DNA from: an uncultured Bacteroides sp.
GTDB lineage: Bacteria; Bacteroidota; Bacteroidia; Bacteroidales; GCA-2748055
Assembly: GCA_964458155.1 (NCBI GenBank)
Contig: CAYWGP010000171.1
Span: 11,073 to 75,072 of the forward strand
Length of the DNA stretch: 64,000 nt
Direction: 5' to 3'
Of this stretch, positions 1 through 64,000 are shown one piece after another; position 1 is the stretch's first letter; every line of letters starts with the position of its first letter. The position numbers were made by a program, and so were the translations under genes. Below the pieces are notes generated by a model. The model saw nothing but the letters and a program-made list of their open reading frames with translations, had not been told where the DNA came from and did no database searches.

Positions 1-662
1 TTTTCGAGATTGGCGGGGGAATTAAGGATGGGAAGAAGTTTAAGGCGGTGCAGACAGGGGGGCCATCCGGCGGATGTCTGACCGAGAAGCACCTGGATAC
101 TCCCATTGATTATGAAAACCTGGTGGCCAATGGCTCCATGATGGGATCGGGAGGTATGATCGTGATGGACGAAGACGATTGCATGGTCTCCATTGCACGC
201 TTCTACCTCGATTTTACCGTGGAAGAATCATGTGGAAAGTGTGCCCCCTGCAGGATCGGGAACAAGCGCCTGCATGAGTTGCTCCAGAGATTATGTGAAG
301 GTAAGGGGGAGGAAAGTGATCTTCTCCGCCTCAGGAACCTGGGAGATGTTATCAAAGACACCTCCCTGTGTGGACTGGGCCAGAGCTCACCCAACCCCGT
401 ACTCTCTACCATGGATAATTTCCCCGATGAGTACCTGAGCCATGTGACGGAAAAGAAATGTCCATCGGGAGTATGTACCGATCTGCTGGAGTATTTTATC
501 GTGGAGGAGAACTGTATTGGCTGTACTGCCTGTGCCAGAGCCTGTCCGGTTGGATGTATATCAGGGGAGCGAAAAGAAGCACACCTGATCAATCCAGATA
601 CATGTATCAAGTGTGGTGCATGTATGGAGAAATGTAAATTCGATGCAGTGATCTTAAAATAA
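1..662 (+). CDS. NuoF-like NAD(P)H-binding subunit of a multimeric [FeFe]-hydrogenase (HydB/HndC type), 5' end cut by the window edge
   Basis: Frame 3 is open from nt 3 (FEIGGGIKDGKKFKAVQTGGPSGGC...). It has the NuoF-type Cys motif ESCGKCAPCR and two C-terminal ferredoxin motifs, CIGCTACARACP and CIKCGACMEKC. Its stop overlaps the next start (TAATG). Confidence 0.9.
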   Translation, partial: FEIGGGIKDGKKFKAVQTGGPSGGCLTEKHLDTPIDYENLVANGSMMGSGGMIVMDEDDCMVSIARFYLDFTVEESCGKCAPCRIGNKRLHELLQRLCEGKGEESDLLRLRNLGDVIKDTSLCGLGQSSPNPVLSTMDNFPDEYLSHVTEKKCPSGVCTDLLEYFIVEENCIGCTACARACPVGCISGERKEAHLINPDTCIKCGACMEKCKFDAVILK

Positions 663-2449
663 TGTTGAGAGAGATGAGTCTAGTTAAACTTACAATAGAT
701 GGAAATAAGGTGGAGGTGCCTGCGGGTACCACCATCTATAAAGCCGCCAAACAGCTGGATATTGATATACCGATCCTCTGTTACATGGATCTGAAAGATC
801 TGAATATTGAGAATAAACCTGGAGGTTGCAGAATATGCTCCGTGGAGGTTGAGGGCAGGAGAAACCTGGCCCCTTCATGTTCCACCGATGTGGCTGAAGG
901 CATGGTAGTCAAAACCAATAGCATGCGGGTAATTAATGCACGCAGGACCGTGATGGAACTAATCATTTCGGATCATCCAAAGGATTGCCTGTCCTGTGCC
1001 AAATCAGGGAACTGCGATCTGCAGGATATGGCCGTCAAGTTGGGAATCAGGGAGATACCCGGCCAGGAGTATGCCGAAATGTCGACTTACAGGCTGGATA
1101 CCTCTCCCTCCATTATCAGGGACCTGGACAAATGTATCATGTGCCGCCGGTGCGAGACCATGTGCAATGACTTTCAGACTGTGGGTGCACTGAATGCCGT
1201 AAATCGCGGTTTTGAAGCAGTGGTGGCCCCTGCCTTTGAGATGAACCTGGAGCACTCTCCCTGCACTTATTGCGGGCAGTGTGTGGCCGTGTGTCCTACG
1301 GGGGCACTTACCGAGGTGGATCATACAGGCAAAGTGATTGCAGCCCTCAATGATCCGACCAAAACGGTGGTGGTTCAGACTGCTCCGGCCGTAAGAGCGG
1401 CCCTGGGTGAGGAGTTTGGCATGGAGCCCGGAACACGGGTAACCGGCCAGATGGTTTCGGCCCTGAAACAGCTTGGATTTGATTATGTGTTTGATACCGA
1501 TTTTGCAGCCGACCTTACCATTATGGAGGAGGGAACCGAATTGCTGGGACGTCTGAAAAGGCATCTGGAGGGCGACGAGACTGTGCAACTGCCCATTCTA
1601 ACCTCCTGCTGTCCGGGCTGGGTAAACTTCTTCGAATATAACTATCCTGATCTGAAGGATGTGCCTTCCACGGCCCGCTCACCCCAGCAGATGTTTGGCG
1701 CCATTGCCAAGACCTATTTTGCCGATAAGATCGAGGTAGACAGGAAGGACATGGTGGTGATCTCCATTATGCCCTGCCTGGCCAAAAAATATGAGTGTCA
1801 GCGTGATGAGTTTGCAATGGATGGGAATCCGGACGTGGATTACAGCATTTCTACCCGTGAGCTGGCCCACCTGATCAAGCAGGCCAACATGGACCTTAAT
1901 AAGCTGCCGGAGGATGAATTTGATGCTCCTCTGGGTGAGTCCTCCGGAGCAGGAGTGATTTTCGGAGCAACGGGTGGTGTGATTGAAGCAGCTACGCGTA
2001 CTGCCTATGAGCTTCAAACGGGGAAAACACTGGAAAATGTGGATTTTGTACAGCTCAGGGGAATGGAAGGAATCCGTTCTGCCAAGGTCGATTTCGATGG
2101 ACTGGATATCAATATTGGGATTGCACATGGATTGGGCAATGCCAGGAAACTCTTAGATGATGTCAGAGCCGGAAAGTCACAGTACCACGCCATTGAAGTG
2201 ATGGCTTGTCCCGGTGGATGTATCGGTGGAGGTGGTCAGCCCCTTCATCATGGAGATGCTTCCATTCTGAAGGCCAGGACAAAAGCCATCTACAAGGAGG
2301 ATGAAGGGAAAGTTATCCGGAAATCCCATGAGAATCCGTACATCCTTAAGCTCTATGATGAGTTCCTGGGAGAACCTTTAAGTGAGAAGGCCCATGTATT
2401 GTTGCATACGCACTACTTTGATACGCGAAAAAAGATATTCCAGGTTTAA
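662..2449 (+). CDS. hydA: [FeFe]-hydrogenase catalytic subunit (HydA/HndD type)
   Basis: 595 aa with H-cluster signatures TSCCPGW, MPCLAKKYE and EVMACPGGCIGGGGQP. The N-terminus has a 2Fe-2S region followed by several 4Fe-4S Cys motifs (CIMCRRCETMC, CTYCGQCVAVCP). Confidence 0.95.
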   Translation: MLREMSLVKLTIDGNKVEVPAGTTIYKAAKQLDIDIPILCYMDLKDLNIENKPGGCRICSVEVEGRRNLAPSCSTDVAEGMVVKTNSMRVINARRTVMELIISDHPKDCLSCAKSGNCDLQDMAVKLGIREIPGQEYAEMSTYRLDTSPSIIRDLDKCIMCRRCETMCNDFQTVGALNAVNRGFEAVVAPAFEMNLEHSPCTYCGQCVAVCPTGALTEVDHTGKVIAALNDPTKTVVVQTAPAVRAALGEEFGMEPGTRVTGQMVSALKQLGFDYVFDTDFAADLTIMEEGTELLGRLKRHLEGDETVQLPILTSCCPGWVNFFEYNYPDLKDVPSTARSPQQMFGAIAKTYFADKIEVDRKDMVVISIMPCLAKKYECQRDEFAMDGNPDVDYSISTRELAHLIKQANMDLNKLPEDEFDAPLGESSGAGVIFGATGGVIEAATRTAYELQTGKTLENVDFVQLRGMEGIRSAKVDFDGLDINIGIAHGLGNARKLLDDVRAGKSQYHAIEVMACPGGCIGGGGQPLHHGDASILKARTKAIYKEDEGKVIRKSHENPYILKLYDEFLGEPLSEKAHVLLHTHYFDTRKKIFQV

Positions 2450-2470
2450 CAGGTTATAATATAGATAGTT

Positions 2471-2956
2471 ATGTCAAGCGTTAAAATAGAACTCAGGCAG
2501 GATCAGGTGGATAAGATCCATGCCATATGTGATTCCTTTGATATGCAGGAAGGCGAATTGATTAATGTCCTGCACCAATGTCAGTCTGCCTTTGGCTATT
2601 TGCCTGCTGAGGTTCAGGAAGTCATAGCTGAGAAGATGGCCTTGCCCGCTGCAAAAGTATATGGAGTGGTTACCTTCTACTCATTCTTTACCATGATTCC
2701 CAAAGGGAAATACCCCATCTCGATCTGTACCGGTACGGCATGTTACGTAAGGGGTGCAGAGACTGTATTGAGCGAGTTTAAGAAGCAGCTGGAGATTGAA
2801 GTGGGAGAAACGGATGTGAATGGTTTGTTCTCACTCAGTTGTTTGCGTTGTGTGGGTGCATGCGGACTGGCACCCGTAGTACTTGTGGGAGATAAAACCT
2901 ATGGACGGGTTGCTCCCGATGATGTAAAGGCCATTATTGAAGAGTACACAAAATAA
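2471..2956 (+). CDS. NuoE-like thioredoxin-fold [2Fe-2S] subunit (HydC/HndA type)
   Basis: 161 aa with a NuoE-type Cys pattern (ICTGTAC ... CLRCVGACGLAP). It lies immediately downstream of hydA. Confidence 0.85.
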   Translation: MSSVKIELRQDQVDKIHAICDSFDMQEGELINVLHQCQSAFGYLPAEVQEVIAEKMALPAAKVYGVVTFYSFFTMIPKGKYPISICTGTACYVRGAETVLSEFKKQLEIEVGETDVNGLFSLSCLRCVGACGLAPVVLVGDKTYGRVAPDDVKAIIEEYTK

Positions 2957-3108
2957 TCTGTCTATACATAAATATGCATATTAGGACCATTGATGTGTCA
3001 TAAAGTGCCCTTAGTGATTCATTTTCTGCTCTTTATCAAGCCGATTTGACAATCGTCTGGAAAAGTACTACTTTTGAATTGGACGTAAGATTGGAAAACT
3101 TTAAGAAA

Positions 3109-3909
3109 ATGAGGTTAAAGATTTTAACCCTGGGCTTGACTGTTTCCAGTCTTTTAATAAGCGGGTGTGCCGGGGAGAAACCGGCTTCGGTTATGCCTGT
3201 GACCACCGATTCGGAACTGGCTCTGGAACTTTATGAGACAGGGGTCGTGGCTTTTGATCAGTTTAAACATAGTCTTTCCTGGCACAGTTTTTATACTGCT
3301 GTTGAGTTAGACCCTGATTTTTTTATGTCCTATTTCTGGCTGTATTATATGTCCAGCAAGGAATCCAAGAAAGCTGCCGAAAAGGCCTTCCAATCTGAAG
3401 CTCAGCTTAATCCCGCAGAAGAGGAAATCAGGTCTGCCCTTAAGTACCTGGTGGATGGACAGGAAGAAAAGGTCGTGGTACACTTGCAGAACCTGATTGA
3501 TATGTACCCTTCCGATCCTCAGACCCATAAAATTTTATACCTCCTCCAGCAAATGTATTTTAAGGACTATGAAGGTGCCATCGTCTCCCTTAAGCGTGCC
3601 ACGCGGGTATGTCCCGATTTTCCTCTGGCTTACAACCAGCTGGGATATGCTTATATGGAGCTGGAGGATTATGAAAATGCAGAAAAGGCCCTGGATACCT
3701 ATATCAGGCTGGCGCCTGATCAGGCAAATCCCTACGATTCCAAAGGGGACTATTTCATGGCCACCAAACAGTACGAGGAAGCTTACCTTAGCTATATGAA
3801 GGCTTTTGAGATTGATTCCTCCGCATTTGAAGTCAGCAAAAAGAAGGCGAAAAAGGCCAGAATGCTGCAGGAAAAACTGCACAATACGTCTAATCACAGA
3901 AGTATCTGA
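3109..3909 (+). CDS. TPR-repeat lipoprotein
   Basis: ATG at 3109 gives MRLKILTLGLTVSSLLISGC, a lipobox. TPR-like A/Y/L periodicity follows (AYNQLGYAYMELEDYENAEKALDTYIRLAP). The track start at 3046 is a TTG extension. Confidence 0.8.
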   Translation: MRLKILTLGLTVSSLLISGCAGEKPASVMPVTTDSELALELYETGVVAFDQFKHSLSWHSFYTAVELDPDFFMSYFWLYYMSSKESKKAAEKAFQSEAQLNPAEEEIRSALKYLVDGQEEKVVVHLQNLIDMYPSDPQTHKILYLLQQMYFKDYEGAIVSLKRATRVCPDFPLAYNQLGYAYMELEDYENAEKALDTYIRLAPDQANPYDSKGDYFMATKQYEEAYLSYMKAFEIDSSAFEVSKKKAKKARMLQEKLHNTSNHRSI

Positions 3910-4578
3910 TCAGGAAAGAACCTGGTCCTTTCTTTCGAAAAAATAACTACGTTTCTTCTCAGTATCATCAAAGGTGTAGAGCTCTTGCTTTTGTCTGAAG
4001 GCATAACTGATCATGGCAAAATCGCCTATGCACATAATGTTGTGACTTAGGAGGAGGGAGGCGGAGAGCAGTGTGATCCGGGGGGCCCATAACACTGTAA
4101 TTACAATAAGCACAAGGTTTATAATAACAAAGGGGGTCATGGCCAGGAAGGCTAGTTCTCTTTTCGAAATGGGGAAGCGGTGGGCGGTAACGTAAAAAAT
4201 AAACTGCTGAAGATCCACTCCAAATTTGATATTCCGGGCGCCCAGAATCCGGTAGGCGAGGCCGTGAAGTAATTCATGGGGAGGAATCACCAGTATACTT
4301 CCTGCCAGAATCCCTGCAAGGACCTGGAGAATCACCCTTCCGATGCCAGTGTGTCCGGCATTCACACTCCACAGGGCATAGCCAATAATAAAAACCAGGG
4401 ATGCAAAATTGATGATCAGATAAAAGAAGGAGCTCAGACTGGCCTTTCGGATGTTTGAGAAAACAAAAGGAATTATTTCATTGAAATCAAGTTCCAGGAT
4501 CATTTTGTATCCATTCCCCTTCTGAAGTGTCTCAACATCCGGTATTTTCCTTGAACTCCTGGTTTTCGTGTTTGTCAT
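3910..4578 (-). CDS. DUF3267-like membrane protein (putative zincin peptidase)
   Basis: 222 aa with several TM helices and an HELLH motif (PPHELLHGLAYR). Confidence 0.7.
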   Translation of the reverse strand: MTNTKTRSSRKIPDVETLQKGNGYKMILELDFNEIIPFVFSNIRKASLSSFFYLIINFASLVFIIGYALWSVNAGHTGIGRVILQVLAGILAGSILVIPPHELLHGLAYRILGARNIKFGVDLQQFIFYVTAHRFPISKRELAFLAMTPFVIINLVLIVITVLWAPRITLLSASLLLSHNIMCIGDFAMISYAFRQKQELYTFDDTEKKRSYFFERKDQVLS

Positions 4579-4624
4579 CCCTTTTCACTAATTTGGCGCG
4601 GATTTCCAGGACTGAAAGTAAGAA

Positions 4625-5515
4625 ATGAATCGTCATCAGACAAATGGTTACTTCTATGCTTTAGGTGCATCCCTGGCCCTGGCAGCTTCTTTTGTATTCA
4701 GCAAATCGGTACTGAATCAGCTGTCCATGCTGCAATTTGGGATGCTCTGGTTCTCCATGGGGGTCCTGTGGAATGGTATCTGGTTTTTTCTGAGGCGCGA
4801 TTACAGAAATGTGAAGGGAGAGACCAGGGGTAAAACCGTTGTGGCATTGGTGATTGCAGTTCTGGAAGGTACGGCAACCGGGCTCTTTTACCTGGCCATT
4901 AAGGCAATGGAAAATCCGGCCGTTGTATCTTTTATCGGGAATATAGGTCCGGTTTTCGTTACCCTGATGGGTATCCTCCTGCTTAAAGAGAGATTTCGCA
5001 CTACCCAGGTGATTGGCATTATCATCACAATTATGGGAATCTTTGTAATTAATTACAGGGAGGGTGGATTCGCCGGCTTTATTGACCCTGGATCTGTATA
5101 TGTGATTGGCGCAGCATTCCTTTTCTCGGTGGCTACCATAGTGGGGCGCCGCTGGCACCGGCTGCTGATACCCGGGTATATGTCCCTGATTCGCTCCTGC
5201 CTTTTGGCTCTGGTAATGACTATTTTGTTTCTGCAAAGTGGCGATATGCTTCCTGTTTCTATGAGTATCTGGAAGGACCTGGCGCTGGGATCTTTGCTGG
5301 AGACACTGATTGTGATTATTTTTGCCTACCAGGCTCTAAAGTTGATTGAGGCCACAAAAACTTCCCTGATTATCAGTACTAAAGGAGTATGGACGCTTAT
5401 ACTGGCCTGGATATTCCTGGGTGTGTTCCCTACGGGTGTCCAGCTTGTGGGGGGACTGCTGACCCTGGCCGGGGTTTGGCTGATTACCTGGACCCGTTCT
5501 TCTCGTCAAGAATAA
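4625..5515 (+). CDS. EamA/DMT-family transporter
   Basis: 296 aa with about 10 hydrophobic helices in two similar halves, typical of drug/metabolite transporters. Confidence 0.8.
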   Translation: MNRHQTNGYFYALGASLALAASFVFSKSVLNQLSMLQFGMLWFSMGVLWNGIWFFLRRDYRNVKGETRGKTVVALVIAVLEGTATGLFYLAIKAMENPAVVSFIGNIGPVFVTLMGILLLKERFRTTQVIGIIITIMGIFVINYREGGFAGFIDPGSVYVIGAAFLFSVATIVGRRWHRLLIPGYMSLIRSCLLALVMTILFLQSGDMLPVSMSIWKDLALGSLLETLIVIIFAYQALKLIEATKTSLIISTKGVWTLILAWIFLGVFPTGVQLVGGLLTLAGVWLITWTRSSRQE

Positions 5516-6602
5516 AATCATAGGAGGTGTAGCGGGAAGCTTTACGAGCATAATTCTCGGATTCGCGCGAAAGTCCCTGTTTCTCATACAGCCTTGATAA
5601 TCCCATATAACTCAGGGCTTTGTACGTATCGGCAAAGGGTCCAAATGTCTCTGCCATTTCAATGCAGTCCAGGTACCCTGTTCTGGCACTGATATCATCT
5701 CCTGACTCTTGATCTGCCAGAAACGCTACAGCCAGAGTTCTTATCATCTCGTAATAGCTGTCTTCCTGATCTTTACTTTCCAACAATAAGCTTTTTACCT
5801 TTTCATAGCTGTGCTGGTGCAGGAGGATAAGGATCAGGTGACCCCGGAAGAAGGTATTAAGGGGATATTCACTTACAAGCCTTTCCGCATAGAATGCTGC
5901 CGAATCCAGGTTCCCTTCATATTTTAGCTGGATTATGGACATAAACAGAATGGATTCCACATTCAGAAAAACGGCATGATTGGTGGCATAATAGAGCTGT
6001 TCAAGACCCAGTTCCCGGTCTCCTTTATGCATAAATGAAACCAGAGGTTTATAGGCCGGGTGTGCTTCCGGGTAAGCTTCTATATAATAGTTGTAGAGTC
6101 CCGAGGAGAAATAGAACTCAACAAATTCCTCCTTCAGATCAAATCCCTTTTTTGTAAAACGGTACATATTCCCCAGGTCACCAATTACCTTCCCTGACTT
6201 CCCATTGTCGGCCCAGAACATGGCTTTGAAAGCCCGCCCGAACAAATCAAAAAAGACACCTTCCGTATAGGTCAGCGTGTCTTTCATAAGCACTCCGGCC
6301 TGGTCCGTGACCTTGTCCAGCAGGTCTACAAATTGATCAGAGGCCTTATCTGCTGGTGAAAGGGGAAAATTCTCCCAATAGACGATCAGTGCTTCCAGGA
6401 ATATAGGAGCGGGATGCTCTGGAGTAGCTGAAGCTAGCGAAGACTGGATTCTTTTTGCTTCGTCAAAGGAGAAACCATAGGTATTTTTCAAGCAGATCAC
6501 AACTTGCTCCAGGAAATCGGGTCGGCCCAGGTAGGTAAGCTGGGAACTACCCACTGTCCACGACATGACAATCAAGCCCAGTGTTAAAAGCACTCTCCTC
6601 AT
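5484..6602 (-). CDS. Secreted helical-repeat (TPR-like) hypothetical protein
   Basis: The internal Met gives a signal peptide, MRRVLLTLGLIVMSWTVGSSQ. The body is helical and repeat-like. The 3' end overlaps the convergent EamA gene by 32 nt. Confidence 0.65.
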   Translation of the reverse strand: MRRVLLTLGLIVMSWTVGSSQLTYLGRPDFLEQVVICLKNTYGFSFDEAKRIQSSLASATPEHPAPIFLEALIVYWENFPLSPADKASDQFVDLLDKVTDQAGVLMKDTLTYTEGVFFDLFGRAFKAMFWADNGKSGKVIGDLGNMYRFTKKGFDLKEEFVEFYFSSGLYNYYIEAYPEAHPAYKPLVSFMHKGDRELGLEQLYYATNHAVFLNVESILFMSIIQLKYEGNLDSAAFYAERLVSEYPLNTFFRGHLILILLHQHSYEKVKSLLLESKDQEDSYYEMIRTLAVAFLADQESGDDISARTGYLDCIEMAETFGPFADTYKALSYMGLSRLYEKQGLSRESENYARKASRYTSYDFILDEKNGSR

Positions 6603-6707
6603 GGCGCAAAGATAGCAATTTAGGAAGGCCATCCACTTATGCGGATGGCCTTCACATTCACTACTACACAATCACTACTTCACAATCACTACCACTAATG
6701 ATTCTGT

Positions 6708-6875
6708 TTAATTATCACAACCCTGACTGGATTTAGCACTGCTTGGGCCACTGGAATGAGCCGTCTCAGCCGGTGGTGTCATTACTGCATCAATAACATG
6801 AACAACGCCATTATCTGCTTTGATATCGACTACAGTAACCATGGCATCATCAATGTAAGCTTTACCATTTTCGTT
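6708..6875 (-). pseudogene. Remnant of a fasciclin (FAS1) domain gene, C-terminal part only
   Basis: Only the last ~35 residues of a FAS1 domain are recognisable (GKAYIDDAMVTVVDIKADNGVVHVIDAVMTPP). The upstream part of the 95-aa ORF is AT-rich, low-complexity sequence. Confidence 0.35.
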
Positions 6876-7098
6876 TTCATAATCGTTATTGTTTAAATAT
6901 TTGCTTTGAACATTAAACAGGAATAGAATCAAAATGTTTAATAAATTAACATAAATGATTAAACAAGAATATTTAATCACCATATAATCAAGCAATAAAA
7001 ATTTCTCTTATATCTGATATTTAACAATTGAGATGTTATGAAATAGGCAGTAGAGCAGCACTTTTTTTTGCACATTTGTCTTTTATTAGAACCTTTTT

Positions 7099-7683
7099 AT
7101 GATTCAGATCGGGGAAAAGATCATTAGCCGGGAGCTGTTTGAGAAGCATTTTATATGTCACCTGGAAAAGTGTGAGGGGAATTGTTGTGTAATTGGCGAT
7201 TCGGGAGCTCCTCTTGAAGATGACGAGGCCGCTTTGCTATCCGCGCAGCTTGAGTCCATCCTGCCATTTATGAGGGCTGAAGGAAAAAGAGCCATGAGGG
7301 AGCAGGGAGCATGGGTAATAGATATGGAGAATGATAAGGTAACCCCACTGGTGGGCAGGGAAGAATGTGCTTATACAGTATTTGAGGGTGCTATTGCGCG
7401 CTGTGCCATTGAACAGGCCTATGATGAAGGAGCTATAACATTCAGGAAGCCGGTCTCCTGCCATCTTTACCCAATCAGGGTGGCGAAACTCAGGCAGGGC
7501 ATCGCACTGAATTATCACCAGTGGAGCATTTGTGAACCTGCCCGCATCCTGGGGAAAAAAGAGGGGGTCCCCGTTTTCAGGTTCCTGAAAGATCCGCTGA
7601 TCAGAGTTTATGGAGAGGAGTTTTATAAGGAGCTTGAAATTGTCTACAGGGAGCTCAATGAGAGGAAGTCAACTAAATTGTAA
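7099..7683 (+). CDS. DUF3109 family protein
   Basis: 194 aa. N-terminal CEGNCCVIGDSGAPLEDDE and the overall layout match my recollection of Bacteroidota DUF3109 proteins. Confidence 0.7.
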   Translation: MIQIGEKIISRELFEKHFICHLEKCEGNCCVIGDSGAPLEDDEAALLSAQLESILPFMRAEGKRAMREQGAWVIDMENDKVTPLVGREECAYTVFEGAIARCAIEQAYDEGAITFRKPVSCHLYPIRVAKLRQGIALNYHQWSICEPARILGKKEGVPVFRFLKDPLIRVYGEEFYKELEIVYRELNERKSTKL

Positions 7684-7705
7684 TAATTAATATAATTCAG
7701 GCATT

Positions 7706-9076
7706 ATGAAAGCAATAAAAGATTATGTGGATGCCCACAAAGAGCGTTTTCTGGAAGAGCTGTTTGATTTGATCAGAATTCCATCCGTTAGTTCCATTGC
7801 AGAGGCTAAAGATGATATGATCAAGGCAGCTGAGTATATTAAGGAGACCTTGCTGAAAGCAGGAGCCGATCATGTGGAAGTTAAGGAGACCTCTGGATGG
7901 CCGGTGGTATATGGCCATAAATTGATTGATGAGTCGCTGCCCACCGTACTGGTTTACGGTCATTATGATGTTCAGCCTGTGGAACCACTGGATCTCTGGG
8001 ATTCACCTCCCTTTGAGCCCGAGGTCAGGGATGGGAAAATCTTTGCCAGGGGAGCAGATGATGATAAGGGCCAGCTTTTTATGCATGTTAAGGCCTTTGA
8101 GCTGATGAATGCTTCAGGAACACTCACCTGCAATGTGAAGTTTATGATTGAGGGTGAAGAGGAAATAGGTTCTCCAAGTCTGAAGCAGTTTTGTAAAGAG
8201 AACAAGGATTTGCTGAAGGCAGACATCATCCTGATCTCTGATACAACAATGATTGCCCAGGATATACCTTCCATTACCGTTGGCCTGAGAGGACTCAGTT
8301 ACCTGGAGGTGGAAGTTACCGGTCCCAACCGGGACCTGCACTCGGGCCTCTATGGTGGTGCTGTTGGAAATCCTGCCAACCTGCTGGCAAAAATGATAGC
8401 CTCCCTGACCGATGAAAACAATCATATAACTATTCCCGGATTTTATGATGAGGTCCAGGAGGTGGAGGATGCTGAAAGAGCACAGATGGCCAAGGCACCA
8501 TTCAGCCTGGTGGAGTATAAAGAAGCGCTGGATATTGATGATGCGGTAGGGGAAGCAGGATATTCAAGCAATGAGCGAACAGGCATCAGGCCCAGCCTGG
8601 ATGTAAACGGGATCTGGTCTGGTTATACCGGAGAGGGTGCAAAAACAGTATTGCCATCCAAGGCATACGCCAAGATCTCCATGCGATTGGTTCCCAATCA
8701 GGATTCAAAGAAGATCGATGAACTATTTATCAGGCATATGGAAAGCATTGCCCCGAAGGGAACAAAAGTGAAGGTCAGGAGCCTGCACGGGGGACAGGGC
8801 TATGTAACACCCATCGATTTTCCGGCATACAGGGCTGCAAGCAAGGCCATTGAGGAGAGTTTTGGTAAAACACCCATCCCGGTTCGCAGTGGAGGAAGTA
8901 TTCCCATCGTATCTGATTTTGAGGAGGTGCTGGGAATCAAATCCATATTGATGGGATTTGGACTGGATTCGGATGCCATTCATTCGCCCAACGAAAACTA
9001 CCCTCTCTTTAATTTCTACAAAGGGATAGAAACCATACCTCTGTTTTATAAATATTATGTTCAGGAGATGAGCTAG
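7706..9076 (+). CDS. M20-family dipeptidase
   Basis: 456 aa with M20 metal-ligand context (VYGHYDVQP, GADDDKG, MIEGEEEIGS, HSPNE). Confidence 0.85.
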   Translation: MKAIKDYVDAHKERFLEELFDLIRIPSVSSIAEAKDDMIKAAEYIKETLLKAGADHVEVKETSGWPVVYGHKLIDESLPTVLVYGHYDVQPVEPLDLWDSPPFEPEVRDGKIFARGADDDKGQLFMHVKAFELMNASGTLTCNVKFMIEGEEEIGSPSLKQFCKENKDLLKADIILISDTTMIAQDIPSITVGLRGLSYLEVEVTGPNRDLHSGLYGGAVGNPANLLAKMIASLTDENNHITIPGFYDEVQEVEDAERAQMAKAPFSLVEYKEALDIDDAVGEAGYSSNERTGIRPSLDVNGIWSGYTGEGAKTVLPSKAYAKISMRLVPNQDSKKIDELFIRHMESIAPKGTKVKVRSLHGGQGYVTPIDFPAYRAASKAIEESFGKTPIPVRSGGSIPIVSDFEEVLGIKSILMGFGLDSDAIHSPNENYPLFNFYKGIETIPLFYKYYVQEMS

Positions 9077-9099
9077 GTATAAAAGCAAAGCCAATACAA

Positions 9100-9133
9100 A
9101 AAGCCGCCGGATTTTTTCTGGCGGCTTTTTTTG
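9100..9133 (+). terminator. Rho-independent terminator after the M20 dipeptidase gene
   Basis: GCCGCC (9103-9108) pairs with GGCGGC (9120-9125), followed by a run of 7 T. Confidence 0.7.
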
Positions 9134-9245
9134 TAAAAACAACAAAATTTACTCCTGATGCCTTAAAAACATGGGGTAATATCTATAAAAAGTAAAAAAA
9201 ATTCCAATATGATTAAAAAAATGGGGGTATAAACGAAAAAGTAGA

Positions 9246-9253
9246 TATATTTG
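9246..9253 (+). promoter_or_regulatory. Bacteroidota-type -7 promoter box (TAnnTTTG) for glnN
   Basis: TATATTTG lies 48 nt upstream of the glnN ATG in an AT-rich intergenic region. Confidence 0.45.
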
Positions 9254-9300
9254 CAGAGGCAAACCCTAATTTTTTTATACTAACTTAATTTATTTTTATT

Positions 9301-11487
9301 ATGGCGGTAATAAGGTTTAAAGCTCTGGAGCAGGTATTCAACAGAAAACCCTTGCATGTGACACCACCGTCCGACAAAACTTCGGACTATTATGCGATCA
9401 ACGTGTTTGACAGAGTGAAGATGCAGAAGTACCTTTCAAAGGATTCATTTCAGCATGTAATGGATGCAATGGATACAGGATCACCCATTGACAGAAAGAA
9501 AGCAGATTCTGTTGCTTCAGGTATGAAGTCCTGGGCTATAGAAAGGGGAGCTACCCACTACACTCACTGGTTCCAGCCCCTGACTGGAGGAACTGCAGAG
9601 AAGCATGATGCTTTTATACAGGTTAACGAATATGGCGGAGTTGTGGAGGTATTTTCCGGTGGTGCCCTGGCTCAGCAGGAACCCGATGCATCCTCCTTTC
9701 CCAGTGGAGGAATCAGGAATACTTTTGAAGCACGTGGTTATACTGCCTGGGACCCTACTTCCCCTGCCTTCATAATAGATAACACCCTTTGTATACCCAC
9801 CGTATTTATCTCCTACACCGGAGAGGCGCTGGATCACAAAACTCCCCTGTTGAAAACACTTAGTGTGGTCGACAGGGCGGCCACTGAAGTCTGCCAGTTG
9901 TTTGATAAAAACGTGACCAGGGTGAATGCCAACCTGGGCTGGGAGCAGGAGTATTTCCTTATCGATGAGGCATTGTATTATGCCCGGCCCGACCTGGCCC
10001 TAACCGGGCGTACCCTCATGGGTCATGCTTCGGCCAAAGATCAGCAGCTGGACGATCATTATTTTGGGTCCATTCCTGAAAGGGTAACGGCCTTTATGCA
10101 TGATCTGGAATCGGAAGCATATAAACTGGGAATTCCCGTTATGACCCGTCACAACGAGGTGGCTCCAAACCAGTATGAGCTTGCTCCCGTGTTTGAAGAG
10201 TGTAACCTGGCTGTGGATCACAACGCATTGATCATGGACCTGATGAAAAAGGTATCCAGGCACCATAGATTCAGGGTAATTTTTCATGAGAAGCCTTTCA
10301 AAGGGATCAATGGAAGCGGTAAACATAATAACTGGTCACTTGCTACTGATACAGGTATTGTTCTTCACAAACCCGGAAAGAATCCGAAATCAAACCTTCA
10401 GTTCCTCACCTTTGTAGTTTGTAGTGTGAAAGCTGTATTTGAGTACCAGGATCTGCTGCGCGCCAGTATCGCTTCAGCTCCCAACTCTCATCGTCTTGGG
10501 GCAAACGAAGCACCTCCTGCCATCCTCTCCTGCTTCCTGGGATCTGAAGTATCGGCCATGCTCGACCAGCTGGAAGAGCAGGTTACTTCCAAGAAGATGA
10601 CCCCGGATGAAAAAACCGCCCTTAAGCTGGATATTGGAAAGATTCCGGAAATTCTTCTCGACAATACGGACAGGAACCGTACATCGCCCTTTGCCTTTAC
10701 AGGGAACCGTTTCGAATTCAGGGCTGTCGGTAGCAGTACCAACCCTGCTATGCCAATGACTGCATTAAATGCTGCCGTTGCCGGTCAGCTCATCGAATTC
10801 AATAGGCAGGTTGAGGCCCTGGTAGAAGATGGTGTAAAAAAGGATGAAGCTATTTTCCAGGTACTCAGGGAGTATATCATAGCCTCCAAGACCATTCGAT
10901 TTGAGGGTGATAACTACAGTGATGCCTGGATTAAGGAGGCTGCAAAACGTGGCCTTACCAATGTCACTGATGTTCCGGAAGCACTTTCAGCCTACCTAAG
11001 TGACAAATCCAAGAAGCTCTTCTTCGACCTTGGAATTTTCACCGAGGTTGAACTAGAGGGTCGCGTTGAGGTCTTGTTTGAGGAGTATACCAAAAAGATC
11101 CAGATAGAAGCCAGGGTACTGGGCGATATTGCCATGAATCATATAGTACCAACGGCAGTGAAGTACCAGAACAGGCTGGTGCAAAATGTCCTTGGCTTAA
11201 AAGAGATCTACGGCGAAGAGTATAAATCACTGGCAGGAAACAGGATTGAGCTGATCAAGGAGATCTCGGATCATGTTACGGCCATCAAGACAGGCGTGAA
11301 CGAAATGGTCGACGCCAGAAAAGCAGCAAATAAGCTGGACGACGAGAAGGCAAAAGCCAAAGCTTACTCCAAAAATGTGGCTCCTTACCTGGATTCGATC
11401 CGCTACCATATTGATAAGCTGGAGCTTATTGTGGATGATGAGATCTGGCCATTGCCCAAGTACAGGGAGTTGCTGTTTACAAGTTAA
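9301..11487 (+). CDS. glnN: Glutamine synthetase type III
   Basis: 728 aa, the length of GSIII. The N-terminus (DYYAINVFDRVKMQKYLSKD) and catalytic core (NEVAPNQYELAPVFE, NGSGKHNNWS) are characteristic. Confidence 0.95.
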   Translation: MAVIRFKALEQVFNRKPLHVTPPSDKTSDYYAINVFDRVKMQKYLSKDSFQHVMDAMDTGSPIDRKKADSVASGMKSWAIERGATHYTHWFQPLTGGTAEKHDAFIQVNEYGGVVEVFSGGALAQQEPDASSFPSGGIRNTFEARGYTAWDPTSPAFIIDNTLCIPTVFISYTGEALDHKTPLLKTLSVVDRAATEVCQLFDKNVTRVNANLGWEQEYFLIDEALYYARPDLALTGRTLMGHASAKDQQLDDHYFGSIPERVTAFMHDLESEAYKLGIPVMTRHNEVAPNQYELAPVFEECNLAVDHNALIMDLMKKVSRHHRFRVIFHEKPFKGINGSGKHNNWSLATDTGIVLHKPGKNPKSNLQFLTFVVCSVKAVFEYQDLLRASIASAPNSHRLGANEAPPAILSCFLGSEVSAMLDQLEEQVTSKKMTPDEKTALKLDIGKIPEILLDNTDRNRTSPFAFTGNRFEFRAVGSSTNPAMPMTALNAAVAGQLIEFNRQVEALVEDGVKKDEAIFQVLREYIIASKTIRFEGDNYSDAWIKEAAKRGLTNVTDVPEALSAYLSDKSKKLFFDLGIFTEVELEGRVEVLFEEYTKKIQIEARVLGDIAMNHIVPTAVKYQNRLVQNVLGLKEIYGEEYKSLAGNRIELIKEISDHVTAIKTGVNEMVDARKAANKLDDEKAKAKAYSKNVAPYLDSIRYHIDKLELIVDDEIWPLPKYRELLFTS

Positions 11488-11515
11488 TCTCTACCTTTCA
11501 AGCCATATTCATTTA

Positions 11516-11545
11516 AGCCCTCCGTAATTTACGGGGGGCTTTTTA
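11516..11545 (+). terminator. Rho-independent terminator after glnN
   Basis: AGCCCTCCGT / ACGGGGGGCT stem with one G-U pair, followed by TTTTT. Confidence 0.7.
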
Positions 11546-11602
11546 CGTTTTATTATCATAGAAAAAATGGTAATTTTATCAAATTGTAAAAGGCAAGCGA
11601 AA

Positions 11603-13591
11603 ATGAACAGATATATCAGAATATTTTCACTGGTCATTATGACCACTTTATTGCTTGGTAATCCTGTTGAAGGGCAGAAGAAGCAAAAAGATTCAAAGGC
11701 TCAGGCCGCATTCAATGCCGGAGAATATTTTGAAGCCATTGATCTGTACAAAAATGCCGTGAATAAGGTGAACGACAAGAATCAGAAAACCGCAATTCTG
11801 TTCAGGATCGGCGAATGTTACAGGATTCTTGGCGATGCCCGCTCTGCGGAACTCTGGTACAGGAAGGCGGTAAGGGAGGATTACCAGGATCCCATCATCT
11901 TCCTCAGGTATGGTCAGATGATGCTAATGAATGAGAAGTACGATGAAGCCAGGGAGGAATTTAAGAAGTATATGGAACTGGTTCCGGATGATCCACGCGG
12001 TACAGTTGGAATAGAGTCCTGCGAAGCAGCTGTTAGCTGGAAGGATAATCCCACAGCATATATTGTTGAGAATATGCGCTATTTTAATTCCAGGGAAAGG
12101 GATTTTAGCCCGGCCTATGCCAGCGAAAGCTTTACGGAGGTATATTTTACTTCCACCAGGGAAGATGCCACCGGCAATGAAACCCATGGAGCAACCGGAC
12201 AGAATTTTGCCGATCTTTTCTCCACAAACCTTGATAGAAAAGGGAAGTGGAGTGTGCCAGTTCCTGTAAAGAGTCTGAATTCCGAATTTGAAGACGGCAG
12301 CCCCTGTATATCTCCCGATTTTACCACTCTCTATTTCACACGTTGTAAGAAAGGAAAGAATCAGCAGCTGGGATGCCAGATCCTCAGTGCCAGTGCCGAA
12401 GGCGGGGACTGGTCAGAGCCACAGGTGGTCCTGGAGGAATTGAGCGACAGTATAACCACGGCCCACCCGGCCATCTCGCCCGATGGAAATACCCTCTATT
12501 TTGTTTCGGATATGCCCGGCGGAGTGGGAGAGAAAGATATCTGGAAAGTTAGTCGTGGTCAGGGTGGAAGCTGGGGTAGTCCGGAAAACCTGGGTGAACA
12601 GATTAATACACCCGGAAACGAACTTTATCCTTATGTCCACAGCGATGGTACCCTCTATTTCTCGACCGACAGCAGGGTAGGGCTGGGAGGACTTGATATT
12701 TATAAGGCCACCAGGGATGAGACAGGCAGCTGGAACCTGGAGAATATGAAACCCCCTATCAACTCGCCTGAGGATGATTTTGGAATTGTGTTTGAAGCTG
12801 ACGCAGAGCGTGGCTTCTTCAGTTCCGCCAGGAAAGGCAGGGGAAATGATGATATATTTTCATTTGTCCTTCCACCGCTTGAATTCTCTGTGACGGGGGT
12901 GGTGAAGGATGAACGCAATGATCAGATTTTACCGGGATCAACAGTCAAGTCTGTGGGTAGCGATGGTATTACCGTGGAAGCGACCACTGGTGAGGAAGGC
13001 ACTTTTCGCTTTATGCTCAAGCCGGTCACAGACTATGTATTTATTGCCAGTCTACCCGGTTATCTGAATGGGAAAGAGAGAGAATCCACCCGCGGGATGG
13101 ATCAAAGCAGGGATTTCGAGGTAACCATTTACCTGGCTTCCATAACCCAGGTGATAGAACTGCCCAATATCTTTTATGACTTTGCGAAATGGGATCTGCG
13201 GCCCGAATCGATGGTTTCACTGGATAACCTGGTGGAGACTCTTGATGATAACCCAAATGTTACCATCGAACTGATGTCGCATACCGACTCCAGGGGAACT
13301 CCTGCTGATAACCAGGAACTTTCTCAGAAGAGGGCCCAATCGGTTGTTGATTACCTGATATCCAAGGGGATTCAACCCGACAGGCTAAGGGCAAAGGGAT
13401 ATGGAGAGTCTCAGCCCAAGGTGGTGGATGAAAAGGTGCTTGCCCAGTACGACTTCCTGGAGCTTGGAGATGTACTGACCGAAAGCTTTATTAACCAGCT
13501 GGGAAGTGCAGAACTACAGGAAAAAGCCCACCAGGTGAACAGGCGCACAGAATTCAGGGTACTTTCAACGGATTATATACCCCAAAACTAA
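11603..13591 (+). CDS. OmpA-family protein with TPR and TolB-like (PD40) beta-propeller repeats
   Basis: Signal peptide from Met at 11603. N-terminal TPR, then repeated SPDG.TLYF motifs. The C-terminal OmpA-like domain has NQELSQKRAQSVVDYL and RRTEFRV. Confidence 0.85.
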   Translation: MNRYIRIFSLVIMTTLLLGNPVEGQKKQKDSKAQAAFNAGEYFEAIDLYKNAVNKVNDKNQKTAILFRIGECYRILGDARSAELWYRKAVREDYQDPIIFLRYGQMMLMNEKYDEAREEFKKYMELVPDDPRGTVGIESCEAAVSWKDNPTAYIVENMRYFNSRERDFSPAYASESFTEVYFTSTREDATGNETHGATGQNFADLFSTNLDRKGKWSVPVPVKSLNSEFEDGSPCISPDFTTLYFTRCKKGKNQQLGCQILSASAEGGDWSEPQVVLEELSDSITTAHPAISPDGNTLYFVSDMPGGVGEKDIWKVSRGQGGSWGSPENLGEQINTPGNELYPYVHSDGTLYFSTDSRVGLGGLDIYKATRDETGSWNLENMKPPINSPEDDFGIVFEADAERGFFSSARKGRGNDDIFSFVLPPLEFSVTGVVKDERNDQILPGSTVKSVGSDGITVEATTGEEGTFRFMLKPVTDYVFIASLPGYLNGKERESTRGMDQSRDFEVTIYLASITQVIELPNIFYDFAKWDLRPESMVSLDNLVETLDDNPNVTIELMSHTDSRGTPADNQELSQKRAQSVVDYLISKGIQPDRLRAKGYGESQPKVVDEKVLAQYDFLELGDVLTESFINQLGSAELQEKAHQVNRRTEFRVLSTDYIPQN

Positions 13592-13596
13592 TCAAG

Positions 13597-14763
13597 ATGG
13601 GTCACTCTTCACGATACCTTCAGCGTGGAGTCTCCTCCGGCAAGGAAGATGTGCACCAGGCTATCAGGCACGTGGACAAGGGCCTGTTTCCTGGAGCTTT
13701 CTGCAAGGTTATTCCGGATATGCTTACCGGGGATCCCGATCACTGCCTGGTAATGCATGCCGATGGAGCAGGGACAAAATCATCACTGGCATATATCTAC
13801 TGGAAGGAAACAGGAGATCTCTCGGTGTGGAAAGGAATTGCCCAGGATGCCATAGTAATGAACCTGGATGATCTGCTTTGCGTTGGGATTACTGGCGATA
13901 TACTGCTTTCATCAACCATTGGCAGGAATAAAAGCAAGATTCCAGGGGAGGTAATTTCCGCCATTATAAACGGAACAGAGGAGATCCTGTCGGAACTTCG
14001 GGAATTGGGTTTTCCTGTTTACAGTACCGGTGGTGAGACTGCCGATGTGGGCGACCTTGTAAGGACCATCATAGTGGATTCCACTGTAGTTGCCCGATCC
14101 AGGCGCTCAGAAATTATTGAGAATCGCATTGTTCCCGGAAATGTAATTGTTGGGCTGTCATCATCAGGTCAGGCCAGCTATGAAAAGTTCTATAACGGTG
14201 GCATGGGAAGCAATGGTTTAACTTCTGCACGGCATGATGTGTTTGGGGAATATCTTGCAAGGCTTTATCCTGAAAGCTACGATCCTGATGTTCCGTCCGA
14301 GCTTATATATTCTGGAAGCAGATCATTGACCGAGACCATTGAAAGTGTCGGACTTGATGCCGGGAAACTGGTGCTCTCACCTACCCGGACCTATGCTCCG
14401 GTGATCAGGGAGGTACTTGAACAGTACAGGGAGCGCATCGATGGAATGATCCATTGTTCAGGAGGAGCCCAGACCAAAGTCCTGCATTTTGCAGGAAATG
14501 TTCATATTATTAAAGATAATCTGTTTCCTGTTCCTCCATTGTTCAGAATGATACAGGAGGAGTCGGGGACAGACTGGAGAGAGATGTACCAGGTGTTCAA
14601 TATGGGTCACCGTTTCGAGATTTATACCGATGAACAAAGTGCCGGAGGAATCATTGAACTGGCTGAAAAGTATGGAATTGACGCCAGGATTGTGGGCAGG
14701 TGTGAGGAATCAGAACAAAAGAAGCTTACCATTGCTGGAGAGCAGGGGGAGTATAATTACTAA
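13597..14763 (+). CDS. purM: Phosphoribosylformylglycinamidine cyclo-ligase (AIR synthase, Bacteroidota long form)
   Basis: 388 aa. YLQRGVSSGKEDVHQAI...MHADGAGTKSSLAYIYWKETGD matches the Bacteroides-type PurM as I recall it. Confidence 0.8.
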   Translation: MGHSSRYLQRGVSSGKEDVHQAIRHVDKGLFPGAFCKVIPDMLTGDPDHCLVMHADGAGTKSSLAYIYWKETGDLSVWKGIAQDAIVMNLDDLLCVGITGDILLSSTIGRNKSKIPGEVISAIINGTEEILSELRELGFPVYSTGGETADVGDLVRTIIVDSTVVARSRRSEIIENRIVPGNVIVGLSSSGQASYEKFYNGGMGSNGLTSARHDVFGEYLARLYPESYDPDVPSELIYSGSRSLTETIESVGLDAGKLVLSPTRTYAPVIREVLEQYRERIDGMIHCSGGAQTKVLHFAGNVHIIKDNLFPVPPLFRMIQEESGTDWREMYQVFNMGHRFEIYTDEQSAGGIIELAEKYGIDARIVGRCEESEQKKLTIAGEQGEYNY

Positions 14764-14776
14764 GGAGATTTAGCAT

Positions 14777-15865
14777 ATGGCTGAGAATATGATTTTAACC
14801 CGTTTGGAGGGAATCAGGGCAAGATTTGAAGAGGTGGGCCAATTAATCACTGACCCGGCTATTATTTCCGATATGAAGAAGTATGTGAAGCTGAACAGGG
14901 AGTATAAGCAGCTGGAGCCTGTAGTGGATGCCATGAATGCCTACAGGGATTTGTTGAGCAATATTGCTAGCGCAAAGCAGATGCTCGCGGAGGAGAAGGA
15001 TGAGGAGTTAAAGGAGATGGCCAGGGAGGAGCTGGATCTTTACCAGGAACAGCTTTTACCCCTGGAGGAATCCATTAAACTGCTTCTTTTACCCAAGGAT
15101 CCGGAGGATGATAAAAGTGCCATTGTTGAGATACGTGCGGGAACAGGAGGTGATGAAGCCAGTATCTTTGCAGGGGATCTCTACAGGATGTATTCAAAAT
15201 TCTTTGAAACGAAAGGCTGGAAGGCCTCCACCACCAGTTTTACTGAAGGGACTGTGGGAGGATATAAGGAGATTATTATGAATGTGGACGGCGATGGTGT
15301 TTACGGGATCATGAAGTATGAGTCGGGCGTTCACCGGGTACAACGTGTTCCGCAGACCGAAACTCAGGGAAGAGTACATACTTCTGCTGCCACAGTAGCC
15401 GTACTGCCCGAAGCAGAAGATTTTGAAATCGAAGTCAAACAATCCGACATACGGAAGGATACCTATTGCTCGTCCGGTCCGGGTGGCCAGTCGGTCAATA
15501 CCACCTATTCTGCCATACGCCTGACCCATATTCCAAGCGGGATCGTGGTAACCTGTCAGGATGAAAAATCGCAATTAAAAAACCTGGATAAGGCCATGAA
15601 AGAGCTAAGGTCAAGACTCTATAACCTGGAATACCAGAAGCGAATGGATGAGATTTCTTCCCAGCGGAAAACCATGGTTTCTTCGGGCGACCGTTCTGCC
15701 AAAATCCGGACTTACAACTGGTCACAGGGAAGGGTGACTGACCACCGCATTAACCTTACACTTTATAACCTTCAGTCCATTATTAACGGAGATATTCAGG
15801 AGATCCTTGATAAACTCCAGATGGCAGAGAATGCAGAACGGTTGAAAGAGAGCGGTGTGCAATAA
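14777..15865 (+). CDS. prfA: Peptide chain release factor 1
   Basis: 362 aa with the GGQ motif ([12 protein letters not shown]) and an RF1-type PxT tripeptide context ([14 protein letters not shown]). Confidence 0.95.
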
Positions 15866-15876
15866 TTCTGAAACAC

Positions 15877-16707
15877 ATGAATGCAGAAGAAATATTCAGG
15901 AATATCAAGCGTAAAAAGAGCTTTCTCTGCGTAGGACTGGATACGGATTACAAGAAGATTCCCAGATTACTTCTTCACAAGGAATATCCCGTATTTGAGT
16001 TTAACAAGCGTATAATTGATGCTACCCATGAGTTTGCCGTGGCTTATAAACCTAACCTGGCATTTTACGAAATGCTTGGTGCCGCAGGTCATATGAGCCT
16101 GGAGATGACTGTTTCTTACATCAGGGAAAACTATCCGGATCTGTTTCTTATCGCCGATGCCAAACGGGGGGATATTGGGAACACATCACTTATGTATGCC
16201 CATGCGTTTTTCAAAACACTTGATTTTGACGCCATCACACTTTCTCCCTACATGGGTTACGACAGTATTTCTCCTTTTCTGGAAGCGGGTGGAAAGTGGG
16301 TCATACTACTGGCGCTTACATCCAATGAGGGATCAAAAGATTTTCAACAGCTTCAGCTGAAAGACGGGAAACAGCTGTTTGAAAAGGTAATAAGCACATC
16401 GGCGGAATGGGGGAATGTAAACAACACCATGTACGTGATCGGTGCCACAAAGGCTAAGGCGCTGGGTAGGATCAGGAAACTTATTCCTGAACATTTTCTT
16501 CTGGTTCCCGGCGTAGGAAGCCAGGGAGGTAGCCTGGAAGAAGTGGCTCAATACGGAATGAATGACAGGTGCGGCCTGCTGGTAAATGCAAGCAGGTCGA
16601 TTATTTATGCCGATGTTACCAATAAATTTGAAGATGCAGCCAGGGAGGAAGCTTCCAGGCTCCAGGCACAGATGGAGGAAATCCTCCTTACGCGCAGGCT
16701 GATCTGA
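15877..16707 (+). CDS. pyrF: Orotidine 5'-phosphate decarboxylase (type 2)
   Basis: 276 aa with [21 protein letters not shown] and PGVGSQGG motifs. Confidence 0.9.
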
Positions 16708-16709
16708 GA

Positions 16710-17900
16710 CTAAATAACCAGCTCTTTTACTTTCCCGGCGGCCTCTTCCAGGGTGATGGCTGAGTGAACTTCCAATCCGGAATTATCTATAAGTACTTTA
16801 GCCTCTTCGGCATTGGTGCCCTGTAACCTGACAATAACCGGAATCTCAATCTTCCCAATGGTACGGTAGGCTTCCACAACACCTTCTGCTACCCGGTCGC
16901 AACGAACGATTCCACCAAATATATTTATCAGAATTGCCTTTACACTGGGGTCTTTCAATATGATTCTGAACCCGGCTTCAACTGTTTCGGCATTGGCCGT
17001 TCCACCCACATCTAGGAAATTGGCCGGCTCACCACCAGAAAGTTTAATAATATCCATGGTTGCCATGGCAAGCCCGGCACCATTAACCATACATCCCACA
17101 TTGCCATCCAGCTTTATAAAATTGAGATTGAACTGACCCGCCTCTACCTCGGTAGGATCCTCCTCGTTCAGATCCCTCATGGCAGCATAATCCGGATGCC
17201 TGTACAGTGCATTGTCATCAATATTCACTTTGGCGTCAGCAGCCATAATATGATTATCTGAGGTCTTGAATACAGGATTTATTTCAAACAGCGAGGCATC
17301 AGACTTTTCATAGGCTGTGTAGAGGGCCATGGCAAATTTGGTCATCTCTTTGAAGGCCTGTCCCGATAGCCCAAGGTTAAAGGCGATGCGCCTGGCCTGA
17401 AAGGCCTGGAGACCGGTACCGGGATCAACTTCTTCCTTGAAGATCAGTTGCGGTGTTTCTTCGGCAACAGTTTCAATATCCATTCCTCCTTCAGTGGAGT
17501 ACATGATGATGTTTTTGCCGGTTTCCCGGTTCAATAAAACACTCATATAGAATTCCTGGGGTTCACTCTCACCCGGATAGAAGATCCCCTGTTCCACAAG
17601 TACCTTTCTGACCACTTTGCCTTCAGGGCCGGTCTGGTGGGTTACCAGGGTCATTCCTAAAATTTCCCGTGCATATGCCTTTACCTCGGGCAGTGATTTG
17701 GCAATTTTAACACCACCACCCTTGCCGCGACCACCTGCATGAATCTGTGCCTTTACAGCCCAGGTATCTGCACCGGTTTCTGTCTTGATTTTGCGTGCGG
17801 CCTGTTCTGCACTGTCGGGGGTAGAGGCTACTGCACCTGAGGGTACCGACACGCCAAATTGTTTAAGGATCTGCTTTCCCTGGTATTCATGGATATTCAT
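16710..17900 (-). CDS. sucC: Succinate--CoA ligase (ADP-forming) beta subunit
   Basis: 396 aa with [17 protein letters not shown], the ATP-grasp motif [15 protein letters not shown], and [10 protein letters not shown]. Confidence 0.95.
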
Positions 17901-17935
17901 GAGGTAGGTAATTAGTTAATGGTTATTTAGCAATA

Positions 17936-17943
17936 CAAATTTA
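17936..17943 (-). promoter_or_regulatory. -7 promoter box (TAAATTTG on the minus strand) for sucC
   Basis: Plus-strand CAAATTTA is the reverse complement of TAnnTTTG. It lies 36 nt upstream of the sucC ATG. Confidence 0.4.
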
Positions 17944-17994
17944 GACAATAGAAAGATAGGAAAAAGTTATAATTTCGTTCAAGAAATTTTACTT

Positions 17995-18522
17995 ATGAGA
18001 AAGCTGTTGAATGATGAGCTGGGAAGGCTAAGTGTTGAGGAGTTTAAGGAGGTTGATAAGGTTCCCCTGATGGTGGTACTGGATAATGTAAGGAGCCTGA
18101 ATAATATCGGTTCAGTGTTTCGTACGGCCGATGCTTTCAGGCTGGAAGGTATATACCTGTGTGGTATTACGGCTACCCCGCCTCACAGGGAGATCCATAA
18201 AACTGCACTCGGGGCAACTGAATCTGTTTACTGGGAGTACAGGGAAGAAACCACAGATGCCATCTCAGAATTAAAAGAAAGGGCTTACCAGATTTTCTCT
18301 GTTGAGCAGACAGAAGGGGCCCTTTTACTGGACAAGGTTCAACTTACCCGCGGTCAGAAATACGCACTTGTATTCGGACATGAAATAAGGGGTGTGGATC
18401 AGCAGGTGGTGGATATGAGCGATCAGTGCATCGAAATTCCTCAGTATGGCACCAAGCACTCTCTGAATATATCTGTGGCTGCCGGCATTGTTATATGGGA
18501 GCTGTTTCGCTTTAGAGCATAA
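17995..18522 (+). CDS. TrmH/SpoU-family RNA 2'-O-methyltransferase
   Basis: 175 aa with SpoU motifs (NIGSVFRTADAF, LVFGHEIRGV, SLNISVAAGIV). Confidence 0.85.
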   Translation: MRKLLNDELGRLSVEEFKEVDKVPLMVVLDNVRSLNNIGSVFRTADAFRLEGIYLCGITATPPHREIHKTALGATESVYWEYREETTDAISELKERAYQIFSVEQTEGALLLDKVQLTRGQKYALVFGHEIRGVDQQVVDMSDQCIEIPQYGTKHSLNISVAAGIVIWELFRFRA

Positions 18523-18550
18523 AAAAAGGGGCTTTATGGCCCCTTTTTTT
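18521..18550. terminator. Bidirectional rho-independent terminator between convergent genes
   Basis: A7-GGGGC-tttatg-GCCCC-T7. Confidence 0.75.
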
Positions 18551-18569
18551 ATGATTGTGTTATAAGCTC

Positions 18570-20312
18570 TTACTCAACAATTGCTTTGAATTCGGGAGTT
18601 TCGAAAAGCTTGGCGAACTCAAGGTCCTTCTTGGCGCGATCTTTAACATATTGCGCAGAACCACAGTTCTCAACAGCAAGTTGCAGATTCTCAAGAGCAG
18701 CTTCGGGCTTGTCCTGGCTAGCAGCGATCACTGCCAGCAGGTAATAACCCATTCCACCTCTTTTTTCCAGGTTTGCAGCCATTCTCCAGGCTCCTTCGCT
18801 ATCACCTTTCAGGTACTTGGCAAGTGCAGCATTAAATGAAGGTTCGCTACCAAAGTAATTTACGGCAGCTTCATAATCACCTTCCATGATGCTAACAATA
18901 CCCAGGTTGTAATTTACCTTGGCACCAGCTCCCATGGAAGCAGTGAACAATTCTTTAGCAGCTTCTATTTCACCGGCCCTCAAAGCAATGGCACCAAGAT
19001 TATTCATGATGATATCATGCTCCTTAATGGTTTTGGCTTCTCCGAATGATACTGCGGCATCTGCTATGAATTGATCAGCGGCATCACCCGTCCAGCCCAT
19101 ATTGTAAAGCGCAACACCCAGGTTGTTATGAGCGCGGAGGCAAGCAGGATCTAATTCAACAGCCAGGATATAAATGGCAGCTTTGGCTTCGTTGTCTTCA
19201 ACCAGAGTTGCGGTGTAGAGAAGCTCTTCCAGTACGAGGGTATCAGGATTGCTTATAACAAGTGCCAGAAGCTCTTCATCACTCCATCCAATTTTGTCCA
19301 TGTTAACAGTGAACTTGGACCTTCTAAGCTTGGGAAGAATCTCATCTTTGATTACTTCAAAAGCGGCGGTCAGGTTCTTGATCTCCTGCTCACGGACAAC
19401 GGGATCGGAGTGCATACTCAGAACTCTGAGGATCATTTCCTTATCCTGGATGTCAGATGCTTCCATAAGCTTTTTAAATCCTTCCCAGTCTTCCGGAGTA
19501 GCCATCATGCTCATTAGTTCATCGGCAACTTCGACATCGGATTTCTTCAACTGTCCAGACAGATATTTATTTGCAGTTTGCTGGCGCTTGTCGGCCAGTT
19601 TGGTATTCAGATCCAGTTCACCATCGGGTGAAGCATAGGCTGATATTTCAATCCCTTTAAGATCCAGTCTTTCATTTTCACTGGTTGCCTTGAGGGTTTC
19701 ATTCAGACCTGTAATTTCGTCCTTCTTCATTTCAGATCTGCGAACATCGGCCCTGTTGATGACATACTTGATGTCAGCTTGATAAGCTTCAGGAACGATC
19801 TGCTTGAAATGATTGTCGAAGAGGATGACTTTGGGGTTGTTCTGAACCAGCAGAGGGGTAACGATAATACCATCGGCCAGTTTGACTTCACCAAGATCGG
19901 CAGTTTTGTCTTTAATGGCAGCGTTGACACTGACATAAAGTTCCGACTTCATCATGACATCTTCGTAAGGGAAAGAATGTGAAATACTTGCACTTCCGCC
20001 ATTGTCATAAGGGATGACTTTATTGTTCTCGGTTGCGTCCTCACCCTGTACTACAAGAGGATCAAGTAATGCCTCACCACCTTCAAACCTGACGACAGGG
20101 GTAAGAGTTACCACAGCTTTTTTGTTAAAATACTTAACTGGGTAGTTTACATCTACAGTCAAATCTACTTCTCCACCGTGCATTTCAAGGACTTCAGGAG
20201 TTACCTTGTAATTAACAAGAGCGGAATCTTTGACCATTTTGTTTAGACCACCACAACTGCTTAAAACTGCGGCTGCGAGGATAAAAAGTGCAAAGTTTTT
20301 AATGTTTCTCAT
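18570..20312 (-). CDS. Lipoprotein with C-terminal TPR repeats
   Basis: 580 aa with a lipobox (AAAVLSSC). The C-terminal third has TPR-like repeats (AHNNLGVALYNMG, NYNLGIVSIMEGDYEAA). Confidence 0.75.
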   Translation of the reverse strand: MRNIKNFALFILAAAVLSSCGGLNKMVKDSALVNYKVTPEVLEMHGGEVDLTVDVNYPVKYFNKKAVVTLTPVVRFEGGEALLDPLVVQGEDATENNKVIPYDNGGSASISHSFPYEDVMMKSELYVSVNAAIKDKTADLGEVKLADGIIVTPLLVQNNPKVILFDNHFKQIVPEAYQADIKYVINRADVRRSEMKKDEITGLNETLKATSENERLDLKGIEISAYASPDGELDLNTKLADKRQQTANKYLSGQLKKSDVEVADELMSMMATPEDWEGFKKLMEASDIQDKEMILRVLSMHSDPVVREQEIKNLTAAFEVIKDEILPKLRRSKFTVNMDKIGWSDEELLALVISNPDTLVLEELLYTATLVEDNEAKAAIYILAVELDPACLRAHNNLGVALYNMGWTGDAADQFIADAAVSFGEAKTIKEHDIIMNNLGAIALRAGEIEAAKELFTASMGAGAKVNYNLGIVSIMEGDYEAAVNYFGSEPSFNAALAKYLKGDSEGAWRMAANLEKRGGMGYYLLAVIAASQDKPEAALENLQLAVENCGSAQYVKDRAKKDLEFAKLFETPEFKAIVE

Positions 20313-20425
20313 ATCAATCTGGTTATTTGTTGATTTCTGTTTTAAATGGTTAGTATGGTTTCAAGTGCAAAACTAATAATGTTTTTGACAAAAATAAAGA
20401 TTTCTTGGTCGAATGAATGCATAAG

Positions 20426-21061
20426 TTACAAAATAAGCCTGTTCAATCCAATACTATATTCACCATCTAAGATAACTTTTTTTATTTGATGAAAGTCAGA
20501 TCGCATATTAACAAAATCTAAATTACTGGTATCAATAACGAGAATTTTCATCTCTTGTTGTGATTTGAAGAAGCCGAAGTAACCCTCCTGTACCTCCTTA
20601 AGGTATTCGGACTTAATATGTTTTTCATAGGATCTGCCTCTTTGCCTGATGTTTTCAAGTAGTCTTTCCACCGGAAGATGCAAGTAAACATACAGATCAG
20701 GTTTGGGAGCCTGAAGATTGATGATTGAAAACAATTTCTCAAATAACTTCATCTCATCGTCTTTCAGGTTGTATTTGCTGAAAATAAAGGACTTGGCCAG
20801 AAAATAATCACTTATAACAGACTGTCCGAACAAATCAGGGTGCCCCAGTTCTGTTTTGATCTGATGATATCTTTCAGATAGAAAAGATAGCTCAAGCTGG
20901 AAGGCATAGCGGTCTGGTTCCTCATAGAATTTTGCCAGGAAAGGATTATCATTGAAGGCTTCCAGAACCAGGCGGCTGCCTGTCTCATCTGCCAGCAAAG
21001 AGGCCAGGCTTGTTTTCCCGGCCCCAATGTTCCCTTCTATGACTAAATACTTGTATTTCAA
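20426..21061 (-). CDS. Deoxynucleoside kinase
   Basis: 211 aa with a P-loop (IEGNIGAGKTSLA) and dNK-family layout. Confidence 0.85.
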   Translation of the reverse strand: MKYKYLVIEGNIGAGKTSLASLLADETGSRLVLEAFNDNPFLAKFYEEPDRYAFQLELSFLSERYHQIKTELGHPDLFGQSVISDYFLAKSFIFSKYNLKDDEMKLFEKLFSIINLQAPKPDLYVYLHLPVERLLENIRQRGRSYEKHIKSEYLKEVQEGYFGFFKSQQEMKILVIDTSNLDFVNMRSDFHQIKKVILDGEYSIGLNRLIL

Positions 21062-21063
21062 TC

Positions 21064-23172
21064 TTAAAACTCAGGTGTAAAGTCCATGTTTTTGTAGATA
21101 AAGGACCATACATCTGTATATTCCTGAATTATCATATCGGTAGGTTTCCCTGCGCCATGTCCCGCATCGGTGTTAATCCGGATCATCACAGGATTTTTCC
21201 CGCTGTTCTTCTCCTGGAGTGTGGCAGCATATTTAAAGGAATGGGCAGGTACGACCCTGTCATCATGGTCTCCGGTGGTGATCAGTACGGCTGGATAATC
21301 CTTATCAGAGGTGATGTTCTGAATGGGAGAGTAGCCCAGCAGGTACTTGAACTCTTCAGGATCTTCGGAGGATCCATAGTCCACAGTCCAGTAGCGTCCA
21401 ATGGTAAACTTATGAAAGCGAAGCATATCCATTACGCCTACCATGGGGACGGCCGCAGCAAAAAGCTCAGGACGCTGGTTTATTACCGCACCTATCAGCA
21501 ATCCGCCATTGGATCCACCATAGATGGCCAGGCGCCTGCTGGAAGTATAGTTCTGCTGAATCAGATATTCTGCAGCAGCAATAAAGTCGTCGAAAACATT
21601 CTGTTTTTGAAGAATGGTCCCAGCTTCGTGCCATGCTTCACCATATTCGCCGCCTCCCCTTATGTTGGCCAGGGCAAAGACACCACCCTGTTCCATCCAA
21701 ACAGCACGGGTGGTGCTAAAGGACGGGGTCATGGAGATATTAAAACCACCATATCCGTATAAGAGGGTAGGATTGTTCCCATCCAGTTCCAGTCCCTTTT
21801 TATGTACAATGAACATGGGGACTTTTGTTCCATCCTTACTTTCATAAAAGACCTGTTTGGTTTCGTATGCTTCTGCATCAAAGTCAACTTCAGAAGAGTA
21901 GAATAATTCAGATTCGTTCTCTGCGATATTGTATTTGAAGATGCTTGTGGGATAATTGAAAGAGGTGAAGCTAAAGAAGGCCGTATTGTCTTTCATCTTT
22001 CCACTGAAGCCGCCCAGGGATCCTATTCCGGGCAGGGATACTTCATGGAGCATAGTGCCGTCAAGCTCGTAAACGTAGGCAACGTTGCTGGCATCTTTTA
22101 AATAGGAAGTGATTATTTTGCCTCCGGCCAGTGTGGCTGATTCCAGGACATTGCTATTTTCCGGAATGATATCCACCCAATTCTCTCTGGCAGGATTGTT
22201 CAGGTCGATTCCAACAAGCCTGTAAAGGGGTGCTTCGTTATTGGTAAGTACAAAAAGGATGTTCTTATGGTTCCCAATGGGTGAGTAGTTGTCATCGAAG
22301 TCCTCATCGAGCCAGGTAAATGGAGTATCGTCAATGCCGGCTTTCCTGAATGCAAGGGCATTGCCGCTTGTGCTTTCCCGCACTGCTAAAAACATATATT
22401 GTTCATCTTCTGAAGCATTCACAAGGAATCCCCATTCCGGGTTTGCTTCATCCTTGTGAATCAAAATGTCTTCAGATTGCTCTGTACCCACACGGTGGTA
22501 ATAAACTTTGGCATTGATGTTGGCAGCTTTGAGTTCATCCCCTGCATTGGGTGTGTCATAGCGGATATAGAAAAAGCCATTTTTGTACCAAGACATTCCT
22601 GAAAATTTGATCCACTTCAGGTGGTCCTTGAGGTCCTTCCCGCTTTCCACATCTTTCACAAAAAACTCCCTCCAGTCGGAACCCCCTCTGGAAATTCCAT
22701 AGGCGGCATACTTATGGTCGTTTGAGAAACTTAAACCGGCCAGGGCCACAGTTCCATCTTCCGAAAAACCATTGGGGTCCAGAAATACCTCAGCCTCATT
22801 TTCAAGGCTTCTTTTCTTATATATGATGTTCTGATTCTGCAAACCTGTATTATAGCTGTAGAAATAGAGATCGCCCTCCTTAAAGGGTGTCCCCATTTTC
22901 GGGTAATTCCAGATCTCGGTCATGCGTTCCTTCAGAGCATCCCTGAAGGGAATGGACTCCAGGTAAGCGAAGGTAACTTCATTCTGAGCCTTTACCCAGG
23001 CAGCAGTTTCATCCGACATATCATCTTCCAGCCACCTGTAGGGATCTGGTACTTCGGTTCCGTGATAATTATCCACTACATCGCCTTTAGCAGTTTCGGG
23101 ATAGGTAAAAGTTGCTTGCTGAGTACAACCCATAGCAATCAAAATTAAAATGATTGAAAGTACGTTTTTCAT
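21064..23172 (-). CDS. Prolyl oligopeptidase (S9A)
   Basis: Lipobox or signal peptide from the Met at 23172 (MKNVLSIILILIAMGC). It has a YRWLED N-terminal motif, catalytic GGSNGG, and DDRV...H near the C-terminus. Confidence 0.9.
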   Translation of the reverse strand: MKNVLSIILILIAMGCTQQATFTYPETAKGDVVDNYHGTEVPDPYRWLEDDMSDETAAWVKAQNEVTFAYLESIPFRDALKERMTEIWNYPKMGTPFKEGDLYFYSYNTGLQNQNIIYKKRSLENEAEVFLDPNGFSEDGTVALAGLSFSNDHKYAAYGISRGGSDWREFFVKDVESGKDLKDHLKWIKFSGMSWYKNGFFYIRYDTPNAGDELKAANINAKVYYHRVGTEQSEDILIHKDEANPEWGFLVNASEDEQYMFLAVRESTSGNALAFRKAGIDDTPFTWLDEDFDDNYSPIGNHKNILFVLTNNEAPLYRLVGIDLNNPARENWVDIIPENSNVLESATLAGGKIITSYLKDASNVAYVYELDGTMLHEVSLPGIGSLGGFSGKMKDNTAFFSFTSFNYPTSIFKYNIAENESELFYSSEVDFDAEAYETKQVFYESKDGTKVPMFIVHKKGLELDGNNPTLLYGYGGFNISMTPSFSTTRAVWMEQGGVFALANIRGGGEYGEAWHEAGTILQKQNVFDDFIAAAEYLIQQNYTSSRRLAIYGGSNGGLLIGAVINQRPELFAAAVPMVGVMDMLRFHKFTIGRYWTVDYGSSEDPEEFKYLLGYSPIQNITSDKDYPAVLITTGDHDDRVVPAHSFKYAATLQEKNSGKNPVMIRINTDAGHGAGKPTDMIIQEYTDVWSFIYKNMDFTPEF

Positions 23173-23257
23173 GAGGTAAATTTTTGCCCTTAAAGTAGAT
23201 ATTATGTGCTTAGCATACAATGGCCTGCCTCATGCTTTTTAATATGTCTGGAAAAAT

Positions 23258-23290
23258 AAAAAGAGGCTGCCTGTAACAGACAGCCTCAAT
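23258..23290 (-). terminator. Rho-independent terminator downstream of pnp
   Basis: GAGGCTG...CAGCCTC hairpin (23263-23287). A plus-strand A-run precedes it, which is a T-run on the minus strand. Confidence 0.6.
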
Positions 23291-23315
23291 ACTATATTAA
23301 CAGAATAGCTTTGTC

Positions 23316-25460
23316 CTAGTTCCTTTCGGGTTTTGGAAGAAGTGCTTTCCTGGAAAGTTTCAGTTTTCCGTTCTTCTCATCTACTGCAAGAAGTTTCACT
23401 TCAATAACATCGCCCTCTTTAAGAACTTCCTCCACTTTTTCAAGTCTTCTGTGCTCAATCTCAGAAATATGAAGTAATCCGTCTTTGCCTGGCATGATTT
23501 CAACAAAGGCGCCATAGGGAGTGATGGTTTTTACTTTTCCTTTATATACTTCACCTGGCTCCGGCACTGCAACAATACCCTTGATCCAGTTCATGGCTGC
23601 ATCGATGGCTGCTTTGTCAACTGCAAATACATCCACCAGACCCAGGTTGTCGATCTCTTCAATGGTGATGGTGGAATTGGTCTCTGCCTGGATCTCCTGG
23701 ATCACTTTTCCGCCTGGTCCGATTACCGCACCAATCATATCTTTGGGAATCTCAATACGCTCGATTCTCGGGGTATGAGGTTTGTAATCCGGATTTGGTG
23801 CAGACATAGTCTTGGCTATCTCATCAAGTATATGCAGTCTGCCATTCCTCGCCTGATCCAGTGCCTGTGAAAGAATCTCATAGGAGAGACCTTCTACTTT
23901 AATGTCCATTTGCGTGGCGGTGATCCCGTCGCGGGTTCCGGTCACTTTAAAGTCCATATCACCCAGGTGATCTTCATCACCCAGAATGTCTGAAAGAACA
24001 GCAAATTTATCAGAGTCCTTATCAGTGATCAGTCCCATGGCAATCCCGGATACTGGTTTCTTAATCTGTATACCCGCATCCATCAGGGCCAGTGTGCCGG
24101 CACAGACTGTAGCCATGGATGATGATCCGTTGGATTCCAGGATATCGGAAACAATCCTGAGCGTGTAGGGCATATCATCTTCCGCAGGGAGCACTCCCTT
24201 TAATGCCCTGTGTGCCAGGTTACCATGTCCCACTTCCCTGCGGCTTGTTCCCCTGTTAGGGCGTGCATCGCCTGTGGAGAATGCAGGGAAATTATAATGG
24301 AGCAGGAACTTGTCATTTCCTTTCTTAAGTACATCATCGATGAGCTTGGCATCCATTTTGGTACCCAGAGTAACAGTGGTAATGGACTGAGTTTCTCCCC
24401 TGGTGAATACGGCTGAACCATGTGCTGAAGGCAGGTAATCTACTTCGCTCCAGATGGGGCGGATCTCGTCGGTCTTTCTTCCGTCAAGGCGAACTTTGTC
24501 GTCGAGGACTGCCCGGCGAACAGCTTCTTTCTCCACATCATGGTAGTATTTACCTACCAGCGTTTCATTTACTTCACCCTCTTCGCCTGCTTCTTCAATT
24601 AGTTTGGCAAGGAAATCTTCTTTTACCTTTCCAAAAGCTTCACTCCTGGCATGCTTATCATCATTCCCTGATTTAGCAATCTTGTATGCAGCATCATAGG
24701 TTTCTTTCCAGGTGCGCTTGCTGAGTTCTTCATCGTTGATCTCATGAGAGTATTCACGTTTCTCTTCTTTCTTGGTCTTCTTAGTCAGCTCCATCTGTGC
24801 TTTACACATGGGCTTGATGGCTTCGTGGGCGAATTTGATAGCTTCCAGCATTTCTGCCTCACTTACTTCTTTCATCTCTCCCTCAACCATCAGGATGTTA
24901 TCATAGGTGGCTCCCACCATGATTTCAATGTCAGCCTCTTCCAGTTGAGTGAATGTGGGATTTACAACAAATTCTCCATTAACTCTTGCTACACGCGCTT
25001 CGGCGATGGGACCGTGAAAAGGTACATCTGATACAGCCAGTGCGGCTGAAGCAGCAAGTCCGGCCAGTGCATCCGGAGGAGTGTCTAACTCAGCAGACAT
25101 CAGGGTCACATTAACAAAGGTGTCGGCATGATAATCTTCCGGGAACAAGGGACGCAGCGCCCTGTCTACCAGCCTGGCTATAAGAATCTCATAGTCGGAA
25201 GGTCTTGCTTCACGCTTCAGGAATCCTCCGGGGAATTTTCCGGCTGCGGCATATTTTTCTTTATAATCTACTGATAGTGGCATGAAATCCACATCTTCTT
25301 TAGCATTTTTAGCACTGACCACTGAGGCCAGCATCATGGTGTCGCCCATGCGAACCATTACGGCGCCATCGGCCTGCTTGGCCAGTACACCTGTTTCTAT
25401 AGTGATTGTTTTACCATCACCCAATGCGATGGTTTCTTGAATTACTTTCGGTTTCGACAT
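23316..25460 (-). CDS. pnp: Polyribonucleotide nucleotidyltransferase (PNPase)
   Basis: 714 aa with two RNase PH domains, a KH domain and an S1 domain ([20 protein letters not shown]). Confidence 0.97.
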
Positions 25461-25487
25461 AATATCTGATTAAATTCTAATGAATAC

Positions 25488-25519
25488 AAAAAAAGGCAAT
25501 CCGAGAATTGCCTTTTTTG
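25488..25519 (-). terminator. Terminator or attenuator hairpin between rpsO and pnp
   Basis: AGGCAAT-ccgaga-ATTGCCT stem flanked by A and T runs. Confidence 0.65.
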
Positions 25520-25530
25520 TTACTAATATC

Positions 25531-25800
25531 TTATTTTCTGATCTTCAGGGCTTTGATGATAGCGCGATATCTCTCAATATCTTTTTCCTTGAGATAATCG
25601 AGCAACTTCCTCCTTTTACCTACCAGTTTGAGCAGGGCCCTTTGAGTACTGTAGTCCTTCTTATTGGTCAGCAAATGCTGGGTAAGGTGATTGATCCTTG
25701 TGGTAAAAATTGCAATCTGGCCTTCAGCTGAACCTGTATCAGCCTCGGATTTGCCATACGTCTTGAAGATTTCCTTCTTTTTCTCCGTTGTTAAATACAT
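25531..25800 (-). CDS. rpsO: 30S ribosomal protein S15
   Basis: 89 aa with [21 protein letters not shown] and the classic rpsO-pnp linkage. Confidence 0.97.
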
Positions 25801-25841
25801 CCTTTTAATTACTTTTTAAATCTGTTTCGATTTTCGAGTTG

Positions 25842-25849
25842 CAAAGGTA
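25842..25849 (-). promoter_or_regulatory. -7 promoter box (TACCTTTG on the minus strand) for rpsO
   Basis: Plus-strand CAAAGGTA lies 42 nt upstream of the rpsO ATG. Confidence 0.4.
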
Positions 25850-25886
25850 TATATTTATTTTAAAATAGCAATAGATGAGTCCGGCT

Positions 25887-26909
25887 TTAGATTTCCGGGC
25901 CATCAATAGTTATCGTATTGATTAACTGTTTGATCTGAGTCTTGCTGCCAAGTGCAAATAGCTTGTCGGTGGAGAGGAGGGGCGTTTCCGGAACCGGATT
26001 GATCAGGTAGGATCCATCCGGTCGCTTCATGCCTATTATATTGGCACCGGAGGTATTTCGAATGTCAAGTTCGGACAGGGTCTTTCCTTCAAAAAAGGTG
26101 GCGAGTTTATGACAGGAAATCTCCTCAAGAATCACACTTTCGATACTCTGAAGAAGGATCAGTTCAATAAACTCCACTACATCGGGTTGAGCCACCAGTT
26201 TGGCCATGCTTTGGCCTCCAAGTTTATCTGGCATGATTACGTTGGTGGCGCCGGCGCGTTTTAATTTCACATCGGCATTATCAACCGAGGCACGTGAAAT
26301 GATTTTTAGTGCGGGATTCAGTTCCCTGGCAGTCAGTACCACAAACAGGTTATCAGCATCTGTGGGAAGGGTGGTTATCAGGGCCCGGGCACTCTCCGGG
26401 TGGGCCAGTTTCAGCACTTCTTCGTTGGTGGCATCTCCTTCCACGTAAAGCATTCCATTGGTTTCCCTGAGCAGCTGAACAGTTTCTGCCTGGTCTTCAA
26501 TCACCACAACTTTCACCTCATGCTGAGAGAGTTCAATGGCTGCCTGCTTGCCATTCCTCCCATAACCGCAGATGACCACATGGTCCGATAATTTCTCAAT
26601 TTTTCTTTTCACTTTGTTGTCTTTATATGAATTCATAAATACTCCTTCTACAATGTACCTTGTGAAAGAGGTTACAGCATAGAAGAATACCCCGATGGAG
26701 ACCACCACCAGGAATGAAGTAAACCACATTCCATGGTTGTCAAGCTGATGTACTTCCTCGAAACCTACGGTCGCCATGGTAATGATGGTCTGGTAGACGG
26801 CTTCTGAAGGAGTAAATCCCAGCAGGTAATAGCCAATGGTCCCAATGATGATGATGCTTATCAGCAGGGCGAGGGTTACATATGCATGTTTTAATTTATT
26901 TCTATTCAT
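25887..26909 (-). CDS. Potassium channel protein with an RCK/TrkA domain
   Basis: 340 aa with two TM helices, a selectivity-filter-like TVGFE, and a Rossmann GYGRNG (TrkA_N) followed by a TrkA_C-like end. Confidence 0.85.
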   Translation of the reverse strand: MNRNKLKHAYVTLALLISIIIIGTIGYYLLGFTPSEAVYQTIITMATVGFEEVHQLDNHGMWFTSFLVVVSIGVFFYAVTSFTRYIVEGVFMNSYKDNKVKRKIEKLSDHVVICGYGRNGKQAAIELSQHEVKVVVIEDQAETVQLLRETNGMLYVEGDATNEEVLKLAHPESARALITTLPTDADNLFVVLTARELNPALKIISRASVDNADVKLKRAGATNVIMPDKLGGQSMAKLVAQPDVVEFIELILLQSIESVILEEISCHKLATFFEGKTLSELDIRNTSGANIIGMKRPDGSYLINPVPETPLLSTDKLFALGSKTQIKQLINTITIDGPEI

Positions 26910-28188
26910 GGAGTGAAGCTTCCAGAAATTCTTTGCCTATCTGACAATCCAGACATCTTTTTTGTTTGCAGTAAACATGATATAGTTGTAACAGGGCCTG
27001 GCTTTCCATGGCATTGTCGGCCGTGATTCCAAATATACCCCAATTCTTTGTAATCTGGTTCGTTTCTCCCTTCAATTGAAACAGGATTCCGGCAGCCTGC
27101 ATTTTCCTGCTGCTGCTTTTATCATATTTTTCCAGTGCCGACAGAAAGGGGATGATCACATTAATGATCAGGGTTGAAATAAACTGTTCCCCGGGAAATT
27201 TTGGATTTGGAGGCGAATTACGTCCAAAGAGGTAATGCCCGGTCCAGTATTCGCTGGCACCCGTTCGGAAGAACTGCTCCATCTCTGCCAGTGAACCTGT
27301 TTCCAGAAGCCTGTTGACAAGAGGGAATCCAGTGTGAATCAGGGAAGCGAACTGGGAAATTCTAATGGTAGGGAAGGATGACGGCCTTAGCCGAAGGAAT
27401 TTCCACAGGTACCTTGGTATAGCTTTTTCTATGAATACCTCTTTTAATTCCAGGTAGCGATTCCAGAGGGAGGAAGGGTAGGGACCCAGGTCCCTGGCAG
27501 GCAGGAGCAGTCCCGAATGACCAAATAGAATTGCTTCCAGGTCTTCCGGACTATCACTGTATTCAATCAATTGATTAAATGGGACTCCTTTTACCAGCAA
27601 TTCGAAGGGTAAGGTGTTCAGGGGGATTCCATATCCCGGGGCGATGGCCTTGTAAAGGGCTTCATCCAGGTTAAGGGCAGAGTTACAAAGGATCCGCTCC
27701 ATCCGAAACATTTTTTGTGCTGTCCGTTCTGCATGCAGGGACCTGAGCCATAGTTTTAGCCTGTGCCCCGGAATATCGCCAATAAAATCAGCACAGGGAA
27801 TCCAGTTTTCACTTTTTTTAAGCATATCAAAGCGCCGAAAGAGGGCTTCGCTGTATTCGGGGACCATGGTTTGGATACGACGCCCCAGACTATTGGTCAC
27901 ATCCGTGTCGAAGTCCCCGACCACATGCAGAATCACATTGTTATATGCCGGATTAAAGTGATGCCCGTGCCTGTACCAGTCTGAGGCACGTGGGTGTATC
28001 TCCACGTTCCCGGCCCAGACCATCTGGCCGAATCTGATACGGGCATTGAAAAAATCAGGGCCTGCGTGAAGATTTTGTTCACCGGGAGTCAATATCTCCA
28101 GGTCTTCACCACAAGTAGTGGTCAGAGAATTTCCACTGTATAATTTATACTTCCAGATAAACTGAATAAAACCTTCTGCGGCCATCAC
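26902..28188 (-). CDS. DUF2851 family protein
   Basis: 428 aa. FIQFIWKYKLY...GPDFFNARIRF...WAGNVEIHPRASDWYRHGHH...NVILHVV matches the DUF2851 N-terminal signature as I recall it. Confidence 0.75.
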   Translation of the reverse strand: MMAAEGFIQFIWKYKLYSGNSLTTTCGEDLEILTPGEQNLHAGPDFFNARIRFGQMVWAGNVEIHPRASDWYRHGHHFNPAYNNVILHVVGDFDTDVTNSLGRRIQTMVPEYSEALFRRFDMLKKSENWIPCADFIGDIPGHRLKLWLRSLHAERTAQKMFRMERILCNSALNLDEALYKAIAPGYGIPLNTLPFELLVKGVPFNQLIEYSDSPEDLEAILFGHSGLLLPARDLGPYPSSLWNRYLELKEVFIEKAIPRYLWKFLRLRPSSFPTIRISQFASLIHTGFPLVNRLLETGSLAEMEQFFRTGASEYWTGHYLFGRNSPPNPKFPGEQFISTLIINVIIPFLSALEKYDKSSSRKMQAAGILFQLKGETNQITKNWGIFGITADNAMESQALLQLYHVYCKQKRCLDCQIGKEFLEASLHE

Positions 28189-28229
28189 TGTTTAATGTGG
28201 CCAGTCGGTATTTTTCAGTGCATGCTCTG

Positions 28230-28979
28230 CTAGAATGAGTAGGCCAATCCTGCTGTGACCTCCACGGTCCGGATGTAAAATTCAGCATCAATCGGGGGGA
28301 TATCTTCAACAATTCCCTCGTACAGCCCAAAGGTGTAAGTGTTTTTGGATTTAGTCTGGACAAAATCCCCGCTCAGTTTCAGCGCAAGATTGGAGTTGAA
28401 CATAATCCGGATACCTCCTCCTGCAGTCCACCCAAAGGCAACGTTGGTGTGATCGGTCCGGTTATAGATGCTGTTGTTGTCGTAAGTAATGGTTAACTCC
28501 TGGTCGGGAGGCCTGATAATACTGAGCCCGGCAAGTCCCCGGAAATCAAAGTATAGTTTTTGTGATGCCCTGATGGAGAAGTGTGGTCCGATAAAGAGAT
28601 TGAAATAATTCCAGAATCCGGAGCCATACAGAATCTCTGCATCATCTGGTATGTCAACTGCCCCGGTATTGTCTTCGATATATGCGACCATGTCGTTTAC
28701 CAGGGAATCACGAAATACATAGTTGGAGCCAAAACCAAAGGATGCCCCAATACCCAGATAGGACACAGGAAAATATGCCCCATCAAATTTTATGGCTCCT
28801 CCCGTTCTGGCATATCCATTGCTGGAAAGGTCGCCAGTGGCTGCATAGTCATCAAGGGATATGGAGGCCCCGAATGATATACTGGCAAAGTTCTGCTGTG
28901 CAAGCAGTTGAGCGGATGCTGCTGCCATAATTAGTATAAGGATCCCGATTGCTTTTCTCATCTCTGTCATTTTTTTCAT
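28230..28979 (-). CDS. Outer-membrane beta-barrel (porin-family) protein
   Basis: 249 aa with a signal peptide, an alternating hydrophobic pattern and a C-terminal aromatic (AGLAYSF). Confidence 0.75.
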   Translation of the reverse strand: MKKMTEMRKAIGILILIMAAASAQLLAQQNFASISFGASISLDDYAATGDLSSNGYARTGGAIKFDGAYFPVSYLGIGASFGFGSNYVFRDSLVNDMVAYIEDNTGAVDIPDDAEILYGSGFWNYFNLFIGPHFSIRASQKLYFDFRGLAGLSIIRPPDQELTITYDNNSIYNRTDHTNVAFGWTAGGGIRIMFNSNLALKLSGDFVQTKSKNTYTFGLYEGIVEDIPPIDAEFYIRTVEVTAGLAYSF

Positions 28980-28996
28980 CCCAAAAGTACTAATTT

Positions 28997-30241
28997 CTAT
29001 CTTTTTCTTTTAAATGGCATGGTCATACAACGGACACCACCACCGCCACGGGAGAGCTCGGCTCCATCAATGGTCAGTACATATTTATCAATGCTTGCTA
29101 GATCAGTTTTACCATTCAGAACATCTTTCGATCCAATGATTTCATACCCGCTCTGGTTCAGGTTTTCAAGTGTATGCACATTCCTGTTGTAGCCTATAAC
29201 CTTGCCGGGACCCAGGGCGAAAAAGTTGGCCCCACTGTGCCACTGCTCCCGCTCCTGGGCCATGCTTTCCTTCACCCCGCCACAAAAAGAGGGTTTCAGA
29301 TCCATGCCAAGGTCATGAAGGGCTTTGACCAGATTCTCCACATTGCGGATGGAGACCACTTTACTGTTTTCAATATCTACCTGAATGGTCTGATATTTAT
29401 TGGATTTTAGGATGAGGGGCTCATAGACCATACAGGAATCATGATCCAGGAGTGTAAAGGTCATATCGAGGTGGATAAATGATTCGGGTGAGGAGGGCAG
29501 TTCCTGGATCAGCAAGTGTTGCTTCTCCTTTCTTTCGGCAAGCATTTTTATCAGGAAGTCAATACCTCTTGAGGTGGATCTGGATCCCAGGCCGGCCAGT
29601 GTGATATTGTCTGAGGCGACCAGGAGATCCCCGCCTTCGAAGGAGAGGCTGTCCCGGCTGGATGCCCCCTCATCGGTATGAACAGTCTGCACTCTGAAAC
29701 GGGGATGGTAGTCAAAAATAGCCTGCATAATCATGGCTTCCCTGTCCCTGACCCGGTTTGCCATCCTGGATATAAGTACCTTATCGCCTAAAGCGACAGA
29801 CGCATCCCGGGTAAAAAAAAAGTTATGCAGGGGCCTCAGTGAGAAGTGTTCGTTACTCAGATAACTGCTCAGGGTATTTCGCTCAAGGGGTACTCCCTGA
29901 ACCAGTTGCTTGGCCAGGATGGTTTCATTAAGATCCAGCAAGCTGTCTATCAGCAAGGGTTGTCCCTCATGGTAGCAGGCTTTTTTGACGATCTTTTCCT
30001 TTATTTCACTGGAACGCAGGACATCTTTTAAGAGATCCATGATGCGGTAAGTGGGAACCAGGTGCTGCAGGAGACATTCCAGCTGGTTGTATTCCCTTCG
30101 GGCTACAGATAGATTAAGGATATCACTGTAGAGGGCGCGCTCCGCGTTTTTCGGGGTCATGTTCTCGACTTCGGGTCCCGGAGGATGAAGAAGGACCCCT
30201 TCAAGGTCTCCCGTTTCGCTGTATACCTGTATGGCGGACAT
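28997..30241 (-). CDS. Arginine deiminase / amidinotransferase-family protein
   Basis: 414 aa with FFTRD, a C-terminal catalytic Cys context (GGGVRCMTMP), and the pentein-fold layout. Confidence 0.75.
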   Translation of the reverse strand: MSAIQVYSETGDLEGVLLHPPGPEVENMTPKNAERALYSDILNLSVARREYNQLECLLQHLVPTYRIMDLLKDVLRSSEIKEKIVKKACYHEGQPLLIDSLLDLNETILAKQLVQGVPLERNTLSSYLSNEHFSLRPLHNFFFTRDASVALGDKVLISRMANRVRDREAMIMQAIFDYHPRFRVQTVHTDEGASSRDSLSFEGGDLLVASDNITLAGLGSRSTSRGIDFLIKMLAERKEKQHLLIQELPSSPESFIHLDMTFTLLDHDSCMVYEPLILKSNKYQTIQVDIENSKVVSIRNVENLVKALHDLGMDLKPSFCGGVKESMAQEREQWHSGANFFALGPGKVIGYNRNVHTLENLNQSGYEIIGSKDVLNGKTDLASIDKYVLTIDGAELSRGGGGVRCMTMPFKRKR

Positions 30242-30271
30242 GGCACAAAGGTAATAGAATTAGCAGATGAA

Positions 30272-30463
30272 TCATCCTGAAAACCCGTTCCGCTTATGGC
30301 TCCCGTCACAGAAAGGCTTATTTGAAGAATCTCCGCAACGGCAAAGAAATACCGGCTCCTCTTTTTGGATAATCTTCCCATCGGGCCCCTGGATCCGAAA
30401 CTTTCCCGTAATTCTGAGCGGACCACCGGCGATTACTTTGAACAGGGTATTATGATTCTCCAT
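30272..30463 (-). CDS. CDGSH iron-sulfur domain protein (single domain)
   Basis: 63 aa with CRCGDSSNKPFCDGSH. Confidence 0.75.
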   Translation of the reverse strand: MENHNTLFKVIAGGPLRITGKFRIQGPDGKIIQKEEPVFLCRCGDSSNKPFCDGSHKRNGFSG

Positions 30464-30472
30464 CTCGCTTCT

Positions 30473-30955
30473 TTAATCTGTGAAATCAATTTTACGATGC
30501 GTTCCGTCGCAGTAGGGCATGTTCCGGGATTCCCCACACCGGCAAAAGGAAGTCATCGTTGCAGGCCTGAGCTTCTGGTCATCGCTCCCAATAATAGAGA
30601 ATTGTCCCTCTACCACAATGGGACCATCCCTCATAATGCGGATGCTTGTTGGTTTGTCTTTTCCTGAAAGGGATCTTGGAGTCTCTTCAACCGGGCTCAC
30701 TTGCCTTTGAACTTTTTGCTCCTCTTCAGTAAGGTCCTCATTATTCTTCCAGATCAGAGCCTGTGTGGGGCATTTGTTGACAACTTCGATGATTTTCCTG
30801 GAGGGAGCTCCATCCATATTCACCCAGGGTCTCCTTCCGGGATTAAAGACTTCGATCAGTTCCCTGAAACAGGTAGTGGCGTGGATACATTTGGAGGGTA
30901 TCCAGAATACGGTTATGTCGCCATTGGTGTATTGTCTGTTCCGTGGATCGTCCAT
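30473..30955 (-). CDS. Divergent 4Fe-4S mono-cluster domain fused to a CDGSH domain
   Basis: 160 aa. The N-terminal CIHATTC...NKCP pattern resembles Fer4_19. The C-terminus has CRCGESRNMPYCDGTH. Confidence 0.75.
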   Translation of the reverse strand: MDDPRNRQYTNGDITVFWIPSKCIHATTCFRELIEVFNPGRRPWVNMDGAPSRKIIEVVNKCPTQALIWKNNEDLTEEEQKVQRQVSPVEETPRSLSGKDKPTSIRIMRDGPIVVEGQFSIIGSDDQKLRPATMTSFCRCGESRNMPYCDGTHRKIDFTD

Positions 30956-31035
30956 CTTTTACTTGCGTGATTAATTGAAATAAAAGACAAAAATGACCCT
31001 GGAATGTTCAAAAAAACTGGTGATGTGCTATGTTC

Positions 31036-31638
31036 TTATATGAATCCGGCTTCAATGCCCAGGACAATGTCTTCCATAATTTTGTCCCGGTCAAGCGGAT
31101 CATATTCGGTCTTCAGGTTATTTCCGAAAATACGGGCAATACCCTGCCAGAAAAAGGCTGTAAAACCTCCTTTCAACTCTTTGATAACCTGGTAGGATGT
31201 ACGTCCCGTTTCCCGGTCAATCAGTTTTACCAGCATGATACCCTGGGTGATTGTCAGTTTTTTGACCTCTTTCTCAAACTGGTCCATGATCTCCTTTTCG
31301 GCCTGATCGATATATTCTTTTTGCTCCTTTTCGCTTTTGATGGTCATAAGGTGATTGTCCAGCTCTTTCAGTCTGACTCCGGCAATCTGTGCATAGGGAT
31401 AGGCTTTTTTTACGTTATAGATCATCCTCCTGTACCTTCTTTTCAGGTACAGGTATTCAAAATCTCTTCTTTCATATACAGAAACCTCCGGTAATTCCAC
31501 AATGGGGATGGTATCAGATCCTTCCACCGTAGCGCGGACCACCACTGACCGGTCTTTCTGCTCCTCCTGGGCGAATAGCTCCACCTGCGGACAAAACAGG
31601 GCAAGTACCAATATAATATGGAGAAGATATGTTTTCAA
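31036..31638 (-). CDS. DUF4294 family protein
   Basis: 200 aa with a signal peptide. YRRMIYNVKKAYPYAQ...LTITQGIMLVKLIDRETGRTSYQVIKELKG matches DUF4294 as I recall it. Confidence 0.75.
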   Translation of the reverse strand: MKTYLLHIILVLALFCPQVELFAQEEQKDRSVVVRATVEGSDTIPIVELPEVSVYERRDFEYLYLKRRYRRMIYNVKKAYPYAQIAGVRLKELDNHLMTIKSEKEQKEYIDQAEKEIMDQFEKEVKKLTITQGIMLVKLIDRETGRTSYQVIKELKGGFTAFFWQGIARIFGNNLKTEYDPLDRDKIMEDIVLGIEAGFI

Positions 31639-31683
31639 CTTGAAGTAAAATTAGCAAAAACTGTACCGGTATGAGGGAAAGCA

Positions 31684-32334
31684 CTAATCCATCAGCTTGA
31701 TCATGGCATCTACCACGTTGTTGGCACCCTCGGCAATCTGATCGATGGTAGCATCCAGCATATAGCATGGAGTAGTTACCAGCATATGATCGGGATCCAC
31801 CACCACCTCTCCATGCGTCGTATAGACATGCCTGGCTCCCAGAGACTCAATGGCATCTATAGTGCTTTCATCATCTCCAATGGTCAGGTGAACCTTTCCC
31901 AGTAATTTAGCAAGGATAACAGGAGAAATGCAAAGGGCACCCACAGGCTTTTTCAGAGCATGCATCCCGCTTATGGCCTCTTCAACCTCGGGGAGGACTG
32001 ATGCGTCTGCTCCTTCAAATGCCCAGGTAGAGAGGTTTTTGGCGGCACCGAAACCTCCTGGTAAAAGCAAACCGTCGAAGGAAGCGGGATTGAACTGTTT
32101 CAGGTCCCTGATCTTGCCGCGGGCGATTCGGGCCGATTCCACCAGGACATTCCGGGTTTCATCCATTTCTTCTCCCGTGATATGATTGATCACATGATGT
32201 TGATTGATATCCGGCGCGAAAATTTCATAGCTGCCTCCCTGATTAACAATAGCCAGCAGGCTAAGGGTGGCTTCATGGATTTCAGCCCCGTCAAAAACAC
32301 CGCATCCTGAAAGTAAAACTGCAAATTTCTTCAT
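31684..32334 (-). CDS. elbB: ElbB-like DJ-1/PfpI-family glyoxalase
   Basis: The true start is probably the ATG at 32334 (MKKFAVLLSGCGVFDGAEIHE). It has a nucleophile-elbow Cys (VGALCISP). The track ORF is extended upstream. Confidence 0.8.
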   Translation of the reverse strand: MKKFAVLLSGCGVFDGAEIHEATLSLLAIVNQGGSYEIFAPDINQHHVINHITGEEMDETRNVLVESARIARGKIRDLKQFNPASFDGLLLPGGFGAAKNLSTWAFEGADASVLPEVEEAISGMHALKKPVGALCISPVILAKLLGKVHLTIGDDESTIDAIESLGARHVYTTHGEVVVDPDHMLVTTPCYMLDATIDQIAEGANNVVDAMIKLMD

Positions 32335-32376
32335 AGTTTTTAATTTAGACCATATTACATTTGTAAGTAGCAATTT

Positions 32377-32943
32377 ATGGAAAAATACCTTAGAACATTT
32401 ATCGGATTGCCACTTAGTGTGGATCAGGACTTTCTCAGGGCACGCAGAAAATTGATGAGGGCACTTGAGGGGGACCGGATCAGCTGGACAAATCCGGATC
32501 AGTTTCATGTAACGCTAAGATTTATAGGCGATACGGAGCATTCATCCATCAAGAGAATCGGAAGCGCACTGCATGCAGGGCTGACAGTACCCGGGCGGAC
32601 CGGCCTGGATGTGGGAAATCTTGGCAGTTTTGGACCGCGCAAAGGCCCGAGAGTTATCTGGACGGGGTTTGTAGAAACTGATTTTATAGAATCATTGAAG
32701 CTGGAGGTGGATCGTGCTCTTGAGCTTGCCGGTATTCCCCTGAGTGAACGGGAGTTCAGGGCGCACCTGACCCTGGGCAGGGTAAGAAGTCTTCAGGATT
32801 TGCAGCGCTATTATATGAAAATTGAAGAGATGGAAAAGGAGTTCATCAGCCCGGTCCTGTTTGAGAAGCTGGTGTTCTTTCGAAGTGTACTGGGGTCACG
32901 GGGACCTGAATACCAGGTCCTGGATGAAATTCATTTTACCTAG
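32377..32943 (+). CDS. thpR: RNA 2',3'-cyclic phosphodiesterase (2H phosphoesterase)
   Basis: 188 aa with two HxT motifs (FHVTLRF, AHLTLGR). Confidence 0.85.
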   Translation: MEKYLRTFIGLPLSVDQDFLRARRKLMRALEGDRISWTNPDQFHVTLRFIGDTEHSSIKRIGSALHAGLTVPGRTGLDVGNLGSFGPRKGPRVIWTGFVETDFIESLKLEVDRALELAGIPLSEREFRAHLTLGRVRSLQDLQRYYMKIEEMEKEFISPVLFEKLVFFRSVLGSRGPEYQVLDEIHFT

Positions 32944-32947
32944 TTAG

Positions 32948-33484
32948 TCAGCCCTTAGTTATCTCAACTAATACATCATCCTTCATGACAGTTTCTCCCT
33001 TTTTTACAGAAATCGTCTTAATAATACCGGTAATGTGGCTACTGATTTCGTTCTGCATCTTCATGGCCTCCAGGATGATAATAGGCTCTCCCTCCTTGAC
33101 TTCAGTGCCTTCTTCAACCATGATATCGACTATTTTTCCGGGCATGGGAGCCTCAATGGAAACAGCAGAGGATGAATCTGCCTGTTGCTCCAGGTATCTC
33201 CTGCGCTTCAGGGAGACAGGGGTTTCCACGGTGAAGGAGTGCCATACGCCATTGACCATAATCGTATAGCTGTTCTGCTTTTTCTCTATTATATCGAGCA
33301 TGTATTTCTTGTTCTTCCATACAATATAGGAGAAACCTTTGGGGTCTTCATGGAGTTTGATCTCCACCTCTTCCCCCTGGTATTTGATGGTTTTTTCCAG
33401 GGGTTTCTTGAACTCATAGGCTTTATTGGTTGAGCTGAGTGCTATGAGTTTGGTAGATTGTTTCTTCTTTGCTGCACGTGCCAT
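32948..33484 (-). CDS. Biotin carboxyl carrier protein of an acyl-CoA carboxylase
   Basis: 178 aa with a C-terminal biotinyl domain and the EAMKMQNE motif. Confidence 0.9.
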   Translation of the reverse strand: MARAAKKKQSTKLIALSSTNKAYEFKKPLEKTIKYQGEEVEIKLHEDPKGFSYIVWKNKKYMLDIIEKKQNSYTIMVNGVWHSFTVETPVSLKRRRYLEQQADSSSAVSIEAPMPGKIVDIMVEEGTEVKEGEPIIILEAMKMQNEISSHITGIIKTISVKKGETVMKDDVLVEITKG

Positions 33485-33498
33485 ATCCTGATTCAGAT

Positions 33499-35001
33499 TT
33501 ATCGTAATCGTTTTTTCAATACCCAGGGAGTTATTGCCTTGCCATTCTCTGTATGAAGTGGTTTCTCCTCATTTTCATTGATCTCCCGGGCGTAGTCGTA
33601 GGAGGCAAAAAAAGCAGCCAGCAGGGCATCATCGGGTTCATTGTGATAATGAATCTTAAGCTCCTTGCTTAGAAAAGAGGTATTGAAGTCTCCCTTCCTG
33701 AAGTTGCTGTTCTGCAGAACGGCCCTGCAAAATGCCAGGGTTGTTCTAGTTCCTTTAATCCAGAATTTCCTGATGGCCTGACTGGAAAGTTGAAGGGCCT
33801 TCTCCCGGGTTTCGGCATGAACGATTAGTTTGGCGATCATGGAATCGTAATAGGGGGTGATCACCGATCCATCCCTCACCCCGGTATCCACCCTCACATT
33901 ATCACTTTCCGGCCAGGAGATCTTTTCAATGGTACCAAGACTGGGAGAGAAACCCGATTGAACATCTTCAGCGTTAATCCTCCATTCAATGGCCCAGCCA
34001 TTCAGTTTGATATCCTTCTGTGTAAAGGGAAGCATTTCACCTTCTGCAATCCGGATCATCTGTTCGATCAGGTCGATACCCGTAACCATTTCAGTGACCG
34101 GGTGCTCCACCTGGATGCGGGTATTCATCTCCATAAAGGAAAAAGAGTTGTCACTATCCAGAAGGAACTCCACTGTACCTGCAGAGTAATAATTCACAGA
34201 CTTTGCAATATTGATGGCTGCTTCACCCATCTTTTTTCTGAGGGCAGGGCTCATTGCCGGGGAAGGCGATTCCTCCAGCAGTTTTTGATGTTTTCGCTGT
34301 ACCGAGCACTCCCGTTCACCCAGATGCACAATATTTCCATGTTTATCTGCCAGGATCTGGAACTCAATATGACGTGGTTCCCTAACAAATCTCTCCAGGA
34401 ATACATCAGGATTATTGAAGGCCTTTGCAGCTTCATTGGTGGCCAGAGTGAACATTCTTTCAAGGTCTTTCTCCCTCTCTACCACCCGCATACCACGACC
34501 TCCTCCTCCGGCAGCAGCCTTCAGGATCACCGGGTAACCGATCTTATTTGCAATTTTTCTGGCCTCTTCCGCATTTGCAACGGCTCCGGGACTTCCGCCA
34601 AGCAGTGGTACCCCGTGTTTCTTTGCAAGCTCTTTGGCAATGGTCTTATTCCCCATGCGATAGATGGCATCGTGTGAAGGTCCTATGAAGATGATCTGCT
34701 CTTCTTCACATCTTCGGGCAAAATCCGGATTCTCTGCGAGAAAACCATAACCGGGATGAATGGCGTCAATCTTACGCTTTTTGGCGCTCCTGATGATCCT
34801 TTCTATATCCAGGAATTCCGGAATGGCATCATCAAAATTTCCCGAAAAGTCGATGATCTCATCGGCTTCGTCCAGGTACCAGGCGTTTGGTTCTTTAGCT
34901 GTTTTTATTACATAAGACCGGATACCCATTTTCCTGGCGGTCTTGATGATCCGGATGGCGATCTCGCCCCGGTTGGCTATGAGTAGGCTCTTAATTTTCA
35001 T
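33499..35001 (-). CDS. accC: Biotin carboxylase subunit
   Basis: 500 aa with MKIKSLLIANRGEIAIRI, ATP-grasp GGGGRGMRVV, and EMNTRIQVEHPVTE. Confidence 0.92.
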   Translation of the reverse strand: MKIKSLLIANRGEIAIRIIKTARKMGIRSYVIKTAKEPNAWYLDEADEIIDFSGNFDDAIPEFLDIERIIRSAKKRKIDAIHPGYGFLAENPDFARRCEEEQIIFIGPSHDAIYRMGNKTIAKELAKKHGVPLLGGSPGAVANAEEARKIANKIGYPVILKAAAGGGGRGMRVVEREKDLERMFTLATNEAAKAFNNPDVFLERFVREPRHIEFQILADKHGNIVHLGERECSVQRKHQKLLEESPSPAMSPALRKKMGEAAINIAKSVNYYSAGTVEFLLDSDNSFSFMEMNTRIQVEHPVTEMVTGIDLIEQMIRIAEGEMLPFTQKDIKLNGWAIEWRINAEDVQSGFSPSLGTIEKISWPESDNVRVDTGVRDGSVITPYYDSMIAKLIVHAETREKALQLSSQAIRKFWIKGTRTTLAFCRAVLQNSNFRKGDFNTSFLSKELKIHYHNEPDDALLAAFFASYDYAREINENEEKPLHTENGKAITPWVLKKRLR

Positions 35002-35010
35002 AGATGAAAT

Positions 35011-36570
35011 TTAGAGAGGAATATTGCCATGTTTCCTGGCAGGGTTATCAACATGTTTCGTTTCAAGTGCCTCAAAGGCACGGATCAGTTTTAGTCTGGT
35101 CTCGGCCGGATCGATTACTTCATCTATAAATCCGCGTTCTTCGGCCACATAAGGATTGGCAATTTCATTGCGGTAGCGAGCAGCAAGCTCTTTCTTCATG
35201 ACCGCAGCATCCTCTGAGGCATCCAGTTCTTTCCTGTACAGGATGGCTACAGCTCCCTCGGGTCCCATCACTGCAATTTCGGCTGTTGGCCAGGCAAAAT
35301 TGAAGTCTCCCCCAAGGTTCTTGCTGTTCATAACGCAATAGGCTCCTCCATAGGATTTTCTCAGGATAACTGTGATGCGGGGGACAGTGGCATCGGCAAA
35401 GGCATATAGCATTTTGGCACCGTGACGGATAATTCCACTGTGTTCCTGGTCAATCCCGGGTAAAAACCCGGGTACATCTTCCAGGATAAGGAGGGGGATG
35501 TTGAAGGCATCACAAAACCTGATAAAACGGGCTCCCTTGTTTGAAGAATTGATATCCAGTGTTCCGGCAAGTACTTTGGGCTGATTGGCTACAATCCCGA
35601 TGACTTTTCCATCCAATCTTCCAAAGCCTACAACGATGTTCTGCGCATAATTTTCAGCAATCTCGTAAAAGGAACGCTTATCAACAATGTGTGTGATAAC
35701 ATCTTTAACGTCATAGGGTTTATTCGGATCGTCGGGAACAATATCCCTGAGTTTTTCCTCCACATCGGTGGTTTCATCTACCGATAATTCCATCTCCGGG
35801 GAGTTCTCCATATTGTTGGAGGGAAGGTAGGCCAAAATCTGGCGAACGCCCATCAGTGTATTTTCTTCATCGGGGAAGACCATATGAGCAACGCCACTCT
35901 TTTTTGAATGAACCCCTGCTCCACCCAGGTCATTGAATGATACATCCTCATTCAGGACCTCTTTCACTACATTCGGACCGGTTACAAACATATAGCTGGT
36001 CTGATCGGTCATAAATACAAAGTCAGTAATGGAAGGAGAGTATACGGCTCCACCTGCTGCAGGTCCCAGAATAACAGAAATCTGGGGAATAACCCCGGAG
36101 GATTGTACATTTCGGTGGAAGATACCGGCGTAACCGGCCAGGCTGGCCACACCTTCCTGGATGCGGGCCCCTCCCGAATCAATAAGTCCGATCATGGGAG
36201 CTCCCATCTTCAGTGCCATATCCTGAATCTTCATAATCTTGGCAGCATGGACCGAGCCCAATGAACCGCCCATAACCGTGAAATCCTGAGCGTAGGCAAA
36301 AGTTAACCTGCCACGTATCAGCCCATGACCTATGATAACTCCGTCTCCGAAAGCTTTCTGGACCGTTCCAAATCCAGTGTCGGATTTATCCGCAGTCACA
36401 AAAGCATCCACTTCTTCGAAAGTATCTTCATCGAAGAGAATATCAAGTCGTTCCCATGCAGTTAATTTACCTTTGGAGTGCTGTTTTGCCTCTGCCCTGG
36501 TATCGTGTTGATCACTGTGGGCCTGCTTCCTCTCCAGGAAACGGGTAAAGTTTTTTCCTTTCACATCCAT
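35011..36570 (-). CDS. Acyl-CoA carboxylase carboxyltransferase subunit (propionyl-CoA carboxylase beta / methylmalonyl-CoA decarboxylase alpha family)
   Basis: 519 aa with both carboxyltransferase halves (AQDFTVMGGSLG, GPAAGGAVYSP, ANQP..LAGTLD, RKSYGGAYCVM). Confidence 0.92.
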   Translation of the reverse strand: MDVKGKNFTRFLERKQAHSDQHDTRAEAKQHSKGKLTAWERLDILFDEDTFEEVDAFVTADKSDTGFGTVQKAFGDGVIIGHGLIRGRLTFAYAQDFTVMGGSLGSVHAAKIMKIQDMALKMGAPMIGLIDSGGARIQEGVASLAGYAGIFHRNVQSSGVIPQISVILGPAAGGAVYSPSITDFVFMTDQTSYMFVTGPNVVKEVLNEDVSFNDLGGAGVHSKKSGVAHMVFPDEENTLMGVRQILAYLPSNNMENSPEMELSVDETTDVEEKLRDIVPDDPNKPYDVKDVITHIVDKRSFYEIAENYAQNIVVGFGRLDGKVIGIVANQPKVLAGTLDINSSNKGARFIRFCDAFNIPLLILEDVPGFLPGIDQEHSGIIRHGAKMLYAFADATVPRITVILRKSYGGAYCVMNSKNLGGDFNFAWPTAEIAVMGPEGAVAILYRKELDASEDAAVMKKELAARYRNEIANPYVAEERGFIDEVIDPAETRLKLIRAFEALETKHVDNPARKHGNIPL

Positions 36571-36640
36571 GCTTCAATTCTTTATGCTTAAATAGAACCA
36601 TTGAGTTAGAAAAAAGTTTCAGCTTTCTTTCTCAAGATTG

Positions 36641-36648
36641 CAAAACTA
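36641..36648 (-). promoter_or_regulatory. -7 promoter box (TAGTTTTG on the minus strand) for the carboxylase operon
   Basis: Plus-strand CAAAACTA lies 71 nt upstream of the ATG at 36570. Confidence 0.35.
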
Positions 36649-36678
36649 AAAATAATAATTAATTACGGGCATAACGGA

Positions 36679-38400
36679 CTAATCTAAGACTTTTCGGTCA
36701 ATTTCGGAAGCGGGTCCGCTTAAATGTAATGGAATACAGCTCCAGTTCATAAAGGTTTGGGATCTGAGGGTATCCTGCTGCCTGAGATATTCCATGAGGT
36801 AGTAACGAAGGTCCCTGTCGGTGGACCAGGCTATACGCTTTGCCAGCTCCTCTCCGGGAATGCCGGCTCCAGTGGTCAGATGTCCGCCTCCACCGTTACC
36901 TCGGTAGGAGTTGATAGCCACACTGTACGTGTCTGTTTCCCGGAAGGGGCTTCCGTCAGAGAAAGACTGTATGCTGACCCGATCGCCGGGGACCCTGCTA
37001 ACATCGACTGTATAGTTTATTCCTGCAGCAGAGGAGAAATTATAATAGGGAGAGGCCAGACGGCCGGGCTGATCGGTGCTGAATTGAAGGAGGTGCTCCC
37101 CGGGACCGGACATGGTATTAAACCAGGGACCCACTGCATGCTCCAGAAATCCGTCAATCTCAGCTCCTGTTAGTTGCATCCGGTAAAGCATGTTTTCGAA
37201 GCGGTAAAGCTTAAACATATCGGACACCAGTAACGGTCCCTTTTTCAGTTTTGCATGGATGGAAAGAGGAGCGGTGAATGAGATCTTTGCACCTGTCATT
37301 TCCAGCTGGAGGCTATGTATTAAGCTCATCATGGATGAAGGGCCGAACAGAGCATCCACCCCTTCCATATCCTCTGAAAGCCAGGTAATGGTATCTTCCA
37401 GGTACTTTGATACGATTTCATATTCGGTGGCGAACTCTTCCAAAAAATCTTCGGAAGGCCTATAAGCGGACATGGGAATATTCTCACCTCTTATATTGTT
37501 ACCCTCCCTGGTGAAAGTGATTATTGCTTCTCCTGCAAAGCGACCGTGACTGCCCGGGTCAATGACCAGCACGCTGTCGCCCTCACAGTTGACTATCTTC
37601 TGTGACGAGACCCGGTGATCATGTCCGGCAAAAATTATATGGAATCCCGGCACCTGTTCGGCCACCAGCATAACAGCATTTTCATTCAGGTAGGGATCCG
37701 GATTTCCTCCATAGGAAGCATCCGTTCCGGAATGGAACAGGCCCACCATCAGATCCGGATTCTCCTCTTTTATTATCCGTGGAACCCATTCCCGGGCCGT
37801 GGCGATCATATCCAGGAATTCCATTTCGGGCCACAGATTTTTTGGAAGCCACTGTGGAATCCCGGGGGTGATAAGACCAAGTATGGCTATTTTCTTCCGT
37901 CCTGCTTTCAGAATGGTATAGGGTGCAAAGTAGGGTAAGCTGGTCGTGCTGTTCACCGCATTTGCCGCCAGCCAAGGAAACTGGAATGTACTCCTGACTC
38001 TGTCATACACTTCTGGTCCGGTTTCAATATCATGATTTCCAACAGTCCCGGCAGCATATCCCATGTAATTCATTACCCTGGACGAAAGGTGTTCCTGGGT
38101 GGTATCCACAAAATTGTAGTAGTAAACAGAAGGCTGGCCCTGCAAAAAATCACCATTGTCGAGGAGGAAAAAAAGGGTATCCTCATTCGCCCGTTTCCGG
38201 CTTACATAACTATATACGTGAGAAAGGGAATTATCTGTTTTCTGCCGGCTGATGAAATCCCTGGGGAAAATCATTCCATGTACATCTGTTGTAGTAGCTA
38301 TCCTGATGGTCATCTGCTCCTGTCTGCAGGAGGTGCTCAAGATCAGAATAGTCAGTAAAACAGTCAATAATCGGGCTTTTCCCATCATGTTTTTTAGCAT
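36679..38400 (-). CDS. Bifunctional metallophosphatase / 5'-nucleotidase (lipoprotein)
   Basis: 573 aa with a lipobox (ILSTSC), calcineurin-like motifs (TTDVHG, DNGDFLQG, GNHD, GHDH) and a C-terminal 5'-nucleotidase domain. Confidence 0.88.
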   Translation of the reverse strand: MLKNMMGKARLLTVLLTILILSTSCRQEQMTIRIATTTDVHGMIFPRDFISRQKTDNSLSHVYSYVSRKRANEDTLFFLLDNGDFLQGQPSVYYYNFVDTTQEHLSSRVMNYMGYAAGTVGNHDIETGPEVYDRVRSTFQFPWLAANAVNSTTSLPYFAPYTILKAGRKKIAILGLITPGIPQWLPKNLWPEMEFLDMIATAREWVPRIIKEENPDLMVGLFHSGTDASYGGNPDPYLNENAVMLVAEQVPGFHIIFAGHDHRVSSQKIVNCEGDSVLVIDPGSHGRFAGEAIITFTREGNNIRGENIPMSAYRPSEDFLEEFATEYEIVSKYLEDTITWLSEDMEGVDALFGPSSMMSLIHSLQLEMTGAKISFTAPLSIHAKLKKGPLLVSDMFKLYRFENMLYRMQLTGAEIDGFLEHAVGPWFNTMSGPGEHLLQFSTDQPGRLASPYYNFSSAAGINYTVDVSRVPGDRVSIQSFSDGSPFRETDTYSVAINSYRGNGGGGHLTTGAGIPGEELAKRIAWSTDRDLRYYLMEYLRQQDTLRSQTFMNWSCIPLHLSGPASEIDRKVLD

Positions 38401-38520
38401 GAATTATTGGGTATTAACCCCGAGTTCATATTTAGAAACGTTCTTGCCTGCATTCATTTCAAATCTTAATGTTTTTATTGATAGCAGATTACTAAAGTAG
38501 TATTTTTCATCCATTTTCCC

Positions 38521-38550
38521 ATGTCGATGAAAATATCGATAAATGTCGAT
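38521..38550 (+). promoter_or_regulatory. Three direct AT(G/A)TCGAT repeats upstream of the hexahaem gene
   Basis: ATGTCGAT at 38521, ATATCGAT at 38533 and ATGTCGAT at 38543, with 10-12 nt phasing. Confidence 0.3.
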
Positions 38551-38565
38551 TAAAACAAGGATACT

Positions 38566-38579
38566 CACCTTGAAATCAG
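38566..38579 (+). promoter_or_regulatory. Half-conserved FNR-like box (CACCT-TGAA-ATCAG) upstream of the hexahaem gene
   Basis: The right half, AAATCAGT, is shared with the boxes at 40603 and 42229. A near-consensus -7 box, AATCTTTG (38599-38606), lies about 27 nt downstream. Confidence 0.3.
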
Positions 38580-38651
38580 TCTATATATATAGGGTGTGAA
38601 TCTTTGAACAATAAACCGGACATAGATACTTTAGCATCAAACCAATTAGCT

Positions 38652-39782
38652 ATGAAAATGAAACTATCTAAATTAATGCTACTGGGTGCTGTTGCCCTTC
38701 TTATTGGAGGTGCAGTTATCCTGAGTAGTTGTGAAGGTCCGGAAGGACCTGCGGGTGCCAACGGAACTAACGGTGTTGACGGTGTTGACGGTGTAGACGG
38801 TCAGGACGGTCAGGATGCCAACTCTACCTGTATTCTGTGTCACAGTGATGATCAGGTGATCGTTGCCAAGACCAGGCAGTATAATAATTCTGCCCACAAC
38901 ACCGGTCATACTTCCGGGTATACGAACAGGTCATTTGGTCCCCTGTATAATTGTGCAGGATGTCATACCAGCCAGGGATTCCTGGATGAACTGGTAGGTG
39001 CAAGTAATGTTCCCTATGCTGATATTACCCAGCCAAACTGCTACACCTGTCACAACATCCATGACACCTATACTACGGACGACTGGGCTCTGACAAACGG
39101 CGATCCCACTGTACCCTTTACCAATGCTGCTTATCAAACAGCCGCTGTTGATCTGGGTAACGGTAATCAGTGTACTCAATGTCACCAGTTCTCAGCCTAT
39201 TATCTTGTTATTGATTCGCTTTGGGCGGACTTTGACCTGGGAACGTCGACTGTGACTTTCCCAGCTGATAACAGTCTTAAGCGTGCTGGTGTGCATCATG
39301 CTCCCCAGTACAACATTTTTGCTGGAATGGACCTCTTTGAGTTTACAGGTACAACTGCCTATCCAACCAGCAACCACGTTATGGCTCAGGCTCCTGACGG
39401 ATGTGTTACCTGCCATATGAATGATGGATTTGGTGACCTCACCGGACACTCCATGTCGATGACTTATGATTTCCATGGTCCTGATAATTTGCACTGGTCC
39501 TCCTCTTGTACAGAATGTCATGATGGCGAGGATGAGCTGGATGGCAAAGTTGAAGATATTCAAACTGACGTCCAACTGCTGCTGGATGACCTGGAAACGC
39601 TCTTGCTTGCATCCGGAGTAATGACTGCTGATTATTACATTGCTCCTGGAGTATGGACCACTGACTTAACAGCAGCCACAGTAAATTTCAATGCCATTCG
39701 TGAAGATAAGAGTATTGGATTCCACAACGTGGACTATGTTGAGGCAGTTCTCATGAATACCATTGCAGCTATTACTCCTTAA
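38652..39782 (+). CDS. Hexahaem c-type cytochrome lipoprotein with a collagen-like Gly-X-Y stalk
   Basis: ATG at 38652 gives MKMKLSKLMLLGAVALLIGGAVILSSC, a lipobox. Nine G-X-Y triplets follow, then six CxxCH motifs (CILCH, CAGCH, CYTCH, CTQCH, CVTCH, CTECH). Confidence 0.9.
   Translation: MKMKLSKLMLLGAVALLIGGAVILSSCEGPEGPAGANGTNGVDGVDGVDGQDGQDANSTCILCHSDDQVIVAKTRQYNNSAHNTGHTSGYTNRSFGPLYNCAGCHTSQGFLDELVGASNVPYADITQPNCYTCHNIHDTYTTDDWALTNGDPTVPFTNAAYQTAAVDLGNGNQCTQCHQFSAYYLVIDSLWADFDLGTSTVTFPADNSLKRAGVHHAPQYNIFAGMDLFEFTGTTAYPTSNHVMAQAPDGCVTCHMNDGFGDLTGHSMSMTYDFHGPDNLHWSSSCTECHDGEDELDGKVEDIQTDVQLLLDDLETLLLASGVMTADYYIAPGVWTTDLTAATVNFNAIREDKSIGFHNVDYVEAVLMNTIAAITP
38736..38816 (+). repeat. Collagen-like triplet run with 9-bp tandem DNA repeats
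   Basis: Encodes GPE-GPA-GAN-GTN-GVD-GVD-GVD-GQD-GQD. The DNA reads ggtgttgac ggtgttgac ggtgtagac ggtcaggac ggtcaggat. Confidence 0.9.
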
Positions 39783-39811
39783 TCAGCGAAAGGCGTAATA
39801 ACAAAATAAAA

Positions 39812-39838
39812 AATGGGTGTCCATTCGGGCACCCATTT
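39812..39838. terminator. Bidirectional terminator between the hexahaem gene and the convergent FNR-like regulator
   Basis: AATGGGTG-tccattcggg-CACCCATT, flanked by A6 and T6. Confidence 0.75.
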
Positions 39839-39858
39839 TTTATTGCGGTAAATTTCTT

Positions 39859-40554
39859 TTAGCCTGTTTCGCTGATTTGTTTTATGCGCTTATAGTCGAT
39901 AACCTCAATGGATTTCCCATCCATCTTGATGAGGCCCTCGTCGTTAAACTCCTTCAGCATCCGGATGACCGTTTCGGGGCTCATGCCGGATAATTCGGCC
40001 AGCTCTTTCCTGGATAATGGCAGGTCAAATTCACAATTTTTAAAGATCCGGTCTGCCAGGCACAACAGGATGTCAGCAAGTCTGCCAAAAGCCTGCTTGT
40101 AAGTAAAGCAAAAGAACCTTCCGTATATCTGCAGACTGTTGGAGCTAAGAATATCAATAATTTCTTTTGTGAAATCAAAATTCTCCTTCATCAGGGTACG
40201 GAATGCTTTTACTTCTATTTGCCTGATCTCAGAGTCAATATAGGCCGTGGCAGAGTAGGGGAAATAGGCGTGCTCTTCCGAAACAGAAGAAAGCCCGAGA
40301 AAATTCCTGTCCGGCGTGATCCGCAGTATAAGGGAATTGCTTCCATTTTCCAGGAAAACCTTGGCTAGCCCCGATTCCATATATATTACATGAGATACAA
40401 AGCCGCCTTGTTTGCATATGACCTCTCCTTTCCTGTACTTAATTCTGACAGAGTTCTCATCCAGGAATTCCTTCTGCCCGGGAGTAAGATGCTCGAAGCA
40501 GCGGCACTCGTGGAAACTCAGGGTGCATGCAGAAAACTTTATTGACTCGTCCAT
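39859..40554 (-). CDS. Crp/Fnr-family transcriptional regulator with N-terminal Cys residues
   Basis: It has a cNMP-binding-like beta-roll and a C-terminal HTH (SRKELAELSGMSPETVIRMLKEF). ATG at 40554 is preferred because the GTG at 40575 overlaps a TATATTTG -7 box. The N-terminus reads MDESIKFSACTLSFHECRC. Confidence 0.85.
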   Translation of the reverse strand: MDESIKFSACTLSFHECRCFEHLTPGQKEFLDENSVRIKYRKGEVICKQGGFVSHVIYMESGLAKVFLENGSNSLILRITPDRNFLGLSSVSEEHAYFPYSATAYIDSEIRQIEVKAFRTLMKENFDFTKEIIDILSSNSLQIYGRFFCFTYKQAFGRLADILLCLADRIFKNCEFDLPLSRKELAELSGMSPETVIRMLKEFNDEGLIKMDGKSIEVIDYKRIKQISETG

Positions 40555-40574
40555 CCATCTATGCTTAGAGTTCA

Positions 40575-40582
40575 CAAATATA
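40575..40582 (-). promoter_or_regulatory. -7 promoter box (TATATTTG on the minus strand) for the FNR-like regulator
   Basis: Plus-strand CAAATATA lies 21 nt upstream of the ATG at 40554. Confidence 0.4.
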
Positions 40583-40602
40583 CAAAAGAATCATAAAAAA
40601 AA

Positions 40603-40644
40603 TTGATTTGTGTCAGCTTCTTACTCCATTTAAATCAGTTAAAA
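40603..40644. promoter_or_regulatory. Conserved 42-nt block with an FNR-like box, TTGAT-TTGT-GTCAG, copy 1
   Basis: 33 of 42 nt are identical to 42229-42270 within otherwise dissimilar intergenic DNA. The block starts exactly 183 nt before the ATG at 40786. Confidence 0.55.
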
Positions 40645-40785
40645 CTCGTCCATATTCCGGTGGAATTTCATACATAAATCCCCCTTTTATCAAAGATTAT
40701 GACGTTAGGCACACAATAATTTCGCTAGATTTACTTGCTGAGAACTAAATCATTACACAAGAGATATACCTTAGATTTTACAGGC

Positions 40786-42138
40786 ATGAGAAACTTAAAG
40801 AATGGTTCAGTACGGATTGTTTTCTTAATAATACTATTAAGCGCTGTGATTGGGTGCACTAATTACCAGATTCCAGGGAGTACTTCACCTGGACCAGAGG
40901 AAAACAATTGTGAGACGTGCCATACTGACTATGACCGCCTGGTAGAAGTATATACACCTGATACAGTGGCTCCTGTAAAGGGCTACGGTGTGGAGGCCCC
41001 TCAGTATGCGCCCTATGACCGGGTTTTTTTAGGAGGTAGCGGCTATGATTCTTATAAAGCATCGGGACACTACGCGGTAGGTTGTACAGGCTGTCATAAC
41101 GGCGATGGTGGTACCGGGGAGAAAGATCTTGCTCATACGGGGGATTTCATTTCCCATCCTTCCCAGTTCTATGAAGACAAATGCGCTGCCTGCCACCAGG
41201 ATATTACAAATGATTTTACAAGCAGTATTCATAATGGTACAGGTTTGAAACGTATGGTGGCTATGCGAAGCGGGCTAAGTGGGGCTTCCGAATTTGATCA
41301 GCTTCCACAGCATCAGATAGATGGCTACAATGATAATTGTGCAATATGTCACGGAGACTGTGGTAACTGTCATGTGGTCAGGCCACCCATGAGTGGTGGG
41401 GGATTGGCAGATGGTCATAATTTTAATAAAACACCCGATATGTCCAATGTCTGTCTGAGCTGTCATGCCGAAACTATAGGTCATGATTTCCAGGGTATCG
41501 ATCCGGCTACTGAGCCTGATATTCACCTGACTCTGAATGACTTTGATTGTCTTAGTTGTCATGACGGCCCTGAATTGCATGGGGATGGTCAGCCAGTGGA
41601 CCAGCGCTATGCTTACGCTGAGCTCCCCGAGTGTGAGAGTTGCCACACCGGAATAGAAACTGCAAATAACTTTCATACGGTACATATTGGCGATTTCAAT
41701 TGCCAGGTGTGCCATTCCCAGGACTTCAATAACTGTGGCAGCTGCCATATCGGAGGTGATGACGCCAGAATCCCTGCATATCTGGGTTTCAAGATCGCAG
41801 TCAATCCGCTACCCGATCTGATGGATTATTCATTTACTTTGGTCAGAAGAACAACGACTGCCCCGGATAACTGGGTAGAGTATGGTGTGGCTGAGTATGC
41901 AGACTTTGATGTGCATCCAACATATAACTATGCATCCCCCCATAACATTTTAAGGTTGACCGACCGGACTGATGTAGGAACAGAAAGTTGTAATTCTAAT
42001 TGCCACATCCGCAAGGAAGGGGAGACATACGTGAACAAAGAACTGTATCTGTTCCAGTCTGACCTGCTGGACTGGGAGATGGATGCAGATAGTGCTATCA
42101 TTGTTGATGGTAAGCTGCCCGACTACTGGATGAACTAA
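40786..42138 (+). CDS. Decahaem c-type cytochrome lipoprotein with an additional CX3CH motif, paralog 1
   Basis: ATG at 40786 gives MRNLKNGSVRIVFLIILLSAVIGC, a lipobox. There are ten CxxCH motifs plus C-terminal CNSNCH. Confidence 0.9.
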   Translation: MRNLKNGSVRIVFLIILLSAVIGCTNYQIPGSTSPGPEENNCETCHTDYDRLVEVYTPDTVAPVKGYGVEAPQYAPYDRVFLGGSGYDSYKASGHYAVGCTGCHNGDGGTGEKDLAHTGDFISHPSQFYEDKCAACHQDITNDFTSSIHNGTGLKRMVAMRSGLSGASEFDQLPQHQIDGYNDNCAICHGDCGNCHVVRPPMSGGGLADGHNFNKTPDMSNVCLSCHAETIGHDFQGIDPATEPDIHLTLNDFDCLSCHDGPELHGDGQPVDQRYAYAELPECESCHTGIETANNFHTVHIGDFNCQVCHSQDFNNCGSCHIGGDDARIPAYLGFKIAVNPLPDLMDYSFTLVRRTTTAPDNWVEYGVAEYADFDVHPTYNYASPHNILRLTDRTDVGTESCNSNCHIRKEGETYVNKELYLFQSDLLDWEMDADSAIIVDGKLPDYWMN

Positions 42139-42228
42139 AGTCAGTTTCAGGCTTCAAATTTGCTGACTGATTGATTTCTGTAATCTGGGGATCTTTCGGA
42201 CCCGGATATGATAAAATCATGAAATTTA

Positions 42229-42270
42229 CTGATTTGAATCAGCTTCAGACTGCACCTAAATCAGTTTAAA
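42229..42270 (+). promoter_or_regulatory. Conserved 42-nt block with a palindromic FNR-like box, CTGAT-TTGA-ATCAG, copy 2
   Basis: CTGAT/ATCAG are perfect inverted half-sites with N4 spacing. The block starts exactly 183 nt before the ATG at 42412. Confidence 0.55.
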
Positions 42271-42411
42271 TACAGTGGCTATTTCAATTGTTTTTCCTTT
42301 CACAAATGCCCTAAATACCCAATCTTTACAGCGGTTAATACCATGATTGTCTATTGATTATTTTGTGTGTTAACTACTTCATTTATAATGGATTATTAGA
42401 TTAGAAAAAAT

Positions 42412-43776
42412 ATGAGAAACACAAAGTTTTTTTCAGGGCTGGCCCTATTGTTGATGGTGTTTTTAATTGCCGGGATCGGGTGCACGAATTACCAGGTTCC
42501 GGGAAGCGGGAATAATGGAGAGATCTCTGCCAACTCCTGCGAGGGATGCCACACGGATTATGACCGTCTGGTTGCTGTGCATTCACCTGATACTGCTGCG
42601 CCGGTTGGAGGTTGTGGTGGAGAGGCTCCTCATTACGAGCCATACGACCGGGTTTATCTTGGTGGGACGGGATATGACTCTTTTAAAGCTTCCGGTCATT
42701 ACAGTGTTGGATGTACAGGATGCCATAATGGAAATGGGAAGACGGGTGATAAGAATGAGGCCCATTCGGGTGATTGGATTTCCTCACCCTCCCTTGATCA
42801 CCAGGAGAAATGTGTTACCTGTCATGAGAGTGTAAGCGATGGTTTTGTCACCAGTATTCACAATGGAACCGGACAGAAGCGAAAGGTAACCATGCGATCG
42901 GGATTGGCAGGACCGGAAGAATTTGATCAGCTGCCCGCACACCAGATAGATGGCTATAACCAGAAATGTTCGGTATGCCATGGTACCTGTGGAAATTGCC
43001 ACGTTGTACGCCCCGACATTGCCGGGGGAGGCTTATCCAATGGACATAATTTCAATAAGACCCCGGATTGGTACAATATATGTTCGGCCTGCCATGTATC
43101 CAGGGGTGCGCACGCATTCCTTGGTGTGAATCCGGAAACTGAACCTGACTTTCACAGAGATGAGTTAGATTTTACCTGCCTGACATGCCATGATGGTGTT
43201 GAGCTTCACGGTGACGGACAGCCGGTAGAGCAGCGTTATGCCTATACCGAGCTGCCCGAGTGTGAAGATTGTCATGAGGGACTGGAAAGGGAGAACAATT
43301 TTCACTCGATGCACTATGACGATTTTCAGTGTCAGATCTGCCACTCTCAGGATTATAACAACTGTGGCGAGTGCCACATTGCAGATGGCCATGCTGAATA
43401 TGGGCCATATATGGACTTTAAGATCGCCATGAACACAATTCCTGATATTAAGGAACATAAGTTAGCCCTGGTTCGCCGCACCCTTGCTTACCCCGATAAC
43501 TGGGTGGGCTTTGGAGAGGATCTTACATATGATAACTTTGAGGAGTTTCCAACCTATAATTATACCACTCCTCATAATATACTGGAGAGAACCACACGCA
43601 CAGATGTGGGTAGTGGAGCCTGTTATTCCAATTGCCACATACGCAATGAAGGTGGAACACTGATTAATTCAGAGTATTATCTCTGGAAAGACAGTCTGCT
43701 TACATGGGAACTGGAGGCCACTCAGGCTTATGCTGTGGACGGGCAATTGCCAGCCTCCTGGTTCGAAGAAAAATAG
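42412..43776 (+). CDS. Decahaem c-type cytochrome lipoprotein with an additional CX3CH motif, paralog 2
   Basis: Lipobox MVFLIAGIGC. All ten CxxCH motifs sit at the same relative spacing as in paralog 1. The C-terminus has CYSNCH. Confidence 0.9.
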   Translation: MRNTKFFSGLALLLMVFLIAGIGCTNYQVPGSGNNGEISANSCEGCHTDYDRLVAVHSPDTAAPVGGCGGEAPHYEPYDRVYLGGTGYDSFKASGHYSVGCTGCHNGNGKTGDKNEAHSGDWISSPSLDHQEKCVTCHESVSDGFVTSIHNGTGQKRKVTMRSGLAGPEEFDQLPAHQIDGYNQKCSVCHGTCGNCHVVRPDIAGGGLSNGHNFNKTPDWYNICSACHVSRGAHAFLGVNPETEPDFHRDELDFTCLTCHDGVELHGDGQPVEQRYAYTELPECEDCHEGLERENNFHSMHYDDFQCQICHSQDYNNCGECHIADGHAEYGPYMDFKIAMNTIPDIKEHKLALVRRTLAYPDNWVGFGEDLTYDNFEEFPTYNYTTPHNILERTTRTDVGSGACYSNCHIRNEGGTLINSEYYLWKDSLLTWELEATQAYAVDGQLPASWFEEK

Positions 43777-43825
43777 CAAACAATTCCAACAATAGAAAAT
43801 AATGTTTAACCAAATCACTATTAAA

Positions 43826-44815
43826 ATGAAGATTATATCGAAGATGAAATTTTGGATGTTAGCCATCCTGGTTGTTCCATTTTTCCTGGTTTCCTGCGAC
43901 AATGATGAGGATCCCGAAGAGGTAAATGAAGCTGAAGTACTCATTGAATACATGGAAAATCCGGGATCGCCGGCTGCCAACTATGGCAACTCAGGTCTTG
44001 CTATCAAGAGTGCCGAGGCTACTCATGCAGGAGTGGTTGCGGACAATGTATATGTCATTGACATTCGAGCTGCTGCTGATTACACTACCGGTCACATCGA
44101 AGGAGCAGTAAATCTTGCTGCTGCTGATGTGAGGGCTCATATTGATGCCACCGATCTAAGCGCTTTCAATGAAATTCACATTGTATGTTATACCGGTCAG
44201 TCTGCTTCCTGGCTGACCAGCCTCCTGCAGCTGGCAGGTTACAAAAACGTTTATTCCATGAAATGGGGAATGAGCGGATGGCACTCTGACTTTGACAAAT
44301 GGACCGCAAATACCAACAGCGACAAGGCCACCCTTTTTGTAGAAGCTTCGACTGATAAAGCTGCTGAAGGAGATCTTCCTGTCCTGACTACCGGTTATGA
44401 AGAAGGAGTAGATATCTTTGAAGCCCGTTATGATGCAGTACTGGCCGAAGGTTTTGGCCCAGCCGCAGTTTCTCAGGGTGATGTATATGCCAGCCTGGAC
44501 AATTATTACATCATTAATTACTGGCCTAATGCTGAGTACATTGATCCGGGTCACATCGATGGCTCCATGCAGTATACTCCCAACGAGGACCTTCAGTTGG
44601 GCACTTACTTAAAGACTCTGCCTACCGACAAAACTATCGCTGTGTATTGCTATACCGGGCAGAACAGTGCAAGAATTGCAGCTTATCTGAGGCTTATGGG
44701 ATACGATGCCAAGTCACTGAAGTTTGGGGCCAACAGTATGATCTGGTCTGAGATGACCAAATCCAAGTGGACTCCTGAAGCACCAATGCAATATGATTAT
44801 GTTGGAATGAAATAA
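43826..44815 (+). CDS. Tandem-rhodanese (sulfurtransferase-like) lipoprotein
   Basis: Lipobox VVPFFLVSC followed by an acidic DNDEDPEE tail. There are two rhodanese domains, each with a catalytic-loop Cys (VCYTGQSAS, YCYTGQNSA). Alternative starts are at 43802 and 43844. Confidence 0.85.
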   Translation: MKIISKMKFWMLAILVVPFFLVSCDNDEDPEEVNEAEVLIEYMENPGSPAANYGNSGLAIKSAEATHAGVVADNVYVIDIRAAADYTTGHIEGAVNLAAADVRAHIDATDLSAFNEIHIVCYTGQSASWLTSLLQLAGYKNVYSMKWGMSGWHSDFDKWTANTNSDKATLFVEASTDKAAEGDLPVLTTGYEEGVDIFEARYDAVLAEGFGPAAVSQGDVYASLDNYYIINYWPNAEYIDPGHIDGSMQYTPNEDLQLGTYLKTLPTDKTIAVYCYTGQNSARIAAYLRLMGYDAKSLKFGANSMIWSEMTKSKWTPEAPMQYDYVGMK

Positions 44816-44860
44816 GCAAAAGTACTTTGATGCTAGTTTTAACATAGTAAGCTACAACTA

Positions 44861-44894
44861 TAAGGGTGCTCCTGTTTGGGCACCCTTATTTGTT
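44861..44894 (+). terminator. Rho-independent terminator after the rhodanese gene
   Basis: TAAGGGTGC (44861-44869) pairs with GCACCCTTA (44880-44888), followed by TTTGTT. Confidence 0.7.
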
Positions 44895-45077
44895 CTTTAT
44901 ATATCCGGGTTCCCAATAATTTTAGCCTTGCACCGCTTCAGGATCGGAAAAACAAAGAATTTATAATGGTTATAGATTAGGCATTCCGGGCAATTTTGGC
45001 CCGGATATTGAATTATAATTGATAAGAAATAGATTATTTTAGCGAACAAGTCTGAAATTATCAAAAAACAATTAGCT

Positions 45078-45605
45078 ATGTTGACAAAACGAATATTCAC
45101 TTTAGCCTTGATGGTCTTCTTTGCAGGGAGTGCACTGATGGCCCAGAATTTCAAGTACATTGGAGCAGCAAAATGTAAAATGTGTCATGTGAAGCCCGCT
45201 ACAGGTGAACAGTACAATATTTGGTTAAAAGGTCCCCATGCAGGAGCCATGAAAACCCTGGCCGGTGATGAAGCAAAGAAAATTGCCACTGAAAAGGGAA
45301 TTGCTGATCCCACAACGGATGCAGCCTGTATCAGCTGTCACGCTACTGTTGCCGGTGTTGATGCCAAACTAATTGCCAGTGCAAAAATGGATGAGGGTGT
45401 TTCCTGCGAAACCTGCCACGGACCAGGAAGCATGTACAAGGGAGCTTCGGTTATGAAGAACCGTGATCTGGCCCTAACAAAAGGAATGATAATTCCTACG
45501 GAGGAGACATGTACAGCCTGTCACAATGAAAAGAGTCCTACCTTTAAGGGCTTTAATTACACTGAGATGTTAGCTAAGATTGCTCATCCCAATCCTGCAA
45601 AATAA
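45078..45605 (+). CDS. Tetrahaem c-type cytochrome (cytochrome c554-like small multihaem protein), secreted
   Basis: 175 aa with a Sec signal peptide (AGSALMAQN) and four CxxCH motifs (CKMCH, CISCH, CETCH, CTACH). Confidence 0.88.
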   Translation: MLTKRIFTLALMVFFAGSALMAQNFKYIGAAKCKMCHVKPATGEQYNIWLKGPHAGAMKTLAGDEAKKIATEKGIADPTTDAACISCHATVAGVDAKLIASAKMDEGVSCETCHGPGSMYKGASVMKNRDLALTKGMIIPTEETCTACHNEKSPTFKGFNYTEMLAKIAHPNPAK

Positions 45606-45642
45606 CAAGGAGTACAATATTTATCTAATTTTATTAATTTTG

Positions 45643-45676
45643 AAAGTCCTCTGGTAAGGTCACCAGGGGACTTTTA
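45643..45676 (+). terminator. Rho-independent terminator after the tetrahaem gene
   Basis: 12-bp stem, AAGTCCTCTGGT / ACCAGGGGACTT, with one G-U pair and a 6-nt loop, followed by TTTT. Confidence 0.7.
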
Positions 45677-45690
45677 CATATAAAAGGATT

Positions 45691-46389
45691 ATGAAAGGAA
45701 TAATAAAAATTTTGATTATCGCCATAGTAGCGATTGCCACAGCTTGCAGCAGCCCAAATGCTGATGGGACTGTAAGTGTAAAAGTGCAGGACGTGGAGCA
45801 GGTAGAAAACTATACTTATCTTCTGGTAAAGGGGAAAGGCCCCGCCTACTGGATTGCCGTCAGCTCTACTGAAATTGGGATCGGCGAAAAGATAACCTAC
45901 ACAGGTGGTATGCTTATGGAAAATTTCTACAGCAAGGAGCTGGACAAGACCTTTGAAAAGGTGATTTTCCTGGATGGTGTTGGAGGAAGTGCTCCGGCTG
46001 CCATGGAGGATATGCCTTCTATGCCTGTTACACCTGGCGTCTCACAGGGTTCAACTGTAAAAAGCGACAAGCTCGAAATTAATATTGAAGCTGAGGAGGG
46101 AATAGTCACCATTGGGGAATTGTACGCAAACCCCGGGGCCTATGAAGGAAAAACAATCCGTGTCAGGGGTGAAGTGGCGAAATACAATCCCGGTATCATG
46201 GAACGGAACTGGGTTCATCTCCAGGACGGGACCGAAGCAGAAGGCAAATATGATCTTACGATAACTTCTACTGAAGCCTTTCAGGTGGGCCAGGTGCTGA
46301 CCATTGAAGGTATTCTTGCTGCGAACAGAGACTTTGGTTATGGATACAGTTACGAGATCATTATGGAGGAAGCAACAATTGTAAAGTAG
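45691..46389 (+). CDS. Uncharacterised lipoprotein with two beta-rich halves (possibly OB-fold-like)
   Basis: 232 aa with lipobox AIATAC followed by SSPNADG. The second half reads GKTIRVRGEVAKYNPGIMERNWVHLQDGT. I recognise no cofactor motif. Confidence 0.7.
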   Translation: MKGIIKILIIAIVAIATACSSPNADGTVSVKVQDVEQVENYTYLLVKGKGPAYWIAVSSTEIGIGEKITYTGGMLMENFYSKELDKTFEKVIFLDGVGGSAPAAMEDMPSMPVTPGVSQGSTVKSDKLEINIEAEEGIVTIGELYANPGAYEGKTIRVRGEVAKYNPGIMERNWVHLQDGTEAEGKYDLTITSTEAFQVGQVLTIEGILAANRDFGYGYSYEIIMEEATIVK

Positions 46390-46482
46390 TCCGGGGAGGA
46401 AGCCTATAATTATTTGAAAAAGAGCCCGGCTTGCGAGCTCAACAGCGTTAATTTCAGCGACGAGCGGGAAGCCTAACACAGA

Positions 46483-46510
46483 AGAGGCCGTATCTTAGGA
46501 TACGGCCTCT
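46483..46510. terminator. Bidirectional terminator between convergent genes
   Basis: AGAGGCCGTATC-ttag-GATACGGCCTCT, a perfect 12-bp stem. Confidence 0.75.
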
Positions 46511-46533
46511 TACTTTTGTGCAATTATACCTTC

Positions 46534-49335
46534 TTAATGTACTCCTCCTGCAATGAGAGTGTAAACAATAGCTATGATCAGGAGGATCCCAATGATCAGT
46601 GCCGTAAATCCCAGGATTCTAATCATGCGCATGTAATCTTTGGAGAATTCTTTCGCATGGACTCGTTGATCCAGCTTTCCGGCCTCTTTTAATTCCTCGT
46701 ATTCCCGGGGACGTTCATGTTTGAAGTGTTCAAGGGGCATATATCCCGTAAATATTACGGTATCCATGGGGAAAGCTTCCGGCCTGAAATGTGTATTGAA
46801 GAAGTGGATGGTGAAAATAAATCCAACCGCCAGCAGCGCTTCATCACTGTGAATGATCTGGCTTATATTGATGAGCCATCCCGGGAAGAAACGGGTGAAG
46901 AATACCGGGAACCACAGTACAAGGCCGCTGAATCCGATTACTGCAACCCCCCAGAAGACAGCAATGTAGTCAAACTTCTCCCAGTAGGTCCATCTGCCAT
47001 AATAAGGCCTGGGACCTTTTCCAAGGAACCATTTTATAGTGGCAACGAAATCCCTTATATCCTGCTTGTTGAACCAGAGAGTGTCTTTGCCAAAAATAAA
47101 TTTGGTCATGGAAAGCCTTTTCCTCCTTTTCTCCCGAATCAGGTTAAAAATGTGGAAGGCGAAATAGCCAAAGGTGATTACAGCACCAATGCGATGTAGC
47201 ACGCCGGCAGTTTGGACACCTCCAAAGAACCTGGACAGAAACTTTGCCCAATCCATATGGGCAAACTTCAGCATCATTCCGGTCACGGCCAGAAGGATGA
47301 AACTAATAATTACGAAAATATGCGTGATCCGTTGGTTCTTGCTGAAGCGTTTATAGTAGAGATTCCCGGTTTCTTTGGGTCCTTCTTTCCTCTTTTTCCG
47401 TCTTTCTTTTACAGATCTGGGCAACCACATCAGGAGGTGAATTCCGAAGAAAGTAAATACACCCAGCAAAAGTGCGGTCATAAAGATATATGCATAATGC
47501 AATTTTGGATCATCTTTATGAGTGGCATGGCTCAAATAACCAGTAAAACGTTTGTTTGCTCCCTCATGGCAGCTTCCACAGGTTGTCACCAGGTTTTCTT
47601 CAGAGACCATGGATGCCGGGTTATTGGCCTTCAGGATATTGTGCGCACCATGACAATCGGAACACCTGGCGCTTTCATAGTAGCCCAGCTGATAGGCTTT
47701 GCCATGATAAGTTTGCATGTACGTTTTTGCCGTTTCCTCATGACAGGATCCACACTGGTGAGTAACTTCATTCATAAATTTATCCTGTCCAACAGTAGAA
47801 ATCTCATGTGCACTGTGACATTTAACGCAGGTGGGATACTCAGTACCCTGGGGGTCGGTTCTGTAGGCATGGTCGCTTTCCAGGTAGGTCTCATAGATTC
47901 CTTGATGACAGACCCCGCAGGTCGTCTGAACATTTGCAGGATGTACCGAAGAGCGTTCATCCTCCATTTTCAGCTCCATGTGGGAGGTGTGGCAGTCGGT
48001 ACATACAGCACTTACCGTTAATCCTTTGCCTGTGAGCCCCATGCCATGGACACTGGAGGAATAATCAGCCAAAGCATTGGTCTCAAGGATACCCTCCACC
48101 TCGGCTGCTAAGCCGTCCTCTCGGTGACATTCTCCGCACAATTGGGGGATTGCCATTCTGTAAACAGGGGAGGTGTCGTCGTATTTGGATTTAGTTGCAT
48201 GTGTCCCGTGACAATCGGTGCAGTAAGGGGCGTTTGCCTGATTATTATAATACGCCTGGCCATGCCCGCTTTCAAAGTACATACCAGAGATCTCGGCATG
48301 GCAGGATGAGCAGTCCACCGGCTGGTTGGTGGAGCAGGGGCGTTGCAGATGATCGGTAACCTGAGTATGACAATCGGTACACTGGATATTCTTGTGTACT
48401 GAATTGGGGAGCTCACGATTATCCCGGAATAAGGAAACAGTATCCCCCCCGACTATCTTATGCAAATTTTCATCCTGGTGGCACTTCATACATGCCTGGT
48501 CAGATATCCTGGCCTGAATCTTGGGTACGTCCACAATATGGGGCGGGTGACAGGAAGAACAGGCTGGAATGATACTTGGATTCTTCTCCCACAGCTCGCC
48601 CTTGATTACCTTTTTATGGGCTTCCTCAATTCTTGTGTGACATTTCATGCAGGTACCGGCAATCCTGTTTGTGGAAATGGAGGAATTGGGACTGGTATGA
48701 GGAAGCACCAGGTGGTTGCCGTGACAGTCGTTGCAGGTGGCAGTTACTACCAGTCCGGCTTCAAATAAGCCCTGGCCATGAATACCCTGGGTATAGTTCT
48801 CCACGATATTGTGTTCAGATACATCATATACCCTGGCCACAACCTCGCCCTCTTTGTGGCATCTTCCACAGAGGTAGGGAATATTCATCTTATAGGTGCG
48901 GGATGCTGTATTGCTGTTATGCAGGATATCGTGGTGACCGTGGCACTCCTTGCAGCTGGGAGCATTGGAATCATTACTTAAGAGAGCCTGTCCATGGACA
49001 CCTCTTACATTATTTTCCATCTCAACAGTATGGCAGCTTCCGCAATTGACCGGTTTCAGATCATCGGCATGGGGAAAACCTTCATCGGCAGCATCGGAAT
49101 GACAGGAGATACAGGTGTTGCTGTGGTGAACCGAGTGTGCAAAGATGGAGGTATCCACAAACATGGACACGGTCCTGCCATGGAGTAAACCGGTCAGTGA
49201 GCGGTCCTCATGGCACATCATACAATCCTCATCGGCCTGTGCAGTTACCAGGCCTGAAAACGAGCCTGCTACTATGAACAGAATGAACCAGAATGCCCTG
49301 GTTCTGGAGAGTGAAAACAAGTAATTATTGGTCAT
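46534..49335 (-). CDS. 19-haem c-type cytochrome fused to an integral-membrane cytochrome-b-like domain (CbcL-like quinol:cytochrome module)
   Basis: 933 aa with a signal peptide and 19 CxxCH motifs in aa 38-590, many of the paired form CxxCHGxH. From about aa 611 there are 5-6 TM helices with conserved His ([32 protein letters not shown]). Confidence 0.9.
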
Positions 49336-49745
49336 TTTTCAGGGTGTTCAGTTAGACGGGTAAAATAGTGATTATTAAATATTAAACACCTAATATCAAG
49401 GATATTGGGCGCAATTTATATCTAATCTGAATATAGATCAACTCCCTATTCGTGTTCTTCGTGGTAGCCGTTGATCATACTCATAAATAGAGTTCCAGAT
49501 TTGTCATCCAAAGTACAGGTATATTCTATTTTTTCCCATGTCAGCTTTTTTTTGTTTTCGAATACGCAAAAAGGAATGGAAGGCGATTACCAGCAGGGTT
49601 CCTCCAAATACAAGCAGACTGAGCCGGTTAAGCCACACGTTGTGATTTTCTTGAGCTTAAGAGTTTCATCCTGCTGGGCAGAGAGGGTGCTTGCAAGGGT
49701 CAGCAGGAGATTTATCAGCAAACCTGTTTGGGTGTTTCATTAATC

Positions 49746-50579
49746 TTAGAACCTGATTGTGATGTTAAAACCAAAGCGGAAATCACCATCCCAGGGATCA
49801 TTGCTGTTAAATGCAATACTCTGATTCCTCACAATGTAGTCGTAGGTGGATGCGAAAACCCTGAATGAGTGGGTGCTGGTTCCGATCTCCACACCAAAGG
49901 CCAGGTTTGGATATACATCTGTATCAGCATCAATCAGAGGCTGCTCATATTCAAGTATGATGGAAGAAAAGCCCAGTACCTGAAAACGCGCTCCTGCATT
50001 GATGGAAGCATTTATATTGTTATATCCTTCCGGCACCGCGTTGAACCATACAAAAGTAGGTAATACCTGTAAACTGATCTTTTCTCCGACCCTGCTGGAT
50101 ATAATCAGCTCATTGAGATAGGACATGCGGTAGGCAAACTTGTAATCCTCTTCAGGTCCGAAGTATTTCTGGTCACGTGCATCCAGGACTGCATTACCAT
50201 GGTAGGACAGGGAAATAGGCAAGCTACTGTTCTGGGTCAGAATGGCATATTTCCACTCCAGGTCCTGAAGCATGTCTTTCCGGGTGGTACCAAAACCCAC
50301 CATAAGCTTGTCGGTAATTCCGTAGCTGATTCCAATCCGGGTATTGGCACTTCCATAGATCCCGTACAGGTCGTTAATCTCTTCGATCTGGGAGAAACGG
50401 TGCTGGATTTCCAGCATGAATTGTCCCTTGTAAGGGCTTGCAGTGGTCTGGGCATCTACCAGAGTCAGTGTCTCAAAAGCCGGCATTACCGGAGTGGGCT
50501 CATCCTGGGCAAATAAAAGCCCTGAGCTTAAGAATGCAATAATACAGGTAGTGGCGCTTAGTTTTGTATATCGTCTCAT
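49746..50579 (-). CDS. Small outer-membrane beta-barrel protein (DUF5777-like as I recall the family)
   Basis: 277 aa with signal peptide LLFAQDE, alternating amphipathic strands, and C-terminal ...GFNITIRF ending in Phe. Confidence 0.7.
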   Translation of the reverse strand: MRRYTKLSATTCIIAFLSSGLLFAQDEPTPVMPAFETLTLVDAQTTASPYKGQFMLEIQHRFSQIEEINDLYGIYGSANTRIGISYGITDKLMVGFGTTRKDMLQDLEWKYAILTQNSSLPISLSYHGNAVLDARDQKYFGPEEDYKFAYRMSYLNELIISSRVGEKISLQVLPTFVWFNAVPEGYNNINASINAGARFQVLGFSSIILEYEQPLIDADTDVYPNLAFGVEIGTSTHSFRVFASTYDYIVRNQSIAFNSNDPWDGDFRFGFNITIRF

Positions 50580-50599
50580 AGCTATTGGTTATTTTAATA

Positions 50600-50959
50600 T
50601 CAGTTGTCCTCGGCTCCTTCGTCGATCCAGCCAAGGATTGTTAATAAGTCATCTTCAGTTACCCGGTCGGCATGGGAGCCGGTTAGAATTTCATACAGAT
50701 AGCTGGAGCAGGGAAAATCAACGTCCACATAATCACCATCTATCAATTCATCGTATGACCAGTCAGGACTCAGGTCGGGATTCTGACCTCCGCTGTGACA
50801 GCTTACGCAATTCTGATCAAATATGGGCTGAACATCGTTGGCATAACTTACGCCGGTTGGCAGATCGTCCGGACAGGGCGGTTCCGGGATCTCATATTGC
50901 GTACAGGATGACAGAATCATCAGCACAGATCCTGTCAGTATCAACATCATTCTTCTCAT
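50600..50959 (-). CDS. Monohaem cytochrome-c-like lipoprotein
   Basis: 119 aa with lipobox MILSSC and a single CVSCH in a VQPIFDQNCVSCHSGG context, similar to planctomycete-type cytochrome c domains. Confidence 0.75.
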   Translation of the reverse strand: MRRMMLILTGSVLMILSSCTQYEIPEPPCPDDLPTGVSYANDVQPIFDQNCVSCHSGGQNPDLSPDWSYDELIDGDYVDVDFPCSSYLYEILTGSHADRVTEDDLLTILGWIDEGAEDN

Positions 50960-51087
50960 ATCAATACATTTTATGTTTTCAGCTGAATTTTTGCTGTTGT
51001 TGAGTGCGAAAGATAAGTGTTCTGGCAGATTGTAAGAAAAAATATCAATGAAGATAGAATAAGTTTTTTATGGGGATAGATCATCTA

Positions 51088-51111
51088 ATTGACTGACATA
51101 TATCAGTCAAT
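51088..51111. promoter_or_regulatory. 24-bp near-perfect palindrome with core CTGAC-ATAT-ATCAG in a divergent promoter region
   Basis: In ATTGACTGACAT|ATATCAGTCAAT, 11 of 12 positions pair. It lies between the cytochrome operon (start 50959, minus strand) and the second FNR-like regulator (51158, plus strand). Confidence 0.6.
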
Positions 51112-51157
51112 AATTTTCTTTATATTGTATCGATCATGAAAAGGAGAAGAAAGGAGC

Positions 51158-51853
51158 ATGAAAACTGATAAAAATTGTATAGGATGCGATGAGTGTAACA
51201 GCAGGTCTCCCTTGTTTGCTTCGCTGACTTCTGAAGAGCTGAAATTGTTGAACGCAGATCGCTATTCCGTTCGCTTTCATAAAGGTGAAACCATAATCAA
51301 ACAGGGAACCCGGGCGGAGAATCTGGTCTCCCTGATCGAAGGGCTTGTAAAAATTTTTGTGGAAGGTGATTATAACAAGAACCTGGTGCTGGATTTTATC
51401 AAACCACCCAGGTTGGTGGGAGGTCCGGGAGCACAACTGGAAGGAAAGCACAGGTACACCATTGTGGCCATCAGAGAGACCCTGGTATGCTTTCTTGACC
51501 TGGGCAACTTTAAGAAAGTTCTGGCCTCCAATAGCACATTCTCCGAACAGTTTCTGATTCACTGCTCCAGGAATTATCTTTCCACCCTGGACCGTATGGT
51601 TGCTGTCACCCAGAAGCAGATGCATGGCAGAATGGCCGATGCCTTGATCTACCTTAGCAAGGAACTTTATGAAGATCAGGTCATTGGTGAAGAAATAAGC
51701 AGAATGGATATGGCAGAGTACACCTGTATGTCGAAAGACAGCGCGATTCGTGTGCTTAAAGAGTTTGAAAGGGATCATATAGTCAGCCTTCATGGGAAAC
51801 AGATCGAGGTCCTGGACTCCGAAAGGCTCCATGAAATAGCTGACAAAGGTTAA
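51158..51853 (+). CDS. Crp/Fnr-family transcriptional regulator with an N-terminal CxxCxxC cluster (FNR-like)
   Basis: 231 aa. It starts MKTDKNCIGCDECNS, followed by a cNMP-binding-like fold and an HTH (SRMDMAEYTCMSKDSAIRVLKEF). Confidence 0.88.
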   Translation: MKTDKNCIGCDECNSRSPLFASLTSEELKLLNADRYSVRFHKGETIIKQGTRAENLVSLIEGLVKIFVEGDYNKNLVLDFIKPPRLVGGPGAQLEGKHRYTIVAIRETLVCFLDLGNFKKVLASNSTFSEQFLIHCSRNYLSTLDRMVAVTQKQMHGRMADALIYLSKELYEDQVIGEEISRMDMAEYTCMSKDSAIRVLKEFERDHIVSLHGKQIEVLDSERLHEIADKG

Positions 51854-53424
51854 TCCACTCTTTTTAATTCGAGATCCTGAAAGTCGTAAGAGAAGTCAAT
51901 ATCCGGTGAAATCCCTTTCATCCGGATCCCCTGTGCTATGCCTTCTTCATCGAGATTGAAAATGGCAAAAGCATCGGCATCCAGTGCACGATTCTTCCAT
52001 TTGATGGCAAATGCATTGGCTTTATAGAAATACATGGGTCCCGTAAGTGCCGGAGAACGCAGGGAAGAGAACCAGAGTTGCTTATCCTGCAGATAGACCC
52101 TGATCTTTCCGAACCAGGGATCCTCGTAAATACCGGTATAGTTATCCGGGTTGATATGCTCATCACTGGAGGATTCGACCGTCTGCCACACGCGATCCAC
52201 TTCGGCTCTGGCATTGCCTGATCTGGCCAGGTAGGAGGCCAGGTAGCGTTCGGTCCATTCATTGTCGTCCAATCCCAGATAGCTATCCACAATGGTCTGT
52301 GATACCGCCTGGAACAAGCCTCCTCCACCGTAATAGGAATTGGTCAGTACCACCACACCCAGCTCCAGGTCGGGGATCATGATGGTCTTGGAAAGCATTC
52401 CCGAAAGGTCGCCCGAGTGGGAAACGCTCATTTTTCCATTCATATCACTCAGGCGCCATCCCAGTCCGTATCCTGAAAAATGCGGCTTGTACCTGTTGTC
52501 GGGCCTTACCGGGATGGTAGTGTGGATACTCCACATTTCGCGCTGACTGGCTGCAGAGAAGAGTTGCTTCTCAAGGTTTTCTCCATATTTGCCCCCGTTG
52601 AGGTGGACCAGCATCCAACGGCAAAGGTCGTCCACATTGGATAGGACACCCCCTGCTGCTCCGTTAATTTTGTTTGGATCCAGTTCATAGTAGGGAATAA
52701 TTCTCAGCTTCCCATTCTCTGCCAGGTGAGGGGAAGCGAGATTATCAGATTTGACCATGCCTGGAGGAAGTGTGTAAGAATTATCCATATGCAATGGCTC
52801 CATGATTCTGGAACGAACAAATACTTCCCAGGGCATTCCACTTACACGTTTAATTAGCTCACCTGCTACCAGGTAGAGTATATTGTCGTAGTCGTATTTG
52901 GTACGGAAGGCTGAGACGGGTTCAAAGTGCTGGAAATTCACAAGCATATCAGCGATCGTAAAATCTGAACCGGATGGCCATTTCTGCAGGTCACCGGCTC
53001 CAAGTCCCAATCCGCTTCGGTGTGTCAGCAAATCCTGGATATTGAAATTCTGGGTCACATAATCATTATACATCTTAAACTCCGGAATATGGTCAATGAC
53101 CCGGTCCTTCCAGGACAAGAGCCCTTCTTCCACCAGGATGGCAAGCGCAGCTGCTGTAAATGCCTTGCTGTTGGATGCGATGGCAAAGGAGGTATGCTCA
53201 TCCACCTTCTCACCTGTCTCCACGGATTTAAGGCCATAACCTCTGGCATGGATGATTTTACCATCTTTTACTACTCCGACGGCTACCCCGGCCACGGTGA
53301 ATTTCTCCATGGCATCTTCAACAAGTTGATCTATTTCCCTGGAACTAAGTTGTCCCAATACGGGGATGACCAGGATAAATGTCACCAGAAGGGTGAAGAG
53401 CGCTTTAAGCCTTCCTGTTTTCAT
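51850..53424 (-). CDS. Serine hydrolase of the beta-lactamase / PBP family
   Basis: 524 aa with a signal peptide, an SxxK motif (ASNSKAF) and a C-terminal extra beta domain. Confidence 0.85.
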   Translation of the reverse strand: MKTGRLKALFTLLVTFILVIPVLGQLSSREIDQLVEDAMEKFTVAGVAVGVVKDGKIIHARGYGLKSVETGEKVDEHTSFAIASNSKAFTAAALAILVEEGLLSWKDRVIDHIPEFKMYNDYVTQNFNIQDLLTHRSGLGLGAGDLQKWPSGSDFTIADMLVNFQHFEPVSAFRTKYDYDNILYLVAGELIKRVSGMPWEVFVRSRIMEPLHMDNSYTLPPGMVKSDNLASPHLAENGKLRIIPYYELDPNKINGAAGGVLSNVDDLCRWMLVHLNGGKYGENLEKQLFSAASQREMWSIHTTIPVRPDNRYKPHFSGYGLGWRLSDMNGKMSVSHSGDLSGMLSKTIMIPDLELGVVVLTNSYYGGGGLFQAVSQTIVDSYLGLDDNEWTERYLASYLARSGNARAEVDRVWQTVESSSDEHINPDNYTGIYEDPWFGKIRVYLQDKQLWFSSLRSPALTGPMYFYKANAFAIKWKNRALDADAFAIFNLDEEGIAQGIRMKGISPDIDFSYDFQDLELKRVD

Positions 53425-53563
53425 ATGCTTGTTTATTTAAGGTATCCAAAGATAGAATCTTATGCAGTAGATTTAAAGTTTTACGCAATAGAAAAGGCAT
53501 AAGCATAGTATGAGCCTTAATTCAAAAGCAATTCAGGCTGGGTAATAAATCATATCTTTGAGT

Positions 53564-54778
53564 ATGACCGAAACCGGGGAAAGGGGCAGGGCCATTACAC
53601 TGGTGACACTTATTGTTGCCGGAGAATCGATTTTTTTTCTCCCTTTTGTACTGGCACGTGTATTTCGACCAACCCTTCTTGATGTCTTTCAAATCTCCAA
53701 TACGGAACTTGGATTGTGGTTCGCTGTTTATGGAGTGGTGGCCATGATCTCCTATCTCTTTGGCGGAATCCTGGCCGACCGCTTTCCGGCTCGTAATCTG
53801 ATGGCAAGTGCTCTCGGGCTGACTTCGGCAGGTGGGGTTCTAATGGCCATGATACCTCCCGACAAGGCTATGCTTGTACTATATGGATTCTGGGGGTTTA
53901 CCACCATCTGCCTGTTCTGGGCGGCCATGATCAGGGCCACCAGGGAATGGGGAGGAAGAGATTTTCAGGGAAGAGCATTTGGATGGCTGGAAGGAGGCCG
54001 GGGAGCAGCTGCAGCACTGCTGGCTACACTAGCCTTTCTGTTATTTAGGCGTGAAGGGAATTTCCAGGCGGTAATTCTGGCCACTTCCCTGTTTACCTTT
54101 CTCACCGGCATTCTGGTCTGGTTCTTTATACCAAAGAGCCTGCCTGGAAGCAGGGATACTGCTTTTTCTGAAACGATCCATGGAGTCCTTAAGCTTCTTA
54201 AAATGGGCAACACCTGGTTGCTGGCACTTATTATCATTTGTGCCTACTCGGGGTATAAGATTACGGACGATTTTTCACTCTATGCCCGGGAGGTGCTGGG
54301 CTTTTCTGAGACAGGTGCTGCCGGAATTGGAACCGCGGCGCTCTGGCTTCGTGCACTGGTGGCCATTGTGGCAGGCTTCATGGCCGACCGGTACAGCAGA
54401 ACCGATGTCATCACGGCGAGTTTTGGTCTCACTGTAATTGGCGGTCTGCTTATTGGTTTAGAGATCTTTAAGGGAATTAGCATTTTGCTGCTAATGAATC
54501 TGGCCTTTACTGCCGTGGGGATTTATGGTGTCAGGGCACTTTATTTTGCTGTGCTTAAAGAAGCGGGATTCCCCATCGCACTTACCGGAACTGCTGTGGG
54601 CATCATATCATTTGCGGGTTTTGCCCCTGAAATATTCATGGGCCCTGTGATGGGTCACCTGCTGGATTCCTTTCCGGGAGTCAGGGGGCACTCCTATGTA
54701 TTCATCTTGCTGTCGGCTGTTGCCATGCTTGGTCTCCTGGCTGCTTTATTGTTTCGCCGCCGGGCCCGGCCCTCATAA
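53564..54778 (+). CDS. MFS transporter
   Basis: About 12 TM helices and an MFS loop motif (GGILADRFPARN). ATG at 53564 is preferred over the TTG at 53558. Confidence 0.85.
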   Translation: MTETGERGRAITLVTLIVAGESIFFLPFVLARVFRPTLLDVFQISNTELGLWFAVYGVVAMISYLFGGILADRFPARNLMASALGLTSAGGVLMAMIPPDKAMLVLYGFWGFTTICLFWAAMIRATREWGGRDFQGRAFGWLEGGRGAAAALLATLAFLLFRREGNFQAVILATSLFTFLTGILVWFFIPKSLPGSRDTAFSETIHGVLKLLKMGNTWLLALIIICAYSGYKITDDFSLYAREVLGFSETGAAGIGTAALWLRALVAIVAGFMADRYSRTDVITASFGLTVIGGLLIGLEIFKGISILLLMNLAFTAVGIYGVRALYFAVLKEAGFPIALTGTAVGIISFAGFAPEIFMGPVMGHLLDSFPGVRGHSYVFILLSAVAMLGLLAALLFRRRARPS

Positions 54779-54784
54779 ACTGGA

Positions 54785-55273
54785 TTACAGATCCATCAAC
54801 ATCCAGATGTTGCATGTTGTATGTCCTGAGTTTCCCAAAGGACCTGGTAAATGACGGAATCCCAGTTTTTCATAAATACCTACCGCTTTTGAAAAATGGG
54901 GCATGCTCTCCAGGTATAGTTTCTGGTAAGCCAGTTCCCGGGCCGAATGAATGCATATTTCCATCAGCTTTCGGCCGGTTCCCCTTCCCCTCCCCGAAGC
55001 AGCCAGGTAATATTTTACCAGCTCAACGGAGTTGGTTTCCAGTCCCCCGGTGGGATAGATTCCGCAACATCCTATGGGTTCACCATCTGCTTCTGCCACC
55101 CATAATACAGATCCGGGATGTCGGAACAGGCCAAAGAGATCGTCCGTGGTTGGATCCGAGAATACTGTTCCTGACTCGGGAGCATTATGTTCCTTAAAAA
55201 CCTGCCTGATCATCAAGGCCAGAGGGACATTGTCTTCTTCCTTTACTTTTCTGAAATTTAGCTCCGATTGCAT
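54785..55273 (-). CDS. GNAT-family N-acetyltransferase
   Basis: 162 aa with an acetyl-CoA-binding motif (RGRGTGRKLM). Confidence 0.85.
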   Translation of the reverse strand: MQSELNFRKVKEEDNVPLALMIRQVFKEHNAPESGTVFSDPTTDDLFGLFRHPGSVLWVAEADGEPIGCCGIYPTGGLETNSVELVKYYLAASGRGRGTGRKLMEICIHSARELAYQKLYLESMPHFSKAVGIYEKLGFRHLPGPLGNSGHTTCNIWMLMDL

Positions 55274-55329
55274 GGCTCTAAAAATAGCATTTCTGATTCA
55301 AATTCATTTACTTACGATTAAAAAGCATC

Positions 55330-56766
55330 ATGAAAGCTATTCCACTGTTACTCGTTCCTTTTTTTATGGCAGCCTGTAGCCTGCCTAAGACTGATAGAAG
55401 TGACAATGACGATTCTGATCCGCGTGCCAGGGAGATCTACGATCAGTATTGTTCCAATTGTCATGGCAAAGATCTTCGTGGGGGTAATGCCCAGAGTCTG
55501 CTGGACGGCGTATGGCAATTTGGAGATGGAACCGGGTATGTAAGCAGGAACATAAAATATGGCATCCCTCATCTTGGTATGCCTTCTTATGAAAACTCTC
55601 TGGATAACGAGGAAATCAGAGCGCTGGTTGACTATCTGTACAGGGAACAGGAGCTTGCCGGGGTTGAGAAACCGGATCCGCCTGCACTTCTTGAAAGCAT
55701 AGATTATAGCATTGGATGTGAAATCTGGGTGGACAATCTTGATATTCCCTGGGCCCTTGTTTTTCTAAACAAGGATACAGCACTGTTTACTGAAAGGCCC
55801 GGGAAACTGAGAATGTTAGTGAAGGGGGAGCTGATCCATGATCCGGTGAATGGCATCCCAGAGGTCCTGGCAGAGGGGCAGGGAGGGTTGATGGATGTGA
55901 ATATTGATCCGGCTTACAGGGAGAATGGATGGATCTATCTCTCGTACAGTCACCAGATTGAACCGGCACAGGGAGAAGAGAGAACCCCGTCTATGACCCG
56001 CATCGTAAGGGGCAGGGTCCGGGATATGGAATGGCTTGATGAACAGCTGGTCTATGAAGCACCGCCCGAATCATACAGGACAACCAGGCACCATTATGGA
56101 AACCGGATTGTTTTTGACCGGAAAGGTTACCTGTATTTTAGTATTGGCGATCGGGGAGCACAGGATCAGGCCCAGGATGCAACAAAGCCAAATGGCAAGA
56201 TTCACAGGATCTACCCCGACGGGAGCATTCCTGATGATAATCCATTCATAAACAATGGTCTACCTACCTTATATACATTGGGAAACAGGAATCCACAGGG
56301 CATTTCAGTTCATCCTTTCAGCGATGAGGTCTGGGCAGCGGAGCATGGGCCGCTGGGGGGGGACGAATTGAATCTGATTGGCTCAGGGATTAATTACGGA
56401 TGGCCGCTTATTACCTATGGCAGCAACTACGATGGTGTCCCTGTTTCAGAGTTCACCCGAATGGAAGGATATGCCCAGCCGGCACTTTACTGGAAACCAT
56501 CTATTGCAGTTTGCGGGATTGAATTCTACCAGGGTGAAGCATTTCCCCTGTGGAAGAATAAATTACTGGTGGGTGCCCTGAAGTATGAAGAGGTCAGGTT
56601 GCTTGATATTGAAGCTGACAGGGTCCTTCACCAGGAGATTATCTTCAAGAATTATGGAAGAGTCAGGGATATCGGCCTGGATCCGGAAGGGAACATTTAT
56701 GTGGTAGTGAATAAGCCTGACCGGATCATTAGATTAACACCACAGGGTGAGCGGACAGGACAGTAA
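55330..56766 (+). CDS. Cytochrome c domain fused to a PQQ-dependent sugar dehydrogenase (sorbosone dehydrogenase-like beta-propeller)
   Basis: Lipobox FFMAAC, one CSNCH motif, then a propeller region (GGLMDV, HHYGNRIVF, GDRG, GNRNPQG, NYGWP). Confidence 0.85.
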   Translation: MKAIPLLLVPFFMAACSLPKTDRSDNDDSDPRAREIYDQYCSNCHGKDLRGGNAQSLLDGVWQFGDGTGYVSRNIKYGIPHLGMPSYENSLDNEEIRALVDYLYREQELAGVEKPDPPALLESIDYSIGCEIWVDNLDIPWALVFLNKDTALFTERPGKLRMLVKGELIHDPVNGIPEVLAEGQGGLMDVNIDPAYRENGWIYLSYSHQIEPAQGEERTPSMTRIVRGRVRDMEWLDEQLVYEAPPESYRTTRHHYGNRIVFDRKGYLYFSIGDRGAQDQAQDATKPNGKIHRIYPDGSIPDDNPFINNGLPTLYTLGNRNPQGISVHPFSDEVWAAEHGPLGGDELNLIGSGINYGWPLITYGSNYDGVPVSEFTRMEGYAQPALYWKPSIAVCGIEFYQGEAFPLWKNKLLVGALKYEEVRLLDIEADRVLHQEIIFKNYGRVRDIGLDPEGNIYVVVNKPDRIIRLTPQGERTGQ

Positions 56767-56798
56767 TTCCATAAAACAGTCAATTAAAATCAGGTACC

Positions 56799-58268
56799 AT
56801 GAGAAACAGTTGTTTATTAATTGCCTTACTGATCTTTTTCATTATGCAAAGCTGCGATACACCTGAACGTACTTATGTCACTGTGGTTTTTGATGTGGAG
56901 GACTATATATCTCCGGTATCCGATAGTGTGGATGAGATTCCACGGTGGCTGGCTGAAACCATGACTGAAGTGGGTGTGACCGGAACCTTTTTTGTGATCG
57001 GGGAGAAGGCGCGTTCTCTTGAAGAACGGGGACGCCGTGATGTGATAGAAGCCATGGCGGCACATGATATTGGAAGCCATACAAACCTGGGATCTATCCA
57101 TCCAACAGTTACCGAGATCCTGGAGTATGCCGACTGGGACCATGGTGTGCAGCTAATGCTCGAAAATGAATCACCTGGATTTGATGAGCTTGAGCGGATT
57201 TTCGGGGTTCCGGTGAGTACCCTGGCCAGACATGGAGGATCCTATGGCCCACAGTTGGTATATGCACTGGGTCAGATGGGAAAGGGCTATGTCTATTCAC
57301 CTGTACAACTACCCGGCAAACATGCTGTCTGGTTCTGCAATACCCTGAATTTTCATGGCGATTATGGAGCTTTTGATGATGTATATTACAAGGACGAACT
57401 GTTTAATCCCGTTTTTGACAGCCTGAAGAAGAACTTCCTGGCAGATATTGAAGGGGTGGATATGATCTCTTTCTTTGCCTGTCACCCCACCAAGGTCAGG
57501 GCCGAACAATTCTGGGATTTTAATTTTTACGAGGGCGCCAATCCGGATAAGGACAGTCTCAGGCCACCTGCGCTGCGCCCGGCAGAAACTATGCTTACGG
57601 CCCGAAAGAATTTTAAACGCTTAATGCAGTTTTTGAAAGACCAGGAGAGTATCGAGGTAGTTACCATCAGTGAACTGATGGAAAGGTTTTCATATGAGCC
57701 TGATTATATTTCCAGCAGGGATCTAAGAAGAATTGCCGGTGAAATCAAATCGGCCAGGCAGGTAGTATATGATGATGTTTATTCCCCTGCTGAGTTTTTT
57801 ACAGCACTTGCTCAATCACTGGCGGAATATAAGCAGAGCGGCAAGATACCTGGAAAACTACGGCGCGAGAGTCCCCTGGGCCCCATGTCTGTGCCACCTG
57901 AGGCACCTGGTATTTCCTCCCTTTCGCCTGACCAGGTGTTTGAACTTGCTGAACTGGCAAGGGACAGTATTCGCAACCGGGGATATTTACCTTCTTCAAT
58001 AATGGCTGCTGATTGCCACATAGGCACCGGATCCCTTCTGCAATTGTTCAGCACCGCTTACCTGGATATTGCAGAAAAAAAAGAACAGGATAACTATGAG
58101 GTGATCCCCTTCGATGGCTATCCAAAGGAGCATGAAGAGACAATCATCTCAGAGGTGGAGAGTTACAAGCACTGGATCGTTCACCGGACCGACCTTGATA
58201 TGTCGCAACTGGCCCAAATGACACGCTTGCAGCTCTGGACACTGAAGCCAGCACGTGAACAGCCTTAG
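56799..58268 (+). CDS. Hypothetical lipoprotein, possibly with a NodB/CE4-like deacetylase fold
   Basis: 489 aa with lipobox FFIMQSC. The weak similarity rests on VVFDVEDY and HDIGSHTNLGSIH. The functional call has low confidence. Confidence 0.55.
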   Translation: MRNSCLLIALLIFFIMQSCDTPERTYVTVVFDVEDYISPVSDSVDEIPRWLAETMTEVGVTGTFFVIGEKARSLEERGRRDVIEAMAAHDIGSHTNLGSIHPTVTEILEYADWDHGVQLMLENESPGFDELERIFGVPVSTLARHGGSYGPQLVYALGQMGKGYVYSPVQLPGKHAVWFCNTLNFHGDYGAFDDVYYKDELFNPVFDSLKKNFLADIEGVDMISFFACHPTKVRAEQFWDFNFYEGANPDKDSLRPPALRPAETMLTARKNFKRLMQFLKDQESIEVVTISELMERFSYEPDYISSRDLRRIAGEIKSARQVVYDDVYSPAEFFTALAQSLAEYKQSGKIPGKLRRESPLGPMSVPPEAPGISSLSPDQVFELAELARDSIRNRGYLPSSIMAADCHIGTGSLLQLFSTAYLDIAEKKEQDNYEVIPFDGYPKEHEETIISEVESYKHWIVHRTDLDMSQLAQMTRLQLWTLKPAREQP

Positions 58269-58276
58269 AATGGCTC

Positions 58277-58528
58277 TTATCTGAAAATAAAGAATGCAAG
58301 CACCAGGAGGCCGCATAGCAGGGCCAGAAGAAATATCAGGGTCATGCGTCTTTTTTTGTTTCGCTGATCCCTGAGGGTGATTGTGCTCAGAGCATCCTCA
58401 TCAATCTCCTGCTGAAGGTCTTCCTTATCTGCCTTGTTCCTGCAGTAAACAAAGCAGATCTTGTGAATGATATTCTGATGTGTGTGTATCAGTTCAAGGA
58501 AGTGCCGATGGATCCGCTCTTGTGTCAT
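58277..58528 (-). pseudogene. Sigma-70 region-2-like N-terminus joined to a TM helix, a possible sigma factor remnant
   Basis: The 83-aa ORF begins with FLELIHTHQNIIHKICFVYCRNKADKEDLQQEI, which resembles the start of Bacteroidota ECF-like sigma factors. Most of region 2 and all of region 4 are missing. It ends in LIFLLALLCGLLVLAFFIF. Confidence 0.35.
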
Positions 58529-58573
58529 TGACCAAATGTTCTTTCCTGGTTAGTCAATGATCCGGACAAATAA

Positions 58574-58771
58574 CTACAAAATATACTTTACTGTTTTATT
58601 TTCGATCATCTCCTGCAGCTGCATAAGCAGGGCTCGTTCATGTGGGTCAATATGGCCATCGTCAGTTGCAATGTGTAAAATACTATCCATTTCGGCACGG
58701 GTAATTTTTCCATCCTCAATGGCTTTTTCTATCATTTTTCTGAGCCGTCCGGCGCTTTCGCTGATTTTCAT
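58574..58771 (-). CDS. Small hypothetical protein (65 aa)
   Basis: The sequence is helical and charged with plausible composition (KMIEKAIEDGKITRAEMDSILHIATDDGHIDPHERALL). It is preferred over the overlapping plus-strand ORF. Confidence 0.5.
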   Translation of the reverse strand: MKISESAGRLRKMIEKAIEDGKITRAEMDSILHIATDDGHIDPHERALLMQLQEMIENKTVKYIL

Positions 58772-58840
58772 GATGCTATGCAGGTTAATATTATTCTATA
58801 AAAATAACATGAAAAAGCTTCTTTCAGTAAAATCTGGCAA

Positions 58841-58869
58841 TAAAAAAAGCCTGTCAAAACTGACAGGCT
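58841..58869 (-). terminator. Rho-independent terminator after the cold-shock gene
   Basis: AGCCTGTCA-aaac-TGACAGGCT is a perfect 9-bp stem. The plus-strand A7 run gives a T-run on the minus strand. Confidence 0.75.
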
Positions 58870-58896
58870 GTAAAATGCAGTAGGGTCAAACTGTAG

Positions 58897-59088
58897 TTAT
58901 ACTAATTTGACGTTTGTTGCGCTCAGTCCTTTTGGACCTTCTTCCACATCGTAGCTAACTTTATCGCCTTCAGTGATTTCGTCGATTAATCCGCTTTGAT
59001 GTACAAAAACGTCTTTACCTCCTTCTTCAGGGTTGATAAAACCGAAACCTTTAACATTGTTGAAGAATTTTACTGTACCGTTACTCAT
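58897..59088 (-). CDS. Cold-shock protein (CspA family)
   Basis: 63 aa with RNP motifs (KGFGFI, VFVHQS). Confidence 0.95.
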   Translation of the reverse strand: MSNGTVKFFNNVKGFGFINPEEGGKDVFVHQSGLIDEITEGDKVSYDVEEGPKGLSATNVKLV

Positions 59089-59155
59089 AACTTTTAATTA
59101 AAATGAAACATAACTCTTACTAATAACAAGTGTAAAGGTAATTTGTTTTATTGGA

Positions 59156-60520
59156 TTAATGCTTAATTATTATTCTGGAAAACAAATATTTACCCTCAAG
59201 GCTGATTCTGATCATATAGAATCCTGCTTCCATACTGCTCATATCAAGCATATGGGTGCCAGAATAGCTATCCAACTGGCTATGAATTTTTCTTCCCCTG
59301 GAATCATATAAGTCAATATTGGTCTGTGCTGACTGCTCTCCCCGTATTTCAATATTCAGTTGATCCTTTACCGGATTTGGATAAATACTGAAGGCAGAAT
59401 TATTTAGAATTTCAATTTGTTGCCCGGTACCAAGTGGACCGGAGCTCACATCCCAAATTATCTCATACTTGTGGTAGCTCTCATTTTCGTAGGGTCGTAT
59501 CTGGTAGGAGGTATCAGTAACAGACACTTTTACCTTGTTCAGGCCCTGGCTTAGTTCAGTAGACAGCACCGTCATGGAATCGACGCCTGCACCTATCATC
59601 ACCTCATTGAGATACCAGAGCCTTTCAAGAGACGTTGGCTCAGGATGGTTAAGATCGAGCTTAAACACTACAGAAGATGTGGACATTTCAAATGTGTTTA
59701 TACCTGGCTCATATCCTTTAAACGGGGATGTCATCGCATAGATCGTTTCAATAACTCCCTCCCTGCAGACTGCACAGAAAGGTTCGCCCAGGTATCTCAT
59801 GATGCAATCTTGATGCGGCCGGTACCATGAGGGGGATTCAGCATGTGCATATAATCCGATGTCATTATCGCCATACCAGTTCCTCCACGTCAGGGTTTCA
59901 AGGTCGGTATTCTGGGTCATGTTAGTGGTTTCCATGGCATACTGGGCACCGGCCCAGTATTCGTCTGACAGATCTGCAAATGAATGCCCCATTTCATGTA
60001 AAGCAATATCCGGGGAGTCTTCATGCAATGATGCAGTTGCCACCCATCCTCCTGAACCACCATAAGTTAAAGCGTTGACCAGCATAAATACCTGGTCATA
60101 TTCCGGGAAATTGTTTGCCAGCACATTTGATACGGCGGTGTTGTTTGTGGGAACCAGCAAGCGTTCTATACCAGCAAAGCCAAATGTACTTCCAAAGTAG
60201 TTATCTATCAGATTGTCAGGATCTGTAGCAGCGCCTGAGACATTGGAGGGTACACTGATGGCAAAGGAATTGAAAAATGGTTTGAATCTTATGAAGGGAT
60301 CAACGGTGAAGAGAAGATTGGTATATTCTTCTGCAATATCCCTGAAATCCTGTAATTCACTCTCCAGGAACCCATCCCCCAGGAAGACAAGATTAATGGG
60401 ATAGTCTGTATCGCCCTGATACAGAAGGGTATCTACCCGGAAGGTCTGACTGAATATCCCGCTTGGGGATACAATAAAGAGCAGAAGTACAAAGAAAAGA
60501 TATTTGTAAAGTTTTCTCAT
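59156..60520 (-). CDS. M64-family metallopeptidase with a T9SS C-terminal sorting domain
   Basis: 454 aa with the Zn motif HEMGHSFADLSDEY. The C-terminus is Por-secretion-tail-like (FSIYPNPVKDQLNIEI ... YMIRISLEG). Confidence 0.85.
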   Translation of the reverse strand: MRKLYKYLFFVLLLFIVSPSGIFSQTFRVDTLLYQGDTDYPINLVFLGDGFLESELQDFRDIAEEYTNLLFTVDPFIRFKPFFNSFAISVPSNVSGAATDPDNLIDNYFGSTFGFAGIERLLVPTNNTAVSNVLANNFPEYDQVFMLVNALTYGGSGGWVATASLHEDSPDIALHEMGHSFADLSDEYWAGAQYAMETTNMTQNTDLETLTWRNWYGDNDIGLYAHAESPSWYRPHQDCIMRYLGEPFCAVCREGVIETIYAMTSPFKGYEPGINTFEMSTSSVVFKLDLNHPEPTSLERLWYLNEVMIGAGVDSMTVLSTELSQGLNKVKVSVTDTSYQIRPYENESYHKYEIIWDVSSGPLGTGQQIEILNNSAFSIYPNPVKDQLNIEIRGEQSAQTNIDLYDSRGRKIHSQLDSYSGTHMLDMSSMEAGFYMIRISLEGKYLFSRIIIKH

Positions 60521-61029
60521 TGGATTTGTGTTTTAAGAAGGAGTATTCCTTCGTTAGCATTGCCTGTGAATCTATTAAGCAGAATGGAATTTGCGTCGGC
60601 CTCAAACTGCAACCTTACATTGAATTGAGCACTATCCAGATGAATCATTTTAGATTCCAGCTGTCCGGCATCATTTACAAATTCAACAGATCTGTCAAGG
60701 GGGTTGGGAATAATGCGTTGAGTCATGATTTGTTGATTCCCGTCCAGGACCAGAAGTTCAAGATCATCTTTCTCGGCCTGGGTGCTATTGTTCGAAGTCT
60801 CCTTAATTTTCCCGTCTCTGATGATCATATTGATCAATTGTGCGTTATAAGTATTGGTGGTAGTATCTCTTGTAAGCTGATAATCAAGGAACAGAATCCT
60901 CGAAGGTTCTTCTGCTTTACCTTCCTGCAGATCTGAACTATGGATATTTTTAGGAGGACTGCATGAGATCAGGATGGATAACATGCTCAGTACAAGCAGC
61001 GCTTTTGATCCGATATCTGTCTGTTTCAT
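60517..61029 (-). CDS. Hypothetical lipoprotein
   Basis: 170 aa with lipobox LSILISC. Its stop overlaps the M64 peptidase start (ATGA). Confidence 0.65.
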   Translation of the reverse strand: MKQTDIGSKALLVLSMLSILISCSPPKNIHSSDLQEGKAEEPSRILFLDYQLTRDTTTNTYNAQLINMIIRDGKIKETSNNSTQAEKDDLELLVLDGNQQIMTQRIIPNPLDRSVEFVNDAGQLESKMIHLDSAQFNVRLQFEADANSILLNRFTGNANEGILLLKTQIQ

Positions 61030-61265
61030 ATGATTGCGCTCCCGGGGGAGGTGCTTAAGAGCTAATAAACTCCAGCTTAATAATTTGGGGCAATCATAAG
61101 TTAGTCAATTCAATTGAATTGAAGAAGAATTTACTTTTTTTTAACACGCTCTATATTATGCAGCAGAATCGATTAGCTGATTGTAGAGTTCTTTCTCTGC
61201 TTCCGAGTAAACAGGCTAAGCCTTGTCGGGAGGAAGGGCGGGGTACCCGGGGCGTCGGAAAGAGA

Positions 61266-62795
61266 CTATTTATTTCTTCTGATGAATATTATTGACATGA
61301 TTCCACCCATCAAGGTCAGGAAGGAGGCTATAAATACAACTCTGTTGAAAGCAGAAACAAACGAATCGTTGAACAGCTTCCTGATAAGACTCGTGTTTTC
61401 GAGTGACAGCCCATCAGGTACCTCCGCTGCGGCAAATTTGGATGATTCGATCTTAATCTCATGCTTTATCTCAGTGGCTATATCCATGGCCGCCAATTCC
61501 CCTTCAATGGAGTTTGTAAATATGCTCAGGGCCATGGCTCCAAGCAAGGCCACTGCAAGAACACCAGCCGATCTTGCAAGGGTATTGTTGATGCCGGAGG
61601 CTATGCCTGAATAGTCTTCAGAAACTGCTCCCATGGCGGCTGTTGTCAAAGGAGCCACTGTAATACCCATTCCCATTCCCAGAAGCAGAAAAGAGATAAA
61701 AAAAGTACTCCAGTATTCGCCGGGTCCTTCGGTGATCCCGTAGGTAGAAAAAAGGAAAAACCCTGAACTGGTAATCAAAGGTCCAATTATCAGTGGTATT
61801 CGTGGCCCAATCCTGTCGGAAAGCCTTCCGCTAAAAGGGGATATCCCAGCTATGAGAATAATCATGGGCAACATGGCAATTCCAGCCTGCAATTCACTGT
61901 ACTCCTGTTTCTGAACGAGGTTGAGGGGCAGGAAAAACATAGATCCACCCAGTGCAGCATAAACAAACAGGGTCAAAAGATTGGCACCACTGAATGTCAT
62001 TGAGTTGAATAATTTCAAGGGCATCATAGGGTGGCTTGAACGGTATTGGACAATTATGAATCCGATCAGAGATAAGCCTCCAATGAGGAGAGACGATATG
62101 ATGTTTATGTTTCCAAATCCCTGTTTTGGCGATTCAATGAAACCGTAGGTAATTCCTGCAAGTCCTAAGGTTACAAGTATGGCGCCCCATATATCCAGCT
62201 TTTGGGCTTCTGGGTTTCTTGATTCAGGCACCCTGAGAAGCATAATAATGAACACAAGCACGCTCAATGGAATATTTATAAAGAAAATAACCCTCCATAG
62301 TCCAAGGCCGGCAAGCCATCCTCCAAGTACCGGTCCAAAAACAGCAGTAAGTGCACTGAATGTGGACCATAATCCAATGGCACGACCCCGGCCGGCATTC
62401 CCAAATTGTGAGCTCAGGATGGATAGACTGCCCGGGGTTAGCAGTGCTCCGCCAATACCCTGAAAGGCACGTGCAATAATTAATTGAAGAGGACTCTGAG
62501 AAATTCCACATATCAGCGAAGAAATGGAGAAAATACCCAGACCCGTTAAAAACACTTTGTTCCGTCCATAAATATCACCAAGAGAGCCACCCACCAACAA
62601 TAGGGCTGATAAAAACAGGGCATAAGCATTGATGATCCATAAGAGTTCCGTCCCTGTAATTCCCAGATCTTCCTGAAGTGCCGGAAGGGCAACATTCAGT
62701 GCTGTGCTGTCAATAAATACCAGGCTTGATGCCAGGATGGTCGCCAGCAGGGTGCATTTTTGATTGGATGAAAATCCAGGCTTTTCAGATCCCAT
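61266..62795 (-). CDS. MFS transporter, DHA2 (EmrB/QacA, 14-TMS) type
   Basis: 509 aa with about 14 TM helices and the motif LVGGSLGDIYGRNKVF. Confidence 0.85.
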   Translation of the reverse strand: MGSEKPGFSSNQKCTLLATILASSLVFIDSTALNVALPALQEDLGITGTELLWIINAYALFLSALLLVGGSLGDIYGRNKVFLTGLGIFSISSLICGISQSPLQLIIARAFQGIGGALLTPGSLSILSSQFGNAGRGRAIGLWSTFSALTAVFGPVLGGWLAGLGLWRVIFFINIPLSVLVFIIMLLRVPESRNPEAQKLDIWGAILVTLGLAGITYGFIESPKQGFGNINIISSLLIGGLSLIGFIIVQYRSSHPMMPLKLFNSMTFSGANLLTLFVYAALGGSMFFLPLNLVQKQEYSELQAGIAMLPMIILIAGISPFSGRLSDRIGPRIPLIIGPLITSSGFFLFSTYGITEGPGEYWSTFFISFLLLGMGMGITVAPLTTAAMGAVSEDYSGIASGINNTLARSAGVLAVALLGAMALSIFTNSIEGELAAMDIATEIKHEIKIESSKFAAAEVPDGLSLENTSLIRKLFNDSFVSAFNRVVFIASFLTLMGGIMSIIFIRRNK

Positions 62796-62834
62796 ATGCC
62801 ATTTTGCCTCAGATTTTTCTGAACGATCTGATCT

Positions 62835-63812
62835 TTAAAATTTGAATTCTCCAACAGCCTTTTCACATCCTTCCCAGTTGATTTGGATATTGGATTCATC
62901 GACCAGGAGGTCTTCCGGTGGCAACAGATCAGGAAAGCCTTTCCATCCGGCGGCGGGACCAAAAAAATCTCCTGATTTGGCCTCCTTGTCCATGCTTGCG
63001 CGTATGATTCCGGTCGCACCATCTTCAGCTGACTGAGCCTGGGTCATGAGATCACTTTTGCCATCCATTCCCCCATCCACTGCCGTTGTGACCTGCAATT
63101 GGGTCAGAGCAAGTCCCGGATGAGCAAGAAGAGGAATAACATTGTGGATTTGCTTTTCTTCCAGTTTGTTTTTGAGCCCATAGGTGAAAGAGGCATTGGC
63201 AAGCTTGGTCTGATGGTATCTTTCCCATCTGGGTCCCTGAAAGCTGAGGTTTTCCTCATCCGTGCCATCACCGCCCAGGTGGCCTCCTTTTTTCTCAAAA
63301 TATTCCATTTTGAGGGGTCCGCCCAGTCTTGCCATGGATGAATGATTCACTATTCGGCCCTGCGAGCTTTTTTTCAGAAGAGGGAATAGTTCTTTAGTAA
63401 TCAGGAAGTGGGAAATTGCATTGGTCTGCATCTGCACATCGTAACCATCTGTGGTCGCCTGGTCTTTGAGGGCCATCACTCCTGCATTATTTACAAGCAC
63501 ATCGATCTTTTCGTATCTTGACTTAATCTCTTCCATGGCGCTTTGCACGCTGGCAAAGCTCTGCAGATCACAATCAATGGGATCGAATTTCCCACCGGGA
63601 ACGGATTCAAGCAACTGGCTATGGGCTTGCCTGGATCTTTCACTGTTGCGATTAAGGAGAATGACGGTGGCTCCCCTTTTTGCTACTTCCCTCGCGCAAA
63701 CAAAGCCCGTACCGCTGGTAGTTCCGGTTATCGCGACCACTTTATGGGTCATGTCTTGTGTGTGGTTTTCTATCACCCCATTGAGGTGTTGTGTAATGAT
63801 TTGACTTGTCAT
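62835..63812 (-). CDS. SDR-family oxidoreductase
   Basis: 325 aa with a Rossmann TGTTSGTGF, NNAG, and a Yx3K context (YHQTK). Confidence 0.85.
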   Translation of the reverse strand: MTSQIITQHLNGVIENHTQDMTHKVVAITGTTSGTGFVCAREVAKRGATVILLNRNSERSRQAHSQLLESVPGGKFDPIDCDLQSFASVQSAMEEIKSRYEKIDVLVNNAGVMALKDQATTDGYDVQMQTNAISHFLITKELFPLLKKSSQGRIVNHSSMARLGGPLKMEYFEKKGGHLGGDGTDEENLSFQGPRWERYHQTKLANASFTYGLKNKLEEKQIHNVIPLLAHPGLALTQLQVTTAVDGGMDGKSDLMTQAQSAEDGATGIIRASMDKEAKSGDFFGPAAGWKGFPDLLPPEDLLVDESNIQINWEGCEKAVGEFKF

Positions 63813-64000
63813 GGTATTTTCTGTATTAATCCGTATATCAATACAACGTTCCAGGCAAAAGGTTAACTAAAACCACGAAGATTAGCACGGATTTAACAAA
63901 CAGGCTTCTTTTTACCCTGATTATTTCACAGTTGGTATATTTTTTCCTTTTGTGTGTCCGAGTTTTTCATACTCCAATGCATCTTTTGCATCGGACAATG

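Follow-up and report, generated by a model that had tools for sequence, protein, structure and literature searches.

A predicted two-site rhodanese lipoprotein and the multihaem cytochrome encoded ahead of it suggest an undescribed pair of sulfur-respiring enzymes in sediment bacteria

A tandem-rhodanese lipoprotein gene sits directly behind the gene of a multihaem cytochrome c, and this pairing points to an undescribed pair of enzymes with which sediment bacteria may breathe sulfur compounds. On balance, the lipid-anchored rhodanese, with its two catalytic cysteines, probably carries sulfane sulfur within a respiratory reductase of two proteins, being made from one transcript with an 11-haem cytochrome.

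Results

The rhodanese gene and its surroundings

The gene lies within the 64,000-nucleotide stretch of DNA analyzed here (the window). The features used below are as follows, with the basis of each assignment in parentheses where it is not given in the text.

39859–40575, minus strand: Crp/Fnr-family regulator (Pfam; synteny)
40786–42138, plus strand: decaA, lineage-specific decaB paralogue (Tyr in the Cys68 column; no rhodanese gene of its own)
42229–42242, no strand: perfect palindrome CTGATTTGAATCAG, an FNR/Crp-type box, 170–183 nt upstream of decaB
42412–43776, plus strand: decaB, cytochrome lipoprotein with 10 CXXCH motifs, one CX3CH (43621–43638), and a free Cys68 (42613–42615) in a GGCGG loop
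43777–43825, plus strand: decaB–rhodanese intergenic gap, 49 nt
43826–44815, plus strand: tandem-rhodanese lipoprotein gene (ORF, two PF00581 stretches, AF2 model, homologues)
43826–43897, plus strand: predicted type II signal peptide; lipobox L-V-S-C24, its Cys encoded at 43895–43897 (sequence reading)
43898–43921, plus strand: acidic post-Cys tail DNDEDPEE, resembling a lipoprotein export signal (LES) (window lipoproteins, orthologue counts, LES consensus)
44003–44305, plus strand: rhodanese domain 1, with D79-x-R81, catalytic Cys121 (44186–44188), and loop CYTGQSA (Pfam, alignment, AF2 model)
44468–44755, plus strand: rhodanese domain 2, with catalytic Cys275 (44648–44650) and loop CYTGQNS (Pfam, alignment, AF2 model)
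44860–44899, plus strand: intrinsic terminator after the rhodanese gene, a 12-bp stem (44860–44889) with a U-rich tail
45078–45605, plus strand: tetrahaem c554-type cytochrome, present only in the window's subclade
46534–49335, minus strand: 19-haem/cytochrome b fusion (Pfam, haem motifs, family profiles)

The rhodanese gene encodes 329 amino acids, or 337 if the alternative upstream ATG at 43802 is used. A search found 2205 homologues of the product. The start kept among homologues is ATG 43826, giving MKIISKMKFWML..., like MKIMTKTKVWML in most relatives. Pfam PF00581 matched two stretches of the product (88.4 bits; cut-off 22.2), which places it in the rhodanese superfamily, and the AF2 model was a confident rhodanese fold (pLDDT 91.8) from which Foldseek retrieved sulfurtransferases (6mxv, SseA, RhdA, and TST). 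Cys121 and Cys275 were invariant in 36 homologues with identity down to 32%, as were the G and Q of the loops C121-YTGQS-A and C275-YTGQN-S. Both domains have the six-residue CX5 active-site loop of sulfurtransferase-type rhodaneses. Neither loop has Arg at +6, and a Cdc25/arsenate-reductase type, which would have a CX5R loop, was ruled out; the basic residues typical of classical thiosulfate rhodaneses are also missing from both loops. At the N-terminus, MKIISKMKFWMLAILVVPFFLVS-C24 fits the lipobox pattern [LVI][ASTVI][GAS]C, and the lipobox Cys was invariant in the alignment of 36 homologues. By its sequence, the protein is a lipoprotein, with predicted lipidation. The original prediction from this DNA had described a tandem rhodanese with both Cys loops kept, a lipoprotein with an acidic tail after the Cys, and a strong terminator past the gene. 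All of this was borne out: the loops proved invariant across the family, the lipobox reads LVSC and is followed by C-DNDEDPEE, and the terminator has 12 pairs and a folding energy of −20.3 kcal/mol (z = −4.6), with none of 200 shuffles folding as well.

Among solved structures, the closest was the rhodanese-like protein 6MXV of Francisella tularensis (profile E 2e-22, Foldseek E 4e-11), which also has two rhodanese domains. Single domains matched well; global superposition on 6MXV, TST, RhdA, and SseA was poor (TM 0.27–0.35, rmsd 15–19 Å), so the two rhodanese domains are arranged differently from those structures. Catalysis in bovine TST, RhdA, and SseA is confined to the C-terminal domain, whereas the window rhodanese keeps Cys in both, and on this difference and the low global TM-score (0.26–0.35), we rejected a classical tandem rhodanese of the TST/RhdA/SseA type. 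None of these four proteins is a cytochrome-partnered lipoprotein. GlpE and PspE (NF001195, NF007627) were likewise rejected, scoring 65.6 and 43.6 bits against a cut-off of 102; those families are single-domain proteins of about 100 amino acids.

Transcription unit and control

The cytochrome and rhodanese genes lie on the same strand. From the decahaem stop at 43776, 49 nt lead to ATG 43826 and 25 nt to ATG 43802. The 49-nt gap is unstructured (folding energy −0.2 kcal/mol), and neither a terminator nor an FNR-like box was found within it. Across 162 non-redundant pairs, the median gap between cytochrome and rhodanese was 45 nt. Because of this short median gap, the unstructured gap in the window, and a terminator placed only after the rhodanese, co-transcription of the rhodanese with the upstream decaB is strongly implied. 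Sequencing runs containing the locus were all DNA metagenomes of marine sediment, and a search for RNA runs found none.

The palindrome upstream of decaB is likely the control site of the decaB–rhodanese unit. Of 140 other loci, 21 had a similar FNR/Crp-type box upstream of the cytochrome, no cytochrome–rhodanese gap contained one, and a Crp/Fnr regulator was found near the module in most of 77 Bacteroidota loci. Scans for sigma-70 promoters and for the Bacteroidetes −7 motif TAnnTTTG gave matches at chance frequency, and both scans missed decaB's own promoter. One TAnnTTTG match, at 43533, falls within decaB and precedes the rhodanese gene by about 290 nt.

Co-occurrence with the cytochrome family

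At least 486 species-level genomes encode a decaB-type cytochrome, and the family comprised 783 representative sequences in a 50%-identity cluster library. The rhodanese lay directly downstream of the cytochrome at 77 of 77 Bacteroidota loci and at 78 of 78 loci from Ignavibacteriota, Calditrichota, and Desulfobacterota. These 155 are the cytochrome-centered loci with room for a downstream gene, and they span at least four phyla. The arrangement is far beyond chance because it recurs in about 160 genomes. The two proteins have also diverged in a correlated manner: a mirror-tree comparison of the cytochrome and rhodanese distance matrices gave r = 0.72, which was reached by none of 500 permutations. 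Co-occurrence of the rhodanese with this cytochrome family in other genomes had been named at the outset as a check on the link between them, and these counts pass it.

Paralogues of the rhodanese occur in sulfur contexts of other kinds. They adjoin a true OTR-family octahaem cytochrome (559 bits; cut-off 375), as well as a PhsA-like molybdoenzyme, NrfD, YeeE halves, TusA, an ExtM-like cytochrome, and an ExtI-like porin. At two loci (L005 and L006), the module itself lies inside a sulfur island of such paralogue-neighbor genes.

The partner cytochromes

Each of decaA and decaB has 10 CXXCH motifs, one CX3CH, and a lipobox, and there is a single cytochrome gene in relatives L001–L003 and L053. 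Across the decaB family, CX3CH is invariant and the free Cys68 in its GGCGG loop is near-invariant. In all three distant relatives checked, the Cys68 column is an in-frame UGA (selenocysteine), and in at least two of these three UGA-bearing relatives, a rhodanese again follows the cytochrome. About 38 of the best 150 cytochrome-family representatives start just past the Cys68 position. A strict DNA pattern for a Sec codon at Cys68 returned 3 genome-contig and 56 metagenome-contig matches, all unrelated; it missed the variants because distant members do not keep P..YDRV. A SECIS-like hairpin was predicted after the UGA in one relative (L273), where it was not better than shuffles of the GC-rich stretch (z = −1.1).

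Remote homology connects the decaB family to OTR (hmmsearch E 1.2e-5; hhalign probability 95%, E 2e-8), and there was a weak profile match to the polysulfide reductase MccSep (E 2.7e-3). The AF2 model of decaB, built from a 50-sequence alignment, was poor (pLDDT 59.4, pTM 0.50) with no active site visible, and a Foldseek search of this model against the PDB gave nothing usable (best E = 8.8). The original prediction had placed the rhodanese inside an electron-conduit cluster. The Cys68/Sec position and the OTR homology call for a correction here, as the partner looks like a catalytic, OTR-related enzyme rather than a passive conduit. Of its neighbors, the 19-haem/cytochrome b fusion is likely the quinol-oxidizing electron input, and the c554-type tetrahaem protein is a possible periplasmic electron shuttle.

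The acidic tail and the cell side

Among approximately 12 lipoprotein-like ORFs in the window, the rhodanese is the only one with at least three acidic residues at positions +2 to +6 (four of five). At least two D/E residues occur at these positions in 90% of Bacteroidota rhodanese orthologues vs 18% of their cytochromes. The published LES consensus of Bacteroidota is C-S-(D/E)2-3 or K-(D/E)2 (PMC6222051); we looked for an acidic run after the +1 Cys, as in C-S-(D/E)2-3, K-(D/E)2, or Q-A-(D/E)2. The rhodanese tail has such a run, with Asp at +2, unlike the Ser or Lys of the published motifs. Its resemblance to a surface export signal, already remarked on in the original prediction, fits the published LES (PMC6222051), and the tail predicts surface exposure of the rhodanese in Bacteroidota. 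If the signal works as it does in Bacteroides, the outer membrane would separate the rhodanese on one face from the cytochrome on the other, a point against their touching directly.

Discussion

Proposed mechanism

In the mechanism that we propose, Cys121 and Cys275 would take sulfur from thiosulfate, polysulfide, or elemental sulfur and hold it as a protein persulfide or polysulfide. This sulfur would be offered to Cys68 of the cytochrome (Sec in other lineages) on what may be a flexible GGCGG loop, and the S-S bond would be reduced to sulfide via the haem chain of the cytochrome. Quinol electrons would arrive through the 19-haem/cytochrome b protein and the c554 tetrahaem, with the Crp/Fnr regulator governing expression. 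More speculatively, and in our estimate doubtfully, the substrate would be the rhodanese-borne persulfide or polysulfide and not a free anion. In Bacteroidota, the acidic export signal would flip the rhodanese to the cell surface and the cytochrome would stay on the periplasmic face. The two would then form a new kind of trans-outer-membrane sulfur relay, giving molybdoenzyme-free respiration of insoluble elemental sulfur or polysulfide to non-sulfate-reducing sediment bacteria (Bacteroidales, Ignavibacteria, and Calditrichia).

Comparison with known systems

The role favored here for the rhodanese, a persulfide/polysulfide carrier that would feed a Cys/Sec multihaem reductase, is analogous to ExtH–MccSep, Sud–Psr, and PhsE–Phs. 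ExtH was thought to be the only precedent when the sequence was first read; it is joined by Sud–Psr, PhsE–Phs, SbdP, and a decahaem–rhodanese cluster in Dethiobacter alkaliphilus (PMC10376724). ExtH (GSU2940) is a rhodanese-like lipoprotein encoded in extHIJKL of Geobacter sulfurreducens (PMC6148476, PMC5877670). The ExtKL part of that cluster is MccSep, a Sec-containing pentahaem polysulfide reductase (PMC13510729), and this identity, together with the Cys/Sec variants of the partner family found here, reinforces the sulfur or selenium link that the original prediction drew. As with ExtH, a lipoprotein rhodanese is encoded with a multihaem cytochrome c that would use a Sec/Cys nucleophile, the link is to sulfur (and selenite) reduction, and paralogues of the window rhodanese adjoin ExtI-like porins and ExtM-like cytochromes. 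The differences are considerable. The partner here has 10+1 haem motifs and is OTR-related, vs the 5-haem MccSep of ExtH; the core module lacks a porin or ExtJ, unlike the ExtH cluster; and the pairing is constant, whereas ExtH is often replaced by other rhodaneses. Membership of the ExtH family itself (NF040901, 200-bit cut-off) was rejected: the window rhodanese gave no match at E ≤ 0.01, a Calditrichales orthologue reached 22.7 bits over its N-terminal part only, and the model has 430 positions vs 329 amino acids for the window rhodanese.

Sud of Wolinella succinogenes is periplasmic, binds polysulfide sulfur on Cys, and delivers it to the polysulfide reductase Psr. The role proposed here resembles that of Sud (PDB 1QXN), as a rhodanese-fold carrier serving a respiratory reductase; the match to Sud (1qxn) came from sequence-profile search only (E 1.5e-4). 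Sud is a soluble, single-domain homodimer working for a molybdoenzyme, whereas the window protein is a predicted lipid-anchored tandem whose two active sites would serve a multihaem cytochrome. PhsE of Desulfitobacterium hafniense, in the summary given by a paper that cites the original work (Prat et al. 2012, ref 76 in PMC6148476), is a tandem rhodanese that has two active sites and is encoded together with thiosulfate reductase. By that description, the two proteins share tandem domains, a catalytic Cys in each, and an operon (here a predicted one) with a respiratory sulfur-compound reductase (here a proposed one); the partner of PhsE is a Phs-type molybdoenzyme, unlike the multihaem cytochrome here. 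To our knowledge, PhsE is of Gram-positive origin and has neither a lipobox nor an acidic tail.

Cluster 5-T of D. alkaliphilus contains DealDRAFT_1917 (a 10-haem "hypothetical protein," WP_008516925.1), DealDRAFT_1918 (rhodanese, 34.8 kDa, WP_008516926.1), and an HTH regulator of 28.8 kDa (PMC10376724). By its published description, it resembles our locus in this three-gene pattern of a 10-haem protein, a rhodanese, and a regulator. The DealDRAFT_1917 cytochrome was up-regulated on thiosulfate in an organism without Dsr and molybdenum sulfur reductases; the authors placed it near the SirA/Otr-like octahaem cytochromes and left the part played by the rhodanese undiscussed (PMC10376724). Both this 10-haem protein and, by JGI, the decaB family carry the mistaken name "thiosulfate sulfurtransferase," and the 39.3 kDa of the Dethiobacter cytochrome is the size of a Sec-truncated C-terminal piece. 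No D. alkaliphilus protein was found by name among the cytochrome-family representatives. The Dethiobacter envelope is of the Gram-positive type, so lipoprotein sorting and the question of surface vs periplasm differ there.

Alternative explanations

Gene order leaves the direction of the reaction unfixed, and OTR-family enzymes are promiscuous and reversible. The pair could be oxidative, though we consider this unlikely: the rhodanese would mobilize sulfur from sulfide, elemental sulfur, thiosulfate, or metal sulfides, and the Cys/Sec cytochrome would oxidize it in the manner of TsdA or SoxAX (with His/Cys-haem), passing electrons through the haem network to quinone or an external acceptor. 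The MccSep authors relate their enzyme to reverse TsdA and SoxAX reactions, and a study cited in PMC6148476 is summarized there as finding an exported Acidithiobacillus rhodanese induced on metal sulfides. The module, however, adjoins a Crp/Fnr regulator and an FNR-type box, it occurs with quinol-oxidizing CbcL-type proteins and elsewhere with PhsA-like reductases, and the Dethiobacter cytochrome goes up during thiosulfate reduction. An oxidative role also sits poorly with the carriers of the module, which are for the most part Bacteroidales and Ignavibacteria of sediments with a fermentative or anaerobic metabolism. That the pair acts on selenium or tellurium oxyanions instead of sulfur, with a rhodanese Cys-S-Se adduct formed from selenite and reduced by the cytochrome as proposed for Geobacter ExtH/ExtI, appears quite unlikely. 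ExtI/ExtH have been tied to selenite and tellurite reduction (PMC5877670), MccSep also drives selenite-dependent viologen oxidation, the paralogue neighbors weakly match the NCBIfam "selenite/tellurite reduction operon" models ExtM and ExtI, and there were several weak matches to selenium-related rhodanese families. Yet the physiological role of MccSep turned out to be sulfur respiration, the window rhodanese does not match the ExtH model, and the recurrent neighbors of its paralogues are sulfur genes (PhsA-like, YeeE, and TusA). Selenium oxyanions are, moreover, scarce relative to sulfur species in marine sediment.

The strict 1:1 pairing, the co-inheritance, and the reactive Cys conserved on both partners would also suit a maintenance factor, which might keep the Cys/Sec of the cytochrome in its proper state (by taking a persulfide off or putting one on, or through reduction of an over-oxidized or disulfide form) or aid maturation; rhodanese-fold proteins can indeed serve as thiol redox proteins. 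We judge this very unlikely, as a protein with two catalytic loops, both invariant, and with high abundance looks more like a stoichiometric carrier (the Dethiobacter rhodanese is among the most abundant proteins), and the sulfur enzymes beside which paralogues occur are quite different and have no such Cys loop. It is scarcely credible that the adjacency is meaningless and that a general extracytoplasmic rhodanese, for cyanide or thiol detoxification in the manner of PspE or GlpE, follows the cytochrome by chance. Rhodaneses are ubiquitous, and the best named NCBIfam matches were GlpE and PspE, both under cut-off, but the pairing is complete in 155 of 155 loci across the phyla sampled, with short gaps and correlated divergence, and it recurs in the Sec-type distant relatives.

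Significance

How elemental sulfur, polysulfide, and thiosulfate are respired without the classical molybdenum enzymes is only beginning to be understood, and MccSep, in August 2026, was the first multihaem selenoenzyme for such respiration (PMC13510729). The Crp/Fnr regulator, the 11-haem Cys/Sec cytochrome, and the two-site rhodanese lipoprotein are together a candidate for a second, non-homologous system of this kind. Among the carriers are many abundant heterotrophs of sediments (Bacteroidales, Ignavibacteria, and Calditrichia) that are usually not counted among sulfur respirers. If the rhodanese does act as the sulfane-sulfur carrier of a respiratory reductase, the assignment of cryptic sulfur cycling in sediments to taxa would change, and the long-enigmatic OTR-related cytochromes would have both their partner and their substrate defined. 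The two adjacent genes should also serve as a marker of a widespread family of selenoproteins, which gene callers now split in two. Cultured carriers exist, Stygiobacter electus 09-Me and Desulfatitalea alkaliphila M08but among them, so the model is directly testable.

A tandem-rhodanese lipoprotein gene downstream of decaB

The ORF listing and the raw sequence placed the tandem-rhodanese gene 3' of two decahaem cytochrome genes, decaA and decaB. All elements of the original prediction (the ORF, both Cys loops, the lipobox with its acidic tail, the short gap and the terminator) were confirmed in the sequence, with coordinates as follows.

40786-42138: decaA, lipoprotein with 10 CXXCH motifs and one CX3CH
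42229-42242: perfect FNR/Crp-type palindrome CTGATTTGAATCAG, upstream of decaB
42412-43776: decaB, lipoprotein with 10 CXXCH motifs and one CX3CH
43802 or 43826 to 44815, + strand: tandem-rhodanese lipoprotein ORF; type II signal peptide (MKIISKMKFWMLAILVVPFFLVS-C at the N-terminus), lipobox LVSC, mature end C-DNDEDPEE
44186-44188, + strand: Cys121 of catalytic loop CYTGQSA
44648-44650, + strand: Cys275 of catalytic loop CYTGQNS
44860-44899: terminator 3' of the rhodanese gene, 12-bp hairpin and U-rich tail (-20.3 kcal/mol, z = -4.6)

Because the N-termini of homologues mostly align with the second ATG (MKIMTKTKVWML...), we set the start at 43826, which gives a protein of 329 aa. As the decaB stop codon ends at 43776, the gap between the genes is 49 nt; it is unfolded (-0.2 kcal/mol). 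Pfam recognized two PF00581 rhodanese stretches (88.4 bits; cut-off 22.2). A search of 5.8 billion proteins yielded 2205 homologues, named "rhodanese-like" at most and in some cases unannotated. Across a family alignment of 36 members with identity down to 32%, the lipid Cys, D79-x-R81, several Trp and Gly positions, and both catalytic Cys with the G and Q after each were invariant.

The AlphaFold2 model of the rhodanese was confident (pLDDT 91.8, pTM 0.87). Both Foldseek and profile searches matched sulfurtransferases, the best Foldseek match being tandem rhodanese 6MXV, then SseA, RhdA, and TST; Sud (1QXN) was matched in the profile search only (E 1.5e-4). Global superposition on any tandem rhodanese was poor (TM 0.27-0.35) but single domains fitted well, and the two domains are therefore arranged unlike those of classical enzymes. 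Whereas only the C-terminal domain is active in classical tandem rhodaneses, the window protein has a catalytic Cys in both. It reached no NCBIfam equivalog cut-off (GlpE 65.6 of 102 bits). Membership of the ExtH family was rejected, the window protein having no match to ExtH model NF040901; a Calditrichales orthologue does touch this model (22.7 bits, cut-off 200), confirming its presence among those searched. The original interpretation is supported overall, ExtH-family membership being one of three points corrected: the protein is a member of the rhodanese superfamily, and is not ExtH, GlpE/PspE, or a classical TST-type tandem rhodanese.

Pairing with the cytochrome and predicted control

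We surveyed 53 species-level genomes centred on the rhodanese. Wherever it was at least ~42% identical and upstream DNA was present, a decahaem homologue lay immediately 5' on the same strand, at every locus. Seen from the cytochrome, among loci with enough downstream DNA, the rhodanese was directly downstream in 77/77 from Bacteroidota and 78/78 from Ignavibacteriota, Calditrichota, Desulfobacterota, and others. The co-occurrence on which the original prediction had staked the link thus held from both sides. Over 162 non-redundant pairs, the median gap was 45 nt (interquartile range 38-52), with only three above 150 nt. Distance matrices of the two proteins correlated at r = 0.72, a value reached by 0/500 permutations, with the rhodanese diverging ~1.2 times faster. 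Most Bacteroidota loci had a Crp/Fnr regulator divergently upstream, and an FNR/Crp-type box was absent from every cytochrome-rhodanese gap examined. On the basis of synteny, short gaps, correlated distances, and the placement of regulator and box, decaB and the rhodanese gene are very likely a bicistronic unit under predicted Crp/Fnr control.

Palindromes of this type (CTGAY-N4-RTCAG) occur in the window upstream of decaA (40603-40616), upstream of decaB (42229-42242), and in the divergent region by a second Crp-like regulator (51093-51106). Matches with one mismatch were no commoner than chance (16 found, 10.3 expected).

The partner cytochrome and its Cys/Sec position

The cytochrome family comprises 924 close homologues (783 representatives at 50% clustering) and has no functional name. 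Its CX3CH motif is invariant, and a free Cys (Cys68 of decaB) is near-invariant in the Gly-rich loop GGCGGE. The decaA product has Tyr there (VKGYGVEAP versus VGGCGGEAP in decaB) and may have lost the catalytic nucleophile; no rhodanese gene accompanies decaA. The duplication is lineage-specific, since the closest relatives (loci L001-L003 and L053) have a single cytochrome gene.

Strict DNA patterns with a selenocysteine codon at the Cys68 column matched only unrelated sequences. By exhaustive HMM search, ~38 of the 150 best representatives start within ~ten residues past this column, as would be seen if an in-frame stop truncated their ORFs. All three late-starting members whose DNA was examined have TGA exactly at the column, with a signal peptide and first haem motif in frame 5' of it.

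L273, 1688-3109: GEGEG-U-GGSVPPVEAW
L275, 42-1394: GGDG-U-GGDVPELEAW
L276, 522-1844: SEGEG-U-AKAMAQLEPYEKVF

The first haem motif of L273 reads CVEGH, its second Cys missing. Gene callers split Sec-type members at the in-frame TGA (G-U-GG) into ORFs of 60-80 and 370-390 aa. Given the share of representatives starting just past the TGA position, the Sec-type cytochromes appear to be a widespread selenoprotein family cut in two by annotation. Alternation of Cys and Sec at this column marks a putative redox-active nucleophile. Rhodanese genes also follow Sec-type genes. The one in L273 encodes a tandem-rhodanese lipoprotein that shares 33% identity with the window protein (E 1e-45) and has both Cys loops and the tail CSDDDDDNP; the one in L276 encodes a single-domain rhodanese. 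The L275 contig ends within a lipoprotein starting ...VGCSDDDNG, 3' of the Sec-type gene. Judged by gene order, the pairing extends to the Sec branch.

The best solved relative of the cytochrome profile was octahaem tetrathionate reductase (OTR; 1SP3, E 1.2e-5), followed weakly by MtrF and MccSep, and hhalign of the family against Bacteroidota OTR-family proteins gave 95% probability over 165 columns. AlphaFold2 gave no usable cytochrome model (pLDDT 59), and Foldseek returned no match. The partner, originally read as a conduit, is probably an enzyme. JGI/IMG labels cytochrome-family members P0175, P0183, P0194, P0438, and others "thiosulfate/3-mercaptopyruvate sulfurtransferase", yet these contain no rhodanese domain.

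Sulfur-related neighbourhoods of the paralogues

Rhodanese homologues below ~40% identity lack the decahaem partner and lie in clearly sulfur-related neighbourhoods. Their neighbours include an octahaem of the OTR family proper (559 bits to TIGR04315; cut-off 375), encoded together with cytochrome b and a YeeE/YedE half, and a PhsA-like molybdopterin subunit (453 bits) accompanied by 4Fe-4S and NrfD subunits. TusA is also found there, as are an ExtM-like 11-haem protein (236 bits) and an OprO/P-type porin weakly matching ExtI. These neighbourhoods embed the whole rhodanese family in extracytoplasmic sulfur-compound metabolism. In two MAGs, the decahaem-rhodanese module itself lies inside a larger sulfur island (L005:3143-17367, L006:1664-11023).

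One side of these islands carries TusA, an OTR-family octahaem, cytochrome b, a YeeE half, and a 398-aa rhodanese-like protein; the other carries PhsA-like, 4Fe-4S, and NrfD subunits, YeeE halves, and a single-domain rhodanese. Flavobacteriia (L037:1287-13088, L034, and L040, the cultured Jejuia pallidilutea DSM 21165) have two tandem-rhodanese lipoprotein paralogues in series, then an OprO/P-type porin weakly matching ExtI; PhsABC-like genes, YeeE halves, and an 11-haem ExtM-like cytochrome lie 5' of the pair. Some Bacteroidales encode a ~620-aa lipoprotein of two fused tandem units, the Cys loop kept in each of its four rhodanese domains, with an ExtI-like porin gene next (L044:9821-11689, L049:8012-9892, L052:6942-8813).

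Predicted cell side of the two proteins

Surface exposure of Bacteroidota lipoproteins needs an acidic export signal (PMC6222051, PMC5080379), a run right after the lipid Cys of the form CS(D/E)2-3, K-(D/E)2, or Q-A-(D/E)2 (PMC6222051). The window rhodanese has 4/5 acidic residues at +2 to +6, which resembles this published signal, as originally proposed, and among ~12 lipoprotein-like ORFs in the window it alone has such a tail. Over 61 Bacteroidota pairs, at least two acidic residues stood at +2 to +6 in 90% of rhodaneses, against only 18% of cytochromes; in Ignavibacteriota and others, the tails of both partners are often acidic (83% and 73%). Taken at face value, the tails would place the Bacteroidota rhodanese on the surface and the cytochrome facing the periplasm. 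Such opposite-side placement does not sit easily with direct sulfur hand-over and is the main unexplained point; it is equally the basis of our boldest, rather unlikely reading, in which the pair would be a relay across the outer membrane.

Relation to known systems

In August 2026, ExtKL of the Geobacter extHIJKL cluster was identified as MccSep. This pentahaem selenoprotein forms a tetramer, has an essential Sec, reduces polysulfide at a haem with His/Cys ligation, and is needed for elemental-sulfur respiration (PMC13510729). ExtH is a rhodanese lipoprotein whose relatives are often swapped between clusters (PMC6148476). It was the one precedent named in the original prediction, but others exist: in its proposed role, the window pair resembles Sud-Psr, PhsE-Phs, and SbdP-sulfur reductase as well as ExtH-MccSep.

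Dethiobacter alkaliphilus lacks Dsr and molybdenum sulfur reductases (PMC10376724). In its cluster 5-T, DealDRAFT_1917, a 10-haem "hypothetical protein" of 39.3 kDa, is encoded with a rhodanese of 34.8 kDa and an HTH regulator of 28.8 kDa; this cytochrome was significantly more abundant on thiosulfate than on ferrihydrite, and the rhodanese was among the most abundant proteins on both (PMC10376724). DealDRAFT_1917 equals in size the Sec-truncated C-terminal piece of the window's cytochrome family and was once mis-annotated "thiosulfate sulfurtransferase", the same wrong name that JGI gives Cys-type and Sec-cut members. From these descriptions of size and naming, it is a probable member of the decaB family. 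We found no paper describing the Bacteroidota/Ignavibacteriota module. A dedicated two-site rhodanese lipoprotein whose tail resembles an export signal, and which is tied in several phyla to a large Cys/Sec multihaem family, has not been described apart from this passing Dethiobacter observation.

Proposed mechanism

The rhodanese is a two-site lipoprotein associated with Crp/Fnr regulators, its paralogues lie in sulfur-gene contexts, and it is obligatorily paired, genetically, with a Cys/Sec, OTR-related 11-haem lipoprotein. We propose that sulfane sulfur from thiosulfate, polysulfide, or elemental sulfur would be loaded on Cys121 and Cys275 and handed to the Cys/Sec loop of the cytochrome, where the resulting S-S (or Se-S) bond would be reduced to sulfide by the haem chain. 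Electrons would come from quinol, via the neighbouring 19-haem/cytochrome b fusion and the c554 tetrahaem. We hold this scheme as a whole to be somewhat likelier to be right than wrong. That the pair instead runs in the oxidative direction is unlikely, and that it handles selenium or tellurium oxyanions is improbable. A rhodanese serving to maintain the cytochrome's Cys/Sec seems to us distinctly improbable, and a meaningless gene adjacency is scarcely credible.

The c554-type tetrahaem (45078-45605) scores 68.6 bits against the C-terminal section of NCBIfam model NF041198, "UshA-like (seleno)protein". The opposite edge of the cluster carries a 5'-nucleotidase/UshA-like lipoprotein (36679-38400), syntenic in L001-L003 and L053; this nucleotidase-like protein may be linked to the cytochrome island.

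Follow-up and report, generated by a model that had tools for sequence, protein, structure and literature searches.

A 19-haem cytochrome c/dihaem cytochrome b fusion of a Bacteroidales bacterium and its probable role in connecting menaquinone with periplasmic and outer cytochromes

Within the 64,000-nucleotide stretch of DNA from an uncultured Bacteroides sp. that we analysed (here referred to as the window), we identified a gene for a 933-residue protein in which 19 c-type haem motifs precede a six-helix membrane domain resembling dihaem cytochromes b. Judged by its sequence, the most likely role of this protein is to couple the pool of menaquinone with periplasmic and outer cytochromes, and its gene lies in a probably FNR-regulated cytochrome island in a member of the Bacteroidales. 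Specifically, the explanation that accounts best for the observations, and that we consider probable, is that menaquinol is oxidised at the inner membrane in the manner of CbcL/MtrH/MtoC proteins and feeds a chain of c haems, from which electrons pass to periplasmic and outer cytochromes. The gene and its parts are as follows.

46534..49335, minus strand: complete gene for the 933-aa multihaem c/dihaem b fusion (ORF list and translation)
49237..49335, minus strand: signal peptide, residues 1-33, with a hydrophobic core at 14-32 (hydropathy scan and sequence)
48514..49245, minus strand: eight-haem module 1, residues 31-274, haems 1-8 (CxxCH positions; ungapped alignment to module 2)
47782..48513, minus strand: eight-haem module 2, residues 275-518, haems 9-16 (ancient copy of module 1 at +244)
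47506..47781, minus strand: membrane-proximal three-haem unit, residues 519-610, haems 17-19 (30/28 spacing)
46537..47505, minus strand: six-helix membrane domain, residues 611-933 (AF2, hydropathy, K/R-rich loops, His conservation)
46681..47373, minus strand: FdnI-like four-helix dihaem b core, residues 655-885 (PF01292, NCBIfam, profile, Foldseek)

The gene is real and intact. Its 933 codons are open throughout, ending at the stop codon at 46534-46536, and a motif scan found 19 CxxCH motifs at exactly the positions given in the first-pass annotation, with the first Cys at residues 38, 75, 98, 128, 156, 201, 229 and 259 (motifs 1-8), 282, 319, 342, 372, 400, 445, 473 and 503 (motifs 9-16), and 528, 558 and 586 (motifs 17-19). 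Together, the motifs span residues 38-590 and contain 38 of the 39 Cys residues of the protein. The haem domain also contains 18 invariant His residues in addition to those of the motifs, and most or all of the c haems are probably bis-His ligated; that the motifs are occupied by haem is what their sequence leads us to infer. The signal peptide would be cleaved after ...TAQA and before DEDC. Protein P0001 in JGI data is identical to the 933-aa protein, full-length homologues fall into at least 120 clusters (those scored being 58-85% identical), and independent assemblies hold the same protein together with hundreds of full-length homologues.

The 19 motifs are arranged as two modules of eight followed by a unit of three. 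The two modules had been described as an exact 244-residue duplication, and this is accurate for the register, as motifs 9-16 coincide with motifs 1-8 shifted by 244 residues with no indel, but not for the sequence: residues 31-274 and 275-518 align without gaps over 235 residues at only 35% identity (E 4e-50), and the corresponding DNA is 46% identical in register with no long blastn match. The duplication is, therefore, old, and its creation during assembly is excluded by this DNA divergence. Moreover, 84 of 109 19-haem homologues (58-100% identity) keep the +244 register at all eight motifs, documenting that the register is conserved across the clade. Module 1 is 51% identical to module 1 of a 19-haem protein from Hydrogenedentota compared with 35% to its own module 2 and, by this sequence comparison, is orthologous to the former. 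The last three haems had been read as a third, partial module. Residues 528-591 do resemble haems 3-5 of module 1 (gap-free, 36% identity, E 9e-15), including the 30/28 spacing; they are, however, not a remnant of the same duplication, because the terminal 30/28 spacing occurs in 62 of 90 family representatives, members with only three haems included. Thus, to judge from motif spacing, haems 17-19 are the core triad that most CbcL/MtrH/MtoC proteins share and that lies beside the membrane.

The C-terminal part of the protein, previously predicted to become a polytopic membrane domain from about residue 611, was modelled by AF2 (pLDDT 70-84) with six helices at about residues 610-637, 666-690, 707-733, 784-808, 826-849 and 899-929, and the loops follow a positive-inside pattern. 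Because loops 1-2 and 3-4 are rich in K/R (12 and 15 residues, respectively), the haem domain is placed on the periplasmic side. The proposed kinship with cytochrome b subunits of the FdnI/HydC/PhsC type was borne out by several comparisons. The domain scores 34.5 bits against PF01292 (gathering score 30.1), and NCBIfam FdnI models match it at 1e-9. While a single-sequence search of the PDB with the membrane domain gave no match, a profile of 19 diverse membrane domains matched FdnI (1KQF_C) with an E of 5.6e-13, and the same chain was the sole significant Foldseek match (probability 1.0, target TM-score 0.68). By contrast, the NCBIfam equivalog models for FdnI and HydC gave 15-36 bits against cut-offs of 116-341; with its c-haem fusion and six helices, the protein falls outside the class of stand-alone FdnI/HydC subunits, and no dehydrogenase genes were found near the 19-haem gene.

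Six His residues are conserved in the membrane domain (633, 672, 714, 829, 844 and 849). In the profile alignment, His672, His714, His829 and His844 pair with His18, His57, His155 and His169 of FdnI, which we take to be its haem-b ligands (Jormakka et al. 2002); this is the placing of axial His residues on helices I, II and IV that marks PF01292 proteins. Loss of these His pairs among homologues would speak against bound b haems; instead, all four are retained in 34 diverse relatives, His714 and His829 in 100%, His844 in 97% and His672 in 94%. His633, the fifth conserved His (94%), sits in the additional first helix. We propose from this alignment that His714 and His829 ligate a b haem on the periplasmic side and His672 and His844 one on the cytoplasmic side.

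These properties support, on the level of sequence, the assignment of the protein to the CbcL/MtrH/MtoC family (Zhong & Shi 2018; Joshi et al. 2021): an exported multihaem N-terminus with 19 CxxCH motifs after a signal peptide, a six-helix C-terminal domain (AF2, hydropathy, positive-inside loops), homology to the HydC/FdnI-type dihaem b fold, and the His pattern of CbcL, with His633, His672 and His714 in helices 1-3 and both His829 and His844 in helix 5. Among family representatives, those whose 9-haem spacing is CbcL-like match our membrane domain with E values of 1e-62 to 1e-85, a range that becomes 1e-59 to 1e-85 when those with MtrH-like spacing are taken in. Named Geobacter sequences were not found among the cluster representatives, and a genome scan returned closer relatives only. 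The family has been reported to span 3-23 haems, with about a dozen 19-haem proteins of ~930 aa tabulated (Zhong & Shi 2018, PMC6295460, Table S2). Compared by their table entries, these homologues, including BAX79136.1 (Marinifilaceae bacterium SPP2, 932 aa) and PKP08298.1 (Bacteroidetes HGW-4, 913 aa), have the length, motif spacing and six predicted TM segments seen here, and in PLX02355.1 (Marinilabiliales, 932 aa), which has 19 CxxCH, the motifs 96...586 are identical to the last 15 here; they are orthologues of the 933-aa protein, not identical sequences. The 19-haem version is, therefore, not as novel as the first-pass annotation had implied, and because its architecture was published before, the discovery is a modest one. 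The 8+8+3 module structure is not described in that publication, and our literature search on 19-haem b/c fusions returned nothing relevant. In species genomes, 65 of 73 complete loci have 19 motifs, covering at least 12 phylum-level groups.

Comparison with named systems helps to place the protein. As correctly stated in the first-pass annotation, CbcL of Geobacter sulfurreducens (GSU0274, 619 aa) joins nine c haems to a dihaem b domain. It shares with the 933-aa protein the periplasmic multihaem c part, the six-helix HydC/FdnI-type dihaem b part and the placing of the His residues, one each in helices 1-3 and two in helix 5. It is an inner-membrane link from menaquinol to periplasmic cytochromes, as shown genetically in Geobacter alone, where it is required below about -0.1 V. 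Unlike the protein described here, CbcL has 9 haems with a spacing that ends 43/28 rather than 30/28, so it lacks the two eight-haem modules, and it belongs to a different clade, with proxy representatives about 37-48% identical in the membrane domain. MtoC/MtrH of Dechloromonas, Gallionella and Rhodoferax share the family, the membrane domain and the spacing of the last three haems (25/30/28), but have 9 haems and are encoded in mtoAB/mtrAB porin-cytochrome clusters; a role in Fe(II) oxidation has been proposed for them alongside one in reduction. Escherichia coli FdnI (1KQF chain C) resembles our protein, at about 19% identity, in its four-helix fold with two b haems, in the positions of the four axial His residues and in its cytoplasmic C-terminal tail, but is a stand-alone subunit of 217 aa that is fed by an Fe-S subunit and has neither fused c haems nor the additional first and sixth helices. 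Finally, Geobacter CbcBA does the same overall job with a dihaem b quinone module and a multihaem c, but as separate subunits with a four-helix b subunit, which its authors describe as having no sequence homology to the CbcL membrane domain.

Structural information for the haem domain is more limited. The AF2 model has low confidence (pLDDT about 30-65), and a Foldseek likeness of this model to the hydroxylamine oxidoreductase fold (E 0.2-2) was not significant. A full-length family profile matched two entries, 28pb_A (a 278-aa cytochrome c, E 1.3e-5) and FdnI, and reached none of the structures of MtrA, NrfB, OmcS and HmcA. The score against the MtrA/DmsE decahaem family TIGR03508 is 69.7 bits, below the cut-off of 192.2, which limits the likeness to MtrA/DmsE to local haem-packing motifs. 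No MtrB-like porin was found in the window.

The gene lies in a cytochrome island with the following features.

38604-39782, plus strand: hexahaem cytochrome gene at the edge of the island
39859-40575, minus strand: second CRP/FNR regulator, likewise at the edge
40735..43776, plus strand: two decahaem lipoprotein genes in tandem, with products of 467 and 454 aa that share 60.5% identity
45078..45605, plus strand: tetrahaem cytochrome c554 homologue (PF13435; PDB 1BVB, E 2.4e-10)
46482..46511, no strand assigned: hairpin, stem of 13 bp, between the convergent genes for a 232-aa lipoprotein and the 19-haem protein (consensus scan only)
49449..49739, minus strand: CbcA-like 7-haem cytochrome gene and CbcB/PhsC-like cytochrome b gene, both present as scars (tblastn and blastn comparison to L001 and L088)
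49746..50579, minus strand: gene for a DUF5777 beta-barrel of the outer membrane, immediately upstream in the same orientation (PF19089, E 1e-60)
50600..50959, minus strand: gene for a 119-aa lipoprotein cytochrome c with a single haem, which opens the same-strand cluster (one CxxCH and a lipoprotein-type signal)
51158..51853, plus strand: divergent gene for a regulator of the CRP/FNR family, with a motif of Cys7/10/13 at the N-terminus together with Cys111

In relatives, an FNR-type regulator, the monohaem cytochrome c, DUF5777, in some cases a CbcA/B-like pair, the 19-haem gene and, downstream, c554 recur in synteny, the regulator at 51158..51853 and the 119-aa cytochrome among them. Close relatives have the CbcA-like and CbcB-like genes intact and directly upstream of the 19-haem gene, encoding a 7-haem, C-terminally anchored cytochrome c and a 207-aa PhsC-like cytochrome b. 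The DUF5777 protein ends in ...ITIRF, a C-terminal signal; its model has about 12 strands (pLDDT 55.7) and matches only generic barrels of 12-16 strands, and our literature search found no paper mentioning DUF5777. Among 80 related loci, 20 have the DUF5777 gene upstream in the same orientation and one more has it in the opposite orientation. Its association with the 19-haem gene is confined to Bacteroidota and Chlorobiota, so it cannot be a partner that the 19-haem protein always requires. The c554 homologue, found near the 19-haem gene in 28 of 80 loci, is a candidate periplasmic carrier. The first decahaem lipoprotein (40735-42138) matches the MtrC/MtrF domain II/IV family PF22113 above the cut-off, its paralogue below it. 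The hairpin is likely a bidirectional terminator, and a sigma-70 promoter scan at the locus gave hits at chance level with a consensus unsuited to Bacteroidota. Identity to near-identical strains shifts sharply at 49651, just upstream of and outside the 19-haem ORF, so that the contig may in part be a mosaic or the product of a chimeric join.

We suggest the following path for electrons. Upon Sec export and haem attachment, about 575 residues with 19 c haems would be placed in the periplasm, as two paralogous eight-haem modules followed by the three-haem unit leading into the six-helix domain. Helices 2-5 would form the FdnI-type four-helix bundle with two b haems, one by the periplasmic face (His714/His829) and one by the cytoplasmic face (His672/His844), the latter adjoined, by analogy with FdnI, by a menaquinone site. 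Electrons from menaquinol would then pass over the two b haems to the c-haem chain, on to periplasmic carriers such as the c554-type tetrahaem protein, and finally to presumptive partners at the outer membrane or surface, namely the lipoprotein with one haem, the DUF5777 barrel and the decahaem lipoproteins resembling MtrC. The cell would thereby gain an outlet for electrons, induced under anaerobic conditions, to acceptors that are extracellular or of low potential.

We also considered that the same protein runs in reverse as an MtoC-like quinone reductase, in which case electrons from a donor outside the cell or in the periplasm, for example Fe(II), a reduced form of sulfur or a partner cell, would reach menaquinone at the cytoplasmic-side site and build proton-motive force as a redox loop, as in FdnI. 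MtoC of Fe(II) oxidisers belongs to the family, for which a published comparison offers no sequence feature that tells quinol oxidases from quinone reductases, and FdnI, whose fold and His pattern the protein shares, is of the quinone reductase type; in addition, the adjoining c554 homologue has a counterpart in nitrifiers that carries electrons towards the quinone pool, and a rhodanese lipoprotein is encoded in the neighbourhood. Nevertheless, we regard reverse flow as unlikely. The host lineage, Bacteroidales/Prolixibacteraceae, is known mostly for anaerobic heterotrophs, the rhodanese is near the 19-haem gene in only 2 of 80 loci, and the cluster contains FNR-type regulators and, intact in relatives, a CbcBA-like pair; for Bacteroidetes, it has been proposed that cbcBA marks the capacity for outward electron transfer. 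A literature search on extracellular electron transfer in Prolixibacteraceae returned nothing relevant.

Considerably less probable, in our view, is that the protein serves as the membrane electron-entry module for respiration of a soluble periplasmic substrate, for instance a sulfur compound on which the rhodanese and the decahaem proteins nearby would act, with no extracellular route. The rhodanese lipoprotein adjoins the cytochromes, the decahaem proteins are weakly similar to the octahaem tetrathionate reductase family (E 3e-4 to 2e-3, far below the cut-off), and the CbcB-like neighbour in relatives scores as a PhsC-like thiosulfate reductase cytochrome b (189 bits). However, the rhodanese is conserved only in the closest relatives while the 19-haem protein occurs in varied contexts, no molybdopterin, sirohaem or other catalytic subunit was found in the cytochrome island, and the neighbouring lipoprotein of the 5'-nucleotidase family was rejected as the sulfur oxidation protein SoxB (52.7 bits against a cut-off of 550). 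As to an artefact, be it an assembly-made duplication, a pseudogene or a haem-free membrane domain, the identity switch near the gene could be taken to hint at one, but it falls outside the ORF, the modules have diverged in DNA, the 19 motifs and the His ligands are all in place and conserved, and the protein recurs in independent assemblies, so that we give this explanation hardly any credence.

Returning to menaquinol oxidation as the preferred reading, the protein is a further intact representative of a CbcL-type clade that is very widespread and biochemically uncharacterised. A bolder version, which we hold to be doubtful, is that the 19 haems form one extended chain that crosses most of the periplasm and wires the menaquinone pool directly to the outer-membrane module. 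In MtrA, 10 haems span about 8 nm; by extrapolation, such a chain may be roughly 15-18 nm long. If extended, a single polypeptide would reach the monohaem lipoprotein and the DUF5777 barrel without a diffusible periplasmic carrier, the clade would bridge the periplasm, starting at the quinone pool, with one protein, and the reach of family members would be tuned by gain or loss of eight-haem modules, the series of 3, 11, 19 and 22-23 haems constituting a natural experiment on wire length. Because the 19-haem type is carried by cultured organisms (Mangrovibacterium lignilyticum, Maribellus sp. YY47 and Marinifilaceae SPP2), questions about this clade are testable. If the chain is indeed extended, such a bridge would explain how electrons are exchanged with minerals, electrodes or partner cells by many non-model anaerobes, among them Bacteroidota, Calditrichota, Ignavibacteria, Acidobacteriota and Planctomycetota.

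The open reading frame at 46534-49335 (-) spans 933 codons, and a motif scan of its translation found 19 CxxCH motifs, which hold 38 of the 39 cysteines; all 19 first cysteines lie exactly where the first-pass annotation had placed them. As it had also claimed, motifs 9-16 repeat motifs 1-8 at a distance of 244 residues. The duplication had been called exact, which is true of the register but not of the sequence: in a self-alignment, residues 31-274 (module 1, haems 1-8) and 275-518 (module 2, haems 9-16) share 35% identity across a gap-free stretch of 235 residues (E 4e-50), and in register their DNA is 46% identical. Because the DNA has diverged this far and no long blastn match between the DNA of the two modules was found, an assembly artefact is excluded as its source and the comparison indicates that the duplication is ancient and real. 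Of 109 homologues with 19 haems (58-100% identity), 84 preserve the +244 register at every one of the eight motifs, suggesting that selection holds both modules to the same length. Beyond the 19 motif histidines, 18 others in the haem domain never vary in 44 homologues and four more almost never do, a pattern that would fit bis-His ligation of most or all c haems. The sole cysteine outside a CxxCH motif, Cys334 (window 48334-48336), is likewise invariant in 44 homologues and lies one residue past the module 2 equivalent of the invariant His89 of module 1.

The C-terminal membrane domain scored 34.5 bits against PF01292 (Ni_hydr_CYTB; Pfam gathering score 30.1), and NCBIfam FdnI models matched residues 662-885 at 1e-9, far under their equivalog cut-offs. 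In an AF2 model built from 44 homologues (mean pLDDT 62.6), in which the haem domain is poorly modelled and cofactors are absent, the membrane domain has six long helices at pLDDT 70-84. The sole significant Foldseek match in the PDB was 1KQF_C (E 4.5e-4, probability 1.0, target TM-score 0.68), the FdnI subunit of E. coli formate dehydrogenase-N, and a profile from 19 diverse membrane domains found the same chain (E 5.6e-13). In the profile alignment, FdnI His18, His57, His155 and His169, reportedly the haem ligands (Jormakka et al. 2002), correspond to His672, His714, His829 and His844. Among 34 relatives, down to ~30% identity, His714 and His829 are 100% conserved, His844 and His603 97%, His672 and His633 94% (the latter in the extra first helix), His849 88% and His728 50%, being kept only in the close clade. 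The proposed b-haem domain is thus borne out, with histidine pairs conserved at 94-100% and a PF01292 score above cut-off, rather than a non-haem family or a domain lacking such pairs. Because the loops between helices 1-2 (12 of 31 residues K/R) and 3-4 (15 of 56) are K/R-rich and the 2-3 and 4-5 loops short, the haem domain is predicted to be periplasmic and the core oriented as in FdnI. We regard the architecture as established: an exported domain with 19 c-haem sites is joined to a dihaem b domain of FdnI fold, in which His714/His829 form the predicted periplasmic-side pair and His672/His844 the cytoplasmic-side pair.

The CbcL/MtrH/MtoC family of such fusions was defined by Zhong & Shi 2018 (PMC6295460) for proteins of 416-1034 aa with 3-23 CxxCH motifs and mostly six transmembrane segments, from 15 phyla and with five Bacteroidetes members. 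Among the proteins in Table S2 of that study, about a dozen are ~910-950 aa long and have their 19 motifs spaced as in the 933-aa protein; they come from Bacteroidetes/Marinilabiliales/Marinifilaceae/Salinivirgaceae, Ignavibacteria, Gemmatimonadetes, Handelsmanbacteria and Syntrophaceae; in Marinilabiliales PLX02355.1, the last 15 motif positions are identical to ours. Geobacter CbcL, a nine-haem c domain fused to a six-helix dihaem b domain (Joshi et al. 2021, bioRxiv 10.1101/2021.04.15.440034), has a conserved-His pattern, with single histidines in helices 1, 2 and 3 and a pair in helix 5, that the 933-aa protein matches exactly, whereas CbcL itself is 619 aa long with haems at 34-257 and ends with spacings of 43/28 instead of 30/28. 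The CbcL-type reading of the first-pass annotation is therefore supported by the PF01292/FdnI-fold domain, the His pattern and the spacing shared with tabulated family members, and the protein adds one more member to an already published, widespread 19-haem clade. A scan of species-representative genomes gave at least 597 loci with relatives of the membrane domain. In the 80 best of these, 73 ORFs are complete and 65 of them carry exactly 19 motifs, in Bacteroidota, Calditrichota, Chlorobiota, Latescibacterota, Aminicenantes, Krumholzibacteriia, Eisenbacteria, Acidobacteriota, Planctomycetota, Gemmatimonadota, Myxococcota, Omnitrophota and others, including the cultured Mangrovibacterium lignilyticum and Maribellus sp. 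YY47; with this spread over many phyla, the 19-haem form is a large, old clade and not a rarity.

Haems 17-19 had been read as a third partial module. They do resemble haems 3-5 of module 1 (residues 528-591, ungapped, 36% identity, E 9e-15), but are not a leftover of the same duplication, because 62 of 90 complete representatives, 3-haem proteins included, end with spacings of 30/28. The membrane-domain search of the whole library gave 2473 representative clusters at E <= 1e-3, with 0-22 CxxCH motifs in their N-terminal parts. The reading that fits best is a conserved membrane-proximal three-haem unit preceded by N-terminal eight-haem modules, and the haem chain would on this modular reading have grown from 3 to 11 (8+3) to 19 (8+8+3). 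Module 1 resembles module 1 of a Candidatus Hydrogenedentota 19-haem protein (51%, 247 bits) more than it resembles module 2 of the 933-aa protein (35%, 152 bits), so the duplication predates the dispersal of the clade among phyla. Independently, duplication of an 11-haem unit gave rise to a 22-haem protein. In a related locus from a Bacteroidia MAG (L006), the 19-haem gene is accompanied, at a distance of 4 kb, by a second CbcL-type fusion of 796 aa (14946-17336 (-), multihaem c plus PF01292), so one genome can carry several length variants.

A T9SS-tailed protein encoded in the window, and nearest homologues from Bacteroidales MAGs, mark it as Bacteroidota chromosome. Around the 933-aa gene lies a cytochrome island (38.6-51.9 kb).

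Genes of the cytochrome island
In island: hexahaem cytochrome
39859-40575 (-): CRP/FNR regulator, one of two bracketing the island
40735-42138 and 42412-43776 (+): decahaem lipoproteins, two tandem paralogues, 60.5% identical
In island: rhodanese lipoprotein
45078-45605 (+): tetrahaem cytochrome c554 homologue, 175 aa (Nitrosomonas c554, PDB 1BVB, E 2.4e-10)
In island: 232-aa lipoprotein, convergent with the 933-aa gene
49746-50959 region (-), upstream of the 933-aa gene: monohaem lipoprotein cytochrome c, 119 aa, then DUF5777 outer-membrane barrel, 277 aa, ~12 strands, both on the strand of the 933-aa gene
51158-51853 (+): divergent FNR-like regulator, the other bracketing gene, with N-terminal Cys7-x2-Cys10-x2-Cys13 plus Cys111 reminiscent of FNR iron-sulfur cluster ligands

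The genes from the hexahaem cytochrome to the 232-aa lipoprotein are convergent with the 933-aa gene, and a perfect 13-bp-stem hairpin between the latter two (46482-46511) is likely a bidirectional terminator. The decahaem lipoproteins, of which the first matches PF22113 (MtrC/MtrF domain II/IV) above cut-off and the second only below, are candidate surface cytochromes; close relatives have a single copy versus two in the window. Among the best 80 loci, 28 have a c554 homologue close to the 19-haem gene and 21 have DUF5777 within 6 kb, in 20 of them upstream on the same strand; all 21 are Bacteroidota or Chlorobiota, and in other lineages the gene stands alone or amid NHL-repeat proteins and other multihaem cytochromes. 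We found no literature on DUF5777; speculatively, the 119-aa cytochrome and the barrel recall a Cyc2-like split cytochrome-porin, a likeness in the parts list alone. A PQQ-type glucose/sorbosone dehydrogenase with a fused N-terminal cytochrome c domain (55330-56766 (+)) is syntenic with the island in two related loci (L001 and L091).

The island gene order recurs in relatives at 60-85% identity. Between DUF5777 and the large gene these encode a C-terminally anchored seven-haem cytochrome and a 207-aa PhsC-like cytochrome b, a CbcBA-like pair; such pairs have been noted in Prolixibacter, Marinilabiliales and Labilibaculum (Joshi et al. 2021, 10.1101/2021.04.15.440034). The corresponding 410-bp gap in the window (49336-49745) holds three scars of these genes within 49449-49739 (-).

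Scars of the CbcA-like and CbcB-like genes
CbcA-like, first ~30 codons, frame-shifted
49543-49647 (-): CbcA-like, C-terminal anchor
49449-49523 (-): cytochrome b, last 25 codons

The intact pair lies at the equivalent position in L001 (8293-9889) and L088 (4350-5946). From 54000 down to exactly 49651, three independent assemblies (L088, L089 and L090) match the window at 99-99.5% identity; past that point identity is 81-92%, and all three carry the intact pair. This drop and the intact pairs leave two readings of the window: a recombinant, mosaic strain from which the pair was lost, or a chimeric metagenome join at 49651. Since the internal deletion of cytochrome b falls wholly inside the divergent segment, it is probably real; the 933-aa ORF is unaffected by the junction.

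In our proposed mechanism, menaquinol would be oxidised beside the cytoplasmic-side haem, as in FdnI, and electrons would traverse the membrane via both b haems, then follow the c-haem chain as far as c554-type carriers and outer cytochromes. The chain of 19 c haems might, as a wire, reach across the periplasm. His633, the fifth conserved histidine, and His849 may line the quinone site or permit alternative ligation, as Joshi et al. 2021 (10.1101/2021.04.15.440034) speculated. The main rival is the reverse direction, in which the protein would act as an MtoC-like quinone reductase, and sequence does not separate this from a quinol oxidase. The rhodanese lipoprotein hints weakly at soluble sulfur respiration, a role with no other support: rhodanese is rarely syntenic and the nucleotidase-like neighbour was rejected as SoxB. 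If electrons flow outward from menaquinol, membrane potential would be dissipated, helping the reduction of low-potential acceptors, as has been argued for CbcL and CbcBA (Joshi et al. 2021, 10.1101/2021.04.15.440034).
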